From sequence record NC_047979.1: DNA of 64,000 nucleotides. One strand, written 5' to 3'. Below are positions 1 through 64,000 of the stretch, one piece after another. A model generated the notes under the pieces. That model saw nothing but the letters and a program-made list of their open reading frames with translations, had not been told where the DNA came from and made no database searches. The translations under genes were made by a program, and so were the position numbers. How positions within the stretch are numbered: the first letter of the stretch is position 1; the number at the start of each line of letters is the position of its first letter. The stretch comes from Escherichia phage Gostya9.

Positions 1-408
1 AATACAGTAACGTCTATTATTTTCCAGTTTAAGTCAAGGTGACTTAGTGGTTATGCCCTGCGGTATACTGGGGACTCGGTTAGGTTAGGGTCATGACTTC
101 CTACCTTTTTGCTGCTACTCAACAGGAGTTATCGCGAATTACCTGTGCTATTGTGCACCATTAGTGGCATCTCTCATGCCAGCATTTCCCACTTTGTGGA
201 TAGTTTGAAAAACTACTCCGATATGGAGGGAGAACTTCACTATCCTAGAATACCTTCTAAAGTTCTTCTTTAGCCTGGACATAGTTAAATCGTAATAAAA
301 CTATTCAGCAGACTGGTTGGTTAGCCTGGAACCAACTACCGCGTGGTTTAGGCAGTGCGCAACTAACCTCGGAAGCTTTTACGTTAAAAGCACCAGTTAT
401 CCAGTTCT

Positions 409-480
409 TACCGATCGTAGGATTCGAACCTACATCTTCCACCAGTTACGGCTTGATAATACCGTTTATACTAGATCGGC
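409..480 (-). tRNA. tRNA-like element (possibly degenerate tRNA or pseudo-tRNA); anticodon not assignable
   Basis: Minus-strand sequence GCCGATC...GTAGG-TTCGAAT-CCTAC-GATCGGT-A gives a canonical T-arm (5-bp stem, TTCGAAT loop) and a 7-bp acceptor stem with G1-U71 and discriminator A. The 40 nt between them do not fold into standard D and anticodon arms by hand (only an ACGG/CCGT 4-bp stem with a 10-nt loop). It lies directly downstream of an early-type promoter at 557-585. Confidence 0.4.
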
Positions 481-556
481 AGTGTTACTACATAAGTGAT
501 TTCCACACCCCACTATTTATAACTTAGAGAAGAATTACTCTCTAATTTATGAATAT

Positions 557-585
557 ATTATACAGAATTTATAAGCATTTAGCAA
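557..585 (-). promoter_or_regulatory. sigma70-type early promoter (TTGCTA-N17-TATAAT) directed toward the tRNA-like element
   Basis: Minus-strand reading gives TTGCTA, a 17-bp spacer, TATAAT, then the conserved box ATATTCATAAATT. Confidence 0.5.
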
Positions 586-1036
586 ATGAATTTTTAGAAA
601 ACTCGCTAGCAATCAAGGCGGCTGTTTTACCATCATAACGCCCTGGAAATTCTGCCTTAATAGTTTTCATTAAGAGAGCTTTGGTAATGCCTGGGTTTAG
701 TTTAACTAATTCTGCAAAGTATTTACGAATTTCAGTATCAGATAACTGAGGAGGCAGATACTCCTGCAACCACTTATTTAGAATGTATTCATACTGAGCG
801 GACTGCAAGCTATAACTATCAAGATCTTGACCATGAAGTTTAGCTTTCATTTGGTTAATGCTTTTTAGTTGAGCTTTGAGATAAGACACAAATTGTTCAG
901 AAGTGATGAAATCTTTATCAATACGCTGAAGATCCCCGATTATGGTCTGGTAGCTTTTAGCGACTTCTTTATCAGAACCATTAAACTTAGAATCCTGCAA
1001 AGCTCTACGCAAAACAGCTAAAATATTCTCTTCCAT
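569..1036 (-). CDS. hypothetical protein (155 aa)
   Basis: ORF with ATG start at 1036 whose ATG overlaps the TAA of the upstream small ORF (TAATG). No recognisable motif. Confidence 0.6.
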   Translation of the reverse strand: MEENILAVLRRALQDSKFNGSDKEVAKSYQTIIGDLQRIDKDFITSEQFVSYLKAQLKSINQMKAKLHGQDLDSYSLQSAQYEYILNKWLQEYLPPQLSDTEIRKYFAELVKLNPGITKALLMKTIKAEFPGRYDGKTAALIASEFSKNSFAKCL

Positions 1037-1206
1037 TATTTCATCCCCAATGCTTGGTTGAAAGATTGTTCTGTCATAACTGCTGAGACTTTGGCGAAAT
1101 CAAACTTTTTAGGGTTCGTAGTGATCTCAGCAACGTTGGAAGTTTTAACAGTTTTCGTAGTACGAATACCGCGAGTGTTAACACCAATGACGACCAAGTT
1201 TTTCAT
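1036..1206 (-). CDS. small hypothetical protein (56 aa, below the 60-aa ORF-track threshold)
   Basis: ATG at 1206-1204 preceded by GAGAGGAAG RBS and the promoter at 1238-1266. Translates MKNLVVIGVNTRGIRTTKTVKTSNVAEITTNPKKFDFAKVSAVMTEQSFNQALGMK. Its stop overlaps the next ATG. Confidence 0.45.
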   Translation of the reverse strand: MKNLVVIGVNTRGIRTTKTVKTSNVAEITTNPKKFDFAKVSAVMTEQSFNQALGMK

Positions 1207-1237
1207 ATTTCGCTTCCTCTCATTAATTTATGAAAGT

Positions 1238-1266
1238 ATTATACAGAAGTTTAAGTATTTAAGCAA
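1238..1266 (-). promoter_or_regulatory. sigma70-type early promoter (TTGCTT-N17-TATAAT)
   Basis: Minus strand TTGCTT, 17-bp spacer, TATAAT, followed by the CATAAATT box and an RBS. Confidence 0.5.
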
Positions 1267-1281
1267 ATAAATTTTTAAGTT

Positions 1282-1731
1282 TTAAGTTTTAGTGACAGCA
1301 GGCTTATAAAATGTATGCCCCTTAATCTTAGTTGTTTTCTTAAACTTCTTTGTCCAGTACGGTTTATCTTTACCACTATGGAAGTATAAGGCTCCATGTG
1401 TAGGATCTTGTGGTAAATCAACGTAGTATATCACTCTAGCTAAATTCTTGGCGGTTTGCCAAGCCTCATCGGTTTTATCAACTTTTGGTCTCTTAGATAC
1501 CCAAGAGAACTGGTTAGACTGATATACTACTTTACAGTAGGAATCTGGGAATTTACCGGAGTTTACACGGTTTTTAGTAACATGTGCAATCGCCGTCATT
1601 CCCTTTATGCCCTCACCACGACTTTCGAAATAGATATTTTTAGCAATGCAATCTATTTCTTTTGCATCGTGCGATGCCTGACTACTAAAGCTGAAGGTAA
1701 GGGCAGCTACTAAAAGCAAAGCTGCCTTCAT
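1282..1731 (-). CDS. secreted cell-wall hydrolase, SleB-like (Hydrolase_2 family) with N-terminal signal peptide
   Basis: MKAALLLVAALTFSFSSQAS signal-like N-terminus, then NIYFESRGE...AIAHVTKNR..YCKVVYQ..QFSW motifs typical of SleB/CwlJ-type hydrolases. ATG at 1731 has a GGAG RBS; the track start at 1749 is 6 codons upstream. Confidence 0.6.
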   Translation of the reverse strand: MKAALLLVAALTFSFSSQASHDAKEIDCIAKNIYFESRGEGIKGMTAIAHVTKNRVNSGKFPDSYCKVVYQSNQFSWVSKRPKVDKTDEAWQTAKNLARVIYYVDLPQDPTHGALYFHSGKDKPYWTKKFKKTTKIKGHTFYKPAVTKT

Positions 1732-1736
1732 TCTTT

Positions 1737-2054
1737 TTACTCCTGCCAATCGTATTCAATACGATTGGGGTTTTCTTTGTATCCCAAGTCAAGCAAATCA
1801 TTACGCATAGTTTGCTTAGCTACGGGATTCGAGGTTACTAGTACCACTTTCTTTGGTCTCTGCCCAAATTCTAAGAGTAAACGAAGAATTTGATAACCTT
1901 CCATACCATCTACAGCCAAATCGTTGTCGAAATAAACAAAATGGCCAGTGGTATCAGTCTTATTCAGAAACTCAACAGCGGCTTCTGGGGTTCGAATGAT
2001 AATGTCCATTCCGTGAAGATTACGCACATCATCAATCAAAATATGAAAAGTCAT
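1737..2054 (-). CDS. stand-alone receiver (REC)-like domain protein, putative
   Basis: 105 aa with REC-like landmarks: ILIDDV (acidic pair), VYFDNDL (acceptor-Asp position), VVLVTSNP (Thr), then Lys. Motif-level only. RBS GAGG; promoter at 2084-2112. Confidence 0.4.
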   Translation of the reverse strand: MTFHILIDDVRNLHGMDIIIRTPEAAVEFLNKTDTTGHFVYFDNDLAVDGMEGYQILRLLLEFGQRPKKVVLVTSNPVAKQTMRNDLLDLGYKENPNRIEYDWQE

Positions 2055-2083
2055 AATAGCCTCGTTTCACCAATTTAAAATAT

Positions 2084-2112
2084 ATTATACAGAAAACTTA
2101 ATAAATTAGCAA
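2084..2112 (-). promoter_or_regulatory. sigma70-type early promoter (TTGCTA-N17-TATAAT)
   Basis: Minus strand TTGCTA, 17-bp spacer, TATAAT, about 30 nt upstream of the ATG at 2054. Confidence 0.5.
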
Positions 2113-2495
2113 ATACATTTTTAAATTGTGAAACTAGTAAACCGATAAACAGCCTAGGGGCGCCACAGGCCATATCTTATGAGCCATGTACCTTTGATCT
2201 AGGGTTTGAATCATCAACGAATACTTTGCATCTTTTAGCTTTAGAAGTTTAGAAGTTTGAGTTCTTTAAACTTTTCAGCTTTCATACTTAAATGTTGATC
2301 TTTGAAGTTGTGTCGGTAATATCAACGACGCTTTGTTTTTACGTGTCAGATTAAATGTCTGATGTAATAAACATAATCTCCAATAGATTATACTTTATAG
2401 TATGGTCAGCGGTCTTATTTAACCTCGTATTTCAACCGCTGCTGCGAGGTAAGATGCTTGGGCTTTCGTCTACCGATTTACTAGCTTTTAAATTA

Positions 2496-3134
2496 TTACT
2501 CTACTTCAATGAAAGTAGAGGCATTGGACTCAGACAGAACAAAGTCAACATTAGTTGCAAAGTCCTGGTATTCTTCGTCGTGCTGCTTGATCAGCTTTTC
2601 CAGCTCCAGCGGATCAATCAAGAATGGGGTATTCTTGAGTTCCAACAGGTTGAGCTGCATTTTAACTTCATCTTCGGAAGTTTTCTTATCGCGGGTAGCC
2701 ATGCTATCCTGCAAACGCTCATATTTAGCATCAAACTGTGCTTTCTGCGTATTAAACTTAACCGTAGCGGCATGGAACTGCTTACGCATATTAGCCAGCA
2801 ACTGAGCTTTAAGTTCCATAGAACGTTTAGCTTCAATTGCTTCTGCAACAGTCATTTTACGAGAACCAATCTCAACGATTGTTTCCGCATTGCTCTTAAT
2901 CAATGCTGCTTTGATACGATCACGTTGGGACAGCATATCTAGTAGGGATTGGAAATCTGTCTTAATACGATTAGACAGATCTTCTACTTCGATTGCGGCA
3001 CCAACTACAACCTGGTTTTTATCCTTACCTTCACCAACAGCGATCAGAAGCTGTTGTTCAGTAGCTTTACGGATTTTAGCTTCCAGAGATTTGATGGTTG
3101 CCAGAGCACGAGTTTTAGAGATACGAGTGGTCAC
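2496..3134 (-). CDS. hypothetical protein (212 aa), probable GTG start
   Basis: Long ORF with AAGGAAG RBS 7 nt upstream of GTG at 3134 and no in-frame ATG nearby. Charged, coiled-coil-like composition. Confidence 0.5.
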   Translation of the reverse strand: MTTRISKTRALATIKSLEAKIRKATEQQLLIAVGEGKDKNQVVVGAAIEVEDLSNRIKTDFQSLLDMLSQRDRIKAALIKSNAETIVEIGSRKMTVAEAIEAKRSMELKAQLLANMRKQFHAATVKFNTQKAQFDAKYERLQDSMATRDKKTSEDEVKMQLNLLELKNTPFLIDPLELEKLIKQHDEEYQDFATNVDFVLSESNASTFIEVE

Positions 3135-3186
3135 TGTTTCTTCCTTACATGAAGTTTAAGGTTTGAATTTGTTTAAAGTTGGTCTA

Positions 3187-3369
3187 TTACAGACCCATTG
3201 CCAGTAAGGTACGCAGAACAGTATCTTTACTATTATCAATTTTAGGATTAGCACGATTTAGCAGATCAAAGATTTTCTGGACACCTGATTGACGTTCAGC
3301 CATACGACGGATACCCAGATTACGAGTAGCTTTCTTACCATTTTTACGAACATTTTTAGATACTGGCAT
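3187..3369 (-). CDS. small basic hypothetical protein (60 aa)
   Basis: ATG-initiated ORF immediately downstream of the promoter at 3411-3439; Lys/Arg-rich. Confidence 0.45.
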   Translation of the reverse strand: MPVSKNVRKNGKKATRNLGIRRMAERQSGVQKIFDLLNRANPKIDNSKDTVLRTLLAMGL

Positions 3370-3410
3370 ATTTGTTTTCCTTTTATTGTTTTCTCAAATT
3401 TATGAAATAT

Positions 3411-3439
3411 ATTATACAGAATTTTGGAGCCGGAAGCAA
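3411..3439 (-). promoter_or_regulatory. sigma70-type early promoter (TTGCTT-N17-TATAAT)
   Basis: Minus strand TTGCTT, 17-bp spacer, TATAAT, CATAAATTT box. Confidence 0.5.
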
Positions 3440-3440
3440 A

Positions 3441-4142
3441 TCAAATTTTCATTTTTTCGATCATAGCTGCAACACAATAGCTCTCAACTAAGGCATCGAA
3501 TGCTGGGTCGTGCTTAACCGGATATATCCCGTAACGAATGGTGTCCATCTTCTCCATTTTAGCTATTGCCCAGCTAATACCTTCGGTCTCTAGAGCCTTA
3601 TAACTGTATCCAGCTTGCATCCAGAGATTACGAAGGGATCGAACATTACCCAAATTCCAGAATTTCCACGGAACTATTTCTTCATTGGTTCCAGCATGGA
3701 AAGTGTTTGCAGAGTAGATAGTCATATCAAACTCTGGGCCATTGCCATAATACAAAGCATTTTCGCCTAGAGCCAATTCCATAATGTTTTTAGCCATAGA
3801 ATAAGCTGCATAGTTAGAGCCGAGCTTATTAGTACAGTGATGTTTACCATCTTGAAAAGCAATCAGCTTTGGATTACGCTCGTTCATAGCTTCCATAATG
3901 TGGAAAGCAGACGGACTATTTTTAGCTTGATCCATCCAGAATGCTAGAGTAGATGCTGTAACTTTGGCACCAGAATTAAGCTGATCCTGCACATCCAAAG
4001 TAACAAACACTAGATCAGGGTCTTTATCAATTCCGTGCATAGCCACAAAAGCGAAAGAAGGCATTACGATATGAGTAGTACCACAATCTCCCGGAGTTCC
4101 TAGAGATTCAATATCTAACATACCAAATGGTTTTACTTTCAT
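3441..4142 (-). CDS. putative 3'-5' exonuclease (DEDD / DnaQ-like fold)
   Basis: N-terminal FGMLDIESLG resembles DEDD exonuclease motif I (D-x-E); 233 aa. Motif-level inference only. Confidence 0.45.
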   Translation of the reverse strand: MKVKPFGMLDIESLGTPGDCGTTHIVMPSFAFVAMHGIDKDPDLVFVTLDVQDQLNSGAKVTASTLAFWMDQAKNSPSAFHIMEAMNERNPKLIAFQDGKHHCTNKLGSNYAAYSMAKNIMELALGENALYYGNGPEFDMTIYSANTFHAGTNEEIVPWKFWNLGNVRSLRNLWMQAGYSYKALETEGISWAIAKMEKMDTIRYGIYPVKHDPAFDALVESYCVAAMIEKMKI

Positions 4143-4170
4143 AACTTATCCTTTATTGTGTAGAAAACTA

Positions 4171-4407
4171 TTAAAGAGCTGTCTCTTTAATAGACTCCCA
4201 CTTCTTGGGGTCTTTAAAACCAGGAAGCATATCTTCACTAACATCCCAGTTTTCTTCCGTAGAAAAGTCTGGCCATTCATTCCAACTATCTTCCAGCTCT
4301 TCATACCAGGTATCCATTACCTCATGACTAGAAAGTCGTGTATAATCTCTAGCGGATTTATGAGTGCTAGCACGGTTAAAATCATTCTTTGCTACAAAAT
4401 TACGCAT
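4171..4407 (-). CDS. small acidic Trp-rich hypothetical protein (78 aa)
   Basis: ATG at 4407 with GGAG RBS; strongly acidic (EELEDSWNEWPDFSTEENWDVSED). Confidence 0.5.
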   Translation of the reverse strand: MRNFVAKNDFNRASTHKSARDYTRLSSHEVMDTWYEELEDSWNEWPDFSTEENWDVSEDMLPGFKDPKKWESIKETAL

Positions 4408-4415
4408 AGTTTCTC

Positions 4416-4442
4416 CAAAAATATGAGGGGCTTTCGCCCCTC
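4416..4442 (-). terminator. rho-independent terminator
   Basis: Hairpin GAGGGGC-TTTC-GCCCCTC followed on the minus strand by a U-rich tract. Confidence 0.5.
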
Positions 4443-4449
4443 TTATCTA

Positions 4450-4965
4450 TTACTTCGCTTTACGTTTACGAGCTGGTTTAGCGGATTTACGAGCAGAATC
4501 ACCCGTAAATTTAATACCCACACCATAGCATAGAGCACGAACGTTATCTTTGCTATATTCTACGCCGAAGATATTTGGCTTAACAGAACCAAACTGGCCA
4601 CGAGTATCACGCAGTACATCTGCCGTTGGTTTACGCTTCTGGTTAACTGCTTTCTCATAGTCTTTCATGGCCATGCCATTACGAGGGAACAACTCAGCTC
4701 CAGCATTGAAACTCAGTGTTACTGGAACAGATTTGTGACCGTAACCCTGTACATAGGTTACGAGGCGGACTACAGAACGAGTAGCATTCTTAGCCTTCGG
4801 CTTTTGACGAATCGGAGCCGGACGATTCAGTGCCTGTGCAGCTTGAGCATCAGTAGGATGCTTGCGCAGGTGGCGTTCCAGACGAGCTTTGCGGTTAGCC
4901 TCAGTCTGTGGGAAAGTTTTAACTGCCGGAGCTGCTTGAGTTTTTGCGTTTTTCTGCTTAGCCAT
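4450..4965 (-). CDS. basic hypothetical protein (171 aa)
   Basis: ATG start 39 nt downstream of the promoter at 5004-5032; Lys/Arg-rich N- and C-termini. Confidence 0.55.
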   Translation of the reverse strand: MAKQKNAKTQAAPAVKTFPQTEANRKARLERHLRKHPTDAQAAQALNRPAPIRQKPKAKNATRSVVRLVTYVQGYGHKSVPVTLSFNAGAELFPRNGMAMKDYEKAVNQKRKPTADVLRDTRGQFGSVKPNIFGVEYSKDNVRALCYGVGIKFTGDSARKSAKPARKRKAK

Positions 4966-5003
4966 TATTTGTTTTCCTTTTTGTTTATCAATTTATGAAG
5001 TAT

Positions 5004-5032
5004 ATTATACGAGAATTTGAAGCGTTTAGCAA
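5004..5032 (-). promoter_or_regulatory. sigma70-type early promoter (TTGCTA-N17-TATAAT)
   Basis: Minus strand TTGCTA, 17-bp spacer, TATAAT, CATAAATTGATA box. Confidence 0.5.
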
Positions 5033-5048
5033 ATGAATTTTTTAAAAA

Positions 5049-5327
5049 TTATCTGCCAACCATCTTAGCTTGTTCGGCATCTGAGACATATTGATACGCT
5101 CCTTTATTATACGCTGGAGCAGTACACATTTTCTTACGCTCAATCTCTTCTTGAGCTTTTCTTTCGCGTTCAGCTAATTCTTCATCCAGATAAACTAAAC
5201 GTTGTTCTGGAGGAGGTGGAAGACGTGTTTCTGGCTCCCCAATATTAGCCTTTCTTATTTGACGAGGTGATTGTACACGTTTTCTCAACGGTTTAAATCC
5301 TAATGAATTTGAGTTATAAATTCGCAT
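5049..5327 (-). CDS. hypothetical protein (92 aa)
   Basis: ATG with strong GAGGAGG RBS; promoter at 5355-5383. Confidence 0.55.
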   Translation of the reverse strand: MRIYNSNSLGFKPLRKRVQSPRQIRKANIGEPETRLPPPPEQRLVYLDEELAERERKAQEEIERKKMCTAPAYNKGAYQYVSDAEQAKMVGR

Positions 5328-5354
5328 AAAGCCCTCCTCACTTTCAATACGAAT

Positions 5355-5383
5355 ATTATACTAAATTAGAGGGCTTTAAGCAA
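5355..5383 (-). promoter_or_regulatory. sigma70-type early promoter (TTGCTT-N17-TATAAT)
   Basis: Minus strand TTGCTT, 17-bp spacer, TATAAT. Confidence 0.5.
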
Positions 5384-5403
5384 CTGAATTTTTAAATTAT
5401 TTA

Positions 5404-5880
5404 TTACATCTCCGCAAGTTCTTGCTCAGTAATAACTGTGTTACACAGTGCATCTACAGCTTCATTACCACTAATACCAGAATGTCCTTTAACCTTAATA
5501 AAGGTAGGATTAGTATTATGAAAGTTGATATACTGCTGTGTTAATTTAAATGCTTCCTGCCACAGCTCTAGGTTAAGAGGAACTTCACCATCTGCTTTCT
5601 TCCAGCCTTTCCTTTGCCAAGAGAACATCCAGCTTTCCATGCCATTTTTGCAATAAGCAGAGTCAGTATAGATAACACTTGGTCTATTATCCTTTTTAAC
5701 GGACCAACGTAGAGCTTCTACAATAGCCGTGAGTTCCATCTCATTATTTGTAGTTTTAGGATTATAACCAGATTTAGAGCCTAAACGATCGTCATTATCA
5801 TCATAGACAATAAAACCCCAAGCACCCGGGCCAGGGTTGGACTTACAAGCACCATCTGTGTAAATGTGGAAAACCGACAT
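5404..5880 (-). CDS. rnh: ribonuclease H
   Basis: N-terminal IYTDGACKSNPGPGAWG is the hallmark RNase HI motif; 158 aa. Confidence 0.85.
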   Translation of the reverse strand: MSVFHIYTDGACKSNPGPGAWGFIVYDDNDDRLGSKSGYNPKTTNNEMELTAIVEALRWSVKKDNRPSVIYTDSAYCKNGMESWMFSWQRKGWKKADGEVPLNLELWQEAFKLTQQYINFHNTNPTFIKVKGHSGISGNEAVDALCNTVITEQELAEM

Positions 5881-5882
5881 TA

Positions 5883-6392
5883 TTATTCCCCTTCGTAGGT
5901 ATCTTCAGGCCAATGTGATGGTTCACTATCTGCTGGTTTATACATTCTAGGTAGTGCTAATAGTGAGAGAAAAGCTGGCTCACTAAAGTAGTGAGTATAT
6001 TCTTTAAACTCTGAGAACCACTCAGTTACCTCTTGAATATCCTCTTCACAAGGTGAGAGAGTTTCTATGGAACAGGTTGCACCCCTCTTAGGTTTGGTTT
6101 TATAATAGTCATCTAGTACTCTTTGAACCTTCTGTGCTGTTTCCTCAGCAGTTAAAGATTCATCACACTCTATACTATCTATCTCCTCTGCTAGATAGTC
6201 CGGCCATTCCTCTCCCTGACCTACTCCATCATAACGAATGACTGGCTGGCAGTCCTCATCACTATTTAGTGCATGTAGTTCCATATAATGGAACGTTTGG
6301 GCTATTACATCTAGCAGCAACTTTAGTTGCTCTTTTGAGGCTGTCCCTTCTTTGTACTTAATATAGGCATTAGCTACTTTTGGATTAATCAT
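5883..6392 (-). CDS. acidic hypothetical protein (169 aa)
   Basis: ATG-initiated ORF downstream of the promoter at 6427-6455; very Asp/Glu-rich. Confidence 0.55.
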   Translation of the reverse strand: MINPKVANAYIKYKEGTASKEQLKLLLDVIAQTFHYMELHALNSDEDCQPVIRYDGVGQGEEWPDYLAEEIDSIECDESLTAEETAQKVQRVLDDYYKTKPKRGATCSIETLSPCEEDIQEVTEWFSEFKEYTHYFSEPAFLSLLALPRMYKPADSEPSHWPEDTYEGE

Positions 6393-6426
6393 ATTCGTAT
6401 TTATCCTTTGTTTATTAATTGAGTAT

Positions 6427-6455
6427 ATTATATTTAAATTTCACTAAATAAGCAA
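6427..6455 (-). promoter_or_regulatory. sigma70-type early promoter (TTGCTT-N17-TATAAT)
   Basis: Minus strand TTGCTT, 17-bp spacer, TATAAT. Confidence 0.45.
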
Positions 6456-6493
6456 ATGAAATTTAAGTATAATAGCCCCGAAGGCTATTTAAA

Positions 6494-7267
6494 TTATACA
6501 AACTCATACGCCGGGAACTTAGGTGAACGAACTCTATTACCTATAGTCGCTGTGGAACACCCCAATGCTCTAGCTGCTGCACTCATACTAACGTATTCCA
6601 CACCATCCACACGTACTGCCTTAAAGTGAGTAGGAATGGGTGTCTTTCCCTCTCTAATACTTTCTTGGTACTGCTTAGAAGCCTGAGACATCTTGCTCAG
6701 AGCCTCTTCAGTGTGCTTCTTCCCATAAAAGGAGTTATTCTCACCTGTTCGATCCCTACAACTATTACAGTACTCCCCATTAGTGTTATTAAGGGCTAGT
6801 AGGGAACCACAATCAATACATGTTTTTGAGCGAGTAGATACTCCTCCCTTCCAGTTATAGTTTAGCTCGCCTGGTCTACTCCACCGGGCTTTTCTTTCTT
6901 CTTTAGATAAGGACGCTATATGCTTTCTAACACTCTCACTAATTCTCTTAATAATCTCCTCTCTTCGAGGATTATTTGTGAGATTATCCCCGCCACCGTA
7001 GCTACCTATGTTGAACTCTGCTCCCAGCTCCTTAGCCCACTCTTCTTCTAGTAAGAACTGCTGATCTACTTCTTCAGTAGTATCTAAGATGTCAAATACA
7101 AAGTCTTGCTTTCCGGTTTTATCATAAGCTCTCTGTAGAAAAGCGTTATGGTGGTTCCCCTTACTTAGTGAGTAAAAATGTTTACGCTTTCTAGCCTCAA
7201 TATCCTTAGTCGATCCAACGTACTGTCTTCCCGTAGATAGCTGAGTTATACTATAGATGTAAATCAT
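6494..7267 (-). CDS. GIY-YIG homing endonuclease
   Basis: N-terminal IYIYSI...GRQYVGST...R..KH matches the GIY-YIG catalytic module; C-terminal region has repeated NUMOD-like Cys-containing DNA-binding segments. Free-standing gene upstream of thyA. Confidence 0.75.
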   Translation of the reverse strand: MIYIYSITQLSTGRQYVGSTKDIEARKRKHFYSLSKGNHHNAFLQRAYDKTGKQDFVFDILDTTEEVDQQFLLEEEWAKELGAEFNIGSYGGGDNLTNNPRREEIIKRISESVRKHIASLSKEERKARWSRPGELNYNWKGGVSTRSKTCIDCGSLLALNNTNGEYCNSCRDRTGENNSFYGKKHTEEALSKMSQASKQYQESIREGKTPIPTHFKAVRVDGVEYVSMSAAARALGCSTATIGNRVRSPKFPAYEFV

Positions 7268-8097
7268 GCTGCCATTTTACCAGTTAATTTAGGGTGATGT
7301 TTATATTCTTCCAGGATAAAGTCTTTGGGTGTTAGGGCCAGAAGATCTTCTAAGGAAGAGAAGTTTGGCAGTACTAGTCTAGGTAGCTCCAGGGGTTCTC
7401 TAGTTACTTGCTCCTTTACTTGGTCTAGGTGATTTAAGTAAATATGAGTGTCCACAAGATGTCCTGTTACTGACCCAGGTTTCTTTCCTGTGAGTGCAGC
7501 TAAAATATGACAGAGTAAGGCATAGCTAGCTATATTAAATGGTAATCCTAGAAATACATCACAACTAACCTGGTACCATGTTAAGTGTAGGTGTCCATCT
7601 CTTTGGTTTACAGAGAACATTACGTGGCAGGGAGAAAGCACAACGTCGTCAAGTTTTGCAGGATTCCATGCTGAGACTACCATTTTTCTATTATGAAAAA
7701 TATCGGATTTGATATCCTCGATTAGTTTCATAATCTGGTCTGTACCGAAGAAGTCTCTCCAGTTTTTCCCATAAATATATCCCAGATAACCTTCAGTGTA
7801 GCCTTTTTCGACCCCTTGTTTTTCATAATTAGGATGCCAGATAGTACGCTTCTCTCCTCTAGTCCCATGAGTATACTCTTCTAGATCATACAAGTTAGTA
7901 GATCCTGAGAGGAACCACAACAACTCCCCTACCACGGATTTCCACGCTAGTGCTTTTGTTGTTACTGCTGGAAACCCTTTAGTAAGGTCAAAAGAGACAA
8001 TATTATTTAGGGAAGAGATAGTACCTACACCTGTCCGGTCAGACACGTGGGTTCCCTCAGATAAAACTTTATTAATTAAATCAATATACTGTTTCAT
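7264..8097 (-). CDS. thyA: thymidylate synthase
   Basis: PCHVMF...YQVSCDVFLGLPFNIASYALL matches the ThyA active-site region (catalytic Cys in PCH). Confidence 0.9.
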   Translation of the reverse strand: MKQYIDLINKVLSEGTHVSDRTGVGTISSLNNIVSFDLTKGFPAVTTKALAWKSVVGELLWFLSGSTNLYDLEEYTHGTRGEKRTIWHPNYEKQGVEKGYTEGYLGYIYGKNWRDFFGTDQIMKLIEDIKSDIFHNRKMVVSAWNPAKLDDVVLSPCHVMFSVNQRDGHLHLTWYQVSCDVFLGLPFNIASYALLCHILAALTGKKPGSVTGHLVDTHIYLNHLDQVKEQVTREPLELPRLVLPNFSSLEDLLALTPKDFILEEYKHHPKLTGKMAA

Positions 8098-8630
8098 TAA
8101 TAAGTAACCAATTCCTGTACAAATCGCAGGCTGTTATCACTGTTTGCGCCAACTGCATAGACTAATCTAGTGGATTCATAGTTATAATCCAGTATCATAC
8201 TATCTAGGTATGTATCTGCCTCTAGCTTCTGTTCGCTAAAGATTGTAGATACAAAAGCACTTTCTATATGCCCATGTTGGTACATTTCTAGAAGAAGATT
8301 AGCTCCGCCTAGAACTACTGTTTGCTGATCTTTTAGAAAAGTAGGTAATGTATCACCTATCATTGATATGGGAGTGTAAATATCATGTGTAATATCGTCT
8401 GGCAGTGGACGATCAGCACGAATAAATAGGTCAGAAGTTCCAATCATACGTTCCCTAACGGCGTATGGAAGAGCTAAATAAGTACCTGCCCCAATAATAA
8501 TATTATCAGGATTTAGTACATCTAATTGTGAATAAAAAGCATCTAGTTCTTCTTTAAAAGAACCCCAGGGAAGCTTACCTCGGAGGCCGAACTCCCCATT
8601 CGGCCCAACTGCATACATTGCACTAATCAT
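8097..8630 (-). CDS. frd: dihydrofolate reductase
   Basis: MISAMYAVGPNGEFGLRGKLPW N-terminus typical of DHFR; 177 aa; start overlaps the thyA stop. Confidence 0.8.
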   Translation of the reverse strand: MISAMYAVGPNGEFGLRGKLPWGSFKEELDAFYSQLDVLNPDNIIIGAGTYLALPYAVRERMIGTSDLFIRADRPLPDDITHDIYTPISMIGDTLPTFLKDQQTVVLGGANLLLEMYQHGHIESAFVSTIFSEQKLEADTYLDSMILDYNYESTRLVYAVGANSDNSLRFVQELVTY

Positions 8631-9772
8631 AGGAAATCTCCAAATTCATTGCCCAGATCTTTTAGAGTATCAGTAGAAGTCTCAGTTACCTGACCTACAC
8701 GATAGGCTGCACCAATCTGGATTTCTTGTGGAGCAGGCTGTAGAGAAGTAGTATCCAACCAGTTCATGATCCACGGAATAGGGTTTTTAGTGATTACTGG
8801 TAAGTGACTAGGCCATTCTACGCCAATGTGCATAAACGCGTTACGTCCCACAAAGTACAGGTACTCTTCTAGCAGTTCTGCATTCAGACCAATCAGACTG
8901 CGACCTTTGAAAATGAAATGACCCCATTCAATTTCAGTTTTCAGAGTTTTCAGGAGCTGTGCTGGTGCTTTAGCCACTGCCTCATCTACCAGATCTTTGT
9001 CAAACTGCTGGAACATAATCTGGATGATTGTTTTAGACATCTGGGTGTGCAGAGCTTCATCTTTAGCGATCAATTGCAGATTTTTAGCGATACCTTGCAG
9101 AATATCGTTCTCTGCTAACGCAAAGGTGCACGCAAAGGATGCGTAGAATTGCATTGCTTCCAGACCGTAGATTGCAAAATAAGCATCTAACAGTTTAGCC
9201 TGAGTTTCACGCTTAACTTCAGGGAACTCAGTTTCTGGGTACGTATTGTCACCACGATGATCACGTACTGCGATGAAATACTGACCTAACTGGTACAGTT
9301 CATCGAACAGCTCAACAGAATCTGCGATACGTGCAAATGCTTCTTGGTTTTTAGTTACAGAATCAATAAATTCTGCCGGATCAGTCAGCACATTACGAAT
9401 AATGTTACTATAAGCACGGCTATGCAGGTCTTCAAAGTAGCTCCACTGCTTGAGCATACCTTCTAGTTCTGGACGGCTTACCAGCGGCATAATAGCTGCT
9501 TCAGGCGCTCGACTGATAAAGGAATCAGTTTGAGTCTGCCATGCTAAGTTCAGGAGTGTGATTTCCTGAATTTCACGTGGGAGATTGGGCCATTGTTTCT
9601 TATCGGCTTCTAAACTGATTTCTGTCTCAGTCCAAAATTGCGAGCGTTGCAGAAGTGCCAGACGCTCTAATTCTGGGTGTGCTACGCGTACATAATCTGC
9701 GATACCTAGAGAATCGCCCAGGAAAAGATCAGCGTTAGTATGATCCCAATTCAGGTTTAGTAAAGTAGTCAT
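8627..9772 (-). CDS. nrdB: ribonucleotide reductase (class Ia) small subunit
   Basis: 381 aa ferritin-like R2 protein with conserved iron-ligand and tyrosyl-radical region; promoter at 9804-9832. Confidence 0.85.
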   Translation of the reverse strand: MTTLLNLNWDHTNADLFLGDSLGIADYVRVAHPELERLALLQRSQFWTETEISLEADKKQWPNLPREIQEITLLNLAWQTQTDSFISRAPEAAIMPLVSRPELEGMLKQWSYFEDLHSRAYSNIIRNVLTDPAEFIDSVTKNQEAFARIADSVELFDELYQLGQYFIAVRDHRGDNTYPETEFPEVKRETQAKLLDAYFAIYGLEAMQFYASFACTFALAENDILQGIAKNLQLIAKDEALHTQMSKTIIQIMFQQFDKDLVDEAVAKAPAQLLKTLKTEIEWGHFIFKGRSLIGLNAELLEEYLYFVGRNAFMHIGVEWPSHLPVITKNPIPWIMNWLDTTSLQPAPQEIQIGAAYRVGQVTETSTDTLKDLGNEFGDFL

Positions 9773-9803
9773 TGATTTTCCTCTTTCTCACTATTTCAGG
9801 AAT

Positions 9804-9832
9804 ATTATAGCAAATCAGATAGCGATTAGCAA
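9804..9832 (-). promoter_or_regulatory. sigma70-type early promoter (TTGCTA-N17-TATAAT)
   Basis: Minus strand TTGCTA, 17-bp spacer, TATAAT, 32 nt upstream of the nrdB ATG. Confidence 0.5.
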
Positions 9833-9848
9833 GTAAAATTTCAAAGAA

Positions 9849-9872
9849 AAAGGAGACCCGAAGATCTCCTTA
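9849..9872 (-). terminator. rho-independent terminator after nrdA
   Basis: Hairpin AAGGAGATC-TTCG-GGTCTCCTT followed on the minus strand by TTTCTTT. Confidence 0.5.
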
Positions 9873-9878
9873 TTTTTA

Positions 9879-12209
9879 TTAGATAGTACAACCACCAGAA
9901 GCACAGCCCGCTGCTTCTTCACCAGCCCCACCACCATTTGCAGTGTTGAAGTTAGCATAATACCAAGTCTTCCAACCATATTTAACAGCAGTCATGAAAT
10001 CACGAACTACTACTGGGCCAGGAATAATTTCATTCTCAAACTTGGTGTAGTCATAGTACATATTCGTACTGATAGACTGACTGAAGAATTTCTGCATAGT
10101 TGCTACCCATTTGATCCATTCAATACGATCCACATCATAAGCCAGTTTATAGCTCATGAGAGTATCCCAATCAGTTGCACCTGGAGCGATTGCAATTACT
10201 TTATTCACTGCACTACCCTTGATAGATACAATCTTACGAGGTGGTTCAATAGAGTTAGTAACCCCCAACAGAACGGAAGAACTTTCTCCAGGCATCTGCG
10301 CAGTCAGAACAGAGTTACGCATACCGTATTTCAGAATATCTGCACGCAGAGATTCCCAATCCATTTCTAGACCTACGGATACCAGCTCATCAACAGTTTT
10401 CTTATACGTGTCGATTACCAGTGTTCCTTTAGATGGTTTAGTACGATTAAACCATTCACACGCACCTTGCTCTTTGGCTAGACGTACAGAGGCTTTATGC
10501 AGGAAGTAAGACAGTTTTTCAGCTTCACGATGAATCCAGTTACGTGCTTCAACGCCTTCATAAGCCAAACCTTCCGCCGCCATTGCACCTGCTGCGTTCA
10601 TCAGACCAATACCAACGTTACGACGTTTCTTAGCTGTATATTCCATAGTTGGGAACGGGTAATCCTGAATTTCAATGATGGTATCAACGAATTTCAGAAG
10701 AATATAGCAAGTTTTTTCCCACTCAGCCAGAGATTCCATGCGTCCAAGTACAACACCACCTAAGTTACACAGAGATACTTCCCCAATATCCTCCGGCTTC
10801 ATTTGATCAAGTTGTTCTTTTGTTTTATACAGCTCTGTAATGTGGTGGAATGGGCGTGTAGGCTGAGTAATTTCAAGGCATAAGTTACTCATACGGATCG
10901 GATCAAGGAAGTTACCGTGACGATTAGATTCCCCGATGTGGTGCGCATACATACGTCCTGTTTCCATTCGGATACGTAGCCAAGTATCTAGGATTTCTTT
11001 TGCAGAGACTTTAGGAGCTGCTGGAACTGTTTTTCCTTCGTGGTCGATCTTTGTAAGAGATGCCACACGTTTCTCCGCTGCCGCATAGATTTCTTCAAAT
11101 TTAGCCTCGTCATCACTATAAAACGCTTCATGAACTTCTGGAGCATAGAAGTATGACATTAGCGTAATATCTTCATTTTTCAGATAACGTTTTAACAAAA
11201 GATTATTAAAGTTCAGAGAATAATCCATCTTATCGATTTTATTCTCGTCTGTAGCACGTTGTTGCTTAACCTGCATCAACTGAATGATTTCAGGGTCAAA
11301 GTAAGGATAGGATACAGTAGCAGAACCACCACGAGTTTGCTGAGTATTAGCCTTTACTGATCGGTCAATGTGTCGATAATATGGCAGTTTTCCGGAATGC
11401 GGGAATGCCCCGTTTCGCACCGGATCAGCAATTGATCGGCTTTCAAGATGATACCCGATTCCCGCTCTGGCTGCAACCATTTTGAAGACGATGTGTTCGG
11501 CTGTGTCGATTGAATCCAATGTGTCAGTGGAATCAACGAGGCAACAACTAGCAAATCCACGGTCACTAGAGCGCAAGCCAACCAATGGCGGCGTAGGAAC
11601 GTTGATCTTGTGGAGTGACATTGCATTGTAGAGATCGATTGCATCTAGAATTGTCCAGTTAGGTTGAGATAGCATCGCCATTGCCATGCCCATATAGGCA
11701 AACTGCGGGGTTTCGTAAATTTCGCCAGTTGCGATATTACGACGGGAATACTTATCAAAGAATTGTTTCAGTCCTCCACTAGTGAAAAGACGGTCGCGAT
11801 CATGGTCGATAACCTGATTCAGAGCCTCAAACTGCTCATCGGTAATCCATGCACTCATGTCTTCCCATGCACCTACACTAACCATATGATCGTGGAAGAA
11901 GCGTAGAGAAGGCGGTTCGAAGGAATCATAAAGGCGTTTACGCATCTGCGCAAGACGTAATTCCTTTGCTGGCACGTCGTATGCTGGGTTATCTTTGATA
12001 AGACTTTCAGCAGCTTTAATTAACGCATCCATCAGAGTATCGGAATCTACAACCCCTTTAGGTAGAGTTTTTTGAGCAGCCATAGTAATGGCTGACCAAC
12101 TTACATCAACTGTTTTGCAACCATACTCTGCCCAACCATTGAGTTTTTCAGGAGCAAAGTCTTCTACAGTACCGTCACGTTTAATTACTTTTTCAATGCG
12201 ATGGCTCAT
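9879..12209 (-). CDS. nrdA: ribonucleotide reductase (class Ia) large subunit
   Basis: About 777 aa with ATP-cone-like N-terminus (MSHRIEKVIKRDGTVEDF) and a class I R1 catalytic core. Start placed at ATG 12209 with AAAGGAAAA RBS; the track ORF extends upstream from a non-ATG codon. Confidence 0.85.
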   Translation of the reverse strand: MSHRIEKVIKRDGTVEDFAPEKLNGWAEYGCKTVDVSWSAITMAAQKTLPKGVVDSDTLMDALIKAAESLIKDNPAYDVPAKELRLAQMRKRLYDSFEPPSLRFFHDHMVSVGAWEDMSAWITDEQFEALNQVIDHDRDRLFTSGGLKQFFDKYSRRNIATGEIYETPQFAYMGMAMAMLSQPNWTILDAIDLYNAMSLHKINVPTPPLVGLRSSDRGFASCCLVDSTDTLDSIDTAEHIVFKMVAARAGIGYHLESRSIADPVRNGAFPHSGKLPYYRHIDRSVKANTQQTRGGSATVSYPYFDPEIIQLMQVKQQRATDENKIDKMDYSLNFNNLLLKRYLKNEDITLMSYFYAPEVHEAFYSDDEAKFEEIYAAAEKRVASLTKIDHEGKTVPAAPKVSAKEILDTWLRIRMETGRMYAHHIGESNRHGNFLDPIRMSNLCLEITQPTRPFHHITELYKTKEQLDQMKPEDIGEVSLCNLGGVVLGRMESLAEWEKTCYILLKFVDTIIEIQDYPFPTMEYTAKKRRNVGIGLMNAAGAMAAEGLAYEGVEARNWIHREAEKLSYFLHKASVRLAKEQGACEWFNRTKPSKGTLVIDTYKKTVDELVSVGLEMDWESLRADILKYGMRNSVLTAQMPGESSSVLLGVTNSIEPPRKIVSIKGSAVNKVIAIAPGATDWDTLMSYKLAYDVDRIEWIKWVATMQKFFSQSISTNMYYDYTKFENEIIPGPVVVRDFMTAVKYGWKTWYYANFNTANGGGAGEEAAGCASGGCTI

Positions 12210-12289
12210 TTGGTTTTCCTTTTTATGGTTATCAGAATTTAGGAAATAGTTTACTTTATTCTCAGTCATTTGGCAAATAAAATTTTCTG

Positions 12290-12330
12290 ATAGAAAAGGC
12301 CCGGGTATTTTCATACCCAGGCCTTCTGTG
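12290..12330 (-). terminator. rho-independent terminator / hairpin between phoH and nrdA
   Basis: Stem GGCCCGGGTAT / ATACCCAGGCC with one mismatch and U-rich flanks. Confidence 0.4.
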
Positions 12331-12353
12331 TTGTCAGTCTAGTTTTTGGCCAC

Positions 12354-12551
12354 TTAAGTTCTCAGCAGAATATCTATTGAGGTACTTAGTTCATTATAAT
12401 TGAAGGGCCGATTTGGATTTGAGGTTACAATTTTCCACGCTAGGGTAGTCTTAGGACTATCTTCCCCTTCCTTACGTGTAATCATATTAGCAGCGCTCAA
12501 TGAGGTATGATGAATTTTAGTTTTTCGGCGTAGATGTACAACGTTTCCCAT
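12354..12551 (-). CDS. small basic hypothetical protein (65 aa), uncertain
   Basis: ATG at 12551 with GGAAGGTG upstream, in the gap between phoH and the nrdA terminator. May be non-coding. Confidence 0.3.
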   Translation of the reverse strand: MGNVVHLRRKTKIHHTSLSAANMITRKEGEDSPKTTLAWKIVTSNPNRPFNYNELSTSIDILLRT

Positions 12552-12552
12552 A

Positions 12553-13305
12553 CTACACCTTCCCCATGTCTTTAAAAATATCGTAGAATGCTTTAGACTC
12601 AGCAGAACGAACGTTATCAATCAATTCGATCATTGAGAATGGGGCATTTTCATACTTCTCATAAACTTCCATAAGAAGTGCTAGACCTGAGTCACCTTTA
12701 ATGTCTTTTTGGGCTATATCTCCACAGATAATTAAACGGCAGTCTTGTCCTACACGAGTTAGGAGACAAACCATTGCCTCAACGGAAATATTCTGAGCTT
12801 CATCGACAATTACATAGGAGTTGTTGAAAGTTCTGCCACGAGCATGTTCTATAGCCAAAAATTTAATTTTCTGACGTTCGACATATCCCTTATAGGCGTG
12901 ATCACCGATGGCCCATTTCATACCATCAGCTATTGGCTCCAACCAAGGCTCTAGCTTTTCTGCTAGATCACCAGGAAGCATACCAAGAGACTTACCTAGA
13001 GGTTCATTAGGACGGACGAGAATCACTTGCTCAATATCTGAGTGAGTGTCTACGAGTTCCTGAGCTGCAAGAACGGACGGGATAAAGGTTTTACCAGTAC
13101 CTGGCTCACCGATACCCACAGTCACTGTGTTGTTCTTGATCATATTGATATATGATTTTTGCTCGCGGTTTTTACCTACTAGGGATTTAGCAACTGGGTT
13201 GACGTAATCATTAGAAAAATCAGCCTGAATTACGTTACTCTCATATTTGTTGCCACGCTTTCTTGAACCATTGCGGTTCTCTCTTTTTTGACGTGCTTTT
13301 CCCAT
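12553..13305 (-). CDS. phoH: PhoH-like ATPase
   Basis: Walker A GEPGTGKTF and PhoH signature segments (VRP..PLG..LPGD..EK..PW). ATG at 13305 with GGAG RBS; the track start at 13314 is a GTG 3 codons upstream. Confidence 0.8.
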   Translation of the reverse strand: MGKARQKRENRNGSRKRGNKYESNVIQADFSNDYVNPVAKSLVGKNREQKSYINMIKNNTVTVGIGEPGTGKTFIPSVLAAQELVDTHSDIEQVILVRPNEPLGKSLGMLPGDLAEKLEPWLEPIADGMKWAIGDHAYKGYVERQKIKFLAIEHARGRTFNNSYVIVDEAQNISVEAMVCLLTRVGQDCRLIICGDIAQKDIKGDSGLALLMEVYEKYENAPFSMIELIDNVRSAESKAFYDIFKDMGKV

Positions 13306-13381
13306 AAATAACACTCCTATAGTGTACTTCGCTTCTAACAGAGGATCAACAAAAAGATCTTGTTTATCAACTTACAAATAT

Positions 13382-13410
13382 ATTATACCAGTATATATAG
13401 TAAAAAGCAA
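13382..13410 (-). promoter_or_regulatory. sigma70-type early promoter for phoH (TTGCTT-N17-TATAAT)
   Basis: Minus strand TTGCTT, 17-bp spacer, TATAAT. Confidence 0.45.
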
Positions 13411-13547
13411 CTACAATTTTAAATAAGCCTATGATATTGCATTTAAATAAAAAATTTGCTTGCTTATAAAGGTAGAAATATGATACTAGATAATCATTTA
13501 TTTATACGCGAAATATTACAGTATTAGATGGCGAAAGAAAAATTTAA

Positions 13548-13576
13548 TTGACATAGTGGGTAATATTTAGTATAAT
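13548..13576 (+). promoter_or_regulatory. consensus sigma70 promoter for nrdD (TTGACA-N17-TATAAT)
   Basis: Exact TTGACA at 13548-13553, 17-bp spacer, TATAAT at 13571-13576; divergent from the phoH promoter. Confidence 0.6.
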
Positions 13577-13709
13577 AAGTGTAAAAATTCTGAGGAGAAA
13601 ACTAACCCACAGTAACTACTGTAAAGAGTAGAACTGTCAGTACAGAAGTTTTAACGGGGTATAGAGGTCCTCGGTACTGTAGCTACAAAATTTATAGAGG
13701 AAATAATTA

Positions 13710-15536
13710 ATGACAGAGAATGAATTAATTGAGAATTGCAAAGGTCTGCTCACTCTAACTGCGGATAAAGACTTACAACATAATAATGCTAATAAGCCTA
13801 GTGAGATGTTCCATACTCAAAGAGACTTATTGGCCGGAGAAATCAACAAGTATTTAGTATCGCAGGAATTACCCAAACATCTATTAGACGCCCATAATCT
13901 AGGTAAGATACACATTCATGATATGGATTACAGAGCGCAGGGGTACACTAACTGTTGCTTAGTAGACCTTGGTGGCATGCTGAAGAATGGTACTAAAATT
14001 GGTAATGCAAATATTGAAACTCCTAAATCCATAACTACTGCATGTGCAATCACTGCCCAGATTATTGCACAAGTATCTGGTGCTCAGTATGGTGGCACCT
14101 CTATTGATCGTATCGACGAGGTTCTAGCCCCGTATGTCAGAAAGTCTTACAATAAACATCTGGGTCGTGGTCTACGTTGGCTCAAGGATGAAAGAAAAGC
14201 TGCCGTGTACGCTACTGAGCTTACTGAAAAAGAGTGTTATGATGCATTCCAAGCTCTAGAGTATGAAACTAATTCATTATTTAACTCTAACGGGCAGACT
14301 CCTTTTGTTACGCTTGGCTTTGGGCTAGGACAGGGGTGGGAGGAAAGGATGATTCAGAAAGCCATCCTCCAAAATCGTATTAAAGGTTTAGGTGCTGCTG
14401 AGTCAACCCCTATCTTCCCTAAACTAGTATTCTCAGTTAAAGAAGGATTAAATAAAAATCCAGGGGATCCTAACTACGATATAAAACAGCTAGCACTTGA
14501 GTGTTCTGCTACTCGTATGTATCCAGACTATTTAAGTTACGAGAAAGTTGTAGCTGTTACTGGTGATTTTAAAGCCCCTATGGGTTGTCGTAGTTTTTTA
14601 TCTGCTATCCCCTCTGGAGAAATTGCAGGGCGTAATAATTTAGGTGTAGTGTCTATCAATCTACCTATGGTTGCTGCTGAGGCAGATGGAGTTTTTGAAG
14701 ATTTCTGGGATATTCTAGACAAATATGTGGATGAGGCTTTTGAAGCGCATGACTTCTTCTTAAACAGACTGAAGAAAGTTAAGGCTAAACAAGCCCCTAT
14801 TCTTTATATGCACGGCGGTTTTGGTGTACGTTTAGATGGGGAAGAATATGTATGGCCTATTTTTGAAGGTAGATCTTCTGTATCTCTTGGGTACATTGGG
14901 GTCTATGAGATGTGTCAAATAATGTTTAGTTTACCACAGACTCATAGGGACTGTATTGAGTTTACAGAGGAAGTTCTCACTCACCTAAAAAATCGTTGCG
15001 AAGTTAAAGCTAACGAGACTAATCTTGGGTTTAGCTTGTATGCAACTCCTAGTGAGTCTCTATGTAATCGCTTTAATAAACTACTGGAACGTAGATTCCC
15101 AGAGTATTCTTGGCTAACAGATAAAGGCTATCTCACTAATAGTCACCATTTGGACGTAAGAGAGAAGGTAGCTCCGGATACTAAATTTGAGTATGAAGCT
15201 CATTTCACCAAAATAGCTAATGGTGGTAATATATCGTTTGTGGAACTACCACAAATGAAAAAGTTCCATAAAGCTCTTGAATACGTAGTAGATAAGGGAT
15301 TAGAATGTAGCCATTATATTGGTGTTAATATACCAATTGATGAGTGCTTCAACTGTGGGTATATGGGTGAATCTGTTGCCTCTGAACGTGGGTTTGTATG
15401 TCCGAGTTGTGGATCTGAAGAAATAGAGGTTACACGTAGGGTTTGTGGGTACCTGGGATCCCCGGGCAGTAGGCCTTTCAATTCTGGGAAACAAAAAGAA
15501 GTGCTTGGTAGAGTAAAACACTTAAATCTTAAGTAA
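13710..15536 (+). CDS. nrdD: anaerobic ribonucleoside-triphosphate reductase (class III)
   Basis: 608 aa; C-terminal CxxC...CxxC zinc site followed by the glycyl-radical motif RVCGYLG. Confidence 0.85.
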   Translation: MTENELIENCKGLLTLTADKDLQHNNANKPSEMFHTQRDLLAGEINKYLVSQELPKHLLDAHNLGKIHIHDMDYRAQGYTNCCLVDLGGMLKNGTKIGNANIETPKSITTACAITAQIIAQVSGAQYGGTSIDRIDEVLAPYVRKSYNKHLGRGLRWLKDERKAAVYATELTEKECYDAFQALEYETNSLFNSNGQTPFVTLGFGLGQGWEERMIQKAILQNRIKGLGAAESTPIFPKLVFSVKEGLNKNPGDPNYDIKQLALECSATRMYPDYLSYEKVVAVTGDFKAPMGCRSFLSAIPSGEIAGRNNLGVVSINLPMVAAEADGVFEDFWDILDKYVDEAFEAHDFFLNRLKKVKAKQAPILYMHGGFGVRLDGEEYVWPIFEGRSSVSLGYIGVYEMCQIMFSLPQTHRDCIEFTEEVLTHLKNRCEVKANETNLGFSLYATPSESLCNRFNKLLERRFPEYSWLTDKGYLTNSHHLDVREKVAPDTKFEYEAHFTKIANGGNISFVELPQMKKFHKALEYVVDKGLECSHYIGVNIPIDECFNCGYMGESVASERGFVCPSCGSEEIEVTRRVCGYLGSPGSRPFNSGKQKEVLGRVKHLNLK

Positions 15537-15542
15537 GCTAAT

Positions 15543-15576
15543 CAGCCAGGTTGCTAGTCGACCTGGCTTTTATTTT
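15543..15576 (+). terminator. rho-independent terminator after nrdD
   Basis: Hairpin AGCCAGGT-TGCTAGTCG-ACCTGGCT followed by TTTTATTTT. Confidence 0.6.
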
Positions 15577-15578
15577 AT

Positions 15579-15607
15579 TTGCTTTCAGCTAAAAATATAT
15601 GTATAAT
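15579..15607 (+). promoter_or_regulatory. sigma70-type early promoter (TTGCTT-N17-TATAAT)
   Basis: TTGCTT, 17-bp spacer, TATAAT, then ATAAATTTGAGGAGG box/RBS before the ATG at 15637. Confidence 0.55.
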
Positions 15608-15636
15608 AGATTTATAAATTTGAGGAGGTAGGAATT

Positions 15637-16017
15637 ATGGCTTTAAAACCGTATATAGTGGAGTCTACGTGTGGTGGTTTCCACCTGGGTGTGGATGATA
15701 TTGCTGAGGCTGTCTTTGCTGCCACAGGTGATTACTCTCATATAGAGGGTGCTGGATACCCCACCGTTATTGGTGATTGGGTGGAAACAAATCTAGATGT
15801 ATCGCCTTATAACCCGTATTGCTTGTTTGATGAAGACAGAGATGAAGTAAAATGTAATCTTGAATTTGTGTATAATAGAGTGTTAAAAGTATACCAACGT
15901 AGTCCCGAGGGATACGAAGATATTACTTGGAGTATTAAACAGTATCTTAAAGATGTATACTCTAGTTTTTCTGACGAAGGCCTAGAAACAGTTGCAGTGG
16001 AGTTTAATAATGACTAA
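15637..16017 (+). CDS. acidic hypothetical protein (126 aa)
   Basis: ATG with GAGGAGG RBS; acidic composition. Confidence 0.6.
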   Translation: MALKPYIVESTCGGFHLGVDDIAEAVFAATGDYSHIEGAGYPTVIGDWVETNLDVSPYNPYCLFDEDRDEVKCNLEFVYNRVLKVYQRSPEGYEDITWSIKQYLKDVYSSFSDEGLETVAVEFNND

Positions 16018-16243
16018 GAATGTGAAACACCTTAAATATCGTTTAATCTATAACGGACGTATGGAAACTGAAGAGCTAGCTCAATTAGCTATTAACTCTA
16101 ATGAGGTTATGGTGCGTGCGCTAGCAATTGAAAAGTTGCGGGCTTCTTATGAAAGTCGTATTATGGAACTAGAGGAGAAACTTTATGGACTTCTCGAAGC
16201 CGAAGCTAGAAGCAATTCAGAGGACAGGCCTACTAAGCAATAG
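16010..16243 (+). CDS. hypothetical protein (77 aa)
   Basis: ATG at 16010 overlaps the upstream stop (TAATGA coupling). Confidence 0.5.
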   Translation: MTKNVKHLKYRLIYNGRMETEELAQLAINSNEVMVRALAIEKLRASYESRIMELEEKLYGLLEAEARSNSEDRPTKQ

Positions 16244-16311
16244 AAGGTATGTATATAGGGAGTAATTTTACCTCAAAACATTATTGAAGGATTTAAGAGA
16301 GGGATTGTACA

Positions 16312-17139
16312 GTGCGTAGATTAATTATTATTAGCGGTGCAGGTTTGAGTGTTGAAAGTGGTGTACGAGCCTTCCGTACTGATACTGCTAGTGGTAAAGC
16401 ATTGTGGGATGATTATGATCTAGAAGAAGTATGTAATATTCATGCCTTTCGTGGTAATTTTTATCATAAAACTCATATGTTTTACAACAAGCGTCGTGAA
16501 GAGTTAGAAACTGTTGAACCCAATCTTGCACACTTGCGTATTGGTGAATGGCATAAGAAATACCAGGGTCAAGTAGTAAACTTGACTACCAACGTTGATG
16601 ACCTTATTGAGCGTGCTGGCGTTCCACATAGTGACATTCTGCACATTCATGGGTATTTAAAAGAGGTTGTTGTAGCTGATAGCTACAATAGTAGCAATAA
16701 ACGAGTTATTGATGTTGGGTATAGCTCTATTGACCCAGAGGATTATAAATGGGTTAAACCTAATGTAGTCTTCTTTGGTGAGCATGCTCCAGCGTACGCA
16801 GAAATGTACAATATTTTTGATGGTATTACCAGTCAAGATATGATTATTGTGGTTGGTTGCTCTAACCAAGTAATTAACTTCTACTGGGAATTATTCCCTG
16901 TTCTTAACCGTACTGCTGCGAAACTTATGGTGGTTAACTACTACGATATTACCCTCGCGGCAGAACCAGGCTATCAAGGTATGACTCGTAGTGAGATGTA
17001 CCAACTGGAAGAACGGGGTATTCCTTACTGGGGTAAAGGTGCGGTAGATGCTTTCAGTGACCCTGATTTTATTGCTCGTGTGGAAGCCCATTTAGAGGGT
17101 AGACCTTATATGCCGGGGAACAAATATGTCCATAGTTAA
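16312..17139 (+). CDS. Sir2-family (sirtuin-like) NAD+-binding protein lacking the zinc-ribbon module; probable GTG start
   Basis: Sirtuin motifs in order: GAGLSVESGVRAFR (GAGxS..SG..FR), TTNVDDL (TQNxD-like), HIHGY (catalytic His), PNVVFFGE, VVGCSNQV. No CxxC...CxxC Zn-binding insert. GTG at 16312 with AGAGAGGG upstream; no in-frame ATG before the GAG motif. Confidence 0.7.
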   Translation: MRRLIIISGAGLSVESGVRAFRTDTASGKALWDDYDLEEVCNIHAFRGNFYHKTHMFYNKRREELETVEPNLAHLRIGEWHKKYQGQVVNLTTNVDDLIERAGVPHSDILHIHGYLKEVVVADSYNSSNKRVIDVGYSSIDPEDYKWVKPNVVFFGEHAPAYAEMYNIFDGITSQDMIIVVGCSNQVINFYWELFPVLNRTAAKLMVVNYYDITLAAEPGYQGMTRSEMYQLEERGIPYWGKGAVDAFSDPDFIARVEAHLEGRPYMPGNKYVHS

Positions 17140-17308
17140 ATCTGTATGTACACATCCCGATGATATATTTGTATGGGCGGATGGTAGTTGGTGTTATCGA
17201 TGTGAGCTATGGGAAATGGACTATAAATCCGATGACTATGGTGTCATATATGTTGATACGGTTGAGTATGATACGTTCTTAGAAAGGAACAAAAATGGAA
17301 ATAAGTAA
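17126..17308 (+). CDS. small Cys-containing hypothetical protein (60 aa)
   Basis: ATG-initiated ORF overlapping the Sir2 stop; four Cys residues. Confidence 0.4.
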   Translation: MSIVKSVCTHPDDIFVWADGSWCYRCELWEMDYKSDDYGVIYVDTVEYDTFLERNKNGNK

Positions 17309-17681
17309 TACTCCAATTATTTTTCTAGACATTGATGGGGTGCTTAATTCGAGCATCTCCCATCACCATGCACCTGATGATGAAAAGGTTTTCTTTGGAA
17401 GTGACTGGGTTTTTAAACCGCTTCTCAAGGTTTTTCAGGACTTTATTCGTCCTTCTCCAATAATGATTGTTGGGGTATCCTCATGGTTCTCTGTCAGGAA
17501 TGAGATGGAGAACGTTCAGATTATGACCGGATTAGGTCTTATCGATCGTTTTCTTGGTATAACGGGTTTTACTGGTGGTGGGCTATCTAGAGGTAATTCT
17601 GTTCTTCACTTCGTTGAAAAGCATAAGCTCAAACATTGGTGCTATGATGTATCAGTATCCAACGGTTATAGTCAACGGTAG
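17295..17681 (+). CDS. HAD-like hydrolase, putative
   Basis: N-terminal IIFLDIDGVLN resembles HAD motif I (DxDG[TV]); the rest is unassigned. A second ORF (17575-17781) overlaps in another frame. Confidence 0.4.
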   Translation: MEISNTPIIFLDIDGVLNSSISHHHAPDDEKVFFGSDWVFKPLLKVFQDFIRPSPIMIVGVSSWFSVRNEMENVQIMTGLGLIDRFLGITGFTGGGLSRGNSVLHFVEKHKLKHWCYDVSVSNGYSQR

Positions 17682-17783
17682 AACTGGAATAAATCTTCAA
17701 GATTTAAGAGCTGTTAGCTATATGCTAGAATTTAGTCCAGATCTTGAAATGTGTAAAGCTCTACAACAATTTAAGGTGTAAAT

Positions 17784-18212
17784 ATGTTCAATAATGTATT
17801 CTCTAAAGAAGCTAACCCAATATTGGTTAATTTTTGGCGTACTCTTCCAGCCAACCTGTACAATGAGGCTATTAATGCTCTGAAAATATGGTGTGAGAAT
17901 AATGAAATCTCCTTTGCTTTTAAGGATGAGATTGAAGAAGCTCCCTGTATTGGTTTAATTGTGCAGGTAGAGGATGGCTTTGAAGAGATTGTCGGCTGGA
18001 AAGAGTTGGATGAAATGGGATTGGTTTTTGCATTAAACTATAAGCTGTTTATGCCTAATAAACACCGTATTGTTGTTAATTATAAAACCAGTGAATCTCC
18101 TGGTTTTCAAGTTAATGAACATTACGGTTGGTCTTACTCACCGGAAGAAGTAAATGATGGTATCCAAAGACTTCGTCGTTTTGGTTATCAAATTCCGGGT
18201 TTAACTGCCTAA
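17784..18212 (+). CDS. hypothetical protein, paralog A of a tandem pair
   Basis: 142 aa; shares conserved blocks with the next gene (SFAFKDEIEEAPCIGL / KELDEMGLVFALNYKLFMP / FGYQIPGL). Confidence 0.6.
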   Translation: MFNNVFSKEANPILVNFWRTLPANLYNEAINALKIWCENNEISFAFKDEIEEAPCIGLIVQVEDGFEEIVGWKELDEMGLVFALNYKLFMPNKHRIVVNYKTSESPGFQVNEHYGWSYSPEEVNDGIQRLRRFGYQIPGLTA

Positions 18213-18221
18213 GGGGGCACA

Positions 18222-18614
18222 ATGGAACAAGTATATTGGCGTCAGATTGATCCTAGTTTGGTGAAGAGTGCGGAGAAGCTGCTACAACGTTGGTTGGGGG
18301 TAAGACAAGCCTCCTTCACTTTTCCGGAGCAGCAAATAGACGATCCCTGTGTTGGTGTTTTCCTATCAGGCTACGCTAGGGAAGTGGAATTGGATTGGAA
18401 TGAATTGTCTGCTATGGGTTTAATTGTTGCACTAGATTTCTCTTTGTTCCATCCAAGTGGTTTGGCAATATGTCGTGTGCCTGATGACGGTTGTTCGCCC
18501 CATCTTTTACAGGTGGAAGATAATATTTGGGAGTACCCTCCAGATATTCTCAAAGAAGCTAAAGAACAATTAAATCGTGTTGGGATTTATGTTCCAGGCC
18601 TGAATGATGAATGA
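18222..18614 (+). CDS. hypothetical protein, paralog B of a tandem pair
   Basis: 130 aa; aligned blocks SFTFPEQQIDDPCVGV / NELSAMGLIVALDFSLFHP / VGIYVPGL mirror the upstream gene. Confidence 0.6.
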   Translation: MEQVYWRQIDPSLVKSAEKLLQRWLGVRQASFTFPEQQIDDPCVGVFLSGYAREVELDWNELSAMGLIVALDFSLFHPSGLAICRVPDDGCSPHLLQVEDNIWEYPPDILKEAKEQLNRVGIYVPGLNDE

Positions 18615-18638
18615 TTTTTATTAGCTGAACTCTGATTA

Positions 18639-18664
18639 CCGAGTCATTTTGGCTCGGTTTTCTC
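18639..18664 (+). terminator. rho-independent terminator
   Basis: Hairpin ACCGAG-TCATTTTGG-CTCGGT followed by TTTTCTC. Confidence 0.5.
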
Positions 18665-18705
18665 TATGCTCAAAGACACTGGTAGCAGCATCCGGAAAAT
18701 TTTAC

Positions 18706-18734
18706 TTGCATGATGCCCAAAATCTTGATATAAT
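18706..18734 (+). promoter_or_regulatory. sigma70-type early promoter (TTGCAT-N17-TATAAT)
   Basis: TTGCAT, 17-bp spacer, TATAAT; followed by about 600 nt with no ORF of 60 aa or more before the next gene. Confidence 0.5.
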
Positions 18735-19331
18735 ATTTATATTGAATTGAGAGACATTAGTAAAAATTGATTTTGCTAATTTTTCTTAGTGAAGCTGACA
18801 AGGGATTTACGGCGAGAGGAATCGATGACCCGTAAATAGCTGCATAAGGTACGTTGCTAGAGCTTTACGAAAAAGTTTTTTCTTGTTTACAATCCGCGAT
18901 ACGGAACAGTTAGGCTGCCCCATTAAGGGTTGTTTTAACTGTTACGTGTTAGTTTTTAAACAACTAATTAATAGAATACTTAGCGATCTGCGTCCCATAG
19001 GAACCCTGGTAAGGCCTCGAAGCAACCTAGTATGAGGTGGTTGTGAAGTGAGATGGGAGGAGTGAAAAACTACCGAGACGTGATTCTGTAAGTTATATTG
19101 CATCTAGTATGAGCTAGTATATGAAGCATTAGGTGAGCAAATCTGGCTTAGCGGCCATCCTCAAGGATTTGTGCGGTATAATGAGGCAGCAGCGCAGCGT
19201 GAAAGTGGAAGTTGCCACCCCACTTCAGTATTTGCAATTAATTTGTTGAGAAATTGACAGTAACAGTTGTTCTATTCTTTCTGAATAGTCCTAAAGAAAA
19301 CTTATTTCATTTCCAACACAGGAGTATTGTT

Positions 19332-22121
19332 GTGTTTTCAATCCTACAAGGTCATGCAGGATTTCATCGCGATTTAGCCACGGGCAATTGGCGAGAAGTT
19401 AAAGCAGAAGATTATCTTTTTGCTAAAAGATTTTCCTCAAAGCATCCTGAAGGTAAACCAGCTTCAATGCCCTTCAAGTTTGATGTAATTGACGAAGTTG
19501 ATCCTCAAACCCTAGTAGAAATGCTCCCTCTTATGAGACGTTTAACGTCTGACCCTCATATCGTTGCGGTACGAGGTCGATGTCTTGCACCTAAAAATAA
19601 TGTGCGGCGTAAGAAGGGCAACTTTAATGTATCTAATCCTAGTAATATTATTGCTATGGACGTGGATGGTATTGTAGATACAGGTGGTTGTAACAAGTTT
19701 GATCTTGTTGGCATGGCTCGACATATTATTAGGATGTTAAATAGTATTAGTGAGGATATGTTTCCTCTTGATGCAGGGTTTATTGCTCATGCATCGTCTT
19801 CGGCTGGGCTAAAACCAGGTATCCGAATGCACTTAATACTAGAATCTAATGTTAAAGTAACTCAGGGTCAAATCAAGTTCTTATTTACATCTATCAACGA
19901 AAGTAGTAGACAAAAGTATGGCTTTGATATTGCCGACTTAGCTTATTACTCTTCCGTACAGCTCCATTATTTTGCAGATCCTCTATTTATTGATGGTATA
20001 GTTGATCCGTTTAAAGCGGAGGGTGCTTCACGTCTGGTATTTGTTAAGGGTTCTAAAGTAAATTTACCTAATAATCTAGTTGACTATGAAACAACTAGAG
20101 GAGAGTTTAAAGAGGAATTCTACTCTTTACTCGATCAAATTAAAGGTAAAAAAGCTGCCTCTGATAAAGTAGAGGAAACTATCAGTGAGCTAGAAGAGGC
20201 TGATGATGGGGTATACTTACGTATTATTCCAAAGCTATATCACCGAGCGTTAGAGGATGGGGTAGATTTTGGTTGGCTAGAAAAAGAAATCCGCCCAGCT
20301 TTATCAGAATATATTGCAACTAAAGATAATAGCCGTAATATTCAAGACTACTTTAACAACGGTCGAAAACAGGCTCTGAAAGCATTTGTTAATAATTCTA
20401 AACGTGATATACCCGATGTTTTAAAAGGTATTCCGCTTAAAAAGCTAGAAACTAATTCACTAGAGACCGACAACTTCTTGAAATTAAATACTGTACCACC
20501 AGAAGGCTATATGACTTTTGTAAAAGCAAGTCTAGGTACAGGTAAAACCACGGCGGTTGTGCGTTGGCTGGATTCAGGAGTTATTAAAGGTAATTTCTTA
20601 GCAGTTACCAACACTAGAGCACTGGTATCTTCAAATGCTAAGAAATTTAGTGCAGGACAATACGATAAGTCTGTAGATATGCTTAATTTTAAGCGTGGTG
20701 CTATTGACCGTATGTCCACAACCATTCACTCTTTGCATAAGTTTAAGAGTTTTATTGGTCAAATTGATGCAATCTTTATAGATGAATGTGATGCAGTAAT
20801 GAATGACCTATTATTCGCCCCGGTTGTTAAGCAACGTCGTGAGTGTATTCAGGTTCTTCGTGATATTCTTGCAACTGCAAAAATCATTATACTATCCGAT
20901 GGTGATATTAGTGCCGAGACGATTGAAGCATATGGTTCTTTGATTGAGTTCGATAAACCAGTTGCATTCTATAATCATCACCGTAAGATGCTGTCAAAAG
21001 CTCATGCTTATGAGTTCCCTGATGAGTCCAGTATTTGGGTTGCACTTCAGACTTCTCTAGAGATGGGTGAGAAATCTATTCTAGTATCTGATTGTGGCCC
21101 TGATGAGCTGAATGAGAAGGGTATGGCACTACGTCGTAATACTGGTGCATTAGTTAAAGAAATCCATTCAAACTCCACTTCAGATGTGGATATTCGACGT
21201 ATTCTGGATTATACAACTAATGAGCTAATTGATCAACAAATTGATTGCTTATTATGTAGTCCATCCGTAACGAGTGGTGTTGACTTTAACTATTTCGATA
21301 ATGTATTTGTTATTACTAGAACCAGTAATCAGGCGCCAAACATGCGTTTTCAAGCAATCAGGCGCGACCGTGGTGCTCAGAATATCTATTATTTTATTGA
21401 TAAATCCACTAGTGGATTCTCTGCGGGTTCTGAACAATATAATATCGATGAAGGTTGGCTGGAGTTAGCACAGCAATTATATGCACGTCGCAGGGAGCTG
21501 GAGTCTAGGAACTATACTAGTACTTTACGTTATTACTTGCTTGATCAGGGTGCAACTATTGATATTTTCAGTGAAAGCTGGGGAACTATTGAAGGTGCTG
21601 GTAAAGAATACACAGAAGAGCGAATCAAAGCTATTCTACATTCAACTCCTGATTATTGTGCTCCACGTCATGCGGATGCGTATGAGGCTAAACTACTTAT
21701 TGTTCGCTATTATCATCTTGAGTCTATTAAAGATGTAACAGTTGAGCATGTTGAACAATATATCAAAGATAAGCCGAATGATCGAGCTGCATTCTTCCAT
21801 AAGATGCACGAGATGTTCTGGGAAGATATTAAGAAGTGTTCAAATGTGACCATTAAACCATTCATAGAAGCTCTGAAAGGTAAGAAGAAAGATTTCTTCC
21901 TTAAAACAGGTCAGAGTGCTAACCCAAAATATGCTAGAATGTATCTTGGTATGATGGGTATTGGTAAAGATATGAACACGGAGAATATCGTAGACTGGTA
22001 TAGAACCTACTGCAAAATCGAATGTATGCCAATTCCTTTCAAATTCATGACAGAAGAAGAGAAAGCTATGGCAGAAGAAGCAATGTCAGAGCTAGGTGCT
22101 AGAAATGACAGTGAAGAATAA
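19332..22121 (+). CDS. putative replication initiation protein: N-terminal AEP-like primase domain fused to a P-loop helicase/ATPase
   Basis: About 929 aa. N-terminal IIAMDVDG (AEP motif-I-like hhhDhD) and a His-containing segment (FIAHASSSAGLKPGIRMHLIL); central Walker A SLGTGKTT and Walker B IFIDECD. Start placed at GTG 19332 with AGGAG RBS; the track ORF begins upstream at a TTG. Confidence 0.55.
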   Translation: MFSILQGHAGFHRDLATGNWREVKAEDYLFAKRFSSKHPEGKPASMPFKFDVIDEVDPQTLVEMLPLMRRLTSDPHIVAVRGRCLAPKNNVRRKKGNFNVSNPSNIIAMDVDGIVDTGGCNKFDLVGMARHIIRMLNSISEDMFPLDAGFIAHASSSAGLKPGIRMHLILESNVKVTQGQIKFLFTSINESSRQKYGFDIADLAYYSSVQLHYFADPLFIDGIVDPFKAEGASRLVFVKGSKVNLPNNLVDYETTRGEFKEEFYSLLDQIKGKKAASDKVEETISELEEADDGVYLRIIPKLYHRALEDGVDFGWLEKEIRPALSEYIATKDNSRNIQDYFNNGRKQALKAFVNNSKRDIPDVLKGIPLKKLETNSLETDNFLKLNTVPPEGYMTFVKASLGTGKTTAVVRWLDSGVIKGNFLAVTNTRALVSSNAKKFSAGQYDKSVDMLNFKRGAIDRMSTTIHSLHKFKSFIGQIDAIFIDECDAVMNDLLFAPVVKQRRECIQVLRDILATAKIIILSDGDISAETIEAYGSLIEFDKPVAFYNHHRKMLSKAHAYEFPDESSIWVALQTSLEMGEKSILVSDCGPDELNEKGMALRRNTGALVKEIHSNSTSDVDIRRILDYTTNELIDQQIDCLLCSPSVTSGVDFNYFDNVFVITRTSNQAPNMRFQAIRRDRGAQNIYYFIDKSTSGFSAGSEQYNIDEGWLELAQQLYARRRELESRNYTSTLRYYLLDQGATIDIFSESWGTIEGAGKEYTEERIKAILHSTPDYCAPRHADAYEAKLLIVRYYHLESIKDVTVEHVEQYIKDKPNDRAAFFHKMHEMFWEDIKKCSNVTIKPFIEALKGKKKDFFLKTGQSANPKYARMYLGMMGIGKDMNTENIVDWYRTYCKIECMPIPFKFMTEEEKAMAEEAMSELGARNDSEE

Positions 22122-22338
22122 AAAATGGGAAACAAGGAAGTTTCCAGTAAAAGAACGTAAAGTTCCCATTTATGATACTTCGGAGAAGCTATGTAGGGTG
22201 GTACCGCACAGATTAGCTGGCATCCCTAACATATCCGAGTGGCTACTTAAACAACGGAGGACTAGCGTATCCCTTCGCATAGGGTTTGAGTTAGATAAAG
22301 TATATGCTGAACTTTCTTCTTTGCTCAAAGAATCATAA
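22105..22338 (+). CDS. small basic hypothetical protein (77 aa)
   Basis: ATG at 22105 overlapping the end of the upstream gene. Confidence 0.4.
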   Translation: MTVKNKKWETRKFPVKERKVPIYDTSEKLCRVVPHRLAGIPNISEWLLKQRRTSVSLRIGFELDKVYAELSSLLKES

Positions 22339-22347
22339 AAAATTTAT

Positions 22348-22376
22348 TTGCATAGTTCAAAAAATTTCTGTATAAT
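22348..22376 (+). promoter_or_regulatory. sigma70-type early promoter (TTGCAT-N17-TATAAT)
   Basis: TTGCAT, 17-bp spacer, TATAAT, then CATAAATTTGAGAGAGGAG box/RBS. Confidence 0.55.
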
Positions 22377-22407
22377 AGATTCATAAATTTGAGAGAGGAG
22401 TTTAAAT

Positions 22408-23112
22408 ATGGCTGGTTCTCGCAGAAAGAAACATATCCATGAAATCCCGGATGAAGTCTTTAAAAAGGTTATAGAGCATCTGGAGAACGGCGGTACTAAG
22501 AAAGCAGCATGTGAAATGCTCGGCGTATCATCCAACCCAACTATGGAAAGGATGATAGAAGAGTGGCAAGATCGCCAAATTCAAGTTGCCGAGATGAAGA
22601 AAAAGAAACGTGGTACACTCATTGAAGGCATCGAGTTAGCTAACGTTATTGAACAGTATTTATCTGGTGATTCTTTTGAAGAGATTGCCGATCGTAATTA
22701 CCGCTCTGTAGCAATGGTTAAATCTGTTCTGGAACGATATGGTGCTCTACTTCGTTTGAACGATATTGTAGATCCATTGAATCCACCAATTATTCCTGAC
22801 GATGCTGTAGCAGAAGAATTTGAGGTAGGTGAGCTTGTTTGGGTTCCTGGATACCAGTGTATCGGTGAAATCAAAAAAGCAATGGATAATCCTGTTGGTT
22901 GTTACCGTGTATGGCTTCTATCAGAAGGCAAACAACAGAACGTTCATTATATGAATTACGAGCTGGCTTCTGTTAAACATCTGGAAAAGCTAGGGGTTGA
23001 CGTAAAATCTCTGGGGTATAAATGGTCTCGGGAAGAAGTTATCACACTGATTAACGAAGCTGTTAAGGCCGCCCTGAAACTTGATAAAGAAAAAGGAAAA
23101 CGCCGTGAGTAA
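22408..23112 (+). CDS. putative HTH DNA-binding protein (234 aa)
   Basis: N-terminal helix-turn-helix-like segment (GGTKKAACEMLGVSSNPTMERM); strong RBS. Confidence 0.5.
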   Translation: MAGSRRKKHIHEIPDEVFKKVIEHLENGGTKKAACEMLGVSSNPTMERMIEEWQDRQIQVAEMKKKKRGTLIEGIELANVIEQYLSGDSFEEIADRNYRSVAMVKSVLERYGALLRLNDIVDPLNPPIIPDDAVAEEFEVGELVWVPGYQCIGEIKKAMDNPVGCYRVWLLSEGKQQNVHYMNYELASVKHLEKLGVDVKSLGYKWSREEVITLINEAVKAALKLDKEKGKRRE

Positions 23113-23356
23113 ACTAACTGATTTACTTAAAGATGGGGAAGTAAAAACACTATATCGTAGAAGCTGGGGTAACGATAATAACGGCTTAGTGTTACTAACT
23201 TTAGATGCTGACTCGGATGTAGCTACTCAACATACCTGGGTAGCGGGCAACTATCCATATAGCGAGGTTGTTTCATTAACAGTATGCGAAGCTGTTGCAG
23301 ACGATTGGGAGATTGCCAGCATTGATGATATGCTCGCTGTTGGCCTAGTGGAGTAA
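23105..23356 (+). CDS. hypothetical protein (83 aa), probable GTG start
   Basis: ORF overlapping the upstream stop; GTG at 23105 preceded by AAGGAAAA. Confidence 0.4.
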   Translation: MSKLTDLLKDGEVKTLYRRSWGNDNNGLVLLTLDADSDVATQHTWVAGNYPYSEVVSLTVCEAVADDWEIASIDDMLAVGLVE

Positions 23357-23373
23357 CTACTTAAAAATTTCAG

Positions 23374-23402
23374 TTGCTTAATCCTACAATTCTTGATATA
23401 AT
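23374..23402 (+). promoter_or_regulatory. sigma70-type early promoter (TTGCTT-N17-TATAAT)
   Basis: TTGCTT, 17-bp spacer, TATAAT. Confidence 0.5.
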
Positions 23403-23459
23403 ATTCTCATAGTTTGAAAGAACTATTCTGTTTAATTCTTAATTAAGGAAATATAAAAT

Positions 23460-23870
23460 ATGACTACTCCAACTCAGTGGACTGATGAACTGTTTGAAAA
23501 AATGTCTTCCGAATACGTTGCTCGTATGGAGCAATTCCCAGAGGATGAACGTCCGAGTGTTAGCATGGAAATTGTTAGTGAAATTGCCCAGGAAAATGGT
23601 GTAACTCCGAACGGTTTTCGTATGAAGCTGACTAAAGCAGGTTTGTATATCAAGAAAGCTGCTGGCTCCGCTTCTAAATCTAGTGCATCTACTGGAGAAA
23701 AAGCTTCCGGTGGTTCTCGTACCTCCAAAGCCCAGGCCCATGCGGATCTTCGTTCAGCATTCTCTGATGCTGGCTTAGCACCAGATTTTCTGGATGATGC
23801 AATTATCGACAAACTGACTGGTAAAGCGGCTGCTCATCTGGCTGAAGCAATCCGAGCTATCACTAAGTAA
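23460..23870 (+). CDS. hypothetical protein with Ser/Ala-rich linker (136 aa), codon-optimised
   Basis: ATG with AAGGAAA RBS; low-complexity central segment (AAGSASKSSASTGEKASGGSRTSKA); codons biased toward ctg/cgt/ggt. Confidence 0.6.
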   Translation: MTTPTQWTDELFEKMSSEYVARMEQFPEDERPSVSMEIVSEIAQENGVTPNGFRMKLTKAGLYIKKAAGSASKSSASTGEKASGGSRTSKAQAHADLRSAFSDAGLAPDFLDDAIIDKLTGKAAAHLAEAIRAITK

Positions 23871-23884
23871 TAGGGAGATTATAC

Positions 23885-24172
23885 ATGAATAAACAAGAAA
23901 TTATCTCCGCATGTGAAGCCCATAATGAGTTCTACCTTCATTATGAGAAACTACGCCAAAAGGGTACTACATACCTTCAGGGTACTATGGATTTTTCTGA
24001 TAAGTACCTAAGTAAACGTTTTGCTCAGGAGCGTATCCGTCAACCAAAAGATGACGAAATTCTAGTGTTTAGTCGCACTAATGACAGCTTCCGTTTCATT
24101 CCTGTTGCGAAAGTTCGTCGCATTACGAGCCTTCAGTCAGAGTTAGATCGTGCTTCTCCAGTAGGCCGATAA
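23885..24172 (+). CDS. hypothetical protein (95 aa)
   Basis: ATG with GGGAG RBS; followed by the terminator at 24184-24206. Confidence 0.55.
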   Translation: MNKQEIISACEAHNEFYLHYEKLRQKGTTYLQGTMDFSDKYLSKRFAQERIRQPKDDEILVFSRTNDSFRFIPVAKVRRITSLQSELDRASPVGR

Positions 24173-24183
24173 GATAGCAATTA

Positions 24184-24206
24184 AGCCCCTATATGGGGCT
24201 TTTTGT
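24184..24206 (+). terminator. rho-independent terminator
   Basis: Hairpin AGCCCC-TATAT-GGGGCT followed by TTTTT. Confidence 0.65.
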
Positions 24207-24223
24207 GTATTTGAGAAACGTAA

Positions 24224-24532
24224 ATGAGCGATCAGGTAAACCAAAACTATGAAGGACACGTTGATGATCAGTCAATCCTTCTATGGGAAAAAGAAGGGGA
24301 ACAAATAAGATTGACAGTATCTGAATTTCGTGGGAATCTATACATGGGAATTAGGTATTGGCTCCAGGATATTACTGGAGAATGGTTTCCAACGAAATCC
24401 GGCTTCTCTTTTCCGTACACTCTAGAAACTACTTCGCAGCTATTCTATGCTTTTACGCAAATCCTTAGTGAATCTGAGGTTCTTGCCGAAGTACAGAAAC
24501 GAGCTGAAGAACTCAAAGCCAAGAATGCCTAG
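24224..24532 (+). CDS. hypothetical protein (102 aa)
   Basis: ATG-initiated ORF flanked by two terminators. Confidence 0.55.
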   Translation: MSDQVNQNYEGHVDDQSILLWEKEGEQIRLTVSEFRGNLYMGIRYWLQDITGEWFPTKSGFSFPYTLETTSQLFYAFTQILSESEVLAEVQKRAEELKAKNA

Positions 24533-24546
24533 TTCTTGGCTTTTTC
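24518..24546 (+). terminator. rho-independent terminator
   Basis: Hairpin GCCAAGAA-TGCCTAG-TTCTTGGC followed by TTTTT. Confidence 0.65.
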
Positions 24547-24559
24547 TTTATAAATGTAT

Positions 24560-24588
24560 TTGCTTTCAACTCAGTTTTGTTATATAAT
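24560..24588 (+). promoter_or_regulatory. sigma70-type early promoter (TTGCTT-N17-TATAAT)
   Basis: TTGCTT, 17-bp spacer, TATAAT, 30 nt upstream of the ligase N-terminal gene. Confidence 0.55.
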
Positions 24589-24619
24589 ATTTATATAAAT
24601 TAATGAGAGATATAAATAA

Positions 24620-25591
24620 ATGACTAATGTAAAAGAATTTATTAAACGCTGTCAAGAAGCATATTATCAGGGCATGTCTTTAATCTCTGATGAGGAGTAT
24701 GATCGCCTGGTAAAACGCTTCCCGTTAGAGGAAGAGATCGGGCCTAAGGGTGATATTCCACACCTATATCGTATGTATTCTTTACAGAAAGTTTATTATA
24801 ATCGTGGAGATAAACCCCCATTTGACCCGTTAGGTCAAGTAGAAACTGATAAGTTAGATGGTTGTGCGATTTCCCTGCTATATATTAACGGTGAATTTGT
24901 TCAAGCACTAACTCGTGGTAATGGTATTCTGGGAAATGATGTCACAAGCAACGTAAGATTGCTGAACATCCCTAAAAAGATTTCCCAAAAAGTACCTACT
25001 CAAATCACTGGTGAAGTTCTAATTACAAAAGAAGTAGAAAATAAACGTAACTTTGCCTCTGGTGCTATTAACCTCAAAGATAGTGATGATTTCATGCAAC
25101 GTATCGGGGAAGGTGGTTTAATCTTCGTTGCATACGGTATCCAGTGTTCTGCTGAATCTGTAGGTATTACAGAAGCGTATTTAAAAGATATGCTTTGGCT
25201 AGAGAATGAGAACTTCTTAACAGTTGTTAATGTGCGTTCCTTCTTTAAATGGATTCCGACGGACGGTAAAGTTGTTCGTATTAATGACAATAACAAATTC
25301 TTCCGTGAAGGTTGGACTAATAAATTTCCTCGTGGGGCATTCGCTATTAAAGAGGATGAAGAAGGCGAGATTACAACTCTTACTAAAGTTGAATGGCAGG
25401 TAGGGGCTTCTGGTAAAGTAACTCCAGTCGGTTATTTTGAACCAGTAATTATTGATGATGCTACAATTGTTAAAGCGACTCTTAATAATGTTGATTATAT
25501 TAACTCTCTCGATCTAGAGATCGGTTGCCAGATTCGAGTGATTCGTGCTGGTGGTGTAATCCCGTGCATAGTAGAGCGAGTTTATGATTAA
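24620..25591 (+). CDS. ligA: NAD-dependent DNA ligase, N-terminal subunit (adenylation + OB-fold domains)
   Basis: 323 aa with the KxDG adenylation motif (DKLDGCAIS) and an OB-fold segment (EWQVGASGKVTPVGYFEPVIIDDATIVKATLNN); ends before the Zn-finger region. Confidence 0.75.
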   Translation: MTNVKEFIKRCQEAYYQGMSLISDEEYDRLVKRFPLEEEIGPKGDIPHLYRMYSLQKVYYNRGDKPPFDPLGQVETDKLDGCAISLLYINGEFVQALTRGNGILGNDVTSNVRLLNIPKKISQKVPTQITGEVLITKEVENKRNFASGAINLKDSDDFMQRIGEGGLIFVAYGIQCSAESVGITEAYLKDMLWLENENFLTVVNVRSFFKWIPTDGKVVRINDNNKFFREGWTNKFPRGAFAIKEDEEGEITTLTKVEWQVGASGKVTPVGYFEPVIIDDATIVKATLNNVDYINSLDLEIGCQIRVIRAGGVIPCIVERVYD

Positions 25592-25641
25592 TACATAACC
25601 CTTTGCTACCCCTCTACCATATCGGAATTATAAAGTGGTTA

Positions 25642-25670
25642 TTGACATTTTCGCCGCTTAGGTATATACT
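25642..25670 (+). promoter_or_regulatory. sigma70 promoter in the ligase inter-subunit gap (TTGACA-N17-TATACT)
   Basis: TTGACA, 17-bp spacer, TATACT. Confidence 0.45.
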
Positions 25671-25734
25671 ATTATCATTCAGTTGAGGGATAGAAAGTTA
25701 TGGCGAGGGTAAGCAAAGTTAGTTAAAATTGTAG

Positions 25735-25763
25735 TTGCTAAATGCTTAAATACTTGCTATAAT
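25735..25763 (+). promoter_or_regulatory. sigma70-type early promoter (TTGCTA-N17-TATAAT, extended -10 TGcTATAAT)
   Basis: TTGCTA, 17-bp spacer, TATAAT, then ATAAATTGATAAGGAAG box/RBS before the ATG at 25794. Confidence 0.55.
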
Positions 25764-25793
25764 ATTTATATAAATTGATAAGGAAGAAATTTG

Positions 25794-26573
25794 ATGAAAA
25801 TCGAAATTCCAACACAATGTCCCTCTTGTGGTTCTAAGCTAGATCTTGTCAACGGACAATTATTCTGTCGTAATAAGTCCAACTGTCCAGCGCAATCAAG
25901 TAAGTTAATTGAGAACTTCTGTACAAAAATGAAGTTAAAGGGCTTTGGCCCGAAAACTATTGAGAAGCTGGAGCTGACGAAGATTTCAGAACTATTTTAC
26001 CTAACCGAAGAAGATTTGGTTAGAGCCGTGGGTAGCAAGGTTGCCGCTAAGTTAATTAGCGAATTAAATACTAAAGTTCGCGGAGACATTGACTTTGGTT
26101 CAGTTCTCGGTTCTTTAGGAATCCCTCTAATTGGAGAGGTTGCAGCAAAGAAATTATCCCAAAATTGCACTAGCTTCCACGATGTGAAGGCTGACGGCAG
26201 GGCTGGAGAAAACTATAAAGCCTGGCTAAATTCCCCACAAGGCAAGGATGTTATCGAATTACCGTGGAAATTCACAACCGGTATTAAAGGTGCTAAAGCT
26301 GAGGTCAGCATTACTGATGGTCTAGTAGCCCAACCAAATGGAATCACGGTGTGTATTACCGGATCTTTGCAAGATTTTGCAAATAGAACGGATGCAACAA
26401 ACTATCTAGAAGGTCTAGGGTATACTGTTAAAAAATCAGTTACCAAAGACGTTAAATACCTCATCTGTGAGGATGAATCTAAGCGTTCTTCCTCATCTTA
26501 TAAGAAAGCCGAAACGAATGGGATAGAAATCCTGTCGATTAAAGAACTATTGGAGAAAAATAATAATGTCTAA
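25794..26573 (+). CDS. ligB: NAD-dependent DNA ligase, C-terminal subunit (Zn-finger, HhH, BRCT-like)
   Basis: Starts with the four-Cys zinc-finger region (CPSCGSKLDLVNGQLFCRN...C) that follows the OB-fold in bacterial LigA, then HhH-like and C-terminal BRCT-like segments; 259 aa. Confidence 0.7.
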   Translation: MKIEIPTQCPSCGSKLDLVNGQLFCRNKSNCPAQSSKLIENFCTKMKLKGFGPKTIEKLELTKISELFYLTEEDLVRAVGSKVAAKLISELNTKVRGDIDFGSVLGSLGIPLIGEVAAKKLSQNCTSFHDVKADGRAGENYKAWLNSPQGKDVIELPWKFTTGIKGAKAEVSITDGLVAQPNGITVCITGSLQDFANRTDATNYLEGLGYTVKKSVTKDVKYLICEDESKRSSSSYKKAETNGIEILSIKELLEKNNNV

Positions 26574-27333
26574 ACTGAACTGGAACGTAGAAGGTGTAAC
26601 CGAGTCTCTGAAAGCAAAAGCCACTGCTCTGGGTGTTGCTGTAATCTCTCAAGAACAAGTAGCTGCTATCGCTGCTGAACTGGCTGCTGAAACTGGCAAA
26701 GACGTTACCGCTCGCTCTGTTGGCTCTAAGCTGCGTAAAGAAGGTTTCGAAGTACAGAAAGCTAACGAAGTACAGAAATCCCCGTGGACTCCTGAGCAGG
26801 AAGCTGAACTGGTTGATTTCCTGAACTCTCATGCTGGTCAGTATACTTATGCTGAAATCGCTGCTGCTGTAGCTGGTGGTCAATTTGGTGCTAAGCAGGT
26901 ACAGGGTAAGATCCTGAGTCTGGAAATGACCGCTTCTGTTAAACCAACTGAAAAAGCTGCTGCTGTTCGTTCCTTCACTCCTGATGAAGAAACTGATTTT
27001 GTTAATCAGGTTGTTGCTGGTGCTACTATTGAAGCTATTGCTGCTCACTTCGGTCGTAATATCAAGCAGATCCGTGGTAAAGCTCTGAGTCTGCTTCGTG
27101 AAGGTCGTATCGCTGCTATGCCGGTACAGGAAACTTCAAGTGCTAAAACTCGTGAAGATCTGCTAGAAGGTCTGGATCTGGCTAACATGACTGTTGCTGA
27201 GATCGCTGAGAAAACTGGTAAGTCTGAGCGCGGTGTTAAATCTATGCTGTCTCGTCGTGGTCTGGTTGCTAAGGACTATGATGGTGCCGCTAAGCGTGCT
27301 AAACTGGATGCAAAAGCTGCGGCTGCTGAATAA
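26566..27333 (+). CDS. abundant DNA-binding protein candidate with three internal repeats
   Basis: 255 aa; strongly host-optimised codons; three related segments (AAIAAELAAETGK..., YAEIAAAVAGGQFGAKQVQGKILSL, ATIEAIAAHFGRNIKQIRGKALSL) resembling HTH units. Position before helicase/primase/polymerase would fit a D5-like protein. Confidence 0.5.
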   Translation: MSKLNWNVEGVTESLKAKATALGVAVISQEQVAAIAAELAAETGKDVTARSVGSKLRKEGFEVQKANEVQKSPWTPEQEAELVDFLNSHAGQYTYAEIAAAVAGGQFGAKQVQGKILSLEMTASVKPTEKAAAVRSFTPDEETDFVNQVVAGATIEAIAAHFGRNIKQIRGKALSLLREGRIAAMPVQETSSAKTREDLLEGLDLANMTVAEIAEKTGKSERGVKSMLSRRGLVAKDYDGAAKRAKLDAKAAAAE

Positions 27334-27352
27334 TCTGGTAAATTAAACCTAA

Positions 27353-27382
27353 GGGGTGGGGGCTATGCCTCTACCCCTTTTT
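27353..27382 (+). terminator. rho-independent terminator
   Basis: GC-rich hairpin GGGGTGGGGGC / GCCTCTACCCC (with G-U pairs) followed by TTTTT. Confidence 0.55.
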
Positions 27383-27415
27383 GCATTTAGAAGGCACGAA
27401 AGCGTGCAAAGGAGA

Positions 27416-28888
27416 ATGACCTTGTTTAACGTGCAAGCTGTAGTGTTGAAGATGCTTCTAGCTTCCGAACAGAAGCAAATAGCATTGGAAACATTCTCAA
27501 AACTGCATAAAGATCATTTTAATGACGCTTTCTCCTCAATTTACCAAGCCGTCCAGAATTATTATAAAAAATATAACACAATGCCGTCCATTGACGCACT
27601 GATGCTTGAGGCTAATAGGAACGCCCGCCTTTCTCAAGCTCTAGTCGTTTTAGCTAACACTCAAATTCCAGAAGTTAGCATGGAACAGGCACTTGAAGTC
27701 CTAGAGGCCGAGTATACACAGGATTTATTCCTGAAGCTTCTAGAAACAGACGTGCTTCAAGATTTAACAATGCTGGATCAGGGAGAAATTCTTAACCGAG
27801 TTGCCTCCCTTCACTTAAAATTAGAAGAGAAAGTAACGAATACTGGAAAAGTATTCAACGCAGATAACATGCGTATTTTCCAGAGAGAAGAAGATACCAA
27901 ACTGAACTTAATCGCTCTTGGTATTTGTAATGAGTTCGACGCTCAAATTGGTTTAGCTCGCACAGAAACGTTACTGCTTGGTGGTTGGCGTGGTACTGGT
28001 AAATCCATTATCTGTTCAAACATACAGGTTCAGCAATATTTGAATGGAGATATTGCTCCATACTTCTCAATTGAGATGAAAGAACATGAAGTATTTAGAC
28101 GTAATCTAGCTATGTTAGCTGGTGTATCAGCACTAGCAATGCGTAATAATACTCTAGAAGGTGCAGCTCTGTTGAGATTAGCCAGAACTAGAGCTAGGAT
28201 GTTTAACGGTGGTGAAGAGCTTTTCGATAACTTCGTTAAACAGTACACAATGGCTAAGATGAGTGATTTCTACGATATGGAAAGTAAGCTAATAGAAGGA
28301 TATGAGCTACATACTCCTATGATTATTGTTTATGATCCTGAGCTGTCTATTACAACAGTTGACGTAGAATTAAATAAATTAGTTGCTAGATATGGGGATA
28401 AAGTTACAGTAGCTTTACTAGACTATATTAACCAAACCCGACTTCCAGACTCTAAAACCATTGATATGTATGACTGGAAAGAACAGATGGTTGTTAGCTC
28501 GTCTTTCAAATCTATCTGCCAGAAACATAACGTGGCTGGTGTAGCTCCTTACCAGATCGATCAAGATGGTAGAACACGTATGTCGAAGGGGATTCTTGAT
28601 TCCGCAGACATGGCTGCTAATCTTAATGCTGCAAAAGCTGATAATGGTCAAGGTGCTATTATGTTTGACTTCGTTAAGACTCGGTCTTCTGATAGCGTGA
28701 AGTTTATGCCTAAAATGAACTGGGAAACCCTGCGGATGGATAACACTACCAACCTAGCAATGGAAGATATATCTCAAATGGAAGCTGAGTTCGTTATCCC
28801 TATTGAGAAGGATAAGCCGACTCAATCTAAACGTGCTAAGAAAGACAAAGCTGAAAATTCAACAGGTGAACAGGCCAGCGATATATGA
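27416..28888 (+). CDS. DnaB-like replicative DNA helicase
   Basis: About 490 aa with RecA-like P-loop (LLGGWRGTGKSIIC). ATG at 27416 with AAAGGAGA RBS, downstream of the terminator; the track ORF begins upstream inside the hairpin. Confidence 0.6.
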   Translation: MTLFNVQAVVLKMLLASEQKQIALETFSKLHKDHFNDAFSSIYQAVQNYYKKYNTMPSIDALMLEANRNARLSQALVVLANTQIPEVSMEQALEVLEAEYTQDLFLKLLETDVLQDLTMLDQGEILNRVASLHLKLEEKVTNTGKVFNADNMRIFQREEDTKLNLIALGICNEFDAQIGLARTETLLLGGWRGTGKSIICSNIQVQQYLNGDIAPYFSIEMKEHEVFRRNLAMLAGVSALAMRNNTLEGAALLRLARTRARMFNGGEELFDNFVKQYTMAKMSDFYDMESKLIEGYELHTPMIIVYDPELSITTVDVELNKLVARYGDKVTVALLDYINQTRLPDSKTIDMYDWKEQMVVSSSFKSICQKHNVAGVAPYQIDQDGRTRMSKGILDSADMAANLNAAKADNGQGAIMFDFVKTRSSDSVKFMPKMNWETLRMDNTTNLAMEDISQMEAEFVIPIEKDKPTQSKRAKKDKAENSTGEQASDI

Positions 28889-29418
28889 TAACACAGGAAA
28901 GGCTAAAAGAGTTATTTGATTACTCCCCAGTTTCTGGGGAGTTTACTAGAAAAGTATCTAGAGGTAATCAGAAAGCTGGTAGTATAATAACCAGAAAAGA
29001 CTCTAACGGTTATATAATTATTGGTATAGATGGCAAGGATTACAAAGCCCATCGGATGGCTTTTCTATTTATGGAAAATACATTGCCGGAAAAAGTAGAC
29101 CATGTAAACAGAATACCTTTTGATAATAGGTGGTGTAATCTAAGAGACGCCACAGCTCAGGAAAATAGTAGAAATAAAACCGCATGTAGTAAGTCTGGAT
29201 ATTTGGGAGTTGCTTGGGATATCGAAAAACAAAGATGGAGAGTTCAAGTAAGAGACTCTAATAGCACTCTTAAAAATGGTGGCAGATTTAAGTATGAAGA
29301 GCTAGAGCTAGCTGTAAATTCAGCAAATATATTAAGGACTAAGTTACATGGAGAACGTGCTGTTATAGAAATTTTTGATACATCTAATTATCCTTCACTG
29401 GAGGAGTTAAATTCATGA
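28885..29418 (+). CDS. HNH homing endonuclease
   Basis: HVNRIPFDNRWCNLRDATAQENSRN matches the HNH catalytic motif (H...N...N). 177 aa, inserted between helicase and primase with overlapping start/stop codons. Confidence 0.7.
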   Translation: MITQERLKELFDYSPVSGEFTRKVSRGNQKAGSIITRKDSNGYIIIGIDGKDYKAHRMAFLFMENTLPEKVDHVNRIPFDNRWCNLRDATAQENSRNKTACSKSGYLGVAWDIEKQRWRVQVRDSNSTLKNGGRFKYEELELAVNSANILRTKLHGERAVIEIFDTSNYPSLEELNS

Positions 29419-30305
29419 GTCGAATAACAGAATTACTTGATCTTAAGGGAATTGAGTATAAAGATACTGGTGGAGATATTTTAATCTGTTGTCTAAATCC
29501 AGATCATGATGATAAACACCCAAGTTTGCGTATTGACCCTGAAACAGGTATTATGCACTGCTTGAGTTGTGGCTTCGGTAAAGGTATACCGAGCATTTAC
29601 CATTATTTTAATGAGACTCAGTACCGACAGTCCCCAAGACTATCCCAAGTACGTAAAAAGATTTCAGAGATTAGAAATGGATCTACAAATCTTGCAATCC
29701 CAGAATCTGCTTTTCTTTTTGAAGGTGATTTCCGAGGTATCAGTTCTAAGACCTTAAAGAAATATTTTGCTTTCCAACACCAAGAGGACTGGGAGGGCAG
29801 AATTGTATTCCCAATCACAGATGCTGTTGGACGCAATATCCTATTTTTGGGTCGTTCTATAAACAGTTCTGCCCCTCCTAAATACTTAGTAAAACCAAAA
29901 CAAGTTTCACCACCAATTTTCCCTGTACGATATAATACTCCAGTTCTTATTCTAGTTGAAGGCATCTTTGATATGCTGAAGCTAGAGGATAATGGTATAG
30001 ACTATGCTTCCTGCTGTTTTGGTACACATCAGTTTACTTCCGATAACATTGCAGATAAGTTCAGTCCTTATATTATTGCCGGTGTAAAAGTTGTTGTTAT
30101 CTTACTAGATAATGATGCTTCTGGTAATAAAGCTGCCCAGTCTCTAGCGAAGTTAATTCGTACAAAAACGCGTTTAACACCTGTAGTTGCTAACTTTCTT
30201 CTGCCTGAAGGTAAAGACCCTGGTGACTTAAATAAAGAAGAAGTCGATACGTTAGCAAAACGTATTGAAATTTTAGTTGCTGAATCGCTTAAAGATTTGG
30301 TATAA
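29415..30305 (+). CDS. DNA primase (DnaG-type: CHC2 zinc finger + TOPRIM)
   Basis: CLNPDHDDKHPSLRIDPETGIMHCLSCGFGKG (CHC2 Zn-binding) and VLILVEGIFDMLKLEDNG (TOPRIM acidic motif); GGAGG RBS. Confidence 0.75.
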   Translation: MSRITELLDLKGIEYKDTGGDILICCLNPDHDDKHPSLRIDPETGIMHCLSCGFGKGIPSIYHYFNETQYRQSPRLSQVRKKISEIRNGSTNLAIPESAFLFEGDFRGISSKTLKKYFAFQHQEDWEGRIVFPITDAVGRNILFLGRSINSSAPPKYLVKPKQVSPPIFPVRYNTPVLILVEGIFDMLKLEDNGIDYASCCFGTHQFTSDNIADKFSPYIIAGVKVVVILLDNDASGNKAAQSLAKLIRTKTRLTPVVANFLLPEGKDPGDLNKEEVDTLAKRIEILVAESLKDLV

Positions 30306-30367
30306 TATATTGGTAAGTTAGAGAAGAAACACTGAAGTTATACTTACTTACCAAGAGGAGATTAAAT

Positions 30368-33300
30368 TTGAAAATTGCAGTAGTTGATAAAGCTCTAAAC
30401 AACACTCGTTATGATAAACATTTCCAGCTATACGGCGAGGAAGTTGATGTATTCCATATGTGTAACGAGAAGTTATCCGGTCGTTTGCTCAAAAAGCATA
30501 TTACTATCGGGACCCCGGAAAACCCATTTGACCCGAATGATTATGATTTTGTTATACTGGTAGGTGCCGAACCTTTCCTGTACTTTGCGGGTAAGAAAGG
30601 TATTGGTGATTATACTGGTAAACGTGTAGAGTATAATGGATATGCTAACTGGATTGCTAGTATCAGCCCAGCCCAGTTACACTTTAAACCTGAAATGAAA
30701 CCAGTTTTTGATGCAACAGTAGAGAGTATCCACGATATTATCAATGGTCGTGAGAAGATTGCAAAAGCTGGTGATTACCGTCCTATTACTGACCCTGATG
30801 AGGCAGAAGAATATATCAAGATGGTGTATAATATGGTTATCGGACCTGTCGCATTCGACTCCGAAACCTCAGCACTATACTGTCGAGATGGTTATCTGCT
30901 TGGTGTTTCTATTTCTCACCAAGAGTATCAGGGTGTATATATCGATTCTGATTGTCTCACAGAGGTTGCAGTATATTATCTCCAGAAAATTCTGGATAGT
31001 GAAAACCACATTATTGTTTTTCACAACTTGAAGTTTGATATGCACTTTTATAAGTACCATCTGGGACTTACTTTTGATAAAGCACATAAAGAACGCAGGC
31101 TCCATGATACCATGTTGCAGCACTATGTTCTAGATGAACGTCGTGGTACTCATGGCTTGAAATCTCTAGCAATGAAGTATACCGATATGGGTGACTATGA
31201 CTTCGAACTAGATAAGTTCAAAGATGATTACTGCAAAGCACATAAAATCAAGAAAGAAGATTTCACCTATGATCTGATTCCGTTTGATATTATGTGGCCA
31301 TATGCATGTCTTACTCACGATTCCCAAGTTCGGATGGCTTCAGGGAATTGGAAGACTATTGGGGAACTTGTTCGCACCAAATCTACAGAAGCTGTAGTAT
31401 CATTCAACGAGTCAACTGGGCAATTTGAGAACAAACCGATTACTGGATGGTATAAAAATGAACATAAATCCAAGCAATGGAAGAAGTTAATAGTTAAATC
31501 TCAGCAAAGAAACTCTAAGGGTACTATTAATGGGCCAGTATTTACACCAGATCATAGGGTATTAACTCAGAATGGATACATAGAAGTCCAAGATATTATT
31601 CCAGGACAGGATAAAATCCTAACTGAAGAACTTGCTTTACCATCTGATAGTAAGCAAGTATTAATGGCATCCCTATTTGGGGATGGTGCTCTGGTATCTA
31701 GAAATAATTGGGGCGCGGGTCTACAACTGACACAGTCAGAAGCGCATAAAGAGTATCTAGATTTTAAGGCAGCCTCTCAAGTAGAAACACCAACTCTTAG
31801 TTCCTCTACAAAAGGAGATAAAAAAGCATATACGTATAGTTTCCCCTATACCTCGGAGTATTCTGACTTATTCTCTACCTTAGAGGTACGAGATAATACT
31901 ACAAAATATAAGTTAAAAATTACTAAGAAAAATCTAGAAGGGTTAGATGAAAAAGCACTAGCTATTTGGTATCAAGATGATGGTAACCTGCCACAAGGAA
32001 ACGCACGCATTTGGTCTAGAACAGTTGCTGATTGTAAAGAAGAGCAGCAAAATTTCATAGAATGGTGTAAAAATCTAGGCATTACAGCACGCTACCATAA
32101 CGATGGAGAAAATAACCAGTTCTTTGTATTAGATAATGAAGAACTATTCCCTTTGATTGCTCCATATATGCATAGCTCTATGGCTTACAAGGTGCCAGAA
32201 AGATTCAAGCACTTAGTAGGAACAGGAACTTGGGATTTTTCAACATCTAAGTACTACTATGCAGAAGTGTATGGGGTTGAGGATTGGGTAGTTCCAGCCT
32301 CTAGAAGAGGTTACTCTACCAGTTGGTGTATAGATGTAAAAGATAACCATAACTTTGTAACTAAAGTTGGTGTAGTTCACAACTGTAAAGATACAGATGC
32401 TACCATACGTTTGCACAACTTCTTCTTACCAAAAATTGAGAAGAATGAAAAACTTTGCAGTCTATATTACGATGTTCTAATGCCTGGTTGTGTATTCCTA
32501 CAGCGTGTCGAAGATCGTGGTGTACCTATCTCTATTGATCGTTTGAAAGAAGCTCAGTATCAATTGACTCATAATTTGAATAAAGCCCGTGAGAAACTGT
32601 ATACTTATCCAGAAGTTAAACAGCTAGAACAAGATCAGAATGAAGCATTTAACCCGAACTCTGTTAAGCAGCTGCGTGTTCTTCTGTTCGATTATGTTGG
32701 TTTGACTCCAACTGGTAAGTTAACGGATACTGGTGCAGATTCTACGGATGCAGAAGCTCTGAATGAACTGGCTACGCAGCATCCAATTGCTAAAACTCTA
32801 CTAGAGATTCGTAAGCTGACTAAGCTGATCTCTACTTATGTTGAGAAGATTCTTCTGAGTATTGATGCAGATGGTTGCATTCGTACTGGTTTCCATGAAC
32901 ATATGACTACTTCTGGTCGTCTGAGTTCTTCTGGTAAACTGAACCTGCAACAGCTACCTCGTGATGAATCTATCATTAAGGGTTGTGTAGTTGCACCACC
33001 TGGATACCGTGTAATCGCATGGGACTTAACAACTGCGGAAGTTTATTATGCTGCTGTTCTATCTGGTGATAGAAATATGCAACAAGTATTTATCAACATG
33101 AGAAATGAACCCGATAAATACCCTGACTTCCACTCTAACATCGCCCACATGGTATTTAAATTGCAATGTGAACCTCGTGATGTTAAAAAGTTATTCCCAG
33201 CTCTGCGTCAAGCAGCTAAGGCAATTACCTTTGGTATTTTGTACGGTTCTGGCCCGGCTAAAGTAGCACATTCTGTTAACGAAGCATTGCTAGAACAAGC

Positions 33301-34012
33301 AGCCAAAACTGGGGAACCATTTGTTGAATGTACTGTTGCAGATGCTAAAGAGTACATTGAGACTTACTTTGGTCAATTCCCACAGCTTAAGCGTTGGATT
33401 GATAAGTGCCACGATCAAATCAAGAATCATGGGTTTATCTATAGTCACTTTGGTCGTAAACGTCGTCTACATAATATCCACTCTGAAGACCGTGGCGTTC
33501 AGGGTGAAGAAATTCGTTCTGGGTTTAACGCAATCATTCAGTCTGCTTCTTCTGATAGTCTCCTTTTAGGTGCTGTAGATGCAGATAATGAGATCATTTC
33601 TCTTGGCCTAGAACAAGAGATGAAGATTGTTATGCTGGTTCATGACTCCGTAGTTGCTATTGTTCGTGAAGACTTGATTGATCAATACAATGAAATTCTG
33701 ATTCGTAATATTCAGAAAGACCGTGGTATCAGTATTCCTGGCTGTCCGATTGGTATTGATTCAGATTCTGAAGCTGGAGGTTCTCGTGACTATTCTTGTG
33801 GTAAGATGAAGAAACAGCACCCATCAATCGCTTGTATTGATGATGACGAATATACTCGTTACGTTAAAGAAATGCTTCTTGATTCTGAATTCGAGTATAA
33901 GAAATTAGCTGCAATGGATAAAGAGCATCCAGATCATAGCAAATACAAGGATGATAAGTTTATTGCTGTATGTAAGGATCTGGATAACGTGAAAAGGGTT
34001 CTCGGTGCTTAA
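30368..34012 (+). CDS. DNA polymerase (family A, T5 D7-9-like) interrupted by an in-frame intein
   Basis: 1214-aa ORF starting at TTG 30368 with AAGAGGAG RBS. Removing the 359-aa insert leaves 855 aa, the T5 polymerase size as I recall it. C-terminal region carries Pol I palm-like motifs (KAITFGILYGSG; HDSVV). Confidence 0.85.
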   Translation: MKIAVVDKALNNTRYDKHFQLYGEEVDVFHMCNEKLSGRLLKKHITIGTPENPFDPNDYDFVILVGAEPFLYFAGKKGIGDYTGKRVEYNGYANWIASISPAQLHFKPEMKPVFDATVESIHDIINGREKIAKAGDYRPITDPDEAEEYIKMVYNMVIGPVAFDSETSALYCRDGYLLGVSISHQEYQGVYIDSDCLTEVAVYYLQKILDSENHIIVFHNLKFDMHFYKYHLGLTFDKAHKERRLHDTMLQHYVLDERRGTHGLKSLAMKYTDMGDYDFELDKFKDDYCKAHKIKKEDFTYDLIPFDIMWPYACLTHDSQVRMASGNWKTIGELVRTKSTEAVVSFNESTGQFENKPITGWYKNEHKSKQWKKLIVKSQQRNSKGTINGPVFTPDHRVLTQNGYIEVQDIIPGQDKILTEELALPSDSKQVLMASLFGDGALVSRNNWGAGLQLTQSEAHKEYLDFKAASQVETPTLSSSTKGDKKAYTYSFPYTSEYSDLFSTLEVRDNTTKYKLKITKKNLEGLDEKALAIWYQDDGNLPQGNARIWSRTVADCKEEQQNFIEWCKNLGITARYHNDGENNQFFVLDNEELFPLIAPYMHSSMAYKVPERFKHLVGTGTWDFSTSKYYYAEVYGVEDWVVPASRRGYSTSWCIDVKDNHNFVTKVGVVHNCKDTDATIRLHNFFLPKIEKNEKLCSLYYDVLMPGCVFLQRVEDRGVPISIDRLKEAQYQLTHNLNKAREKLYTYPEVKQLEQDQNEAFNPNSVKQLRVLLFDYVGLTPTGKLTDTGADSTDAEALNELATQHPIAKTLLEIRKLTKLISTYVEKILLSIDADGCIRTGFHEHMTTSGRLSSSGKLNLQQLPRDESIIKGCVVAPPGYRVIAWDLTTAEVYYAAVLSGDRNMQQVFINMRNEPDKYPDFHSNIAHMVFKLQCEPRDVKKLFPALRQAAKAITFGILYGSGPAKVAHSVNEALLEQAAKTGEPFVECTVADAKEYIETYFGQFPQLKRWIDKCHDQIKNHGFIYSHFGRKRRLHNIHSEDRGVQGEEIRSGFNAIIQSASSDSLLLGAVDADNEIISLGLEQEMKIVMLVHDSVVAIVREDLIDQYNEILIRNIQKDRGISIPGCPIGIDSDSEAGGSRDYSCGKMKKQHPSIACIDDDEYTRYVKEMLLDSEFEYKKLAAMDKEHPDHSKYKDDKFIAVCKDLDNVKRVLGA
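31307..32383 (+). mobile_element. intein with LAGLIDADG homing-endonuclease domain inside the DNA polymerase
   Basis: Begins with Cys (CLTHDSQVRMASGNW, block A), TPDH (block B TxxH), two LAGLIDADG-like motifs (LMASLFGDGAL and IWYQDDGNL), ends VVHN followed by extein +1 Cys (CKDTD). Confidence 0.75.
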
Positions 34013-34502
34013 TTTCAAATTGCCCGTCTATGCGTTACGGGCGTTTGTATCAATTGAGCAAGAAGGTGATTATTCCGTAATTACAACAAGATATAATAAA
34101 TATGTGCTAGATAACAGGAAGTTGCCTGGCACGTTTTCTCAACGTAGGCTTATTCTATTTGAGAAACGGAAAGAATTACCATATAAGCTCTATCCTATTA
34201 GAGGTAGAATATCAATGTTGTCTCAATTAGTTGGGTCAAAGCGTAACCAATTTATAGATTCTGATGGAAATCTTATTAATTGGAAGAAAACAACGTTCTA
34301 CGATGTTGTCACCTCTAAAGTTTTGCATTCAGCTAGAATTTACAATGGAAAATACCAATGCTACGTGGCTAAAGTCCCTTATCCATTTGTATTATCCTAT
34401 GTTCCAGCTTATATAAGCTATATTCTGGTAAATAATAGCCCTGTTATTTATCAAGTCCATCAAGAGGAGCCTGAAATTCCTAGACTTAGAATAAAATTAT
34501 GA
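34005..34502 (+). CDS. hypothetical protein (up to 165 aa; start uncertain)
   Basis: ORF overlapping the polymerase stop and the D10 start; first in-frame ATG is internal (about 34215); a GTG/TTG start is possible. Confidence 0.4.
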   Translation: MLNFKLPVYALRAFVSIEQEGDYSVITTRYNKYVLDNRKLPGTFSQRRLILFEKRKELPYKLYPIRGRISMLSQLVGSKRNQFIDSDGNLINWKKTTFYDVVTSKVLHSARIYNGKYQCYVAKVPYPFVLSYVPAYISYILVNNSPVIYQVHQEEPEIPRLRIKL

Positions 34503-35851
34503 AGGTTGTTATATCTAATAAAGCCTATTTCAAGCCCGATGATGAACTTTGGGATTATTGTAGTAAGCAAACCACTTACCACATAGAGACAATGACTAGT
34601 AAATACCCTATTATGTATAAGAATAGTGGTGTTGTTGCCAAAGAGATTAAGTGGATTCCTATTACGCGTCTGGATTTACTAGATGCTAAAGGAATAAAAT
34701 ACGAATTAGTTGATAAACGCACGTTAGCTCCGGTAGATATACCAAAACCGTCGTTTAAACTGCGTGAAGAAGATCAGCTTCCAATATACGAAGAGTGCGA
34801 TGATACCTGCATTATTAATGGTAAGCCTGGATTTGGTAAAACTATCCTAGCACTTGCACTTGCGTATAAATTTGGCCAGAAAACTTTGGTAATCTGTACG
34901 AATACATCCATTCGTGAAATGTGGGCGGCGGAAGTTCGTAAATGGTTTGGGTTTGAACCGGGCATCATAGGTTCTGGGAAATACAATATCGATCCACCAA
35001 TTGTAGTCAGTAATATTCAAACAGTGAATAAGCATGCGAATAATCTTTCTAAAGTATTCGGTACTGTTATAGTTGATGAAGTTCACCATTGTGTAGCTAC
35101 AACTTTCACTAACTTCCTAGAAATATCATGTGCTCGCTATAAAATTGGACTATCCGGCACACTAAAACGTAAGGATGGCTTGCAAGTTATGTTCAAAGAT
35201 TTCTTTGGATATAAAATCTTTAGTCCTCCAGTTAATAATACTGTTGCTCCTACAATCCACAGGTACTCCGTACCAGTTGAATTGTCTGGAAACCAAAACG
35301 TACCGTGGGCATTACGTGCTAACGATGTGTATAACCATCCTGAATATCGAGGGGCTATTATAAACCTAGCACATTTATATGTGAATATGGGGCATAAAGT
35401 ACTCATTGTAAGTGATAGAACAGAGTTAATCCAAACAGTACTAGAAGCTCTTACGCAGCGGGGTGTCACAACCTATGAAATTATAGGGGCAACCCACTTA
35501 GATGACCGATTAAAAATTCAGGAAGATATAGCAAAAGGTGGGCCTTGTGTACTTGCAGCAGCTCAAAGTATCTTCTCTGAAGGTATTTCCCTTAATGAGC
35601 TATCTTGTTTAATAATGGGAAGCCTCATTAATAATGAATCTCTCATTGAACAGCTTGCAGGCCGTGTTCAACGTATTGTCGATGGTAAACTCGACCCTAT
35701 TGTTGTAGATCTAATTATGAAAGGTGGCACTGGACTAAGACAGGCTTCTGGACGTATGGCAGTATACCGTAACAATGGGTGGAAAACTATTACTATGACT
35801 CCTGAGAAAGCAGTTCAATTAGCCAAAATTGCATTTGGCAACAGCTCATAA
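34499..35851 (+). CDS. D10: SF2 DNA helicase (T5 D10-like)
   Basis: Walker A GKPGFGKT and DExH box VIVDEVHH; 450 aa. Confidence 0.75.
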   Translation: MKVVISNKAYFKPDDELWDYCSKQTTYHIETMTSKYPIMYKNSGVVAKEIKWIPITRLDLLDAKGIKYELVDKRTLAPVDIPKPSFKLREEDQLPIYEECDDTCIINGKPGFGKTILALALAYKFGQKTLVICTNTSIREMWAAEVRKWFGFEPGIIGSGKYNIDPPIVVSNIQTVNKHANNLSKVFGTVIVDEVHHCVATTFTNFLEISCARYKIGLSGTLKRKDGLQVMFKDFFGYKIFSPPVNNTVAPTIHRYSVPVELSGNQNVPWALRANDVYNHPEYRGAIINLAHLYVNMGHKVLIVSDRTELIQTVLEALTQRGVTTYEIIGATHLDDRLKIQEDIAKGGPCVLAAAQSIFSEGISLNELSCLIMGSLINNESLIEQLAGRVQRIVDGKLDPIVVDLIMKGGTGLRQASGRMAVYRNNGWKTITMTPEKAVQLAKIAFGNSS

Positions 35852-35863
35852 ATGATGTATAAT
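35835..35863 (+). promoter_or_regulatory. sigma70-type promoter (TTGGCA-N17-TATAAT)
   Basis: TTGGCA, 17-bp spacer, TATAAT, then CATAAATTTGAGAGAG box; no convincing ORF follows for about 200 nt. Confidence 0.45.
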
Positions 35864-35934
35864 ATATACATAAATTTGAGAGAGAAAGTTTCGGATTGAT
35901 AAGAAAGTCCGAAGCAGAAAAATAAAAATTTTAG

Positions 35935-35964
35935 TTGCTAAATTCTCTTGAAATCTAGTATAAT
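35935..35964 (+). promoter_or_regulatory. sigma70-type promoter (TTGCTA-N18-TATAAT)
   Basis: TTGCTA, 18-bp spacer, TATAAT, then CATAAATTCGAGGAG box. Confidence 0.45.
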
Positions 35965-36071
35965 ATATACATAAATTCGAGGAGAAAACAAAAATTAAAT
36001 TCTTCGATTATGAAAGGCTATATTTACTAGCTAGAGGAAATTCCGACCTAATTATTAAGCTATTCAAAAGA

Positions 36072-36356
36072 ATGCTTACAGAGCCTGATGCTCACCAATT
36101 ATTGGTCGGTTCCTCATTCATTTTGAATGAATCAACAATAGTTGATAATCCAAATAAATTGTCTAATAGACAACTGGCAGAATATCTAGGAATTTTAAGT
36201 CTACGAAATTATGCCGAATACAAGTTTACAAACGATCCTAGTTTGGACATACAATATGTTCCAGTATGGATACCACGTTTAGTAATCGACACTAACCCAC
36301 TAATCGCAATTAACAAATCGAAATTAATCTTTAAAGAGGAAATAAAATATGGCTAA
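36072..36356 (+). CDS. hypothetical protein (94 aa), uncertain
   Basis: ATG-initiated ORF without a clear RBS; its stop overlaps the start of the next gene. Confidence 0.3.
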   Translation: MLTEPDAHQLLVGSSFILNESTIVDNPNKLSNRQLAEYLGILSLRNYAEYKFTNDPSLDIQYVPVWIPRLVIDTNPLIAINKSKLIFKEEIKYG

Positions 36357-37122
36357 GTCTTGGGGCGAAACTACTGGCGGTTCTAACGATAAAATCGAAT
36401 TCCTGAAGTTCAATAACGGTATCACTCGTGTTCGTATCGTTTCTGGTGTTCTTCCACGTTATGTTTATTGGCTGACTAATAAAGAAGGTGGCGTAGCTCC
36501 TTTCGAATGTCTCCGTTTTAACCGTGACAAAGAGAGCTTTGTTCGTGGTAAAGCTGATCCGGTTCATGAGATGGGCTTCTTTGAGAAAGAGCTGGATAAA
36601 GATGGTAATCGCGTTCCACTGAAACCGAAGAAAAACTATATCGCTTTTGTTATCGACCGTTCTGATAACAAACTGAAAGTAATGGAAGTCAAAGCTACTA
36701 TTCTGAAAGGCATCCAGTCTATCATGAAACAGTTGAATCTGGCAACTCCGTTTGATATTGATATTTCTATCGAGAAAAAAGGCAAAGGTTTCGATACTGA
36801 GTATGATGTACAGCAGATTGCTGCTATGCAGTTCCAGATTAAGCTACAAGATCCTAACAGTGCAGAATCTAAGCAATATGCTGCAGATGTAGATCTGATT
36901 GGTGAAGCTATGTGTGATGAAGATGGCGACATCATTAAGTTCGAGAAAGTTCCTTCTCTGGAACAAACCTATCCGGTTCCTACCTATGAAGAGCAGAAAG
37001 AAGCAATTCAAGCCTTCATGGAAGGTCGTGAGAATAAAGATGATGATGCCAAGTCTGGTAATAGCAATGCTGGTTCCCAGAAAGGTATTGACCAAGAAGC
37101 TGCAAGCGATCTGGACGACTAA
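36349..37122 (+). CDS. putative ssDNA-binding protein (acidic C-terminal tail), D11-position gene
   Basis: 257 aa; strong RBS AAAGAGGAAAT; host-optimised codons; acidic C-terminus ending ...EAASDLDD as in phage SSBs. Function inferred, not demonstrated. Confidence 0.45.
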   Translation: MAKSWGETTGGSNDKIEFLKFNNGITRVRIVSGVLPRYVYWLTNKEGGVAPFECLRFNRDKESFVRGKADPVHEMGFFEKELDKDGNRVPLKPKKNYIAFVIDRSDNKLKVMEVKATILKGIQSIMKQLNLATPFDIDISIEKKGKGFDTEYDVQQIAAMQFQIKLQDPNSAESKQYAADVDLIGEAMCDEDGDIIKFEKVPSLEQTYPVPTYEEQKEAIQAFMEGRENKDDDAKSGNSNAGSQKGIDQEAASDLDD

Positions 37123-37128
37123 TAAATA

Positions 37129-37153
37129 GAGGGGCTTCGGCCCCTTTCTTTTT
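37129..37153 (+). terminator. rho-independent terminator
   Basis: Hairpin GAGGGGC-TTCG-GCCCC followed by TTTCTTTTT. Confidence 0.65.
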
Positions 37154-37158
37154 AACTT

Positions 37159-38136
37159 ATGAGAATATTATTTAGTGCTGATCATCATATTAAGCTGGGC
37201 CAAGATAAGATACCCAAAGAATGGCAGAAGCGTCGCTTCCTGATGCTAGGGGAACGGTTAAATGATATATTCCATAATCATAACTGTGATCTTCATATTA
37301 TTGGTGGTGATTTATTTGATCATTCCGACCCGTCGTCGGAAGAAGTAGAACTTCTAGAAAAATTTATGTCTAGGCTAGATCATATAGGAATGGTATTTAC
37401 AGGTAATCATGAATTAATAACTAAAACCATTTCATGTCTATACCATTATGCGGGAGTTATTAATAAAGTAACTAGTGGAAAGTGGGAAGTAATTACCAAA
37501 CCATATCGTTCCCCTGAATTTGATATTGTTCCGTATGATGAGATTCATAAACCCAAGTGGAAACCTGCTGAATCAAAACTATGTTTCACGCATGTTCGTG
37601 GCGAAATCCCTCCACATGTAAAACCAGAAATTGATCTAACTAAGTACAACTGTTATGATACTGTAATTGCTGGCGATCTACATTCTTATACTAATAGCCA
37701 GACTATCGGATCTACCAGACTTCTCTACCCAGGGTCTCCATTAACTACATCGTTCCATAGAGAACGCACAAAAGGTACGAATGGTTGCTTTATCATTGAT
37801 ACCGACACATTAAAAGTAGAATGGATTGAACTAGGTGATTTACCACAACTGATTCGTAAAACAATCGGAGCTGGTGAAGAAATGGAACCTAGTGATTATG
37901 ATCGTGTAGTCTACGAAGTTACTGGTGACGTTGTTCAATTAAAGTCTATCAAAGACTCTGATTTATTAGATAAGAAGATTAACCATCGAGTTACTAAAGA
38001 CGCTAAGTTAAATCTTGTTGATCTTGATATGTTAGGTGAACTTGAACTTTACTTCCGTGAAGTTGAGAAGCTACCTCAAGGCGACATTGATAGAATCTTG
38101 GCTAGAGCTGCGAAATATGTCAAAGATTACAATTAA
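37159..38136 (+). CDS. D12: SbcD/Mre11-like nuclease (T5 D12-like)
   Basis: Calcineurin-like phosphoesterase motifs: SADHHI (D-x-H), GGDLFDH (GD), FTGNHE (GNHE). Confidence 0.8.
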   Translation: MRILFSADHHIKLGQDKIPKEWQKRRFLMLGERLNDIFHNHNCDLHIIGGDLFDHSDPSSEEVELLEKFMSRLDHIGMVFTGNHELITKTISCLYHYAGVINKVTSGKWEVITKPYRSPEFDIVPYDEIHKPKWKPAESKLCFTHVRGEIPPHVKPEIDLTKYNCYDTVIAGDLHSYTNSQTIGSTRLLYPGSPLTTSFHRERTKGTNGCFIIDTDTLKVEWIELGDLPQLIRKTIGAGEEMEPSDYDRVVYEVTGDVVQLKSIKDSDLLDKKINHRVTKDAKLNLVDLDMLGELELYFREVEKLPQGDIDRILARAAKYVKDYN

Positions 38137-39955
38137 GACACTAAAATTTAGTAACGTTATGTCTTACGGTAAGGACATCGTAATTCATTTCGATAAGAAT
38201 CCAGTTACTCAACTAATTGGCGGCAATGGGCTAGGGAAATCCACTATCGCCACTGTTATAGAAGAGCTATTCTATAATAAAAATTCTCGCGGTATCAAGA
38301 AGGATGCATTGTTCTCTTGGAATGCCCCTAAGAAAGAATACGATATGCACGCTTATTTCTCGAAAGATGATGATGAGTATGAGCTGCATAAAGTTGTCAA
38401 GTCAACTGCTAAGGTTACACTCATTAAGAATGGGGAAGATATTAGTGGACATACGGCAACCCAAACATATAAGATGATTGAGGAGATTATGGGTGGTGAC
38501 TTTCAAACATTCACCAAACTGATTTATCAATCAGTGGGTTCCAACCTAGACTTTCTAAAAGCAACGGATGCAACACGTAAAGCGTTTCTTGTTAATTTGT
38601 TCAATCAAGAGCAATACAAAGAAATGTCGGAAACTATTAAGGCTGACCGTAAAGAAATAGCAAATACCTTAAATAATTTGCAGGGCCAAATGGCTGTAAT
38701 TACGAAAATCCTTAATGGAAAAAATAATCTAGGAACTTTGCAGGAACCTGTAGAAGTACCGGAGTTTAATGAAGAGCCATTAGCACAAGAACTTACTGAA
38801 TCGAAAATTAAGGCGGCATTAGCCAAGTCTCAAGAGGCTAATATTACTAAGTTGCGTAATTTGGACAAAGCTGTACAAGTTGCCGAACAATCTTTCGAAC
38901 CTTTCAAAAATTTGCCCGCGCCCACCGACCAAAATGAAGAGATCTCAAGTGTTACGCGTGACCTAACGATTGTGACCTCACGTGCGAGCGAAGTTAAGAA
39001 ACGTTATCAGAAGTTCAAGCAAGAGGCTTCAAATACTGAATGCCCTACTTGCGGTACTCATCTGGATACAACTGCTGCTCAAAAAGCAATGGATATGGCT
39101 AGAACAGAATATGATCCTCTGTTCAAAGAGAAGCAGTCTCTTGAAGCTAAGCTAGAACAGTTGAAGAAAGAACAACTTGAGTACGTTGCGTATACTAGAG
39201 CAAAAGATGCTTTGGATAAAGCAGTGGCAGCTAGAGACGAGTTCAAAAATTCAATGAGTGATGCTTCTTTTGAAGAACTCAATGTGCAAATCCTACAGGT
39301 GCAAATCCGACAATTAGAACAGGAAATCGCTGATGGCCGCTCTAAAGTTGCGATTGCCAAAGAGCATAATGCAAATGTCGAATTAGCTAATGCAAAATAT
39401 AAAGCGAAACTAGAACAGATTGAGAAAGCTGAAGCAGAAATGACTGAGATTACTTCCAAACTTGATGGAGTAGCCGAAGCTGTAGCTGATCTTGATATTC
39501 TAATTGCTGCTTTGAAAAATCTGGTAGGATATAAACTAGAGCATAGTGTGAAAGTATTTGAAGAACTAATTAATAAATACCTTTCCATTATGACTGGTGG
39601 TAAATTCGCACTTGGATTTGAGCTTGATGAAACGAAATTACAAGTAGTAATCTTCAATGATGGAAACCGTACCAGTATGGAGAACTGCTCTACTGGTCAG
39701 CAAAGTCGAATTAATCTAGCAACCCTGCTAGCTATTCGGATGCTGTTAACATCTATTAGTAAAGTTAATATTAATCTTCTATTCCTTGATGAGGTAATTA
39801 GCTTTATTGATACGAAAGGACTTGATACTCTCGTTGAACTATTAAATGAGGAAGAAAGTCTAAATTCTATCATTGTTTCTCACGGGCATACGCATCCATT
39901 GGCTCATAAGATTACTGTCAAGAAAGATGCAGAAGGATTTTCCTACTTAGAATAA
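38117..39955 (+). CDS. D13: SbcC/Rad50-like ATPase (T5 D13-like)
   Basis: N-terminal Walker A GGNGLGKST, long coiled-coil with a central CPTCGT zinc-hook-like CxxC, C-terminal signature/Walker B region (LLFLDEVISFID). ATG at 38117 overlaps the D12 end. Confidence 0.8.
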   Translation: MSKITIKTLKFSNVMSYGKDIVIHFDKNPVTQLIGGNGLGKSTIATVIEELFYNKNSRGIKKDALFSWNAPKKEYDMHAYFSKDDDEYELHKVVKSTAKVTLIKNGEDISGHTATQTYKMIEEIMGGDFQTFTKLIYQSVGSNLDFLKATDATRKAFLVNLFNQEQYKEMSETIKADRKEIANTLNNLQGQMAVITKILNGKNNLGTLQEPVEVPEFNEEPLAQELTESKIKAALAKSQEANITKLRNLDKAVQVAEQSFEPFKNLPAPTDQNEEISSVTRDLTIVTSRASEVKKRYQKFKQEASNTECPTCGTHLDTTAAQKAMDMARTEYDPLFKEKQSLEAKLEQLKKEQLEYVAYTRAKDALDKAVAARDEFKNSMSDASFEELNVQILQVQIRQLEQEIADGRSKVAIAKEHNANVELANAKYKAKLEQIEKAEAEMTEITSKLDGVAEAVADLDILIAALKNLVGYKLEHSVKVFEELINKYLSIMTGGKFALGFELDETKLQVVIFNDGNRTSMENCSTGQQSRINLATLLAIRMLLTSISKVNINLLFLDEVISFIDTKGLDTLVELLNEEESLNSIIVSHGHTHPLAHKITVKKDAEGFSYLE

Positions 39956-39958
39956 AAC

Positions 39959-40441
39959 ATGGCCGTAGATAGTAGAGAGAAAGGCAAACGTGGTGAATAT
40001 CAGGTAAGAGATATTCTACGTGAGCGTACTGGTCTTGAGTGGGAACGTGTTCCAGGCTCTGGTGCTTTTGGCCAGAGCCACGGACTGAAAGGTGACATTT
40101 ACCTTCCCCCACAAAGTGGACATATTAGTAAATACTGCTTCGAAGTTAAGTGGTATAAAGACGACGCATTATCAAGTAATTTATTTAATGTTGGTGAATC
40201 CACTCTAGAGAAGTGGTGGCAGCAGTGCTCACGTGAAGGTGAGCAGATGAACTCCAAACCTGCATTAATATTCAAAAAAGACAGAGGACAGTGGTTAATA
40301 GCTTTGGATAGCTCAGACCCGATGGTTGACAACTTAATGAGTCGTACCCATATGGTGTTAAATAAGAAAGATATGGAAATTGTAATAGGGTTGTTTGAAC
40401 CGTGGCTACATCATGCATCTGTTGAGGACTTAATTAAATAA
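39959..40441 (+). CDS. PD-(D/E)xK nuclease, Hjc-like Holliday-junction resolvase candidate (D14-position)
   Basis: GKRGEYQVRDILRERTGLEWERVPGSG ... GDIYL ... CFEVKW reproduces the Hjc-type layout (Gly-rich N-term, SG, catalytic D ... E-x-K). Confidence 0.5.
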   Translation: MAVDSREKGKRGEYQVRDILRERTGLEWERVPGSGAFGQSHGLKGDIYLPPQSGHISKYCFEVKWYKDDALSSNLFNVGESTLEKWWQQCSREGEQMNSKPALIFKKDRGQWLIALDSSDPMVDNLMSRTHMVLNKKDMEIVIGLFEPWLHHASVEDLIK

Positions 40442-41316
40442 TGAGTAAATCCTGGGGAAAATTTATTGAAGAAGAGGAAGCTGAAATGGCTTCCCGTCGC
40501 AACCTAATGATTGTCGATGGAACTAACTTAGGCTTTCGCTTCAAACATAATAATAGTAAGAAACCATTTGCCTCAAGTTATGTTTCCACTATTCAGTCTC
40601 TGGCAAAGTCTTATTCTGCTAGAACTACAATAGTTTTAGGGGATAAGGGGAAATCTGTATTTCGTCTAGAACATCTACCAGAGTATAAAGGTAATCGTGA
40701 TGAAAAGTACGCACAACGTACGGAAGAGGAGAAAGCATTAGATGAGCAGTTCTTTGAGTATTTGAAAGATGCTTTCGAGTTGTGTGAAACTACATTCCCA
40801 ACTTTTACCATTCGTGGCGTAGAAGCAGATGATATGGCAGCTTATATTGTTAAACTCATCGGGCATTTATATGATCACGTTTGGTTGATTTCTACTGACG
40901 GTGACTGGGATACCTTATTAACTGATAAAGTTTCTCGTTTCTCTTTCACAACACGTCGTGAATACCACCTTCGTGATATGTATGAGCACCATAATGTTGA
41001 CGATGTAGAGCAGTTTATCTCTCTAAAAGCAATTATGGGTGATCTAGGGGATAATATTCGTGGTGTTGAAGGTATTGGGGCAAAACGCGGGTATAACATT
41101 ATTCGTGAATTCGGTAACGTTCTGGATATTATTGATCAGCTTCCACTGCCTGGAAAACAGAAATATATACAGAATTTAAATGCTTCGGAAGAATTGCTCT
41201 ATCGAAACTTAATTCTGGTTGATTTACCAACCTACTGTGTAGACGCTATTGCTGCTGTAGGTCAAGACGTATTAGATAAGTTTACAAAAGATATTTTGGA
41301 GATTGCAGAACAATGA
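40441..41316 (+). CDS. D15: flap endonuclease / 5'-3' exonuclease (T5 D15-like)
   Basis: N-terminal LMIVDGTNLGFRFKH and downstream acidic clusters typical of the FEN/5'-nuclease family; 291 aa. Confidence 0.85.
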   Translation: MSKSWGKFIEEEEAEMASRRNLMIVDGTNLGFRFKHNNSKKPFASSYVSTIQSLAKSYSARTTIVLGDKGKSVFRLEHLPEYKGNRDEKYAQRTEEEKALDEQFFEYLKDAFELCETTFPTFTIRGVEADDMAAYIVKLIGHLYDHVWLISTDGDWDTLLTDKVSRFSFTTRREYHLRDMYEHHNVDDVEQFISLKAIMGDLGDNIRGVEGIGAKRGYNIIREFGNVLDIIDQLPLPGKQKYIQNLNASEELLYRNLILVDLPTYCVDAIAAVGQDVLDKFTKDILEIAEQ

Positions 41317-41759
41317 TTAAAATTAAGTTAACTCATCCAGATTGTATGCCTAAGATTGGTTCCGAAGATGCCGCAGGTATGGATCTGCGAGCATTCTTTG
41401 GTACTAACCCTGCAGCGGATTTACGTGCTATTGCACCAGGCAAATCCCTAATGATTGACACCGGTGTCGCGGTAGAAATTCCGCGAGGTTGGTTCGGTTT
41501 GGTGGTTCCGCGTAGTTCTTTAGGAAAGCGCCATTTGATGATCGCAAACACCGCAGGAGTGATCGACTCAGACTATCGTGGTACTATTAAGATGAACCTT
41601 TATAACTACGGTTCTGAAATTCAAACTCTGGAGAATTTTGAAAGACTTTGCCAACTAGTGGTACTACCACATTACTCAACTCATAACTTTAAAATCGTTG
41701 ACGAACTAGGGGAGACTAATCGTGGGGAAGGCGGATTTGGAAGTTCAGGAAGTAAATAA
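41313..41759 (+). CDS. dut: dUTP pyrophosphatase
   Basis: dUTPase motifs AGMDLRA, RSSLG, GVIDSDYRG and C-terminal RGEGGFGSSG. Confidence 0.85.
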   Translation: MIKIKLTHPDCMPKIGSEDAAGMDLRAFFGTNPAADLRAIAPGKSLMIDTGVAVEIPRGWFGLVVPRSSLGKRHLMIANTAGVIDSDYRGTIKMNLYNYGSEIQTLENFERLCQLVVLPHYSTHNFKIVDELGETNRGEGGFGSSGSK

Positions 41760-41775
41760 TTTTACTGATCCTAAT

Positions 41776-41985
41776 ATGGTAGGTATTGATACTAATGTGT
41801 CAACTTATCAGACTAAAACTACTGAACCAGAAACATTTATACTAAAAACAGACAAAGAAGGTAATGTTACTTTCTGGGATCCTGAAGGTTTTGTAGAGCT
41901 TTGTACTAATACAGATAATGAGCAGTTAAAATTACTACTAACTATTTATAATCTTGGTATTATAGAAGGTTGTAGAAGAGAATAA
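41776..41985 (+). CDS. small hypothetical protein (69 aa), uncertain start
   Basis: In-frame ATG at 41776 (a GTG at 41722 is also possible); ends just before the bidirectional terminator. Confidence 0.35.
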   Translation: MVGIDTNVSTYQTKTTEPETFILKTDKEGNVTFWDPEGFVELCTNTDNEQLKLLLTIYNLGIIEGCRRE

Positions 41986-41987
41986 TA

Positions 41988-42022
41988 GAAAACCCCAGTG
42001 GACAAAATCCACTGGGGTTTTA
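41988..42022. terminator. bidirectional rho-independent terminator at the early/late convergence point
   Basis: Perfect 9-bp stem CCCCAGTGG / CCACTGGGG with 7-nt loop, flanked by GAAAA upstream and TTTTA downstream. Confidence 0.75.
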
Positions 42023-42042
42023 TTGTACTTAGCATCATAAAA

Positions 42043-42240
42043 CTATGCTAAGTTCTCTATATTAACAAGTTTATTTACAAAGGCTTTAAGTTCTTCAGCG
42101 AAGTTACCGCGACCACCCAAACCGTTACCGATCCAGGAACCAATTAAACCACCGATCGCACCACCGATACCAGCCGCACCAGCTTCACCGCCGAAACCGT
42201 CGCCACCGAGATTAGTAGGTAAAAGAGTCGTGTCAGACAT
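42043..42240 (-). CDS. small glycine-zipper protein (about 65 aa; a longer 106-aa form from ATG 42363 is possible)
   Basis: ATG at 42240 with GGAG RBS 8 nt upstream. MSDTTLLPTNLGGDGFGGEAGAAGIGGAIGGLIGSWIGNGLGGRGNF carries repeated GxxxG motifs; last minus-strand gene before the convergent terminator. Confidence 0.45.
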   Translation of the reverse strand: MSDTTLLPTNLGGDGFGGEAGAAGIGGAIGGLIGSWIGNGLGGRGNFAEELKAFVNKLVNIENLA

Positions 42241-42275
42241 AGGAAAATCTCCATATATGGATTTGTTAAGCGGAT

Positions 42276-42291
42276 GTAACCAACTGGTTAC
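42276..42291. promoter_or_regulatory. perfect 7-2-7 inverted repeat GTAACCA-AC-TGGTTAC, candidate operator
   Basis: Lies about 40 nt upstream of the small-gene ATG; a second 10-bp palindrome CCATATATGG (42251-42260) abuts the RBS. Confidence 0.35.
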
Positions 42292-42461
42292 GCTGGTAAG
42301 TATACTCGTTAACATATTATTTACCATGATATGCGTGTAAATAAATTGTAAATAGTTTGGCATTGGTACTCTTATAATGCAATGGACGTCACGACTTGAA
42401 CAAAATGAGGAAGCTATGTTTAAACGCGGTGCGGTCGCAGGTAAGGTGAGAAAGTAACAAC

Positions 42462-42486
42462 TAAAAAAGGAGCCAAACGGCTCCTT
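42462..42486 (-). terminator. rho-independent terminator after the tail-fibre gene
   Basis: Hairpin GGAGCC-GTTT-GGCTCC followed on the minus strand by TTTTTT. Confidence 0.6.
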
Positions 42487-42497
42487 AATTATTGTGG

Positions 42498-45167
42498 TTA
42501 TGGCAGATCGTTGTTAACCACATTGCCCTTCAACGCAGCTATCTCCGCTTTCAAACTATCAATTTCTGCTTTGAGCGCTTGAGTGGCACCCATCAAGTCC
42601 ATAATAATAGGGTTAGTATCAATTGAAGGTCTGTCTCGGGTCTTCTGTGAAACAATTTTCTTCTCGACTTCACGACGAATAAATTTATGTTCAATGCGTT
42701 GTTCTTTGATTTGTTCTGTAATACCAGTCTCGGGGTCGGTATGATCTACAGTAACCTCTACAGGTACATCCTCATATATATCCTTATAAACATCCTCGTA
42801 TACATCCTCATAAATCTCTTCATTGTGCTTCACATATTGTGGGGTGACTTTCTCCGATTCTTCTGCAATAATACCAAATCTTATTCTTTCTTGTTCATCG
42901 TCCTTATAAATAAAAGTGACCATGCGTTGTGCCATGATGCGGTTTAAAGCATCAATAGGATTACCGTCATTGATCTCCTTTTTATATGCTAAGCCCGATG
43001 TTCCTTGCAGTGCAAGGGTTCCGGCAGCACTCGGAAGTCTAATCCAATGCTCAGGCGAACCTGCTACGGTATATGTTTGAAATCCATAGCTCCCTACAGT
43101 TTCGCTAAACCCCACACGGTTTCGAATAACTCCATTTGCTGCTAAGTTACAAACATAAGACGCTGCACCATTGGATTTAAACGTTGCAGCGTCGGTTCCT
43201 GCGTCCCCGCCACCCGCTGTAATTCGCCCGGTAATATTGGTAGAGAACGCAATTGCAATCCCAGTACCCGCACCCCCAATGGCTAACGGAGTAGAATGAT
43301 ACGAGCCATCCTCATTGTAGTAGTAGAATGCGTAGCCCCCGCTGATAGCAAGCCCTGATCGCCATCTTACAGTAGATGGACTGGAAGGTCCGGTATAAGC
43401 TGTGTAAGCCGAACCCGGTCCCGTCGCTCTAATTAATACGCTGTCTTGACTATAACCCCCAGTTGTCCTGAGCTGACCAACTTCCCCAAATGAACTAGTC
43501 TTGTGAGCTGGTAGCGTGACTGTTTTAGCTGAAGCGCTGTAGTTAAAGACAACATTAGTGTTACCAGTATCGTTCTCCTGGAGTCGTATGTTACCGCCAT
43601 CCATAACCATAACATAGCCAGTTACATCATCTGGGGCGCCAACTTCTTCAAATTTAATTGCTGGGTTAACACTCTTGATTAAAAGAGGATTACCAGCGTT
43701 CGCCCCAAATTCTGCATTAAGGTTAAACTTCTGCTTTTTGGTAAAAGTATTTTCAGCATCAAGTTTAGCTAGGCTGGAGGGGTCCAGTGAATCCGCATAC
43801 CCTTTCGCGCGGTTAGCTTCCTCTGTTGCTAGGGTGGCTTTCTGCCCTGCGGTTGCAGCGCTGCCTGCGGCTGCTGTAGCTTGTTCCACCGCTTCGGTTG
43901 CACTAGCACCAGCTTGAGCTGCAGAAGCTGCGGCAGCGTCTTTTAGCGGGGTTATTGTATTAATTGCTTCCGTCTTAGCGGTGTTGACCGCAGCAACACC
44001 CGATGTTTTAACTGTATTAACTTCTTCGACTGCGTCGGCTTTAGCTATTGCGACTTCAGTCAACGCGGAGTCTTTAATTGCTTGAGTATCTGTTTTTAAC
44101 TGAGTAACGTCAGCTTTAAGCTGGGTAACTGTAGTTACAGCAGCACTAGCTGTGCTAGCAGATCCCGCCGCGTCAGCTTGTGCTTGGCTAGCAGCGTCTT
44201 CACTAGCTTTTGCGTTAGTTTCTGAAGTTTTTGCAGCAGTTTCTGAGTTTTTTGCTGATTCAGCATCAGCAGCAGCTTGTGTAGCGAATATTTCTGCCTC
44301 ATCCCTAAATCCTTTAGAGTCAGAAGCAGCACTAGCACTATTAGCAGCATTAATCTCAGAAGTTTTAGCCGCAGAAGCAGATGCAGCAGCATTAGTTTCT
44401 GAGATGTTTGCTGCGGAGGCCGCGGCAGCTGCAGTAGTTTCGCTAGCGTTTGCATTAGTTTCTGAAGTTTTAGCTGCCAGTTCACTAGCCTTTGCATTGG
44501 TTTCTGAAGTTTTAGCTGCGGTTTCACTATTAGCAGCCGCAGTAGCAGAAGAAGCAGACTGAGTTGCAGATTGCTGAGAAGATGCTGCAGAGATTTCCGC
44601 TTCATTTTCAGAGTCCTTAGCATTTAGCTCTGACTGCTTAGCATTAGTTTCTGATGTTTTAGCTGCTGAAGCAGAAGCAGCCGCAGCAGTTTTACTACTA
44701 TTAGCGTTGGTCTCAGAAGTTCTAGCTGCGGTTTCACTAGCTTTTGCGTTAGTTTCTGAAGTTTTAGCTGCGGTTTCACTAGCTTTTGCGTTAGTTTCTG
44801 AAGTTTTAGCTGCGATTTCACTAGCTTTTGCATTAGTTTCTGAAGTTTTAGCAGCGGTTTTACTATTGGCAGAAGCAGTAGCAGAAGAAGCAGACTGAGC
44901 TGCGGATTGCTGAGAAGATGCCGCAGAAATTTCTGCGGCATCTTCCGAATCTTTAGCATTTAGCTCTGACTGTTTTGCATTAATTTCAGATTGCTTAGCT
45001 GCTGCAGCAGATGCTCTAGAAGACCCTATTGCAGAGGTTAGCTCTCCTGCAGTAATAGAGCTAATTGTGTTTCCCAGAACTACGGTATACTTAGGGTATT
45101 TACTTGCAGTTATACTATTCTGGTCCATAGTGACCATTTGTTGTAGAATTATTTTAGTTATAGCCAT
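42498..45167 (-). CDS. ltf: L-shaped tail fibre protein (pb1-like) with tandem repeats and C-terminal intramolecular chaperone domain
   Basis: 889 aa; central Ala/Ser/Thr-rich tandem repeats (TSETNAKASE x several, plus two about 70-aa duplicated blocks); C-terminal segment (GLAYKKEINDGNPIDALNRIMAQRMVTFIYKDDEQERIRFGIIAEE ... coiled coil) resembles S74-type self-cleaving chaperone domains. ATG overlaps the upstream stop. Confidence 0.7.
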   Translation of the reverse strand: MAITKIILQQMVTMDQNSITASKYPKYTVVLGNTISSITAGELTSAIGSSRASAAAAKQSEINAKQSELNAKDSEDAAEISAASSQQSAAQSASSATASANSKTAAKTSETNAKASEIAAKTSETNAKASETAAKTSETNAKASETAARTSETNANSSKTAAAASASAAKTSETNAKQSELNAKDSENEAEISAASSQQSATQSASSATAAANSETAAKTSETNAKASELAAKTSETNANASETTAAAAASAANISETNAAASASAAKTSEINAANSASAASDSKGFRDEAEIFATQAAADAESAKNSETAAKTSETNAKASEDAASQAQADAAGSASTASAAVTTVTQLKADVTQLKTDTQAIKDSALTEVAIAKADAVEEVNTVKTSGVAAVNTAKTEAINTITPLKDAAAASAAQAGASATEAVEQATAAAGSAATAGQKATLATEEANRAKGYADSLDPSSLAKLDAENTFTKKQKFNLNAEFGANAGNPLLIKSVNPAIKFEEVGAPDDVTGYVMVMDGGNIRLQENDTGNTNVVFNYSASAKTVTLPAHKTSSFGEVGQLRTTGGYSQDSVLIRATGPGSAYTAYTGPSSPSTVRWRSGLAISGGYAFYYYNEDGSYHSTPLAIGGAGTGIAIAFSTNITGRITAGGGDAGTDAATFKSNGAASYVCNLAANGVIRNRVGFSETVGSYGFQTYTVAGSPEHWIRLPSAAGTLALQGTSGLAYKKEINDGNPIDALNRIMAQRMVTFIYKDDEQERIRFGIIAEESEKVTPQYVKHNEEIYEDVYEDVYKDIYEDVPVEVTVDHTDPETGITEQIKEQRIEHKFIRREVEKKIVSQKTRDRPSIDTNPIIMDLMGATQALKAEIDSLKAEIAALKGNVVNNDLP
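44140..44960. repeat. tandem direct repeats (about 39-42-nt units and larger duplicated blocks) inside the tail-fibre gene
   Basis: Near-identical units such as GCGGTTTCACTAGCTTTTGCGTTAGTTTCTGAAGTTTTAGCT recur at 44721, 44761 and 44801, encoding the TSETNAKASE repeats; these also generate spurious poly-Leu/poly-Ala ORFs in other frames. Confidence 0.7.
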
Positions 45168-45589
45168 TATTGAGTCACCCCATCGCTAATATAAATTTTG
45201 CCTTCCATAATACGGAAAGAACTAGCAGCATTACCAACAGCTGTTCTAGTAATAATTACATCATAGTACCCAGCTAATCTCTGTCTGGGGTTATATCTAT
45301 CTCTTTCTTTGGATGCTTTGGAAGCAATAGTAGCTACAGCACTAACAGGTAGACTTATAGAGGCTACCCCCTGTGCAGCATCAACAATAGATGTAGTAAA
45401 AGATGCTAAAGTTTCAGCCCCATCTTCAAAGCTACTTTTAATACTTCCTCTAAGAGAAAAGCCAGTAAGGTCTACTGGTGTAGATGTAGGGGGATAAACA
45501 CTATCATCTACATCCATAAATTGCATAAGTAAACCATAAGGTACGTTCTCATCTACTACTAAATCAATAACTCTATTTTCTGTACTCAT
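45167..45589 (-). CDS. tail collar-like protein (p132-position, 140 aa)
   Basis: Size and position immediately upstream of the tail fibre match the T5 collar protein as I recall it; no diagnostic motif. Confidence 0.45.
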
Positions 45590-45593
45590 TATT

Positions 45594-47678
45594 TTACCTT
45601 ATATGGATATACCCGTTTTGCAGGTCTATCTTCATTTTGTAAGATCCCTCTGGGTTAGAGGATAGTGCTGCTGCACGATCATATATAATATTTACACCTA
45701 TTTGTGATAAGAAAGCATTATTAGCAACAATTTTACTAGCAGTTACCGTACCATTAACTATCATATCACCATGTAAAACCATTGCAGGGCTAGCCCATGC
45801 TGAACCATTCCACTGCCTAGTAAACGCTGTTCCAGGTGCATCACTTTTATACTCAGTCAATACATCATACTTAACAGGGCCACTACCGAAGTTAGATGTA
45901 AAAAACGAATTGGCTTGAGAATCATTCCATGCCGTTAAATTAGTAATAGCAACGGAGTACATACCGGGACCACGTTGTCCATTAGCACCTGGACTACCAT
46001 TGGCCCCTGGCCTACCATCAACCCCTTCTGTACCACTCCATTGAACTACATCTGACCAACTGGTTCCAGATACTAACTGATTAGTAACAGGGTCTAAAGT
46101 ACCAGTAGAACAATAAATATTCTGAGTATTAGATGTTCTATTCGGTGGAGTTTTAGACCAACCTGAAGGTGGGTATGCAGGACTTGTTGGTTTAGCAGGC
46201 AATGAAGTACCTAGAATATAGATAAATACTGTCTGCTTACCTTGTATACCTGTTGCTATATCGATGTCACCGTTAGGTGTACCAATTACAACCCCACTAG
46301 AGATTCTTAACGTATCCCCATCATAACGAATGTACTGTGTAGCATTACCAATGTCCAGTTTTGGTTTAGCAGTAGCGTTATCCATGCCCATCCAAATGCC
46401 GGATTTTGTGTCTCCCCAAGTTTTGCCTTGAGTATAGATTGCTGGGTTGTCTTGACCAGTTAAGTTAGTCATTACAAAGTTCGCAGCATTAATGGTTTTA
46501 GTTATTACACTTCCATCAACGTTAACTATCTTTTTAATAGGGTCAAAAGATATTGGTGCTTTTCCTTCTGCATCTAGAAGACCTATATTAATAGCACCGG
46601 TGGCAGCATCTATTAAGAAGGTTTGTTTCCAGGTCGATCCATCTTTAATTTTACCCTTAATGTGCGCGTAATTTACTTCGATACCAGTTTCATTAACAAA
46701 ACTATTATCTAGTGGAGTACTCTCATTTAATATAAATGTCTGTACTGCGGAATCAGTAACATCTTGGGCATCTGGTCCCCAGGCAATAGATGACACTTTA
46801 AATTTATGTTCTACTTTCCACGGGAATGAGATAATTGTTGCAGCTTGAGCAGCACCAACGTTAATCTTTTGAGCTTTAGTCCAACCACTACGTGCGAACT
46901 CTGCTGAGTCTATATAAGAAACAACAAACTCTCTAACGTTAGCACCAGCACCACGTTCCCAGTCCCATTCTACTCTAACATCATATCGTTCCTTACCATC
47001 TGCAATTCGTGCAGCTTTAAACACGATATTAACAGGAGCTGTAGGAGGCACAAAGTTATATTTAACTTCAAAGACGGTAGGATACTCAAAATACCCTGAG
47101 GAATCAACTGTTACCCCGTCAGGTAGGGTTACTTGTCCTGAGATCCTTACTTTATAGAATCCAATAGGTACTCCACCAAACATAATAGTTGGCATCAAAG
47201 CACCCACGTAATATTTAATCCAAGGACTATCTGCACTAGAATTATCTTTTAACTCTATAGTACAATAATCGGCCTCCCCGGTAGTATCTATATAAACTAT
47301 TGGAGAACCAACACCAACGTCCACCGGTTCTGACTCGCATCGAGCACCCGTGATTCTAGGTGCTGATTTCATTCTAAAAGTTTGTTTGTCAGATAAATTA
47401 ATACCTATCTGAGCATTAAGTAGTTCAGAGTCTATTATAGAATCATAAAATGCACCCTGAACTTCATAAGTTGTCGTAGGTTTTAAGTTATTAATAGTTA
47501 CAGAGAATGTATCAACACCAGTAAAATCCCTACGAGTGATGTTGTTACCTTCTTTAAGCCAGAAGGATCTACCAATAACGTCGTAATCCGAGTAAATGGA
47601 GTGCTGGATATACGCTAAGGTATATCCAGTCAGTACGCTATTTAAGACCATCTTGGCTGGTGCATTATTTGAAATCAT
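45594..47678 (-). CDS. baseplate/tail tip protein (pb4-like) with Ig/FN3-like beta-rich repeats
   Basis: About 694 aa, beta-rich Gly/Thr/Ser composition. ATG at 47678 overlaps the upstream stop (TAATG); the track ORF starts 5 codons upstream at a GTG. Confidence 0.5.
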
Positions 47679-50527
47679 TAAATGGATGCCCACTCCACAG
47701 ACTGTTCTCCATCATCTCCTTCAGCTCTAATACGAAAATACAATTTTCTATTTATACCTAGAGCACCGCTGTTCTGGAGAGCAAAGTCTGCCTTATTATA
47801 TATTAATAAATAGTCATAAGTATACTGATTTTCAATACGTACACTTCTTAACATCCTATTTTGCGAATCGTGTATTTCAAGTGTATAAAATATACTATCT
47901 ATTATATCTTCTTCAGGTATTCTATCCCAAGCTAGTTTCACATCTGGGCCAACAAACTCAGTTACATCTCCAGAAGCAGTATTAGTTACCCTAAAATTAG
48001 ATACTACACTAAGGTTTTTAGCAGAATTAAGTTCTATAGACAGAGTCACCGGGGAACTTCTTCTACCATTAATATCTACTGCCCTTATCTCAAATATAGC
48101 CAGACCTGCTGGTTCCCCAATTATCTCTTGGATCATACGTTCGTTAGGATTATTCTCTAACTGTTGTACTATGTAAGGTTCAGCATGACCGGAATGCACG
48201 ATAGAGTAATAAACTACGTTATTAGTTAAGCTTGGAAGCCAGGATAATTCACCATTTTTTCCTATAGAACCAACTAAACCACCAGGTGTAGGAGTATACT
48301 TAAAATCTCTAGGTGGAAGGACATTGTTACTAATATCTGGTATATCATTACCACTATTATCTACTTGATCAGAGTTGATGAATACATCTTCTCCATACTC
48401 CTGTAGAGTAACATTTATCTTACCTTCTCTAGAGTTTTCCACTTCGTCTACTAGGAAGTACTTCCTATCCCACCCATAACGGCCATATGTGAATGCAATA
48501 GCATCGTTAGGTTCAATACCAATGAATTGATACGGCAATGAGAAAGAAAGTGTTCTTGAGTATCTGGATTTCTTAAGTTCTCTATCAGCAAAACTTCTTG
48601 CAGTATAGTAATTAGTAATATTAGCAAAAGATAGTTGTAATTTTTTATCTAGGTTCTTGTCCTGTTCCTTATACTGGGAGTTATAGAATGTAATGGAATT
48701 AGTTTTCCAGCTAAGGGCTGGATCTACGATAGATGCTTGAACTGAGTTGAATTTATTTCTACCAGTAGTATCTGATAGCTCCAAATCACCGTAAGTATCT
48801 AGAAAATTAATCTCTAACGGAGTATTAGAGTATTTTTCTACAGTAACCCTGTACTGGCCAGATAAGTTGTTAATAGCCCCACCAAAGGATTCTAATATAC
48901 CTTGAACGTTTTTAAATACTGATTCAGAAGTGTCTAGTATGGTGTTTAGTTGAACTATTTGACGATGCTCGGAGTAAGAATCTTCCCAACCAACGTAGCG
49001 CCAGTAGGGTTGCCAGCCAACTTGGTAAGATTCATCAATTATATCTAGAATCTTAGCTTCGGCGATTACCTGCTGCAGCGGGAACTGATCAATGGTGATA
49101 TTAGCCCCGTAACGTTCGGAAGTCAAATAATCCATTAACTGCCAGATACCGTTTAAGCTAGTTTTGTTGGCCACTACAGAACCGTCAGAATGGTAGACTT
49201 TTACTTTTTTACCTTGAATTTCAGCACTAACTTCAGGAATATCAGTTCTGTTTTCATTAATAGTAAAACGCACTACGGCATAAGCGGTATCTAGTAGCTT
49301 ATATCTGGCGTCCCAGTACTCCGGTCCATTGCCATTCATATTCTGAAGGTAGAACCCACGTTCTCTAGCTATATCTACTAGTACTTCAGAAGCCGTTTGA
49401 TTAGACTTTCCGTGGTAAGTCCAAATCCTTATATCACCATTTCCATCATTATACCTATACTCTTGACCATGAACGGATGGACTACTAGAGGAAATTCCAG
49501 ATGCTATCCTCTGCATGGTATCTCCTACTATTTTTTTAGTACCGAAGCAGGTTCTAGCGGAGCTATCATTATCGTCTACACAAATCATAGGGTTATCACC
49601 AAAGGAGAAATCAAGAAAACCATCAATCTCTCCCTCAGCAAAGGCGTATACGACATAAACTATGTTGGGATTGTGTAGTTCTGTATCAGCAAAAATAGGT
49701 ATCCCCGGTATTTTCTGTACACCATAAACTACTGGTATATATTTAGCAGCAAGGTTAAAATCTATATCTACTTCCTTAGTAACAGTTTCATAGTATTTTT
49801 TAAGGCTGTAGCTTCTAGATAAACCAAATAATTTTTTCTTTGATTTTAGCTTGTATCTTTCTTCCTGTACTTGGTACTTTGCCAGTATAGATATACTTTT
49901 ATTAGCATGAAAGAACCCATAGTCTTCTTGGTACTCAGGTCTTTTAGCACCGTTAGATGGTACTAGCTGTCCAGCTACAACTTCAAGCCCCCTATGAGAA
50001 GCATCATCAGTATATCTGCCATTAACCCTATCAAAGTCATAGAATTGGTTAGAACAATTCCAGGTAATTGTAGAAGTTCCTACTCCAGAGGTACTAATGT
50101 TATCTTTAATGCCTCCTCCAGTAATCCTTCCCCTAAAGTACAGTAAAGGACCATTTGTATCTGGGTCTACTGGCAGAATAGAACCATCTTCAGTAATAAT
50201 TGCTTGATGAATTGATACGGTTCTATCTAAGAAGGACACGCCATTTTGTACTAGTTTTAGCACTTCATCCTGTGCTGTGCCAGTAATGGTAAAAGATAGA
50301 CTTCCAATAGATAAATCTCTGTTTTGTTTGTGTGGGCTAATAGACTTAACTTTACCCGCTTGGTATAGGATGCCATTATATATTACATCTCTAAAATAAT
50401 CAGTTAAATAAATAAAAGCAGTACTAGTACCAGTAGAGCCAGGTAACTCTAGAGAAATTAGACTAGCAGTTTTTATTCTGCTATTATTTTTTAAGTAGTT
50501 TCTAGCACTATCTAGTATTTTTTTCAT
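47678..50527 (-). CDS. baseplate hub protein (pb3-like)
   Basis: 949 aa, which matches the T5 pb3 length as I recall it; sits between Dit and pb4-like genes; start overlaps the Dit stop. Confidence 0.6.
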   Translation of the reverse strand: MKKILDSARNYLKNNSRIKTASLISLELPGSTGTSTAFIYLTDYFRDVIYNGILYQAGKVKSISPHKQNRDLSIGSLSFTITGTAQDEVLKLVQNGVSFLDRTVSIHQAIITEDGSILPVDPDTNGPLLYFRGRITGGGIKDNISTSGVGTSTITWNCSNQFYDFDRVNGRYTDDASHRGLEVVAGQLVPSNGAKRPEYQEDYGFFHANKSISILAKYQVQEERYKLKSKKKLFGLSRSYSLKKYYETVTKEVDIDFNLAAKYIPVVYGVQKIPGIPIFADTELHNPNIVYVVYAFAEGEIDGFLDFSFGDNPMICVDDNDSSARTCFGTKKIVGDTMQRIASGISSSSPSVHGQEYRYNDGNGDIRIWTYHGKSNQTASEVLVDIARERGFYLQNMNGNGPEYWDARYKLLDTAYAVVRFTINENRTDIPEVSAEIQGKKVKVYHSDGSVVANKTSLNGIWQLMDYLTSERYGANITIDQFPLQQVIAEAKILDIIDESYQVGWQPYWRYVGWEDSYSEHRQIVQLNTILDTSESVFKNVQGILESFGGAINNLSGQYRVTVEKYSNTPLEINFLDTYGDLELSDTTGRNKFNSVQASIVDPALSWKTNSITFYNSQYKEQDKNLDKKLQLSFANITNYYTARSFADRELKKSRYSRTLSFSLPYQFIGIEPNDAIAFTYGRYGWDRKYFLVDEVENSREGKINVTLQEYGEDVFINSDQVDNSGNDIPDISNNVLPPRDFKYTPTPGGLVGSIGKNGELSWLPSLTNNVVYYSIVHSGHAEPYIVQQLENNPNERMIQEIIGEPAGLAIFEIRAVDINGRRSSPVTLSIELNSAKNLSVVSNFRVTNTASGDVTEFVGPDVKLAWDRIPEEDIIDSIFYTLEIHDSQNRMLRSVRIENQYTYDYLLIYNKADFALQNSGALGINRKLYFRIRAEGDDGEQSVEWASI

Positions 50528-51138
50528 AAACTTTCCCGTAAATTTAATGAGATGCCGGAATATGTTCCGTTATTATTTAATGTAGATCCGAAAGCATCAC
50601 CATTCATGAGTTTTGTTCTAAACAGTATCCCATTAAATACTGGTTTTTCAGCTCCAGTGGTGGTTATAAATAGGTCAGGGTATACGTTAATAGACCATGA
50701 ATTGCCAGATCTATTAAATGATGTTATTTTATAAACTTTTGGGTGATTGGATAATTTAAATAAATCACCTGGTTTAGGGATACCAGTAAGAACACCTCCT
50801 GTATTCATAGTAATATTGGAACCTCTTTGTCCTGCTGGTATATTTACTAAGTTAGTATTGCCCCTAACCCTAAAAGCTTCATACTGAGGTAATATAACAT
50901 CTATATAGCCACCGGTCCTTTTGTACTCTAGAATAAAAGCATCTAGAACACTATATTCATCTGGAAATAATTCTGGATAAGAAATATTTATACCCCAGTA
51001 TTGAGCAGATACCTTAACTTCGTTAACTTTACCATTTGGTAACTCATCACGAATTACTGGGTCATTATCAATCAGGTTAACACTTTCGAATCCTAAGCCT
51101 GAAAGTTCTGGATTCGTGTATGGGTCTGGTAATCTCAT
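50524..51138 (-). CDS. distal tail protein (Dit, pb9-like)
   Basis: 204 aa immediately downstream of the tape-measure gene, the conserved Dit position in siphovirus-like tail modules; AGAGGAG RBS. Confidence 0.6.
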   Translation of the reverse strand: MRLPDPYTNPELSGLGFESVNLIDNDPVIRDELPNGKVNEVKVSAQYWGINISYPELFPDEYSVLDAFILEYKRTGGYIDVILPQYEAFRVRGNTNLVNIPAGQRGSNITMNTGGVLTGIPKPGDLFKLSNHPKVYKITSFNRSGNSWSINVYPDLFITTTGAEKPVFNGILFRTKLMNGDAFGSTLNNNGTYSGISLNLRESL

Positions 51139-51165
51139 AGTTAATTTCTCCTCTTTAATAACAAT

Positions 51166-51194
51166 ATTATAATAGTATTAGAAAATTTTATCAA
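51166..51194 (-). promoter_or_regulatory. sigma70-type promoter (TTGATA-N17-TATAAT) within the late tail operon
   Basis: Minus strand TTGATA, 17-bp spacer, TATAAT, 28 nt upstream of the Dit ATG. Confidence 0.45.
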
Positions 51195-51210
51195 GAAATT
51201 TTTATTTTTC

Positions 51211-51240
51211 CATAAAGAAAAGGAGGACTCAAAGTCCTCC
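51211..51240 (-). terminator. rho-independent terminator/attenuator after the tape-measure gene
   Basis: Hairpin GGAGGAC-TTTGA-GTCCTCC followed on the minus strand by TTTTCTTT. Confidence 0.5.
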
Positions 51241-51247
51241 TCCAGTT

Positions 51248-54200
51248 TTAAGAATTTCCTAGTGTTTTTAGGCTAGCACCATTCTCATTCAGAGCTAATT
51301 CTACTGCATCCCTCAGAGCACCGCTATTACTAGAGGCGAACTCTCTAAAACTAGCAGCATCCATAGCACTAATATTCAGGATGATAGGTCTTCCTGAAGC
51401 TGAATTAGAGGAATTTTTTAACTCATCATTAGGTGTAGCTTTCATAGGAACCATAGGAGTAATTACTTCTGTACCGTGTTCTCCCATCTGGTAGCTAACC
51501 CCTGGGTACATATTACCACCTTCGGCACGCGGCACAAATGAGTTGGCATTACCAATACCTTTCTCACCCCGTACATAAGATAGTTCTCCAGCATTAGCAG
51601 ACATAGATACATCAATGCTCTTCTGACGCTCTCCAAGAGTTAAATAACTAGTGGTATTTGCTCCAGAATCCACAGAGGGCATAGAGGATGCATTAGAAGC
51701 AGCGGCTAAGGATAGTGCGCCTGCAGCAGCCGCAGTGGCCATCATCGTTAACCCTAATGGTAAGAACGGTTGGGTAGCTGCAGCGTTCATCATAGCTACG
51801 GCTGTAGATATGATTATTTGCTTTTTAGCTTCTCGCTGCTGTATCTTAGTCTTTTCTGCCTCCAACTTCTTGATTTTAGCTTTAGATTCCTCAGATTTAC
51901 CATCACGCTTCTGTTCTGCTGCAATAGCCTGGTCTATTGCACTTATTTGCTGGTTAGCAGAATATGCCATCATCTGTCCCACCATCTGCATACCTGCAGA
52001 TATGGTTGTTATGCTATCCAAGCTATCTTGTGCATTAGCCACCACTGCTAAGGAGAAATTACCTATGCTGTTAGCCAATGCTGTAGAAGCAGAATCCACT
52101 TCTGACATCTTAGCTATAGCCTGATCATACATAGACATTCTATTCTCAAAATCAGCAAACTCTTTATCAGCACCAGATAATCCATTGGTAGGAGTGAATG
52201 TACCCCCTAGTGAGGATACGACTGATTTGTACGTTTGATCCTCTCTTTGCTTTTTAAGCTGTTCTAGGGCCGCTGAAGTTTTATAAATCTCATTACGATA
52301 CCTGATCTCTTCCTCGGTATTGCCCTTAGATAGTTCCAGCTGTTGCTGCAGAATGGATAGTCTTTCCGTAAGAATTTGGGATTGGCCAGTAACATTTCTC
52401 TGTGTTTGGCTAACCTCTAATGCATCCATGAGGGCTGATACATGTGAGGCAGTTGCCTGATTTTCTGCTTCCCATAGCTCTCTACTTATTTGTGCCTGAG
52501 CGCGCCTTGACTGTTCTACCTTAGCTTGACCATCCGCTTGTTTAGAGTATAATTCCGTTTTTTCCTGCTCTAACTGCAGCTCTAGTCTTAACTGCTCCAA
52601 ACGATACTGAGTACTCGTCATAGTGCGGTCATTAAGAAGAGCTATTTCTCTATCAATACCAAGAATCTTATCTGTGTAATCCTTGACCTTCTTCTGAGCT
52701 TCCATTCCCTGGTTAGTGAGTTTAATTTTCTCCAGCTGAATTTTTTCAATTTCTCTCTCAACAGCTTTGTTCCCCTGGTTTGTTTGAAGAACACGGCGTA
52801 AAGCAGCTTCTTGCTCTTCTAACTGTTGGAGTTCTAAACGCCTACCAGCTTCCTGTGCCTTTTCTTTATCCTTAGTTTGATTATATACATCAGCTATCTT
52901 CTGTTGAACTGCTAACTGATTTTTAGTTTCATTACCAGTTAGTTTAACGTACTCAGATAGAGCCTGGGATGCAGTTTTCATTTCAGACAGGGTGTTATAA
53001 CCCAGGTTAAGGTTTTTAACGTACTCATCTGCACTTTTACCAGTACCTTGAGATAGTGATTCTATATTTTTTATAGCATCTGCTAGTGTAGCACTAGTTT
53101 TAGCGGCGGTATCTGTACTCTGAGCAACGTTCTGTATATCATTAGCTAGGTCACTAGCAGTTTTCTTAGTTTGATTATATGCTTTCTGTTGTTCAGTTAG
53201 TCCTTTTAGTACTGTAGAGTTAAAGTCATATACAGCACCAGGATCAGTAGTATCCCTATGTAGATTAATCTGTTTCTGGAACTCTGGGTTAGCTTTTGCA
53301 GCAGCCGCACCCGCAGCTTGATAGGCTGACTTCCAAGCATTAAGGTTTTCAGTAGAATCCTCTACTTCCTTATCTAGTCTGGCTACTTGTAGACCCATAG
53401 CCGCTGTTTCTTCTACAAACTTTTTATTAGCTTCGGAAGAACCTATGCGCATCCCTCCTACTTCAAATCCCCCAGCAGCTAACCCAACGGGCATTCCCTC
53501 GCCCACCAACCTAATAGCGGCGGCAGTACTAGCGTCTGCTTGCTCCATTCGTTTATCGAACTCAGATTTTAGCTTATTACGCTTATCCAGGGATTCCCTA
53601 TACATATCTAGAGCTTTATTATACCCCTCTTCAGAGGCAGATAGACTTAAAGCAACAGCACCAACGTTGGTAGGATCTATCTGTCTATTAGTTTTTTCTT
53701 GAGCTCTAGCTGCTTCAGCAGATACAGAAGCCTGAGAAGTATAAAATACTGTGTTGATAGCATCAATTACTGGTCCTAAGTACTTAGCAGCAGCTTGTTG
53801 TATTGTTCTTAGTGCAGCATCTGCGTTAGCAGCAAACTGCTCCCACGGAGTAGCACGTAAAACTTCATCTAAGTAACCAAAACGTTTAGTAGACTCTGCT
53901 ATAACAGCATTAGCATACGCTTGCTGTTTCTGGAAAGTAGTGAGACTATTAATATTATAAGTTATACCCGTGTTAGCAGCATTTAGCTGTTTAACATAGT
54001 CAGCATATGCGTCATTAAGACGAATAGTAACACCAAGTTCATCCAGAAGTTCGATTTCCTGTTTTGATACACCCTTAATTACACGGTTAAGTGCATCAGT
54101 CATATCAACACCAAGAACAGCAGCAGCACGACGGGCTACTAGACCAAATTTATTAAGTTGCTCGGCATCAAATCCGTATGCAGAAGCAGAGGATGCTTGT

Positions 54201-54955
54201 CTCATAGCTTCTTCAAAGGAAATAGCGTACCCGGCTGCTTCTTGTAGTGATCTAGCAAGAGACTGAACAGGAGTACCTGTCTGAGTACCCACTATAACAC
54301 CAAATTCTTCTAGACGATTTAGCTGGTCACCTAGTTTAAGTTGTTCGAGTGCAGATTGCAGAACGAAGATGTTAGAAGCAATAGCAGCGTACAGAAGAGG
54401 TAAACCACCACCAACTTTAGCCATTGCCGCAAAGTTACGAGTAGCTCCGCGTGCTGAACCAGAAGTATTACCAATAGCTCTAGAAGCTCTACCAGCGGCA
54501 CCAGCAGTATCATTAAAACCTCTAGCTGTACCGCCTAAAACTCTATTGGTGTCGTACAATCTATCTTGAACTTTCTCTGTTGCAGCTGCAACATCATTAC
54601 CCATTGCTTTAACAGACCTAGATACTCCATCAAATCCAGCCTCTAGTTTGTCTGCTACTTCAATCATTGCAATAGATAGATCATCCAGCTTAGCACCTAT
54701 ACTATCAATAGATTTAGTGATACCAGCCATACCCCTACTAGCTTGCATTTTAGTAAGACTTTTCGCTGCTCTGTCTGCCGCCCTCTCAATGGAGTATAGA
54801 GTTTTGGGCATTTTACCTAACTGTTCATTTGTCAGTTCGGAAGCAGCAGCAGCATTTTCTAATGCATCAGATACGTTTTCGATAGACTTTGCAGTACGGG
54901 TTGCCCCCTTCTGTTTAACGTCTATTAGTAATTCTCGTATTAGCTTATCAGTCAT
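51248..54955 (-). CDS. tail tape measure protein (pb2-like)
   Basis: 1235 aa, largest late ORF; Ala/Gln/Glu-rich coiled-coil body with Gly-rich hydrophobic segments near the C-terminus, the usual TMP architecture. Confidence 0.8.
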   Translation of the reverse strand: MTDKLIRELLIDVKQKGATRTAKSIENVSDALENAAAASELTNEQLGKMPKTLYSIERAADRAAKSLTKMQASRGMAGITKSIDSIGAKLDDLSIAMIEVADKLEAGFDGVSRSVKAMGNDVAAATEKVQDRLYDTNRVLGGTARGFNDTAGAAGRASRAIGNTSGSARGATRNFAAMAKVGGGLPLLYAAIASNIFVLQSALEQLKLGDQLNRLEEFGVIVGTQTGTPVQSLARSLQEAAGYAISFEEAMRQASSASAYGFDAEQLNKFGLVARRAAAVLGVDMTDALNRVIKGVSKQEIELLDELGVTIRLNDAYADYVKQLNAANTGITYNINSLTTFQKQQAYANAVIAESTKRFGYLDEVLRATPWEQFAANADAALRTIQQAAAKYLGPVIDAINTVFYTSQASVSAEAARAQEKTNRQIDPTNVGAVALSLSASEEGYNKALDMYRESLDKRNKLKSEFDKRMEQADASTAAAIRLVGEGMPVGLAAGGFEVGGMRIGSSEANKKFVEETAAMGLQVARLDKEVEDSTENLNAWKSAYQAAGAAAAKANPEFQKQINLHRDTTDPGAVYDFNSTVLKGLTEQQKAYNQTKKTASDLANDIQNVAQSTDTAAKTSATLADAIKNIESLSQGTGKSADEYVKNLNLGYNTLSEMKTASQALSEYVKLTGNETKNQLAVQQKIADVYNQTKDKEKAQEAGRRLELQQLEEQEAALRRVLQTNQGNKAVEREIEKIQLEKIKLTNQGMEAQKKVKDYTDKILGIDREIALLNDRTMTSTQYRLEQLRLELQLEQEKTELYSKQADGQAKVEQSRRAQAQISRELWEAENQATASHVSALMDALEVSQTQRNVTGQSQILTERLSILQQQLELSKGNTEEEIRYRNEIYKTSAALEQLKKQREDQTYKSVVSSLGGTFTPTNGLSGADKEFADFENRMSMYDQAIAKMSEVDSASTALANSIGNFSLAVVANAQDSLDSITTISAGMQMVGQMMAYSANQQISAIDQAIAAEQKRDGKSEESKAKIKKLEAEKTKIQQREAKKQIIISTAVAMMNAAATQPFLPLGLTMMATAAAAGALSLAAASNASSMPSVDSGANTTSYLTLGERQKSIDVSMSANAGELSYVRGEKGIGNANSFVPRAEGGNMYPGVSYQMGEHGTEVITPMVPMKATPNDELKNSSNSASGRPIILNISAMDAASFREFASSNSGALRDAVELALNENGASLKTLGNS

Positions 54956-54970
54956 AATTTATTTTTCCCA

Positions 54971-55003
54971 ATAAAAAAGGCTCTGGGCAAATCACCCAGA
55001 GCC
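54971..55003 (-). terminator. rho-independent terminator
   Basis: Hairpin GGCTCTGGG-TGATTTG-CCCAGAGCC followed on the minus strand by TTTTTTAT. Confidence 0.55.
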
Positions 55004-55038
55004 AAGCCTCATCGTGGAACGCCCATTGGAGGAAACTT

Positions 55039-55530
55039 TTACCGTGCTCGAGATTTGGCATGTGGCTTAACGTTAGGTATTCTACCGTTTTGCGGTTTAT
55101 GCTTCTCAGCACGTTTACGTGCAGCGTCTACAGCTTTAGCATCAAATATATTGATAATGTGTAGAACAAATTCTTTTTCTATAGGATCGGTAATCCCATA
55201 AATATCGAATAAGACACCTAAAGCAGCTTTGTCTTTGCCTATAAATATAGGAAAGTCACCCGGTATGAAACAGTCAACTAGACTGTTATAGATATTCATA
55301 CTAATAGCTACAATAGGTGGAAAGTCTTCAAGTTCAACAGGCATAGCCTTAGGATCAGGTTCTATACCCATTGACTCACAAAGTATTAAGTATTGTTGTT
55401 TAGTCATTTTAGATGCTGAGCTTTTAATACACTTATCTGCAAAATCAGCAACAGCATCTAGTAGTTCTTTACGCTTTTGAGCTACGAAAAGTGTCGAGGT
55501 GGAACACTGTCTGGTTGATCCAAGAATCAA
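55039..55530 (-). CDS. tail assembly chaperone, downstream ORF (T-like; possibly expressed as a frameshift fusion)
   Basis: Directly upstream of the tape-measure gene; overlaps the preceding ORF by about 60 nt in the +1 frame; the track start is a TTG, and the first in-frame ATG (55407) lacks an RBS. Confidence 0.45.
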   Translation of the reverse strand: MILGSTRQCSTSTLFVAQKRKELLDAVADFADKCIKSSASKMTKQQYLILCESMGIEPDPKAMPVELEDFPPIVAISMNIYNSLVDCFIPGDFPIFIGKDKAALGVLFDIYGITDPIEKEFVLHIINIFDAKAVDAARKRAEKHKPQNGRIPNVKPHAKSRAR

Positions 55531-55873
55531 ACGCAGCAGAGTTCTGCATAAGCATTACAGCATTATCACGACTAAATGGAACTTCAGTAGTAGGATCAGC
55601 ATCTGTTTCAATCAGCATCAGCTTTTCAACGTCGCCTACAGTCAAACCAGTCCAACCTTTAATTGCAGCATCAACGAAAGCTTCAATAAACTTATCGTCA
55701 TCCTGTACTTGAATTAGGGTACCATTAACCCATTCATCGCGTTTGGCAGAAGAGATAACACGTTTAGAAGTAGCACGAGACATATAATTAAGCTCTAGCT
55801 TAAAGTTTGGCATACCTGGGTATGAAAGAGTAATAGTACGGGTATCAAGAGTAATATCTTTTAAGTTAATCAT
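55469..55873 (-). CDS. tail assembly chaperone, upstream ORF (G-like)
   Basis: 134 aa between the tail tube region and the tape-measure gene; ATG overlaps the upstream stop. Confidence 0.5.
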   Translation of the reverse strand: MINLKDITLDTRTITLSYPGMPNFKLELNYMSRATSKRVISSAKRDEWVNGTLIQVQDDDKFIEAFVDAAIKGWTGLTVGDVEKLMLIETDADPTTEVPFSRDNAVMLMQNSAAFDSWINQTVFHLDTFRSSKA

Positions 55874-56769
55874 TATTTTCTTTCTCCAAAGAAGTTTATT
55901 TCTACAGGGTCTGAATCAGCAGTAGGGATTACATCATACTCTACCTGATACAAATCTGAGAAGTTTAGGCGTTTTGAAATACGTGCTAAAGGGAATGTTA
56001 TAGAAACATATTTATTTTTAATAATTAGTGGAGTTCTTGTTTCAGGATCTAGATTCAAGAACTTATCTCCTACCAATCTCTTAACATAATAGAAAGCTAG
56101 CGTTGCGGAAGCATTCATCTCATTGACATAAGCTCGTTTATTAGTATAAACTTTGTTTATATCAAATATACTTCTATCCTCTCTCCAAGAACATTGTTGC
56201 TGGAAGGACATAGATGCTGAAACTAATGCAGGCAATGGTGCGCTATTGGTATACACAGCCGGAGGACTATATGGGAGTACCTCACCTTGTGTAATTGTAT
56301 ATCCATCACGGAAAGTAGATACTTCAGAGAATTTTCCAGACTCAATACCAACATTTAGAATCGGTATACTCTTATCTAGAGAAAAGTCAACTGTTGATAC
56401 ATAACAGTTTTCAAAATAAATACAGCTATTATTATGATTAATAATATACATATTGAACATAATAGGTTCAATATTGGGAGTATTTCTTGGCAAAAATAAA
56501 GAATTTCCCTCACGCGTGAATCCCATCCAGTCAAAGAAATTAGACTCAATAAGCGTAGTACTGAAATTTATTGCCAATGAAATAGATGAAGGATCTTGAG
56601 CATTAATAATAGAGTCTGCATAGTTAGTACGATTATGGATAGTACGCCTAAGGGTTTTAAACTCCTGAAAAGACGTACTAGCATCATAGTTAGAGAGGGC
56701 ATCGAAATGATACCCTCTACCGTCATACTCAATAACTATTTTAGACTCTCGCATGAGAGAATAAAACAT
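55873..56769 (-). CDS. tail protein (298 aa), function unassigned
   Basis: ATG-initiated ORF immediately downstream of the major tail tube gene. Confidence 0.45.
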   Translation of the reverse strand: MFYSLMRESKIVIEYDGRGYHFDALSNYDASTSFQEFKTLRRTIHNRTNYADSIINAQDPSSISLAINFSTTLIESNFFDWMGFTREGNSLFLPRNTPNIEPIMFNMYIINHNNSCIYFENCYVSTVDFSLDKSIPILNVGIESGKFSEVSTFRDGYTITQGEVLPYSPPAVYTNSAPLPALVSASMSFQQQCSWREDRSIFDINKVYTNKRAYVNEMNASATLAFYYVKRLVGDKFLNLDPETRTPLIIKNKYVSITFPLARISKRLNFSDLYQVEYDVIPTADSDPVEINFFGERK

Positions 56770-56773
56770 TTAA

Positions 56774-58168
56774 TTAACCACCTGCTGTTACAGTAATCTG
56801 CTTAGTGCCTTTAACTCCAGAACCATCTTTAGCAGTAGCTTCTATGGTTACTACACCAGTTTTACTAGCATCTGCTGTTAACAGTCCTGCTGCACTGATA
56901 GTAGCTGCGTCACCAGCAGTGATAGCCCAAGTAACTTCCTTATTCTGTGCAGAAGAAGGAGTAACTTCAACACTCATTTGGAGAGTAGCCGAGTTGTTTA
57001 CTGTAGTAACATCACCAGCAGATTTAACAGTAATTGCGGTTACAGCATCAGTAGACCCATCACCATTAACAATCAAGTTATTAATAGTTGTTTTAGTATA
57101 CTTGTTAGAAAATCCAAGATAACCTTCGTCACCAGTATCCAAATCTGTAGGAATAGCCTTAAATTCCACTGAGGTACCAAGTACATCATCAGTTTCAATA
57201 GTAGGAATATTAACGTGCGCCTGTTTAGCTACTAGAATAGCTGCAGGACGTTCTTCGTCATATTCACCACCAAGTACCAGAGCGATTTCGAAGCGGTTAA
57301 CTACTTTCAGAGTTTTGATAAGATCTTTATACAGTTCCATAGAACCAAGAGATTTATCATTCAGATAAGCAGTTAATGAACCCGTTAACTCAAACGCACC
57401 AGTAAATGAACCGATAGGAATATTTACACGGGACATAATATTTGGGGTTAGATATGTGATGTTGTTATTAACGGTAAAAGTACCACCAGTAATAGGTATG
57501 TCATATGCCTTACCAGAATCCATATCCTTAATTTTCAGGATAGTTAACTTGTTCTTAATGTAAGAACTCTGAATAGTCATATAAGTTTCATCATCAATAC
57601 CTAGCGCATCTGGATCAAATGGTTGCTCATCCAGTGGGATTAGCTGATTACCATTACCAGACCAAGTTACACGACCAATATCTTCAATATCAACGTTAAC
57701 TTCTGCCTGGTTGATCTGGCAAGAGTCAATGTAACTCCACGCATTGTCAGTCAGAATGTAAATATGCAGCATAGCCAGTTCGTGATATGCGTTATCTTTG
57801 AAGTTAACCATGAAGTTAGTAGCATTATTATGTGCTCCAGTATCTCCATCAAGGTCAATAGCTTTACCACTAGAAAGTGCATGCCATAACATATAGTCAG
57901 GAACAATTTGTTTACCAGTAGTTGTATCCTCGTATGGTAGGATATAGGTGGAAAAGCTCCACTCAGCCGCGTTCAAGGAATCGTTAAAACGTTTAGAACC
58001 ACGAGTAGGACGCGGACCAGCTTCGTTAACAGTAATATCTGTTGAGTTACTGTCCTGACCCCAAGAAATATCATCCTGAACTAGAATCTCTTGCGTGTTG
58101 GTCGTATCATGACCAGTCTTAACCGTAGACACGAAGATTCGAGTATTACGTAATAGTTGTAAAGACAT
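56774..58168 (-). CDS. major tail tube protein (pb6-like) with C-terminal Ig-like domain
   Basis: 464 aa, which matches the T5 pb6 length as I recall it; C-terminal Big_2-like segment (VTAITVKSAGDVTTV...TWAITAGDAATISAAGLLTA...VTIEATAKDGSG). Confidence 0.7.
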   Translation of the reverse strand: MSLQLLRNTRIFVSTVKTGHDTTNTQEILVQDDISWGQDSNSTDITVNEAGPRPTRGSKRFNDSLNAAEWSFSTYILPYEDTTTGKQIVPDYMLWHALSSGKAIDLDGDTGAHNNATNFMVNFKDNAYHELAMLHIYILTDNAWSYIDSCQINQAEVNVDIEDIGRVTWSGNGNQLIPLDEQPFDPDALGIDDETYMTIQSSYIKNKLTILKIKDMDSGKAYDIPITGGTFTVNNNITYLTPNIMSRVNIPIGSFTGAFELTGSLTAYLNDKSLGSMELYKDLIKTLKVVNRFEIALVLGGEYDEERPAAILVAKQAHVNIPTIETDDVLGTSVEFKAIPTDLDTGDEGYLGFSNKYTKTTINNLIVNGDGSTDAVTAITVKSAGDVTTVNNSATLQMSVEVTPSSAQNKEVTWAITAGDAATISAAGLLTADASKTGVVTIEATAKDGSGVKGTKQITVTAGG

Positions 58169-58194
58169 TTAATTATTTTCTCCTAATCTGTAAC

Positions 58195-58680
58195 TTATCT
58201 GCGAAGTGACCTACGTGGAGGCTGATACCTCACTGTTACATTTATTTCTGCTAAACCATATGGGGCCAGTAGACCCTCATCTGTACTAACTGATGTAATG
58301 CTCATATCAGTCGCCTCACATGGGACGGTCGATCCATTAGGTTTACTAACAGTATATTCTAAATTTCCACCTGTGTCAATAACGGTTTTTATATCCGCCA
58401 CGAGTTTTTCAAGCTGCTCTTGAATGTCTGTTTTCTCTTTATCATAGACCAGAATTGGAAGTTCTAAAAACATCCACTGTTGACCTGAAGGAAGATACTG
58501 CCCAGTTTCAGTTCCGATATGAACTGCAACATAAGGAAACTCTCGTATCTCCTCAAACTTATAAGTTTGACGTGAGACGTTTCCATACAAGTTATTAAAA
58601 TATTCATCTGGTTGAGAGCCATCCATTTGTGTAGCTATTCGGTCAACCAGAGCTTGTGCTATACTTGTTCTGTGATCCAT
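58195..58680 (-). CDS. tail completion/terminator-like protein (161 aa), by position
   Basis: Small ORF between the head-completion genes and the tail tube gene. Confidence 0.35.
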   Translation of the reverse strand: MDHRTSIAQALVDRIATQMDGSQPDEYFNNLYGNVSRQTYKFEEIREFPYVAVHIGTETGQYLPSGQQWMFLELPILVYDKEKTDIQEQLEKLVADIKTVIDTGGNLEYTVSKPNGSTVPCEATDMSITSVSTDEGLLAPYGLAEINVTVRYQPPRRSLRR

Positions 58681-58683
58681 TTA

Positions 58684-59451
58684 TTAGGTCCCTTGATTAA
58701 CCTTAATTTTGTATCTGGAGTGAATTAAGTCTCTTGCAGCTTTAGCTATCGCCTCTCCAATTAGTCTTTGAGGGTTTCTAGCACCAGGGTAGGGTCGTAA
58801 TGATAATCTTCGATATGTAGATACTGCAGGATTAAATACTGAATATGGACGTACCATATAATTATATGTAACATTTAATTCAGGAGCACCTTTGCTAGTC
58901 CCAGCATCTCTAAGCATAACATCTTTAACTTTTAGAGAATTTGCAAAACGACCTGTTCTAAATTTAAGTGGAGCTCCTGCTTTTTTCATATCCTTTATTA
59001 AGTATTCTTTGGCAACCAACTCCAGAATAACCTTCATATTACTATTTGATACAAAACGACCAGAAGCCCCTGTTACTGCACCTGAGTATCCATCCTCAAC
59101 ATCACTAGGGTCCCCAAAGTTTACCTCTACTCTACCAGTAGAGCGTTTTTTACCTACAGAAGATTTCTTACCGGCGGTTGCTTGAATAAGGCTTTCTAAG
59201 GCCCCTAGATCTCCAGTTAGGTCTAAGCTAGAAGAAACTGCTTTTAGAATAGAGGCTGTCCTAACACTAAGGAGATCCTGAGATACCGGTTTTGAGAATT
59301 TAAAAGATACTTGAGCAACAGTACCATCTCTAGTAGGATCCTTTAATCCTGTTTCAACAGAATATACAACAGTATTCTTATTGTTCTCGGAACGCCCAAC
59401 ATTATCTAGCTGCTCTTTAATAATTCGTGTAGCTAAATCAGAAAGAGACAT
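58684..59451 (-). CDS. head-tail joining structural protein (255 aa), by position
   Basis: ATG-initiated ORF in the connector region. Confidence 0.35.
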   Translation of the reverse strand: MSLSDLATRIIKEQLDNVGRSENNKNTVVYSVETGLKDPTRDGTVAQVSFKFSKPVSQDLLSVRTASILKAVSSSLDLTGDLGALESLIQATAGKKSSVGKKRSTGRVEVNFGDPSDVEDGYSGAVTGASGRFVSNSNMKVILELVAKEYLIKDMKKAGAPLKFRTGRFANSLKVKDVMLRDAGTSKGAPELNVTYNYMVRPYSVFNPAVSTYRRLSLRPYPGARNPQRLIGEAIAKAARDLIHSRYKIKVNQGT

Positions 59452-59963
59452 TATACTCTCCTGTAAACTTCAATAATAGTACGAATATGCTCTGGAATAC
59501 CAGACTTAGTATTATTAAAAGTAACTGTTTCACCCCCAATAGTCTTGGCTTGACGATAATCTTGTTTATGCCAGTGATCTACTAATAGACATGCTGCAAG
59601 TTTGAGATCTTCAGGGATTGGGTTAAATCCACCTTGTGTGTACTCTACATCCATATAACCTTCTGGGGGATTAAATTTAAGAAGTATAACCCCATCAGAG
59701 TATAATCTGTATTGCTCGGGGTCTATCTCCTTATCATTAATAGTCATTTTGGTTACTGAAGTAGCTGAGGGAGAACTTAAAAAGTATTTTTTACGAGTAG
59801 GTTTTGTATTGATTAACTGGTCTACCGCGTCAGCATCATCCATACCTAAAAGGCTAGTAATCAGCGCATTGGCAGCAGTAATCATCATCTCTACTCCAGA
59901 TTCTAGTTCAGGTCGTTTTAAACCACCGTATAATCTATAGTCTTCAGCTGTGATGATTTGCAT
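59451..59963 (-). CDS. head completion/adaptor-like protein (170 aa), by position
   Basis: First gene downstream of the major capsid gene. Confidence 0.35.
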   Translation of the reverse strand: MQIITAEDYRLYGGLKRPELESGVEMMITAANALITSLLGMDDADAVDQLINTKPTRKKYFLSSPSATSVTKMTINDKEIDPEQYRLYSDGVILLKFNPPEGYMDVEYTQGGFNPIPEDLKLAACLLVDHWHKQDYRQAKTIGGETVTFNNTKSGIPEHIRTIIEVYRRV

Positions 59964-59974
59964 TTATTTTTCCT

Positions 59975-60006
59975 AATAATAAAAAAGGAGAGCCGAAGCT
60001 CTCCTT
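59975..60006 (-). terminator. rho-independent terminator/attenuator after the major capsid gene
   Basis: Hairpin GGAGAGC-TTCG-GCTCTCC followed on the minus strand by TTTTTTATTATT. Confidence 0.6.
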
Positions 60007-60025
60007 ATCGGCTGAAAAGCCTGTA

Positions 60026-61402
60026 TTAAGATGCAGCGTAAGCACCGGATACAACGCCGTTCTCGAAGTAACGTTGCAGGTTAACACGCTGAGTAACGTA
60101 GTATGCGTCACGCTGTTTGCCAGCTTGGCGCTCACGTTCAACAGTAACAGCACGCTGACGTGGCATCACGAAGTTATCTTTATAAACAATAACCGCGAAC
60201 TCTTTACCAGCTGCTTTAGCTGGGAAGTACTCAGAAACTACAACCGGCAGACCATAAATACGACCAACCTGACCCTGCAGTTTAACAGCATCATTACCAA
60301 CCTGAGCAACATCCTGCCATTCTTCGTCTTCCAGCAGATCGTAGTAAGCATCCATAGATACAATCAGTACCAGTTTGGACAGTTTCAGACCATGACGGCC
60401 CAGCTTACGACGCAGTTTAGAGATAGTTTTAGCAGTTACCAGAACAGAACCATCAGCTTTAGCTTCGGTAGTAACTTTAGCACTATCTTCACTAGCAAGA
60501 GTCAGCAGACCTTTCGGCTTACCGGAACCATCACCAGTCATGAAGGCTTCTTCAATAGAAACAGCGTGTGCTTCAATTAGACGCTTACGAAGCAGTGGCA
60601 GCAGGGAGAAGATTGCATCTTCTTCAGTTTCATCAGTAATGAAGGATTTAGCAGCCAGTTTGTAAGTACTGAAGTGGATTTCTGTAAGAGCGCCTGTAAC
60701 TTCGCTACCAGTAGTATTGTCACTACCATAAGCAGAAGCAGCAACCCAAGTAGCTCTACCAGCATCCGGTTCAACCAACATAGTAAGAATCTTACTGGAC
60801 ATCGGCAGTTCTTCGAACAGTGCGCCAACTACCAGCTCTTTCTGCAGGTCACGGATAATACGCTGAGAGAAAATAGTTTCATAGCTTTCACTAGAAACTT
60901 CTACAGAAGAGGACTGATTCACTGCTTTCAGGTGTTTTTGACCGTGTTCGGTTTCAAATACGCCTTTTTCCATTACATAGGACAACAGAACCAGTTTTTC
61001 TACTTCGTCTTCAAAGTTTTCCTGAGTACCATACAGTGCTTTAGCAACACTATTACCAACGAAGGAACGACCTTCACGAGCTGTTAGCAGGGATTTAATT
61101 TCGTCCTGAAGACCAACAATAGTTTCCTGTTGTTTTTCTACAGTTTGTGCAAACAGTTCTGCACTCTTCTTAGATTTTTCATCCAGGGACTTAACCAGTT
61201 CCAGAGCTTGTTCCAGTTTCTGACGATCTTCGCCAACTGCTTTAGAAACCAGGGCATTCATACGAGCCAGTTCTTTTTCTTCCTGCTCTTTACGCATACG
61301 TTCAGCTTCCTGAGCTTTCTGAGCAGCGGTCAGACCTTCCAGAGATTTAGCCAGATCACCCAGACCAAGTTCTTCTTTCAGCTTATTAATATCAATAGTC
61401 AT
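60026..61402 (-). CDS. major capsid protein precursor (pb8-like, HK97 fold with N-terminal scaffolding domain)
   Basis: 458 aa, which matches the T5 pb8 precursor length as I recall it; N-terminal about 150 aa coiled-coil (KLKEELGLGDL...QEEKELARM...), host-optimised codons. Confidence 0.8.
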   Translation of the reverse strand: MTIDINKLKEELGLGDLAKSLEGLTAAQKAQEAERMRKEQEEKELARMNALVSKAVGEDRQKLEQALELVKSLDEKSKKSAELFAQTVEKQQETIVGLQDEIKSLLTAREGRSFVGNSVAKALYGTQENFEDEVEKLVLLSYVMEKGVFETEHGQKHLKAVNQSSSVEVSSESYETIFSQRIIRDLQKELVVGALFEELPMSSKILTMLVEPDAGRATWVAASAYGSDNTTGSEVTGALTEIHFSTYKLAAKSFITDETEEDAIFSLLPLLRKRLIEAHAVSIEEAFMTGDGSGKPKGLLTLASEDSAKVTTEAKADGSVLVTAKTISKLRRKLGRHGLKLSKLVLIVSMDAYYDLLEDEEWQDVAQVGNDAVKLQGQVGRIYGLPVVVSEYFPAKAAGKEFAVIVYKDNFVMPRQRAVTVERERQAGKQRDAYYVTQRVNLQRYFENGVVSGAYAAS

Positions 61403-61419
61403 TTTTAAATAATTCTCCG

Positions 61420-62052
61420 TTATTCTTTAACGTAGCCTAAAGCTATCGCAAGTTTTTCTAGTTCAGAAAGATTACGTTCTTGAGCTGGGACAGCTTTAGA
61501 ACTTATTGCAGTAAAAGATTTACGCCATTCAGTATAATCATGACCATTCATACTCTTAGCGAGATTGAATGTTGAGTCCTGATTACAAGGTACAGAAACT
61601 ACCGAAACTTCGTATAGTTCTAAATCTTTAATAATAAATATATCAGTAGCTTCATCCCATTCTGCATCTAGGCAGCGGAATCCGATACTAAAAGTTTTCA
61701 GTACACCGTTTTTAATTAGTGAAAAGATAGCTGGGTCAGAACTTTCATAGATCTCACATTCAATTTCGAGACCCATTTCAGTAGGGTTAAGATCAATACA
61801 CTTACCGATTGGACGACGATGATCGTGTCCGAAAAGAATAATCGGGTTTTTCATGTAGTTAGTAAGTGCATTAGACGTTTTCCACGCAGAAGCAGGAATT
61901 ACATCACCAGCGCGATCTTTACTAATTGTATTAGCGAATCCACGGATTTTTACAACGCCCTCTTTGGATTCGCTATCAATAGATTTAATATAAGCATCTA
62001 AATGAACGGGTGCTGATTTTAACTTGTTATAGTCAATAGCAGCTTGTGTCAT
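61420..62052 (-). CDS. prohead maturation protease (pb11-like, HK97-type)
   Basis: 210 aa immediately upstream of the capsid gene; the ILFGHDHRRPIGK segment resembles HK97-family protease catalytic regions. Confidence 0.65.
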   Translation of the reverse strand: MTQAAIDYNKLKSAPVHLDAYIKSIDSESKEGVVKIRGFANTISKDRAGDVIPASAWKTSNALTNYMKNPIILFGHDHRRPIGKCIDLNPTEMGLEIECEIYESSDPAIFSLIKNGVLKTFSIGFRCLDAEWDEATDIFIIKDLELYEVSVVSVPCNQDSTFNLAKSMNGHDYTEWRKSFTAISSKAVPAQERNLSELEKLAIALGYVKE

Positions 62053-62055
62053 TTA

Positions 62056-62793
62056 TTAGTCTCCAGGAACAACAGGATTAACTGTCACAGCACATATAGT
62101 AGAGTCCTTGCTTACTTGCTTACTATCTGTTACAGTTACTTTATAAGAGCCGGCATCCTCAGCTGCTGCTGCAGGCTTAGTATAGGTAGCTTCTGAAGCA
62201 TCCGGAATAGGAGAACCATCTTTAGTCCATGCATAAGTATATGGACCAGTACCACCAGTTGCAGTAACAGAAAGTGTTAATGCTGCTCCCTCTTCGACTG
62301 ACATGCTAGCAGCTAAATCTGTAGAAAGAGTTAATGGTGGAATAACTGTAGTCACACACTCAACAGACGTTATACTAGCTTGTTTACTATCAGTAACTAC
62401 TACTTTATAAGTACCAGCGTCTTCCGCAGCTGCTGTAGCTTTAGTAAAGTTAGGTCCTGATGCTTCTAGAGGAGAACCATCCTTAGTCCAAGCATACGTA
62501 TATGGAGCTGTACCGCCACTAACTGTTACGCTTAGATTAATTGCCTCTCCAGTATCAACTTCCAAAGTGCTATCTAGATCCTTAGTAAAAGCCAGAGGAG
62601 GAAATGCTTTATCATAAGCCTCTACAAATTTCTTCCATACTTTACGGTTAGTATGCGCAGATGAAAGTCCTAGTTCTCTACGCAGAAAAGCATAGCTAGG
62701 AACATATTCATGCGCAGCGACCGTAGCAAAGAAGATATGAGATTCTGGCAGGTTTTCACCAAAAATGGTCTTTAGACCATTATAATCAATCAT
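62056..62793 (-). CDS. capsid decoration-like protein with two tandem Ig-like domains
   Basis: Two near-identical about 50-aa repeats (SVTVSGGTAPYTYAWTKDGSP... and SVTATGGTGPYTYAWTKDGSP...); sits between portal and protease. Confidence 0.5.
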   Translation of the reverse strand: MIDYNGLKTIFGENLPESHIFFATVAAHEYVPSYAFLRRELGLSSAHTNRKVWKKFVEAYDKAFPPLAFTKDLDSTLEVDTGEAINLSVTVSGGTAPYTYAWTKDGSPLEASGPNFTKATAAAEDAGTYKVVVTDSKQASITSVECVTTVIPPLTLSTDLAASMSVEEGAALTLSVTATGGTGPYTYAWTKDGSPIPDASEATYTKPAAAAEDAGSYKVTVTDSKQVSKDSTICAVTVNPVVPGD

Positions 62794-64000
62794 TCTTTAT
62801 CTCCCTCGGTGGAACCTTGAGGTCTACCACCTTCTTGACCAGATACACCTGTTGCAGAACCAGCAACGTTAGCAGGAATACGAATCCTATTCATCTGCTC
62901 ATCATCTAAAGGTTCAAGGTTCAGCTCTAAACGAGCTTCGTTACCAGTCATAATACCATTATTAACCAATGAGGTTAAATGTTTAGCCTCAGCTTCTTTA
63001 TCTGGTGTTAATGCAGCTACCTCCTTAGTATTAGGGGTAATCCTATAACCAAAAAAGAAAGTAAGAGAACTAGTCAGTTTGTTCAGCATAGGAATGATAG
63101 TCATATAATAGAACAATTCGATGTTTGGTCGAATATTCGCATTATTACCACCATCAATCAGTACTTGCGGAACACCAAAGGCTAGACAGATAGATTTATT
63201 AAATCCTGCGATGTCTTCCTTAAAGTCTAGATCTTTAAAAGAGGATATTTGGGAGTACGGTTTAGCTTTCATACCACCATCTAGAATCAGGACAGAAGAC
63301 TGACCCGTACTAGGATTATAATCGAGTTGTAATTCTTCTTGTTTACGCTCACGCAATTTCTTGTTCAGGATTTCATCCGTTTCAAGAATAAGACCAATCA
63401 CGGTTCCGTTATCTAGGAACTTCTCTTTAAAGTTAAGCATTTTAGAACGCTTCTCAAGAGAATCAATAACAGTAGCAACACGAGATTGTCCAGAAATTTG
63501 AGAATTTGTGCCACACACGTAACTGTTATCCTTTATAAAGATAATCTCATCTACGCGATAGTTTATCTGATTATTAAATATAAATTTTTTGATAAACTTA
63601 TTGGCATCTGCCTCGACCTGCATAAGAGCGGCCGGGACGTGGTAAAGCGATGTGCCATCCCAATAGATGTATGCACAACCCTCAAAAAGTAGGTCAGTGA
63701 CTACAAGTCTACGGAATGTGCTTATATCCATGAATGGATTAGGTCGTACATTTAAGAGAGTGTCTAGAGTCTTTGTTTTGACGCCATTAGCGTACGTAAC
63801 AATATTATATTTATCTCCGACAGTATAAGAACACTCCGCCGCACTATCTATAACCATATTGGCAGTTCGATTGAGAATCTCAATCTTGCTATAGGCTTGT
63901 CCAGTGGTAAAAGGCTTACGGTTAGTGCGATGACTAACTGGTTCCATGTCTCTTATAATACGTTGACCCGGATTTAGCTTTTCAGTAATCCAGCTTTTAA
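62790..64000 (-). CDS. portal protein (pb7-like), 5' end probably beyond the window
   Basis: At least 385 aa from ATG 63947; the reading frame stays open for the remaining 53 nt to the window edge, so the true start may lie just outside. Confidence 0.6.
   Translation of the reverse strand, partial: KSWITEKLNPGQRIIRDMEPVSHRTNRKPFTTGQAYSKIEILNRTANMVIDSAAECSYTVGDKYNIVTYANGVKTKTLDTLLNVRPNPFMDISTFRRLVVTDLLFEGCAYIYWDGTSLYHVPAALMQVEADANKFIKKFIFNNQINYRVDEIIFIKDNSYVCGTNSQISGQSRVATVIDSLEKRSKMLNFKEKFLDNGTVIGLILETDEILNKKLRERKQEELQLDYNPSTGQSSVLILDGGMKAKPYSQISSFKDLDFKEDIAGFNKSICLAFGVPQVLIDGGNNANIRPNIELFYYMTIIPMLNKLTSSLTFFFGYRITPNTKEVAALTPDKEAEAKHLTSLVNNGIMTGNEARLELNLEPLDDEQMNRIRIPANVAGSATGVSGQEGGRPQGSTEGDKE

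What the first reader, a model, noticed from the sequence alone, without database searches (positions are those of the whole stretch)
42498..45167. Tail fibre with tandem TSETNAKASE repeat arrays and a C-terminal self-cleaving chaperone-like domain
The 889-aa fibre is much shorter than the T5 pb1 I recall (about 1400 aa). Its central third is built from near-identical tandem DNA repeats (about 39-42-nt units plus larger duplicated blocks) that are prone to expansion or contraction by recombination. The C-terminus resembles S74-type intramolecular chaperone domains. Both features point to a rapidly evolving host-range determinant.
Basis: partly seen in the sequence, partly recalled or inferred. 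Interest (0 to 1): 0.5.

Follow-up and report, generated by a model that had tools for sequence, protein, structure and literature searches.

The report
Chimeric T5-like lateral tail fibre
This is the side tail fibre gene of a T5-like phage: its repeats encode a coiled-coil shaft, not the host-binding part, and its outer two-thirds were copied recently from an unrelated small phage, which makes it an ordinary kind of gene with a well-preserved recombination scar.

Summary
An 889-aa ORF lies at 42498-45167 (-). It carries 42-nt tandem arrays and a 336-nt-offset duplication, and it ends in a Peptidase_S74 chaperone domain. One correction: the repeats lie at aa 52-330, the N-terminal third, not the centre.

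The gene is the pb1/LtfA-type lateral tail fibre of a Tequintavirus. The repeats encode an unbroken array of 34 heptads (K-x-S-E-x-N/A-A) that is predicted helical from aa 40. Across 58 T5-type fibres, 416 of 423 SE[TI]NA motifs keep one heptad phase while the array varies from 14 to 36 heptads. Copy number therefore changes shaft length, not specificity.

The specificity part is a rare receptor-binding domain (aa 470-723), followed by the chaperone, with Ser724/Lys729 at the T5 Ser1264/Lys1269 spacing. About 2 kb (roughly 44140-42096) is 95% identical to Seuratvirus side-fibre DNA. The block brought its own terminator and a truncated next gene. The last 17 codons of the ancestral T5-like fibre gene survive downstream. 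Phage HK6 shares the right-hand junction.

The receptor-binding domain shows excess nonsynonymous change (dN/dS 1.1-1.8, against 0.1-0.25 in the chaperone).

Verdict: a new chimeric member of a known kind, of moderate interest.

The parts
42498..45167 (-). ltf gene: lateral (L-shaped) tail fibre precursor, 889 aa; predicted mature fibre aa 1-723
   Evidence: ORF. phrog_24369/5481 tail fibre, E = 6e-93. DT57C LtfA 8hqz_d, E = 1.7e-67. T5 pb1 aa 1-205 is 59% identical.
45167..45589 (-). ltfC / p132 collar protein gene (140 aa), the docking ring for the fibre N-terminus
   Evidence: Pfam PF23926 LtfC, E = 3e-15. phrog_34807 collar protein. Role taken from the DT57C and T5 cryo-EM papers.
45051..45167 (-). 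aa 1-39: N-terminal anchor that threads into the collar
   Evidence: Near-identical to T5 pb1 and DT57C LtfA. AF2 shows no helix before aa 40. In DT57C LtfA the helix starts at T40.
44325..45038 (-). aa 44-281: unbroken array of 34 heptads, K-x-S-E-x-(N/A)-A; the proximal coiled-coil shaft
   Evidence: Heptad print-out and all self-offsets are multiples of 7. AF2 gives a continuous helix at aa 40-271 with block-mean pLDDT about 64-84. Phase is conserved in 416/423 motifs across 58 homologues.
44689..44865 (-). 42-nt tandem array, 4.2 copies (AAKTSETNAKASET units, aa ~102-160)
   Evidence: TRF score 268, 90% matches. Family D3.
44437..44529 (-). second 42-nt tandem array, 2.2 copies (aa ~214-244)
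   Evidence: TRF score 144.
44773..45014 (-). copy 1 (aa 52-132) of the 16-heptad segmental duplication
   Evidence: the repeat finder D2: 87% identical to 44437-44678, offset 336 nt. Protein offset 112 gives 55% self-identity.
44437..44678 (-). copy 2 (aa 164-244) of the segmental duplication
44292..44354 (-). aa 272-292 (SASAASDSKGFRDEAEIFATQ): predicted break in the helix, a possible hinge
   Evidence: AF2 shows no helix and pLDDT <50. The SDSKGFR landmark is shared with HK6 and P0002-P0004. The hinge role is inference.
44154..44222 (-). aa 316-338 (KTSETNAKASEDAASQAQADAAGSASTASAA): linker conserved between T5-like and Seuratvirus fibre genes; left crossover at about 44140
   Evidence: In the three-way alignment the window follows T5-like MET_P1_100_107 up to ...GCTAGTGCTGCT and follows SLUR25 from GTAAC... 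onward.
43788..44291 (-). aa 293-460: distal helical shaft, two helices (293-386, 392-460); Seuratvirus-type from aa ~339
   Evidence: AF2. 95-98% DNA identity to SLUR25.
42999..43760 (-). aa 470-723: receptor-binding domain, beta-rich, rare family, fold not resolved
   Evidence: Only 21 cluster representatives at E <= 1e-3 among 1.84 billion. In cultured phages it is found only in SLUR25, SLUR63, Skure and HK6. dN/dS is 1.1-1.8. AF2 pLDDT is mostly <50.
42996..42998 (-). Ser724 codon: predicted nucleophile; cleavage predicted between Thr723 and Ser724
   Evidence: Motif ALQGT|SGLAYK against T5 TINT|SDARLK (Ser1264, Lys1269). T723 and S724 are invariant in alignment A1.
42981..42983 (-). Lys729 codon: predicted general base, at Ser+5
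   Evidence: Same spacing as T5 Lys1269.
42501..42998 (-). aa 724-889: S74 intramolecular chaperone, 166 aa
   Evidence: Pfam PF13884. DT57C LtfA C-terminus, E = 2.7e-26 and 2e-8. Foldseek to 3GW6 (E = 4e-6) and MyRF ICA 7DC3. dN/dS is 0.10-0.25.
42621..42833 (-). aa 779-849: unusually long beta-hairpin 'tentacle' of the chaperone (arms 779-810 and 817-849)
   Evidence: AF2 strands with 10-residue block-mean pLDDT 79-87. This region is 73 aa here and in SLUR63, against 31-34 aa in seven other members of the same chaperone subfamily. It is absent from DT57C LtfA.
42765..42815 (-). 12-nt x 4 tandem repeat encoding YEDV-YEDV-YKDI-YEDV on the first hairpin strand
   Evidence: TRF period 12, 4.1 copies. 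Family D7. Skure has an 11-nt deletion here.
42467..42486 (-). intrinsic terminator brought in with the Seuratvirus-type block, 12 nt after the stop codon
   Evidence: Terminator scan. It lies inside the block that is 95% identical to SLUR25.
42096..42497 (-). Seuratvirus-derived downstream DNA: intergenic region plus about the first 48 codons (from Met at 42240) of a Gly-rich gene that is 276 aa in SLUR25 (phrog_9288)
   Evidence: Right junction at 42096|42095, with only TG shared.
42043..42095 (-). relic of the ancestral T5-like ltf 3' end: last 17 codons (AEELKAFVNKLVNIENLA*) plus the stop
   Evidence: Matches the C-termini of T5-like fibres P0002, P0004, P0005 and MET_P1_100_107 (...VEELKTLINKLVNIENLA).
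41989..42021 (.). T5-type bidirectional terminator between ltf and the convergent T5.132 homologue
   Evidence: Terminator scan on both strands. T5 annotation. Identical in MET_P1_100_107.

Best explanation
The ORF encodes the lateral (L-shaped) tail fibre of a T5-like siphovirus, a homotrimer built from four modules.

1. **Anchor, aa 1-39.** These residues thread into the dodecameric LtfC/p132 collar, which is encoded immediately upstream.
2. **Shaft, aa 40-460.** This is an alpha-helical shaft, most likely a trimeric coiled coil.
   - Its first 34 heptads (aa 44-281, K-x-S-E-x-N/A-A, with Ala and Ser at the 3-4 spaced positions) are what the tandem DNA repeats encode.
   - Exact repeats of up to 50 nt allow unequal recombination. 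That adds or removes whole heptads (21 nt, about 1 nm), 14-aa double units, or larger blocks such as the 16-heptad duplication here (about 17 nm).
   - Only in-phase products survive, so the repeats tune fibre length and do not change specificity.
3. **Receptor-binding domain, aa ~470-723.** It probably binds an O-antigen or LPS glycan for reversible primary adsorption.
4. **S74 intramolecular chaperone, aa 724-889.** It folds and trimerises the distal domain, then cuts itself off between Thr723 and Ser724 using a Ser724/Lys729 dyad. This leaves a 723-aa mature fibre with an exposed tip.

**Evolution.** About 2 kb was copied from a Seuratvirus-like phage into an ancestral T5-like ltf of the MET_P1_100_107 type. 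The block runs from roughly 44140 to 42096. It contains the distal shaft, the receptor-binding domain, the chaperone, the stop codon, a terminator and the start of the donor's next gene. The left crossover lies in a conserved linker of about 70-85 nt. The right junction is illegitimate and lies 17 codons before the old stop. Host range therefore changes by cassette replacement and by amino-acid substitution in the receptor-binding domain.

**Shown:** the anatomy, the homologies, the junctions, heptad-phase conservation and the substitution pattern.
**Inferred:** the trimeric coiled coil, the autocleavage, glycan binding, and the direction and mechanism of transfer.
For: **Identity and context.**
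- Gene order is pb3, pb4, ltfC, ltf, then the convergent T5.132 homologue, dut and D15, as in T5.
- The N-terminus is 59% identical to T5 pb1 aa 1-205 and matches DT57C LtfA aa 5-216.
- Cryo-EM of DT57C shows the LtfA N-terminus held in the LtfC ring and a three-helix bundle starting at T40.

**Shaft.**
- The heptad register is unbroken and every strong self-offset is a multiple of 7: 112, 14, 7, 49, 98 and 63.
- AF2 predicts a helix at aa 40-271, then at 293-386 and 392-460.
- In 58 T5-type fibres, 416 of 423 SE[TI]NA motifs share one phase. Landmarks after the array stay in phase while the array spans 14-36 heptads.
- The large duplications differ between relatives (112, 98, 63 and 77 aa) and are all multiples of 7.

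**Chaperone.**
- Pfam S74 is above its cut-off.
- The domain matches the DT57C LtfA C-terminus at E = 2.7e-26.
- Foldseek finds the endosialidase chaperone 3GW6 and MyRF ICA 7DC3.
- The T|S-x4-K motif has the same spacing as T5 Ser1264/Lys1269, where S1264A blocks cleavage.
- It is under purifying selection, with dN/dS 0.10-0.25.

**Cassette swap.**
- Window 44221-42113 is 95.2% identical to SLUR25, while the backbone is about 90% identical to other T5-likes.
- The informative-site switch falls at about 44140.
- The donor's next gene is truncated here and full length in SLUR25.
- The C-terminal tail of the ancestral T5-like ltf remains downstream.
- HK6, an independent isolate, shares the right junction.

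**Receptor-binding domain.** Nonsynonymous:synonymous counts are 27:5 and 41:12, against 3:4 and 2:5 in the chaperone (Fisher p = 0.037 and 0.016).
Against: - The heptad core would be Ala/Ser rather than the usual Leu/Ile/Val. The AF2 model is a monomer with moderate confidence (block-mean pLDDT about 64-84). The trimeric coiled coil is therefore extrapolated from a short resolved stretch of DT57C LtfA.
- The receptor-binding domain could not be modelled (pLDDT mostly <50), so neither its fold nor its ligand is known.
- Direct alignment of this chaperone with the T5 chaperone is uninformative (score 37). The catalytic assignment rests on motif spacing and on the closer DT57C relative.
- Within the swapped block the window is closer to SLUR25 (95.2%) than to HK6 (92.0%). 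One ancestral transfer followed by clonal descent does not predict this. Later recombination, or a second exchange between T5-likes, is needed to explain it.
- The dN/dS estimates are pairwise, rest on few synonymous changes (5-12), and one of the three contrasts is not significant (p = 0.17).
Confidence: 0.8

Rival explanations
1. One reading: the tandem repeats are themselves a host-range device. Expansion and contraction would change which hosts can be infected, for example by matching fibre reach to the thickness of the O-antigen or capsule layer, as in a contingency locus.
For: - Heptad number varies from 14 to 36 among 58 T5-type fibres.
- The nearest relative, HK6, has a different repeat arrangement.
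- Exact repeats of up to 50 nt would support frequent unequal recombination.
- A one-residue deletion (A198) in DT57C LtfA abolished adsorption to one host. If A198 lies in the shaft, as the alignment suggests, the shaft can matter for adsorption.
Against: - The same motif and phase occur in fibres with different distal ends.
- The repeats are proximal, next to the collar, far from the receptor-binding tip.
- The excess of nonsynonymous change lies in aa 470-723, not in the array.
- No data here link copy number to host.
Confidence: 0.15
2. The transfer ran the other way, from a T5-like phage to Seuratvirus, or both took the cassette independently from a third, unsampled phage.
For: - The three alleles are roughly equidistant: 95.2%, 92.0% and 92.0%.
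- More distant homologues of the receptor-binding domain (P0121 at 64%, P0122 at 56%) sit on other fibre N-termini, so the cassette does move between chassis.
Against: - In the T5-likes the block ends inside a truncated copy of a gene that is intact (276 aa, full phrog_9288 match) in SLUR25.
- The block is followed by the last 17 codons of a T5-type ltf.
- These two facts fix the T5-like genome as the recipient. They do not prove that the donor was a Seuratvirus in the strict sense.
Confidence: 0.1
3. The chimera is an assembly artefact from a mixed lysate holding a T5-like phage and a Seuratvirus.
For: - The tandem repeats and the shared linker are places where assemblers can join reads wrongly.
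- The HK6 fibre gene is unannotated, and the Skure record has frameshifts in the fibre gene.
Against: - HK6, an independent isolate from China, has the same right junction and the same architecture. It differs by about 8% across the block and in repeat arrangement.
- The ORF is intact, and its chaperone is under purifying selection.
- The right junction is not in a repeat.
Confidence: 0.02

Closest known systems
[quoted passage not shown]
   Same: - Same locus and neighbours.
- N-terminal anchor and the start of the heptad shaft are 59% identical over aa 1-205.
- Same K-x-S-E-x-N-A motif.
- C-terminal S74 chaperone with a T|S-x4-K site.
   Different: - T5 has about 23 heptads and no large duplication.
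- Its middle and its 'bullet' receptor-binding domain (aa 970-1263, polymannose-binding) show no detectable similarity to aa 339-723 here.
- The T5 chaperone is 133 aa; this one is 166 aa.
DT57C LtfA (1076 aa; PDB 8HQZ chain d)
   Same: - The best solved-structure relative at both ends: aa 4-208 (E = 1e-30) and the chaperone at aa 709-792 and 838-880 (E = 3e-26 and 2e-8).
- Helix onset at residue 40.
- Same SG(L/I)xYKK cleavage motif.
   Different: - The middle part and the receptor-binding region differ.
- LtfA carries a second fibre protein, LtfB, giving a branched fibre. No ltfB gene is present here.
- LtfA lacks the 45-aa hairpin extension (aa 793-837).
Side tail fibre of Seuratvirus phages vB_Eco_SLUR25, SLUR63 and Skure (725 aa; Queuovirinae)
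   Same: - Amino acids ~339-889 are 93% identical in protein and 95% in DNA. This covers the distal shaft, the receptor-binding domain and the chaperone with its YEDV hairpin.
- The terminator and the start of the next gene are also shared.
   Different: - The N-terminus is a Pfam PF08400 phage_tail_N domain that attaches to a lambda-like tail tip.
- It has no T5-type anchor, no long TSETNAKASE array and no LtfC partner.
Endosialidase (phage K1F) C-terminal intramolecular chaperone and MyRF ICA domain (Peptidase S74; PDB 3GW6, 7DC3)
   Same: - Same domain family by Pfam and by Foldseek.
- Same Ser-Lys self-cleavage logic.
- Same layout of mixed alpha/beta body, beta-hairpin tentacle and C-terminal helix.
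   Different: - Sequence identity is only 10-18%.
- The hairpin here is much longer, with predicted arms of about 32 residues, and carries a tetrapeptide tandem repeat.
- The domain it chaperones is not a beta-helix or a sialidase.
T4-type fibritin gpwac, a segmented trimeric coiled coil (Letarov et al. 2005; only the title was seen, in a reference list)
   Same: A phage fibre described in that paper's title as a segmented coiled coil.
   Different: - Unrelated in sequence.
- A different attachment and a different C-terminal foldon.
- This comparison rests on the title alone and on my recollection. It is a functional analogy and was not tested here.

Membership tests
T5-type lateral tail fibre (pb1 / LtfA) | N-terminal anchor homologous to pb1/LtfA residues 1-50 | tested here: met
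   8hqz_d aa 5-216 matches aa 4-208. T5 pb1 aa 1-60 is nearly identical. phrog_24369 positions 1-165 match.
T5-type lateral tail fibre (pb1 / LtfA) | Adjacent LtfC/p132 collar gene and T5 tail-tip synteny | tested here: met
   PF23926 LtfC lies at 45167-45589, the pb4 domains at 45594-47693 and pb3 at 47678-50527. The order is the same as in T5.
T5-type lateral tail fibre (pb1 / LtfA) | Distal receptor-binding domain of the T5 pb1 'bullet' type | tested here: not met
   No PDB sequence hit to 4UW7 or 4UW8. BLASTP of aa 470-723 against pb1 gives only E about 1. The family is known to be variable here, so this separates alleles and does not exclude membership.
T5-type lateral tail fibre (pb1 / LtfA) | Reversible binding to an O-antigen that speeds adsorption | not testable with these tools
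   Needs adsorption assays. Expectation taken.
Peptidase S74 intramolecular chaperone | Sequence match above the curated Pfam threshold | tested here: met
   PF13884: 31 bits against a cut-off of 22, aa 729-780.
Peptidase S74 intramolecular chaperone | Ser nucleophile with Lys five residues downstream, preceded by a small residue | tested here: met
   T723|S724...K729 against T5 T1263|S1264...K1269. T723 and S724 are invariant in 10 aligned homologues. Arg710 lies at Ser-14, as T5 Arg1250 does; I counted this by hand from the printed sequences.
Peptidase S74 intramolecular chaperone | Fold: alpha/beta body, beta-hairpin tentacle, C-terminal helix that trimerises | tested here: met
   The AF2 elements have block-mean pLDDT of mostly 79-87 in the hairpin, lower (54-80) in the C-terminal helix. 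Foldseek finds 3GW6 at E = 4e-6 and 7DC3 at E = 2e-3. TM-scores are low (0.17-0.19 on the query, up to 0.54 on the target) because the rest of the model is poor.
Peptidase S74 intramolecular chaperone | Autoproteolytic release after trimer folding | not testable with these tools
   Needs a western blot or mass spectrometry and an S724A mutant.
Alpha-helical coiled coil (trimeric fibre shaft) | Heptad periodicity kept over a long stretch | tested here: met
   34 consecutive heptads. Ser periodicity peaks at 3.5 and Ala at 7.0-7.1. Phase is kept in 416/423 motifs across homologues.
Alpha-helical coiled coil (trimeric fibre shaft) | Predicted or observed helix | tested here: met
   AF2 helix at aa 40-271, 293-386 and 392-460. 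DT57C cryo-EM shows a helix bundle from T40.
Alpha-helical coiled coil (trimeric fibre shaft) | Hydrophobic residues at the a and d positions | tested here: inconclusive
   The 3-4 spaced conserved positions are Ala and Ser, not Leu/Ile/Val. Small-residue cores do exist, but the oligomeric state cannot be derived from a monomer model.
Seuratvirus (lambda-like) side tail fibre | N-terminal phage_tail_N (PF08400) attachment domain | tested here: not met
   Present in SLUR63 P0001 at E = 1e-22 and absent from the window protein. The window fibre is therefore not a member. It only carries that family's distal cassette.

The most novel reading that the evidence does not exclude
The Ala/Ser heptad shaft and its conserved 'QAQADAAGSA' linker act as a cross-family splice adaptor. 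They would let a complete 'distal shaft + receptor-binding domain + chaperone' cassette move between unrelated siphoviruses, here from a Queuovirinae phage (a group reported to carry 7-deazaguanine-modified DNA) to a Demerecviridae phage. Heptad-quantised repeat changes would then retune fibre length to the new host surface. In addition, the chaperone allele with a 40-aa longer, tetrapeptide-repeat hairpin would be a functionally distinct S74 variant rather than neutral expansion.
Probability: 0.2. Interest if true: 0.55.

Novelty: new member of a known kind. Interest (0 to 1): 0.3.

Why it matters
- **Engineering.** Nature has already shown that a Seuratvirus receptor-binding cassette, together with its own chaperone, gives an intact ORF under purifying selection on a T5 chassis. 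The exact splice point is known (the linker at 44222-44154).
- **Design rule.** The phase data suggest that shaft length should be changed only in multiples of seven residues.
- **Annotation.**
  - The 106-aa ORF downstream is a recombination scar, not a gene.
  - The fibre gene of HK6 is missing from its GenBank record.
  - Repeat-rich alternative-frame ORFs inside the gene are spurious.
- **General biology.** This is one more clear example of the known mosaicism of tail-fibre genes, not a new principle.

Tried and rejected
- **Fold of the receptor-binding domain.** AF2 with a 10-sequence alignment gave pLDDT mostly <50 for aa 464-732. Foldseek matched only the chaperone part. No fold is assigned.
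- **PDB sequence search.** It found DT57C LtfA but not the T5 pb1 distal domain or its chaperone. A direct local alignment with the T5 chaperone was uninformative (score 37), so I relied on motif spacing.
- **More copies of the chimera.**
  - An exact 24-nt pattern spanning the right junction found nothing in IMG/VR or in JGI metagenomes.
  - Back-translated patterns from the receptor-binding domain found nothing in IMG/VR.
  - The exact proteins of the window and of HK6 are not in the 15-billion-protein collection.
- **The ORF at 42043-42363.** I considered it as a real accessory gene, such as a fibre-assembly factor or a Gly-rich bacteriocin-like peptide. I rejected this. It reads through donor intergenic DNA, about 48 codons of a 276-aa donor gene of unknown function (phrog_9288) and 17 codons of the old ltf.
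- **ORFs on other frames of the repeats.** The ORFs at 44135-44623, 44624-44959, 44152-44562 and 44707-44898 are Leu- or Ala-rich artefacts of the repeat sequence.
- **Literature.** A search for heptad-number variation in phage fibres returned nothing relevant.
- **Assembly artefact.** Rejected because of HK6 (see rival explanations).

Full report
**1. What is at the coordinates**

The ORF at 42498..45167 on the minus strand is real. It starts with ATG and encodes 889 aa.

Upstream on the same strand lie three tail-tip genes:
- a 140-aa LtfC/p132 collar protein (Pfam PF23926);
- pb4, with four PB4 Pfam domains;
- pb3, 949 aa.

Downstream and convergent are a T5.132 homologue, dUTPase and the D15 flap endonuclease. 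This is the gene order of phage T5.

A 24-kb stretch of the window is 88-92% identical to many Tequintavirus genomes and identical to none. The window is therefore an unsampled T5-like phage, and the ORF is its lateral (L-shaped) tail fibre gene. PHROG tail-fibre families match at E = 6e-93. DT57C LtfA matches at E = 1.7e-67. T5 pb1 aa 1-205 is 59% identical.

**2. The repeats are real, but they are in the N-terminal third**

Tandem Repeats Finder gives a 42-nt period at 44689-44865 (4.2 copies, 90% matches) and at 44437-44529 (2.2 copies). Both have a 21-nt sub-period. The repeat finder adds a 242-nt block duplicated 336 nt away at 87% identity.

A codon-shuffle control shows this is not a composition effect:
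- best self-offset identity is 0.611, against 0.439 +/- 0.011 in shuffles;
- the longest exact repeat is 50 nt, against a shuffled mean of 12.8 and a maximum of 18.

In the protein the repeats span aa 52-330, which is 6-37% of the length, not the central third.

**3. What the repeats encode**

Written in rows of seven from aa 44, the sequence is an unbroken run of 34 heptads of the form K-x-S-E-x-(N/A)-A.
- Every strong self-offset is a multiple of seven: 112, 14, 7, 49, 98 and 63.
- Ser shows a 3.5-residue periodicity and Ala a 7-residue periodicity.
- An AF2 monomer model predicts one continuous helix from aa 40 to 271 (block-mean pLDDT about 64-84). There is a break at aa 272-292, then helices at aa 293-386 and 392-460.
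- In the DT57C cryo-EM structure the LtfA helix also starts at residue 40 and forms a three-helix bundle leaving the collar.

I therefore read the array as the proximal coiled-coil shaft. The trimeric state is inferred, and the Ala/Ser core is unusual.

**4. Copy number among relatives**

I compared 58 database fibres that have the T5-type N-terminus.
- The SE[TI]NA motif count runs from 2 to 11 (median 8; 11 here). The Ala/Ser-rich stalk ends anywhere between aa 171 and aa 453.
- 416 of 423 motifs sit in the same heptad phase.
- Landmarks after the array (SDSKGFR, ATKAEN, KEYLDMA) are always in phase, while the array length ranges from 14 to 36 heptads.
- Large duplications differ by lineage and are all multiples of seven: 112 aa here, 98 aa in P0002, P0003, P0004 and P0010, and 63 and 77 aa in HK6 and P0024.

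The repeats do expand and contract, but only in whole heptads. That is the signature of a structural spacer, not of a specificity element. With the usual rise of about 0.15 nm per residue in a coiled coil (textbook value), one heptad is about 1 nm and the 112-aa duplication about 17 nm.

Golomidova et al. reported that deleting a single residue (A198) of DT57C LtfA abolished adsorption to one host. This fits a register constraint, although the interpretation and the placement of A198 in the shaft are mine.

**5. The C-terminal domain**

Several lines place aa 724-889 in the S74 intramolecular chaperone family.
- Pfam Peptidase_S74 is above threshold.
- The DT57C LtfA C-terminus matches aa 709-792 and 838-880.
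- The motif ALQGT|SGLAYKK places Thr723, Ser724 and Lys729 at the spacing of T5 Thr1263, Ser1264 and Lys1269. In T5, S1264A blocks autoproteolysis.
- Thr723 and Ser724 are invariant in ten homologues.
- The AF2 model of aa 440-889 is confident only in this domain. Foldseek then finds the endosialidase chaperone 3GW6 (E = 4e-6) and the MyRF ICA domain 7DC3.

One feature stands out. The beta-hairpin 'tentacle' is predicted with arms of about 32 residues (aa 779-810 and 817-849). Its first strand carries a 12-nt x 4 repeat (YEDV YEDV YKDI YEDV). This region is 73 aa here and in SLUR63, against 31-34 aa in seven other chaperones of the same subfamily. Two of those seven (P0121, P0122) follow homologous receptor-binding domains. 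The extension is therefore not demanded by the domain it folds.

Cleavage itself cannot be tested here.

**6. The distal two-thirds is a recent import**

Megablast shows that gene nt 969-2670 is 95-96% identical to the side tail fibre of the Seuratvirus phages SLUR25, SLUR63 and Skure (59-kb Queuovirinae). The only T5-like phage with the same distal part is HK6.

blastn extends the similarity from 44221 to 42113. That is 385 nt past the stop codon.

The block brings the following donor elements:
- its own terminator at 42486-42467;
- the donor's intergenic DNA;
- about the first 48 codons of the donor's next gene, a Gly-rich protein of unknown function that is 276 aa in SLUR25 (phrog_9288).

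*Left junction.* A four-way alignment (window, T5-like MET_P1_100_107, SLUR25, HK6) shows the window following the T5-like sequence up to about 44140 and the Seuratvirus sequence afterwards. The switch lies inside a linker of about 70-85 nt encoding KASEDAASQAQADAAGSASTASAA. This linker is conserved in both parents.

*Right junction.* It lies at 42096|42095 and shares only TG between the parents. The next 17 codons (AEELKAFVNKLVNIENLA, then stop) are the C-terminal tail of T5-like fibres of the MET_P1_100_107 and P0002-P0005 type. These are the same phages that share the N-terminal module with the window.

The event was therefore a replacement of the interior of an ancestral T5-like ltf by about 2 kb of Seuratvirus-like DNA. 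It was homologous on the left and illegitimate on the right, and the T5-like genome was the recipient.

HK6 has the same right junction, which rules out an assembly artefact. Within the block the window is closer to SLUR25 (95.2%) than to HK6 (92.0%). Later recombination must be assumed to explain this.

**7. Where the fast evolution is**

Within the shared block I counted nonsynonymous (N) and synonymous (S) differences.

| Region | N:S window-SLUR25 | N:S window-HK6 | N:S HK6-SLUR25 | dN/dS |
|---|---|---|---|---|
| Receptor-binding domain, aa 470-723 | 27:5 | 41:12 | 37:11 | 1.1-1.8 |
| Chaperone, aa 724-889 | 3:4 | 2:5 | 3:3 | 0.10-0.25 |
| Fisher p, domain against chaperone | 0.037 | 0.016 | 0.17 | - |

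The counts are small, but the contrast points to diversifying or relaxed selection on the binding domain.

That domain is also rare. Only 21 cluster representatives match at E <= 1e-3 among 1.84 billion proteins, and only three of them match full length. Among cultured phages, only four records cover the whole domain.

Its ligand is unknown. By analogy with T5 and the BASEL survey it is probably an O-antigen or LPS glycan.

**8. Comparison with what is known**

These points were already established in the literature:
- T5-like fibres keep only their 5' end and vary distally;
- they carry S74 chaperones;
- host range can be switched by recombination in the distal part.

The following are new here only in detail:
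- this particular chimeric allele, which is absent from protein databases;
- the nucleotide-level reconstruction of a transfer from Queuovirinae to Demerecviridae;
- the quantified heptad-phase rule;
- the long repeat-bearing chaperone hairpin.

**9. Verdict**

The gene is a new chimeric member of a known kind, of moderate interest.

Noticed in passing
window 42043-42363 (-): The 106-aa ORF is not a gene. It is a recombination scar that reads through donor intergenic DNA, about 48 codons of a Seuratvirus Gly-rich gene (276 aa in SLUR25, phrog_9288, function unknown) and the last 17 codons of the ancestral T5-like ltf. It sits between two terminators. In HK6 the same remnant has decayed further, to a shorter 85-aa ORF with a different end.
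   Followed up: yes
window 45963-46025 (-), inside pb4 (45594-47693): There is a collagen-like Gly-X-Y run ([21 protein letters not shown]) in the straight-fibre protein pb4. HK6 has two more triplets at the same place ([27 protein letters not shown]). This is a second length-variable repeat in the tail tip.
   Followed up: partly
window 47679-47693 (pb4 start): the ORF listing starts pb4 at a GTG ([10 protein letters not shown]...), which overlaps the end of pb3. The HK6 annotation starts at the ATG five codons later (MISNNAPAK...), and that is probably the true start.
   Followed up: no
L001 (HK6, PP724615.1) locus 3497-6154: An intact 885-aa fibre ORF is not annotated in the GenBank record, which has a 3.2-kb gap between CDS features. 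This may be why the chimeric fibre is missing from protein databases.
   Followed up: yes
L002 (Skure, MK672798.1) locus 4513-6690: The side-fibre gene is split into three ORFs in the record. One break is an 11-nt deletion inside the 12-nt YEDV repeat array and another lies near locus 5139. Either these are sequencing errors in repeats or Skure carries a fibre pseudogene.
   Followed up: partly
window 44135-44959, both strands: Several ORFs of 63-162 aa in other frames of the repeat region (Leu-rich on the minus strand, Ala/Ser/Val-rich on the plus strand) are by-products of the repeat sequence. They should not be annotated.
   Followed up: partly
L004 (T5, NC_005859) locus 5577-6001: The T5 reference annotates the collar gene as two short ORFs (T5.136 and T5.135). 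The window, HK6 and MET_P1_100_107 have one 140-aa ORF. This agrees with the frameshift error noted by the DT57C authors.
   Followed up: no
P0125 (776 aa) and PDB 7LZJ, 7VYV, 7VZ3 depolymerases: The same AAKTSETNAKASE-type heptad motif occurs in a fibre with a non-T5 N-terminus (P0125). It also occurs near the N-terminus of solved depolymerases annotated only as 'Depolymerase'. The motif is a widely shared shaft element, not a T5 speciality.
   Followed up: partly

What the first reader, a model, noticed from the sequence alone, without database searches (positions are those of the whole stretch)
55039..55873. Tail assembly chaperone pair overlaps in the +1 (or -2) frame, not the canonical -1
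The two ORFs upstream of the tape-measure gene overlap by about 60 nt (55469-55530) in the G/GT position, but the downstream frame is +1 relative to the upstream one. The downstream ORF has no ATG or RBS of its own near the overlap (track start is TTG; first ATG at 55407 has no SD), so it may only be made as a fusion. I could not find a canonical XXXYYYZ slippery heptamer by eye.
Basis: inference. Interest (0 to 1): 0.45.

Follow-up and report, generated by a model that had tools for sequence, protein, structure and literature searches.

The report
T5 tail chaperone +1 frameshift site
In this T5-like phage the second tail-assembly chaperone reading frame has no usable start of its own and is almost certainly made by ribosomes slipping one base forward on a conserved UUU_CGU sequence, the same short signal influenza A virus uses, although T5 was reported to have no predicted frameshift signal.

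Summary
The window is a T5-like phage (Tequintavirus). On the minus strand, chaperone gene G (55873-55469) is followed by a conserved T reading frame (to 55039) in the +1 frame. The -1 frame is closed.

I conclude that T is made only as a 277-aa G-T fusion by +1 ribosomal frameshifting at ACU_UUU_CGU (55492-55484), with tRNA-Phe slipping from UUU to UUC.

- **Site conservation:** an in-frame UUU_CG(U/A) with a +1 downstream frame occurs in all 47 Demerecviridae sequences examined (16 lineages, down to about 28% identity). In two lineages the +1 frame opens only 11 nt before the G stop.
- **Linker is coding:** the 61-nt stretch annotated as intergenic evolves like +1-frame coding sequence (variable sites 5/1/15 by codon position).
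- **Annotated start:** ATG 55407 has no Shine-Dalgarno sequence and is not conserved as Met.
- **Sister clade:** uncultured relatives use canonical -1 heptamers (G_GGA_AAC, A_AAU_UUU) at the homologous position. They differ by one U.
- **Fusion products:** the conceptual fusions from both clades align colinearly.

UUU_Ynn is a known +1-prone site in bacteria, and UCC_UUU_CGU is the influenza PA-X site. No experiment confirms the fusion. This is a new variant of the lambda G/GT strategy, and current annotations appear wrong.

The parts
55469..55873 (-). Tail assembly chaperone G ORF (134 aa, frame 0), including the TAA stop at 55471-55469.
   Evidence: ORF list. phrog_313 'Tail assembly chaperone' E 3.4e-34, matching profile positions 12-141 of 258. 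Its Shine-Dalgarno pairing is -6.4 kcal/mol.
55484..55492 (-). Proposed +1 frameshift cassette ACU_UUU_CGU. The P-site codon UUU is 55489-55487, the +1 re-pairing codon UUC is 55488-55486, and the next +1 codon GUA is 55485-55483.
   Evidence: In-frame TTT CG(T/A) is invariant in 47 of 47 +1-type sequences from 16 lineages. Two lineages limit the shift window to 11 nt containing it. The core motif matches influenza PA-X UCC_UUU_CGU and the bacterial +1-prone UUU_Ynn.
55039..55485 (-). T part of the fusion: 148 codons in the +1 frame plus the stop at 55041-55039. The +1 frame is open from 55554 in this window.
   Evidence: phrog_3914 E 2.6e-56, and phrog_313 profile positions 170-258. Frame check. 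Conceptual fusions align colinearly across clades.
55408..55468 (-). Linker that is annotated as intergenic but behaves as +1-frame coding sequence (KELLDAVADFADKCIKSSASK).
   Evidence: Across 31 unique T5-like sequences the variable sites fall 5/1/15 by +1-frame codon position (binomial P = 4e-4). The amino-acid sequence is nearly invariant.
55405..55407 (-). ATG used as the start of the second chaperone gene in public annotations. It is most likely an internal Met codon.
   Evidence: Anti-SD duplex energy is -0.1 kcal/mol. The residue is I/V/L/F in Klebsiella, Pantoea and most Vibrio lineages, and is an internal Met in the -1 clade. Annotated starts differ between lineages.
55410..55460 (-). 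Predicted hairpin, a 9-bp stem (UAGAUGCUG 55460-55452 paired with CAGCAUCUA 55418-55410). Its 3' arm covers positions -11 to -3 before ATG 55407.
   Evidence: The stem appears in the MFE fold of the 80-nt stretch from the shift site (55489-55410): -22.4 kcal/mol, z = -3.2. Stems occur at similar places in some relatives, but no structure common to all lineages was apparent (folds compared by eye only). Its role is uncertain.
55873..56769 (-). Upstream neighbour, the p140 baseplate tube protein. The tail tube gene pb6 lies further upstream at 56774-58168.
   Evidence: PF23779 E 2.6e-141 and phrog_3889. T5 annotation.
51248..54955 (-). Downstream neighbour, the tape measure protein pb2 (1235 aa).
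   Evidence: ORF list. Annotation of homologues.

Best explanation
The two ORFs are the G and T parts of a lambda-type tail assembly chaperone pair. Most ribosomes translate G (134 aa) and stop at UAA 55471-55469. A minority slip one base forward while peptidyl-tRNA-Phe sits on UUU (55489-55487) with CGU in the A site. [quoted passage not shown] This gives a 277-aa G-T fusion with the junction ...HLDTF|VAQKRKELL....

By analogy with lambda gpG/gpGT, the G part would bind the tape measure protein pb2 and the T part would recruit the tail tube protein.

What is shown:
- the frame relation;
- nucleotide-level conservation of the site;
- the coding behaviour of the linker;
- the absence of a conserved start;
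- homology to a clade that uses a canonical -1 site at the same position.

What is inferred:
- that the fusion is actually made;
- the +1 rather than -2 direction;
- the efficiency, which is probably a few per cent;
- the division of labour between the G and T parts.
For: 1. **Frame and site conservation.** In all 47 Demerecviridae sequences examined, spanning 16 lineages down to about 28% G identity, the downstream ORF is +1 and an in-frame TTT CG(T/A) lies 6-39 nt before the G stop. Hosts include Escherichia, Salmonella, Yersinia, Klebsiella, Pantoea, Enterobacter, Serratia, Pectobacterium, Providencia and five Vibrio groups.
2. **Narrow shift window.** In Vibrio phage D28 and Pectobacterium phage My1 the +1 frame opens only 11 nt before the G stop (A_ACA_ACU_UUC_GUU). 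In T5 it opens 23 nt before. The intersection of these windows is the UUU_CGN.
3. **Conservation beyond the protein level.** Elsewhere in the same genes Phe is TTT 97 and TTC 96. Another invariant Phe (F115) is TTT 8 and TTC 7. The site is TTT in 16 of 16 lineages (product of lineage frequencies 4e-6). Arg is CGT or CGA in 16 of 16, against 49% elsewhere.
4. **G tail is unconstrained.** G proteins are conserved up to an invariant F-R and then have tails of 0-14 unrelated residues.
5. **The linker is translated.** The 61 nt between the G stop and the annotated ATG vary 5/1/15 by +1-frame codon position in 31 unique T5-like sequences (P = 4e-4). The two variable sites between the shift site and the G stop are synonymous in +1 and non-synonymous in frame 0. 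In T5 no ATG, GTG or TTG exists in that frame upstream of the ATG.
6. **The annotated start is weak.** ATG 55407 has no Shine-Dalgarno sequence. Its Met is I/V/L/F in other +1 lineages. Annotated starts in relatives are inconsistent and cut into invariant residues.
7. **Sister clade with canonical -1 sites.** 26 uncultured relatives (L044-L068, L077; the same phrog_313 and phrog_3914 families) have T in the -1 frame. They carry canonical in-register heptamers G_GGA_AAC or A_AAU_UUU at the homologous Phe codon, immediately before it or ending on it. The conceptual -1 and +1 fusions align colinearly through the junction. The two arrangements differ by one U: GGGAAAC_UUU_UCG against AAC_UUU_CGA.
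8. **One profile spans both halves.** phrog_313 covers G at positions 12-141 and T at positions 170-258.
[quoted passage not shown] UCC_UUU_CGU is the mass-spectrometry-proven +1 site of influenza PA-X, with junction F|V. Tailed phages are known to use -1, -2 or +1 for G/GT.
10. **Genome-wide avoidance.** In the window's ORFs, UUU followed by a pyrimidine is the most avoided NNU-Y context: 19% against 56% for UUC, OR 0.19, p = 7e-25.
Against: - There is no direct protein evidence. Nothing here shows that the fusion exists or at what level.
- CGU is the commonest Arg codon in this phage and in E. coli (table in Firth 2012). The usual slow A-site codon stimulus is therefore not evident.
- No conserved Shine-Dalgarno-like element upstream and no conserved structure close downstream was found.
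- F-R could be conserved partly for protein reasons. The third base of CGN is constrained by the +1-frame Val or Glu codon.
- The lineages are related, so the codon statistics overstate independence.
- The Met at 55407 is conserved in many relatives, and 146 database homologues are all called as separate short ORFs. Some independent initiation therefore cannot be excluded.
- The one paper found that addresses this, a Klebsiella phage genome announcement, states that T5 has no predicted frameshift signal and cites Zivanovic 2014, which I could not read.
Confidence: 0.8

Rival explanations
1. Two separate proteins, as annotated in GenBank and RefSeq. T is initiated independently at ATG 55407 (122 aa), or at TTG 55530 in this window, and no frameshift occurs.
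For: All public records examined annotate two separate CDSs. Gene callers place the start at this Met in many homologues. The Met is conserved in T5-like phages and in the -1 clade.
Against: - Neither ATG 55407 nor TTG 55530 has a Shine-Dalgarno sequence (-0.1 and +0.2 kcal/mol).
- The 3' arm of a predicted stem covers the Shine-Dalgarno position of the ATG.
- TTG 55530 is followed by a +1-frame TAG in T5 and most relatives.
- The Met is I/V/L/F in other lineages.
- The 61 nt upstream of the ATG evolve as +1-frame coding sequence with an invariant peptide.
- The -1 clade keeps the same Met although it has canonical frameshift heptamers.
Confidence: 0.1
2. A -2 ribosomal frameshift, as in phage Mu G/GT, reaches the same frame and would give ...DTF-F-VAQK with one extra residue.
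For: It is the same frame as +1. There is a precedent in Mu. T5-like phages have a run of four U (ACU_UUU_C), which allows partial CUU re-pairing.
Against: tRNA-Phe re-pairing two bases back would be on CUU, CCU, ACU, GGU or UGU depending on the lineage. This is poor and not conserved. UUC re-pairing at +1 is perfect in all 16 lineages. On the identical UUU_CGU site of influenza, mass spectrometry found only the +1 product.
Confidence: 0.05
3. Transcriptional slippage. RNA polymerase deletes one U, or adds two, in the U run, so that some mRNAs encode an in-frame fusion.
For: The site contains a short U run: four in T5-like phages.
Against: The run is only three U in most lineages (CCUUUCG, ACUUUCG, GGUUUCG). 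What is conserved is UUU_CG, not run length.
Confidence: 0.03
4. Termination-reinitiation or coupling at a non-canonical start codon downstream of the G stop.
For: The G stop lies within the conserved +1 ORF. An in-frame AUU codon lies 24 nt upstream of the annotated ATG.
Against: There is no ATG, GTG or TTG in the +1 frame between the upstream stop and ATG 55407 in T5. Conservation of the peptide begins right at the UUC, upstream of the G stop and of the AUU. The G stop position varies from 6 to 39 nt after the site.
Confidence: 0.02

Closest known systems
Phage lambda gpG/gpGT tail assembly chaperone with a programmed -1 frameshift (Levin 1993; Xu, Hendrix and Duda 2004, as cited in the papers read)
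   Same: The gene pair lies just upstream of the tape measure gene. A short first ORF is extended into a second ORF that lacks its own start. A low-level fusion is expected. The arrangement is conserved despite sequence divergence.
   Different: The direction is +1, not -1. There is no X_XXY_YYZ heptamer, because the -1 frame is closed. The proteins match no Pfam TAC family above threshold. An extra gene, p140, lies between the tube gene and G.
Influenza A virus PA-X +1 frameshift site UCC_UUU_CGU (Firth et al. 2012, PMC3498833), and related UUU_CGN sites proposed for amalgaviruses, fijiviruses and chronic bee paralysis virus
   Same: The core is identical: UUU_CGU, P-site tRNA-Phe slipping from UUU to UUC, and an F|V junction. 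No obvious flanking stimulator is present and a low level is expected. Pectobacterium phage My1 carries the full UCC_UUU_CGU.
   Different: The ribosomes are bacterial, not eukaryotic. CGU is a common codon in these hosts and phages, whereas it is rare in birds and mammals. The E-site codon is not conserved here (ACU, ACC, AAC, GGG, UUG, CAC, UCC and others). The influenza site is proven by mass spectrometry and this one is not.
UUU_Ynn +1-prone sites in E. coli (Fu and Parker 1994; Schwartz and Curran 1997, as summarised in PMC5009743) and the proposed UUU_UGG site of Yersinia YopN-TyeA
   Same: [quoted passage not shown]
   Different: Those are described as translational errors or as an unconfirmed site. 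Mutating the YopN site did not abolish the hybrid. Here the site is conserved across a phage family in a position where a fusion is functionally expected.
Phage Mu G/GT -2 frameshift, and the predicted +1 frameshift of haloarchaeal virus HSTV-2 (PMC5009743)
   Same: These are non-canonical ways of reaching the same relative frame for the tail chaperone fusion. They show that the G/GT strategy tolerates other shift directions.
   Different: The Mu shift is -2, on a different slippery sequence. HSTV-2 infects an archaeon and its site was not compared here.
prfB (RF2) +1 frameshift CUU_UGA_C with an upstream Shine-Dalgarno-like stimulator
   Same: A +1 P-site slip in bacteria.
   Different: [quoted passage not shown] Only Vibrio phage JSF12 has AGGUGGG next to the UUU.

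Membership tests
Lambda-type G/GT tail assembly chaperone pair | The gene pair is located between the tail tube gene and the tape measure gene. | tested here: met
   The minus-strand order is pb6 tube, p140, G, T, pb2 TMP. p140 is an extra gene between the tube gene and G.
Lambda-type G/GT tail assembly chaperone pair | The second ORF overlaps the 3' end of the first, lacks its own initiation signals, and is conserved as an extension. | tested here: met
   The +1 ORF is open across the G stop. There is no Shine-Dalgarno sequence at ATG 55407 or TTG 55530. The linker evolves as coding sequence. There is no conserved start across lineages.
Lambda-type G/GT tail assembly chaperone pair | A canonical -1 slippery heptamer X_XXY_YYZ near the end of G. 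| tested here: not met
   The -1 frame is open for only 7 codons. Canonical heptamers are present only in the uncultured sister clade L044-L068 and L077.
Lambda-type G/GT tail assembly chaperone pair | Sequence or fold membership in a known TAC family. | tested here: inconclusive
   phrog_313 (E 3e-34) and phrog_3914 (E 3e-56) are both annotated as tail assembly chaperones. There is no Pfam hit for the window proteins, and Phage_TAC_5 appears only at E 0.024 in 2 of 11 relatives. There is no PDB relative by sequence. The AlphaFold single-sequence model is unusable, with pLDDT 34.
Lambda-type G/GT tail assembly chaperone pair | Both G and the GT fusion are produced in a fixed ratio, are needed for tail assembly, and are absent from virions. 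| not testable with these tools
   This needs proteomics or genetics on infected cells.
UUU_CGN +1 frameshift cassette (influenza PA-X type) | A zero-frame UUU followed by C, so that tRNA-Phe re-pairs on UUC in the +1 frame. | tested here: met
   Found in 47 of 47 sequences from 16 lineages. In the window it is 55489-55486.
UUU_CGN +1 frameshift cassette (influenza PA-X type) | A CGN arginine codon in the zero-frame A site. | tested here: met
   CGU in 13 lineages and CGA in 3, of 16.
UUU_CGN +1 frameshift cassette (influenza PA-X type) | The A-site codon is rare or slowly decoded in the host. | tested here: not met
   CGT is the most used Arg codon in the window (373 of 820). It occurs at 20.2 per 1000 codons in E. 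coli (table in PMC3498833). Only the CGA variant is rare.
UUU_CGN +1 frameshift cassette (influenza PA-X type) | A conserved UCC codon in the E site. | tested here: not met
   The E-site codon varies. Only My1 has UCC.
UUU_CGN +1 frameshift cassette (influenza PA-X type) | A trans-frame peptide demonstrated by mass spectrometry. | not testable with these tools
   The predicted tryptic junction peptide is DNAVMLMQNSAAFDSWINQTVFHLDTFVAQK.
prfB-type +1 frameshift | [quoted passage not shown] | tested here: not met
   The A-site codon is CGU. No conserved purine-rich element lies upstream.
Mu-type -2 frameshift | A slippery sequence that allows re-pairing two bases upstream. | tested here: not met
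   The -2 re-pairing codons (CUU, CCU, ACU, GGU, UGU) are poor and not conserved.

The most novel reading that the evidence does not exclude
UUU_CGN is a self-sufficient +1 frameshift cassette that works on bacterial as well as eukaryotic ribosomes. It has been recruited by a whole phage family (Demerecviridae, including the model phage T5) to set the G:GT chaperone ratio.

Its dependence on CGU or CGA in the A site, even where CGU is a common codon, points to a property of the inosine-containing tRNA-Arg(ICG) or of the codon itself, rather than to codon rarity.

The family also records an evolutionary switch between -1 and +1 frameshifting caused by a single-U indel next to the old heptamer (GGGAAAC_UUU_UCG to AAC_UUU_CG).
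Probability: 0.35. Interest if true: 0.75.

Novelty: new variant of a known kind. Interest (0 to 1): 0.6.

Why it matters
- **Annotation of a model phage.** T5 is a classical model phage. The only statement I could find in the searchable literature is that its tape measure chaperone has no predicted frameshift signal. All records examined annotate two separate genes, the second starting at an internal Met. If the +1 frameshift is real, several hundred Demerecviridae annotations miss a 277-aa product and mis-start another.
- **Tail assembly models.** Models of T5 tail assembly should include a GT fusion.
- **Recoding.** This would be a family-wide, conserved use in bacteria of the UUU_CGN motif, which so far is established in viruses of eukaryotes. 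It also raises the question of why CGN is required where it is not rare.
- **Evolution of shift direction.** The paired clades with -1 and +1 sites at the same codon, one nucleotide apart, give a natural system for studying how frameshift direction evolves.
- **Prediction tools.** The site is a useful positive case for frameshift predictors, which handle +1 sites poorly.

Tried and rejected
- **Word-indexed protein search with the conceptual fusion**: it returned nothing, although relatives are abundant. This is uninformative and I treat it as a database or tool limitation.
- **Pfam on G, T and 11 fusions**: no family above threshold.
- **PDB sequence search with a profile**: no relative.
- **AlphaFold on G alone**: pLDDT 34, so unusable, and no fold search was run. 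Alignments containing foreign sequences are not accepted for prediction.
- **Search for natural in-frame G-T fusions** among 1.84 billion representatives: none found. The two long hits, P0006 and P0131, are repeat-protein artefacts.
- **Search for a conserved stimulatory element**: there is no Shine-Dalgarno-like sequence upstream except in JSF12. No hairpin within 5-10 nt downstream was apparent in all lineages; the single-sequence folds were compared by eye, with no alignment-based fold. The T5-like stem at 55460-55410 lies too far from the site to serve as a frameshift stimulator.
- **Zivanovic 2014 and Schwartz and Curran 1997:** neither is held in the library. Their content is cited only through papers that quote them.
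- **Proteus PM135:** the tail region was not in the stretch fetched.
- **Aeromonas AhSzq-1:** the record has TTT CGA at the expected place but is riddled with stops in both frames. It is a poor-quality partial genome and was not counted.
- **The search for related loci with the eight-sequence alignment:** it failed for lack of conserved columns.
Full report
**What the window is**

The 1.1 kb around the finding matches 444 phage records at 80% or more nucleotide identity, nearly all (438) over at least 80% of its length. Those whose taxonomy was checked are Tequintavirus or Epseptimavirus genomes.

The genes run on the minus strand in the T5 order: tail tube pb6, p140, two chaperone ORFs, and the tape measure protein pb2. 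Phage T5 has an HNH endonuclease gene between the chaperones and pb2. This window does not.

**Checking the observation**

- G runs from ATG 55873 to TAA 55471-55469 and encodes 134 aa.
- The downstream frame is +1 relative to G. It is open from 55554 to the stop at 55041-55039.
- The -1 frame is open for only 7 codons around the G stop.
- The first ATG of the downstream frame is 55407, which is the start chosen in every annotated record I inspected. Its upstream 18 nt pair with the anti-Shine-Dalgarno sequence at -0.1 kcal/mol. The median for 60 long ORFs of the window is -5.9, and G's own start scores -6.4.
- TTG 55530 is no better, at +0.2 kcal/mol, and it is not conserved. In T5 and in 28 of the 31 other T5-like sequences, the Leu codon before the site is UUA or CUA. 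This creates a +1-frame UAG 5 nt upstream of the UUU, so the +1 frame opens only 23 nt before the G stop.

**What the two ORFs are**

- G matches phrog_313, annotated as a tail assembly chaperone, at E 3e-34. The match covers profile positions 12-141 of 258.
- The downstream ORF matches phrog_3914 at E 3e-56. It also matches positions 170-258 of the same phrog_313 profile. One family profile therefore spans both halves.
- Neither ORF matches Pfam or any PDB sequence.
- A single-sequence AlphaFold model was unusable, with pLDDT 34.

The chaperone assignment therefore rests on the PHROG families and on synteny.

**The comparative result**

A tblastn search with the conceptual fusion found 908 phage records, always as two pieces. 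I fetched representatives of 16 diverged lineages:

- T5-like and Epseptimavirus phages;
- Yersinia phiR2-01, Klebsiella Sugarlandvirus, Pantoea AAS21, Enterobacter KKP_3711, Serratia Slocum and phage Eos;
- Pectobacterium My1 and Providencia PR1;
- an IMG/VR contig;
- Vibrio phages PG07, Ceto, JSF12, D51 and D28.

I also fetched 28 T5-like IMG/VR loci.

In all 47 sequences the downstream ORF is in the +1 frame. An in-frame UUU CG(U/A) lies 6 to 39 nt before the G stop.

The G proteins align up to an invariant Phe-Arg. After it they have tails of 0-14 unrelated residues.

In D28 and My1, G ends UUU CGU UAA, and a +1-frame stop lies 5 nt before the UUU. Any shift in those phages must therefore occur within A_ACA_ACU_UUC_GUU.

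The conservation is at the nucleotide level:

| Codon position | Observed usage |
|---|---|
| Phe codons elsewhere in the same genes | TTT 97, TTC 96 |
| Another invariant Phe (F115) | TTT 8, TTC 7 |
| Phe at the site | TTT in 16 of 16 lineages (product of lineage TTT frequencies 4e-6) |
| Arg elsewhere in the same genes | CGT or CGA 49% |
| Arg at the site | CGT or CGA in 16 of 16 lineages |

These lineages are related, so the numbers overstate independence. However, synonymous sites are saturated at these distances.

**Is the region upstream of the annotated ATG translated?**

Across 31 unique T5-like sequences (84-99% identical), the 61 nt between the G stop and ATG 55407 have 21 variable sites. 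They are distributed 5/1/15 by +1-frame codon position (binomial P = 4e-4). For comparison, the distribution is 26/4/88 in G and 18/12/73 in the T body.

The encoded peptide VAQKRKELLDAVADFADKCIKSSASK is almost invariant.

Between the shift site and the G stop there are two variable sites. Both are synonymous in +1 and non-synonymous in frame 0.

In T5 the +1 frame has no ATG, GTG or TTG between its upstream UAG and the annotated ATG. Translation of this segment therefore needs ribosomes arriving from G.

Across lineages the annotated Met is Ile, Val, Leu or Phe. The annotated starts are inconsistent. For example, the Klebsiella start lies after an invariant Tyr, and the PG07 annotation keeps only 58 codons.

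**A sister clade with canonical sites**

Twenty-six uncultured relatives have the downstream ORF in the -1 frame (L044-L068 and L077). Their G is 33-39% identical to the G used as query (the window's G; D28's for L077). They belong to the same PHROG families and have a major tail protein gene upstream.

They carry in-register canonical heptamers, G_GGA_AAC or A_AAU_UUU, at the homologous Phe codon, immediately before it or ending on it. No cultured phage in the collection belongs to this clade.

Conceptual -1 fusions from this clade and +1 fusions from the T5 family align colinearly through the junction and along the whole T part.

At the nucleotide level the two arrangements differ by one U:

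- -1 clade: GAC CUG GGA AAC UUU UCG AAG
- +1 clade: GAC CUU AAC AAC UUU CGA GGC

Both keep Asn-Phe in the G frame and Phe-Glu in the T frame.

I infer that a single-base indel in the U run switched the family between -1 and +1, and that the shift-prone UUU_C took over. The direction of the change is not established.

**Mechanism**

The best explanation is P-site slippage of peptidyl-tRNA-Phe from UUU (55489-55487) to UUC (55488-55486), with CGU in the A site, followed by decoding of GUA. The fusion is 277 aa with the junction ...HLDTF|VAQK....

This matches established knowledge in three ways.

[quoted passage not shown] It also states that tailed phages use -1, -2 or +1 for the G/GT ratio.
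- Firth et al. 2012 showed by mass spectrometry that influenza A PA-X is made by a +1 shift on UCC_UUU_CGU. The junction was ...DSF|VSPR, no -2 product was detected, and there was no evident stimulator.
- Pectobacterium phage My1 carries exactly UCC_UUU_CGU.

Within the window's own genes, UUU followed by a pyrimidine is the most strongly avoided of all NNU-Y contexts: 19% against 56% for UUC, OR 0.19, p = 7e-25. This is what selection against accidental shifting would produce.

**What does not fit neatly**

- CGU is the commonest Arg codon here and in E. coli, so a slow A-site codon is not the obvious stimulus.
- No conserved Shine-Dalgarno-like element or nearby structure was found.
- The invariance of CG(U/A) may partly reflect the Val or Glu codon of the +1 frame.
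- T5-like phages have a predicted 9-bp stem (55460-55452 paired with 55418-55410) in an 80-nt MFE fold with z = -3.2. Its 3' arm covers the place where a Shine-Dalgarno sequence for ATG 55407 would lie. I saw no equivalent common to all lineages, and its role is unknown.

**Rivals**

- **Independent initiation at ATG 55407.** This is contradicted by the coding behaviour of the linker, the missing Shine-Dalgarno sequence and the non-conserved Met. A minor contribution cannot be excluded.
- **A -2 shift.** It would need poor, non-conserved re-pairing.
- **Transcriptional slippage.** It is implausible on three or four U.
- **Reinitiation.** It lacks a start codon.

A search of 1.84 billion representative proteins found 146 T-domain homologues. 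All are short separate ORFs and none is a natural in-frame fusion. This is what a universally frameshifted gene would give.

**Novelty**

The G/GT strategy is well known, and +1 or -2 variants have been noted in other phages.

For T5, the only statement I found is that it has no predicted frameshift signal. This comes from the Sugarland genome announcement, which cites Zivanovic 2014. No held paper links UUU_CGN to a phage tail chaperone.

I could not read Zivanovic 2014 or Xu 2004, so prior mention cannot be ruled out.

I classify the finding as a new variant of a known kind. It is strongly supported by comparative sequence evidence but has no experimental confirmation.

Noticed in passing
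window 54979-55003 (minus strand): There is a strong terminator-like hairpin (11-bp stem GGCTCTGGG...CCCAGAGCC followed by TTTTTT) between the T ORF stop and the tape measure gene start. T5 is annotated with a terminator at the equivalent place. T5 also has an HNH endonuclease gene (T5.141) between the chaperones and pb2, which is absent from this window.
   Followed up: partly
whole window, 60 long ORFs: There is a codon-context bias. UUU is followed by a pyrimidine in only 19% of cases, against 56% for UUC (OR 0.19, p = 7e-25). This is the strongest such bias among all NNU/NNC pairs. Phe-Arg is written TTT-AGR or TTC-CGN far more often than TTT-CGN. It suggests genome-wide selection against accidental +1 shifting.
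   Followed up: partly
window 55410-55460 (minus strand): A predicted 9-bp stem has its 3' arm ending 2 nt before the annotated ATG 55407; it lies in an 80-nt MFE fold with z = -3.2. Stems occur at similar but not identical positions in Eos, phiR2-01 and Enterobacter phage KKP_3711. It might occlude internal initiation or be unrelated.
   Followed up: partly
L073 (Pectobacterium phage My1), G gene end: My1 carries the exact influenza A PA-X cassette UCC_UUU_CGU, followed directly by UAA. A +1-frame UAG lies 5 nt upstream of the UUU.
   Followed up: yes
T5-like loci L001-L043; equivalent window position 55497-55495: Most lineages have a +1-frame stop (UAG or UAA) that ends 5 nt before the UUU. 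It is created by a UUA or CUA Leu codon followed by G or A. This window and two IMG/VR relatives (L017, L043) use CUC and lack the stop. The stop may limit products from shifts at other positions, but it is evidently dispensable.
   Followed up: partly
window 408-481 (minus strand): This is the only tRNA gene in the window. ARAGORN calls it tRNA-Ser with anticodon ACT, and an unmodified A at the wobble position would be unusual.
   Followed up: no
L009 (Vibrio phage JSF12), just upstream of the site: JSF12 alone has a Shine-Dalgarno-like AGGUGGG directly abutting the UUU_CGU, which recalls the prfB stimulator. Its G tail after the site is the longest, at 12 codons.
   Followed up: no
L001 (phage NBSal005) and L075 (Aeromonas phage AhSzq-1): In NBSal005 the tape measure gene is annotated in two pieces. 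The AhSzq-1 record has many in-frame stops throughout its tail genes. Both look like sequencing or assembly errors rather than biology.
   Followed up: no
The word-indexed search of 5.8 billion proteins returned no hit for a protein family that is present in more than 900 phage genomes. The exhaustive HMMER library did find the T5-type protein (P0001, 97% identity).
   Followed up: partly
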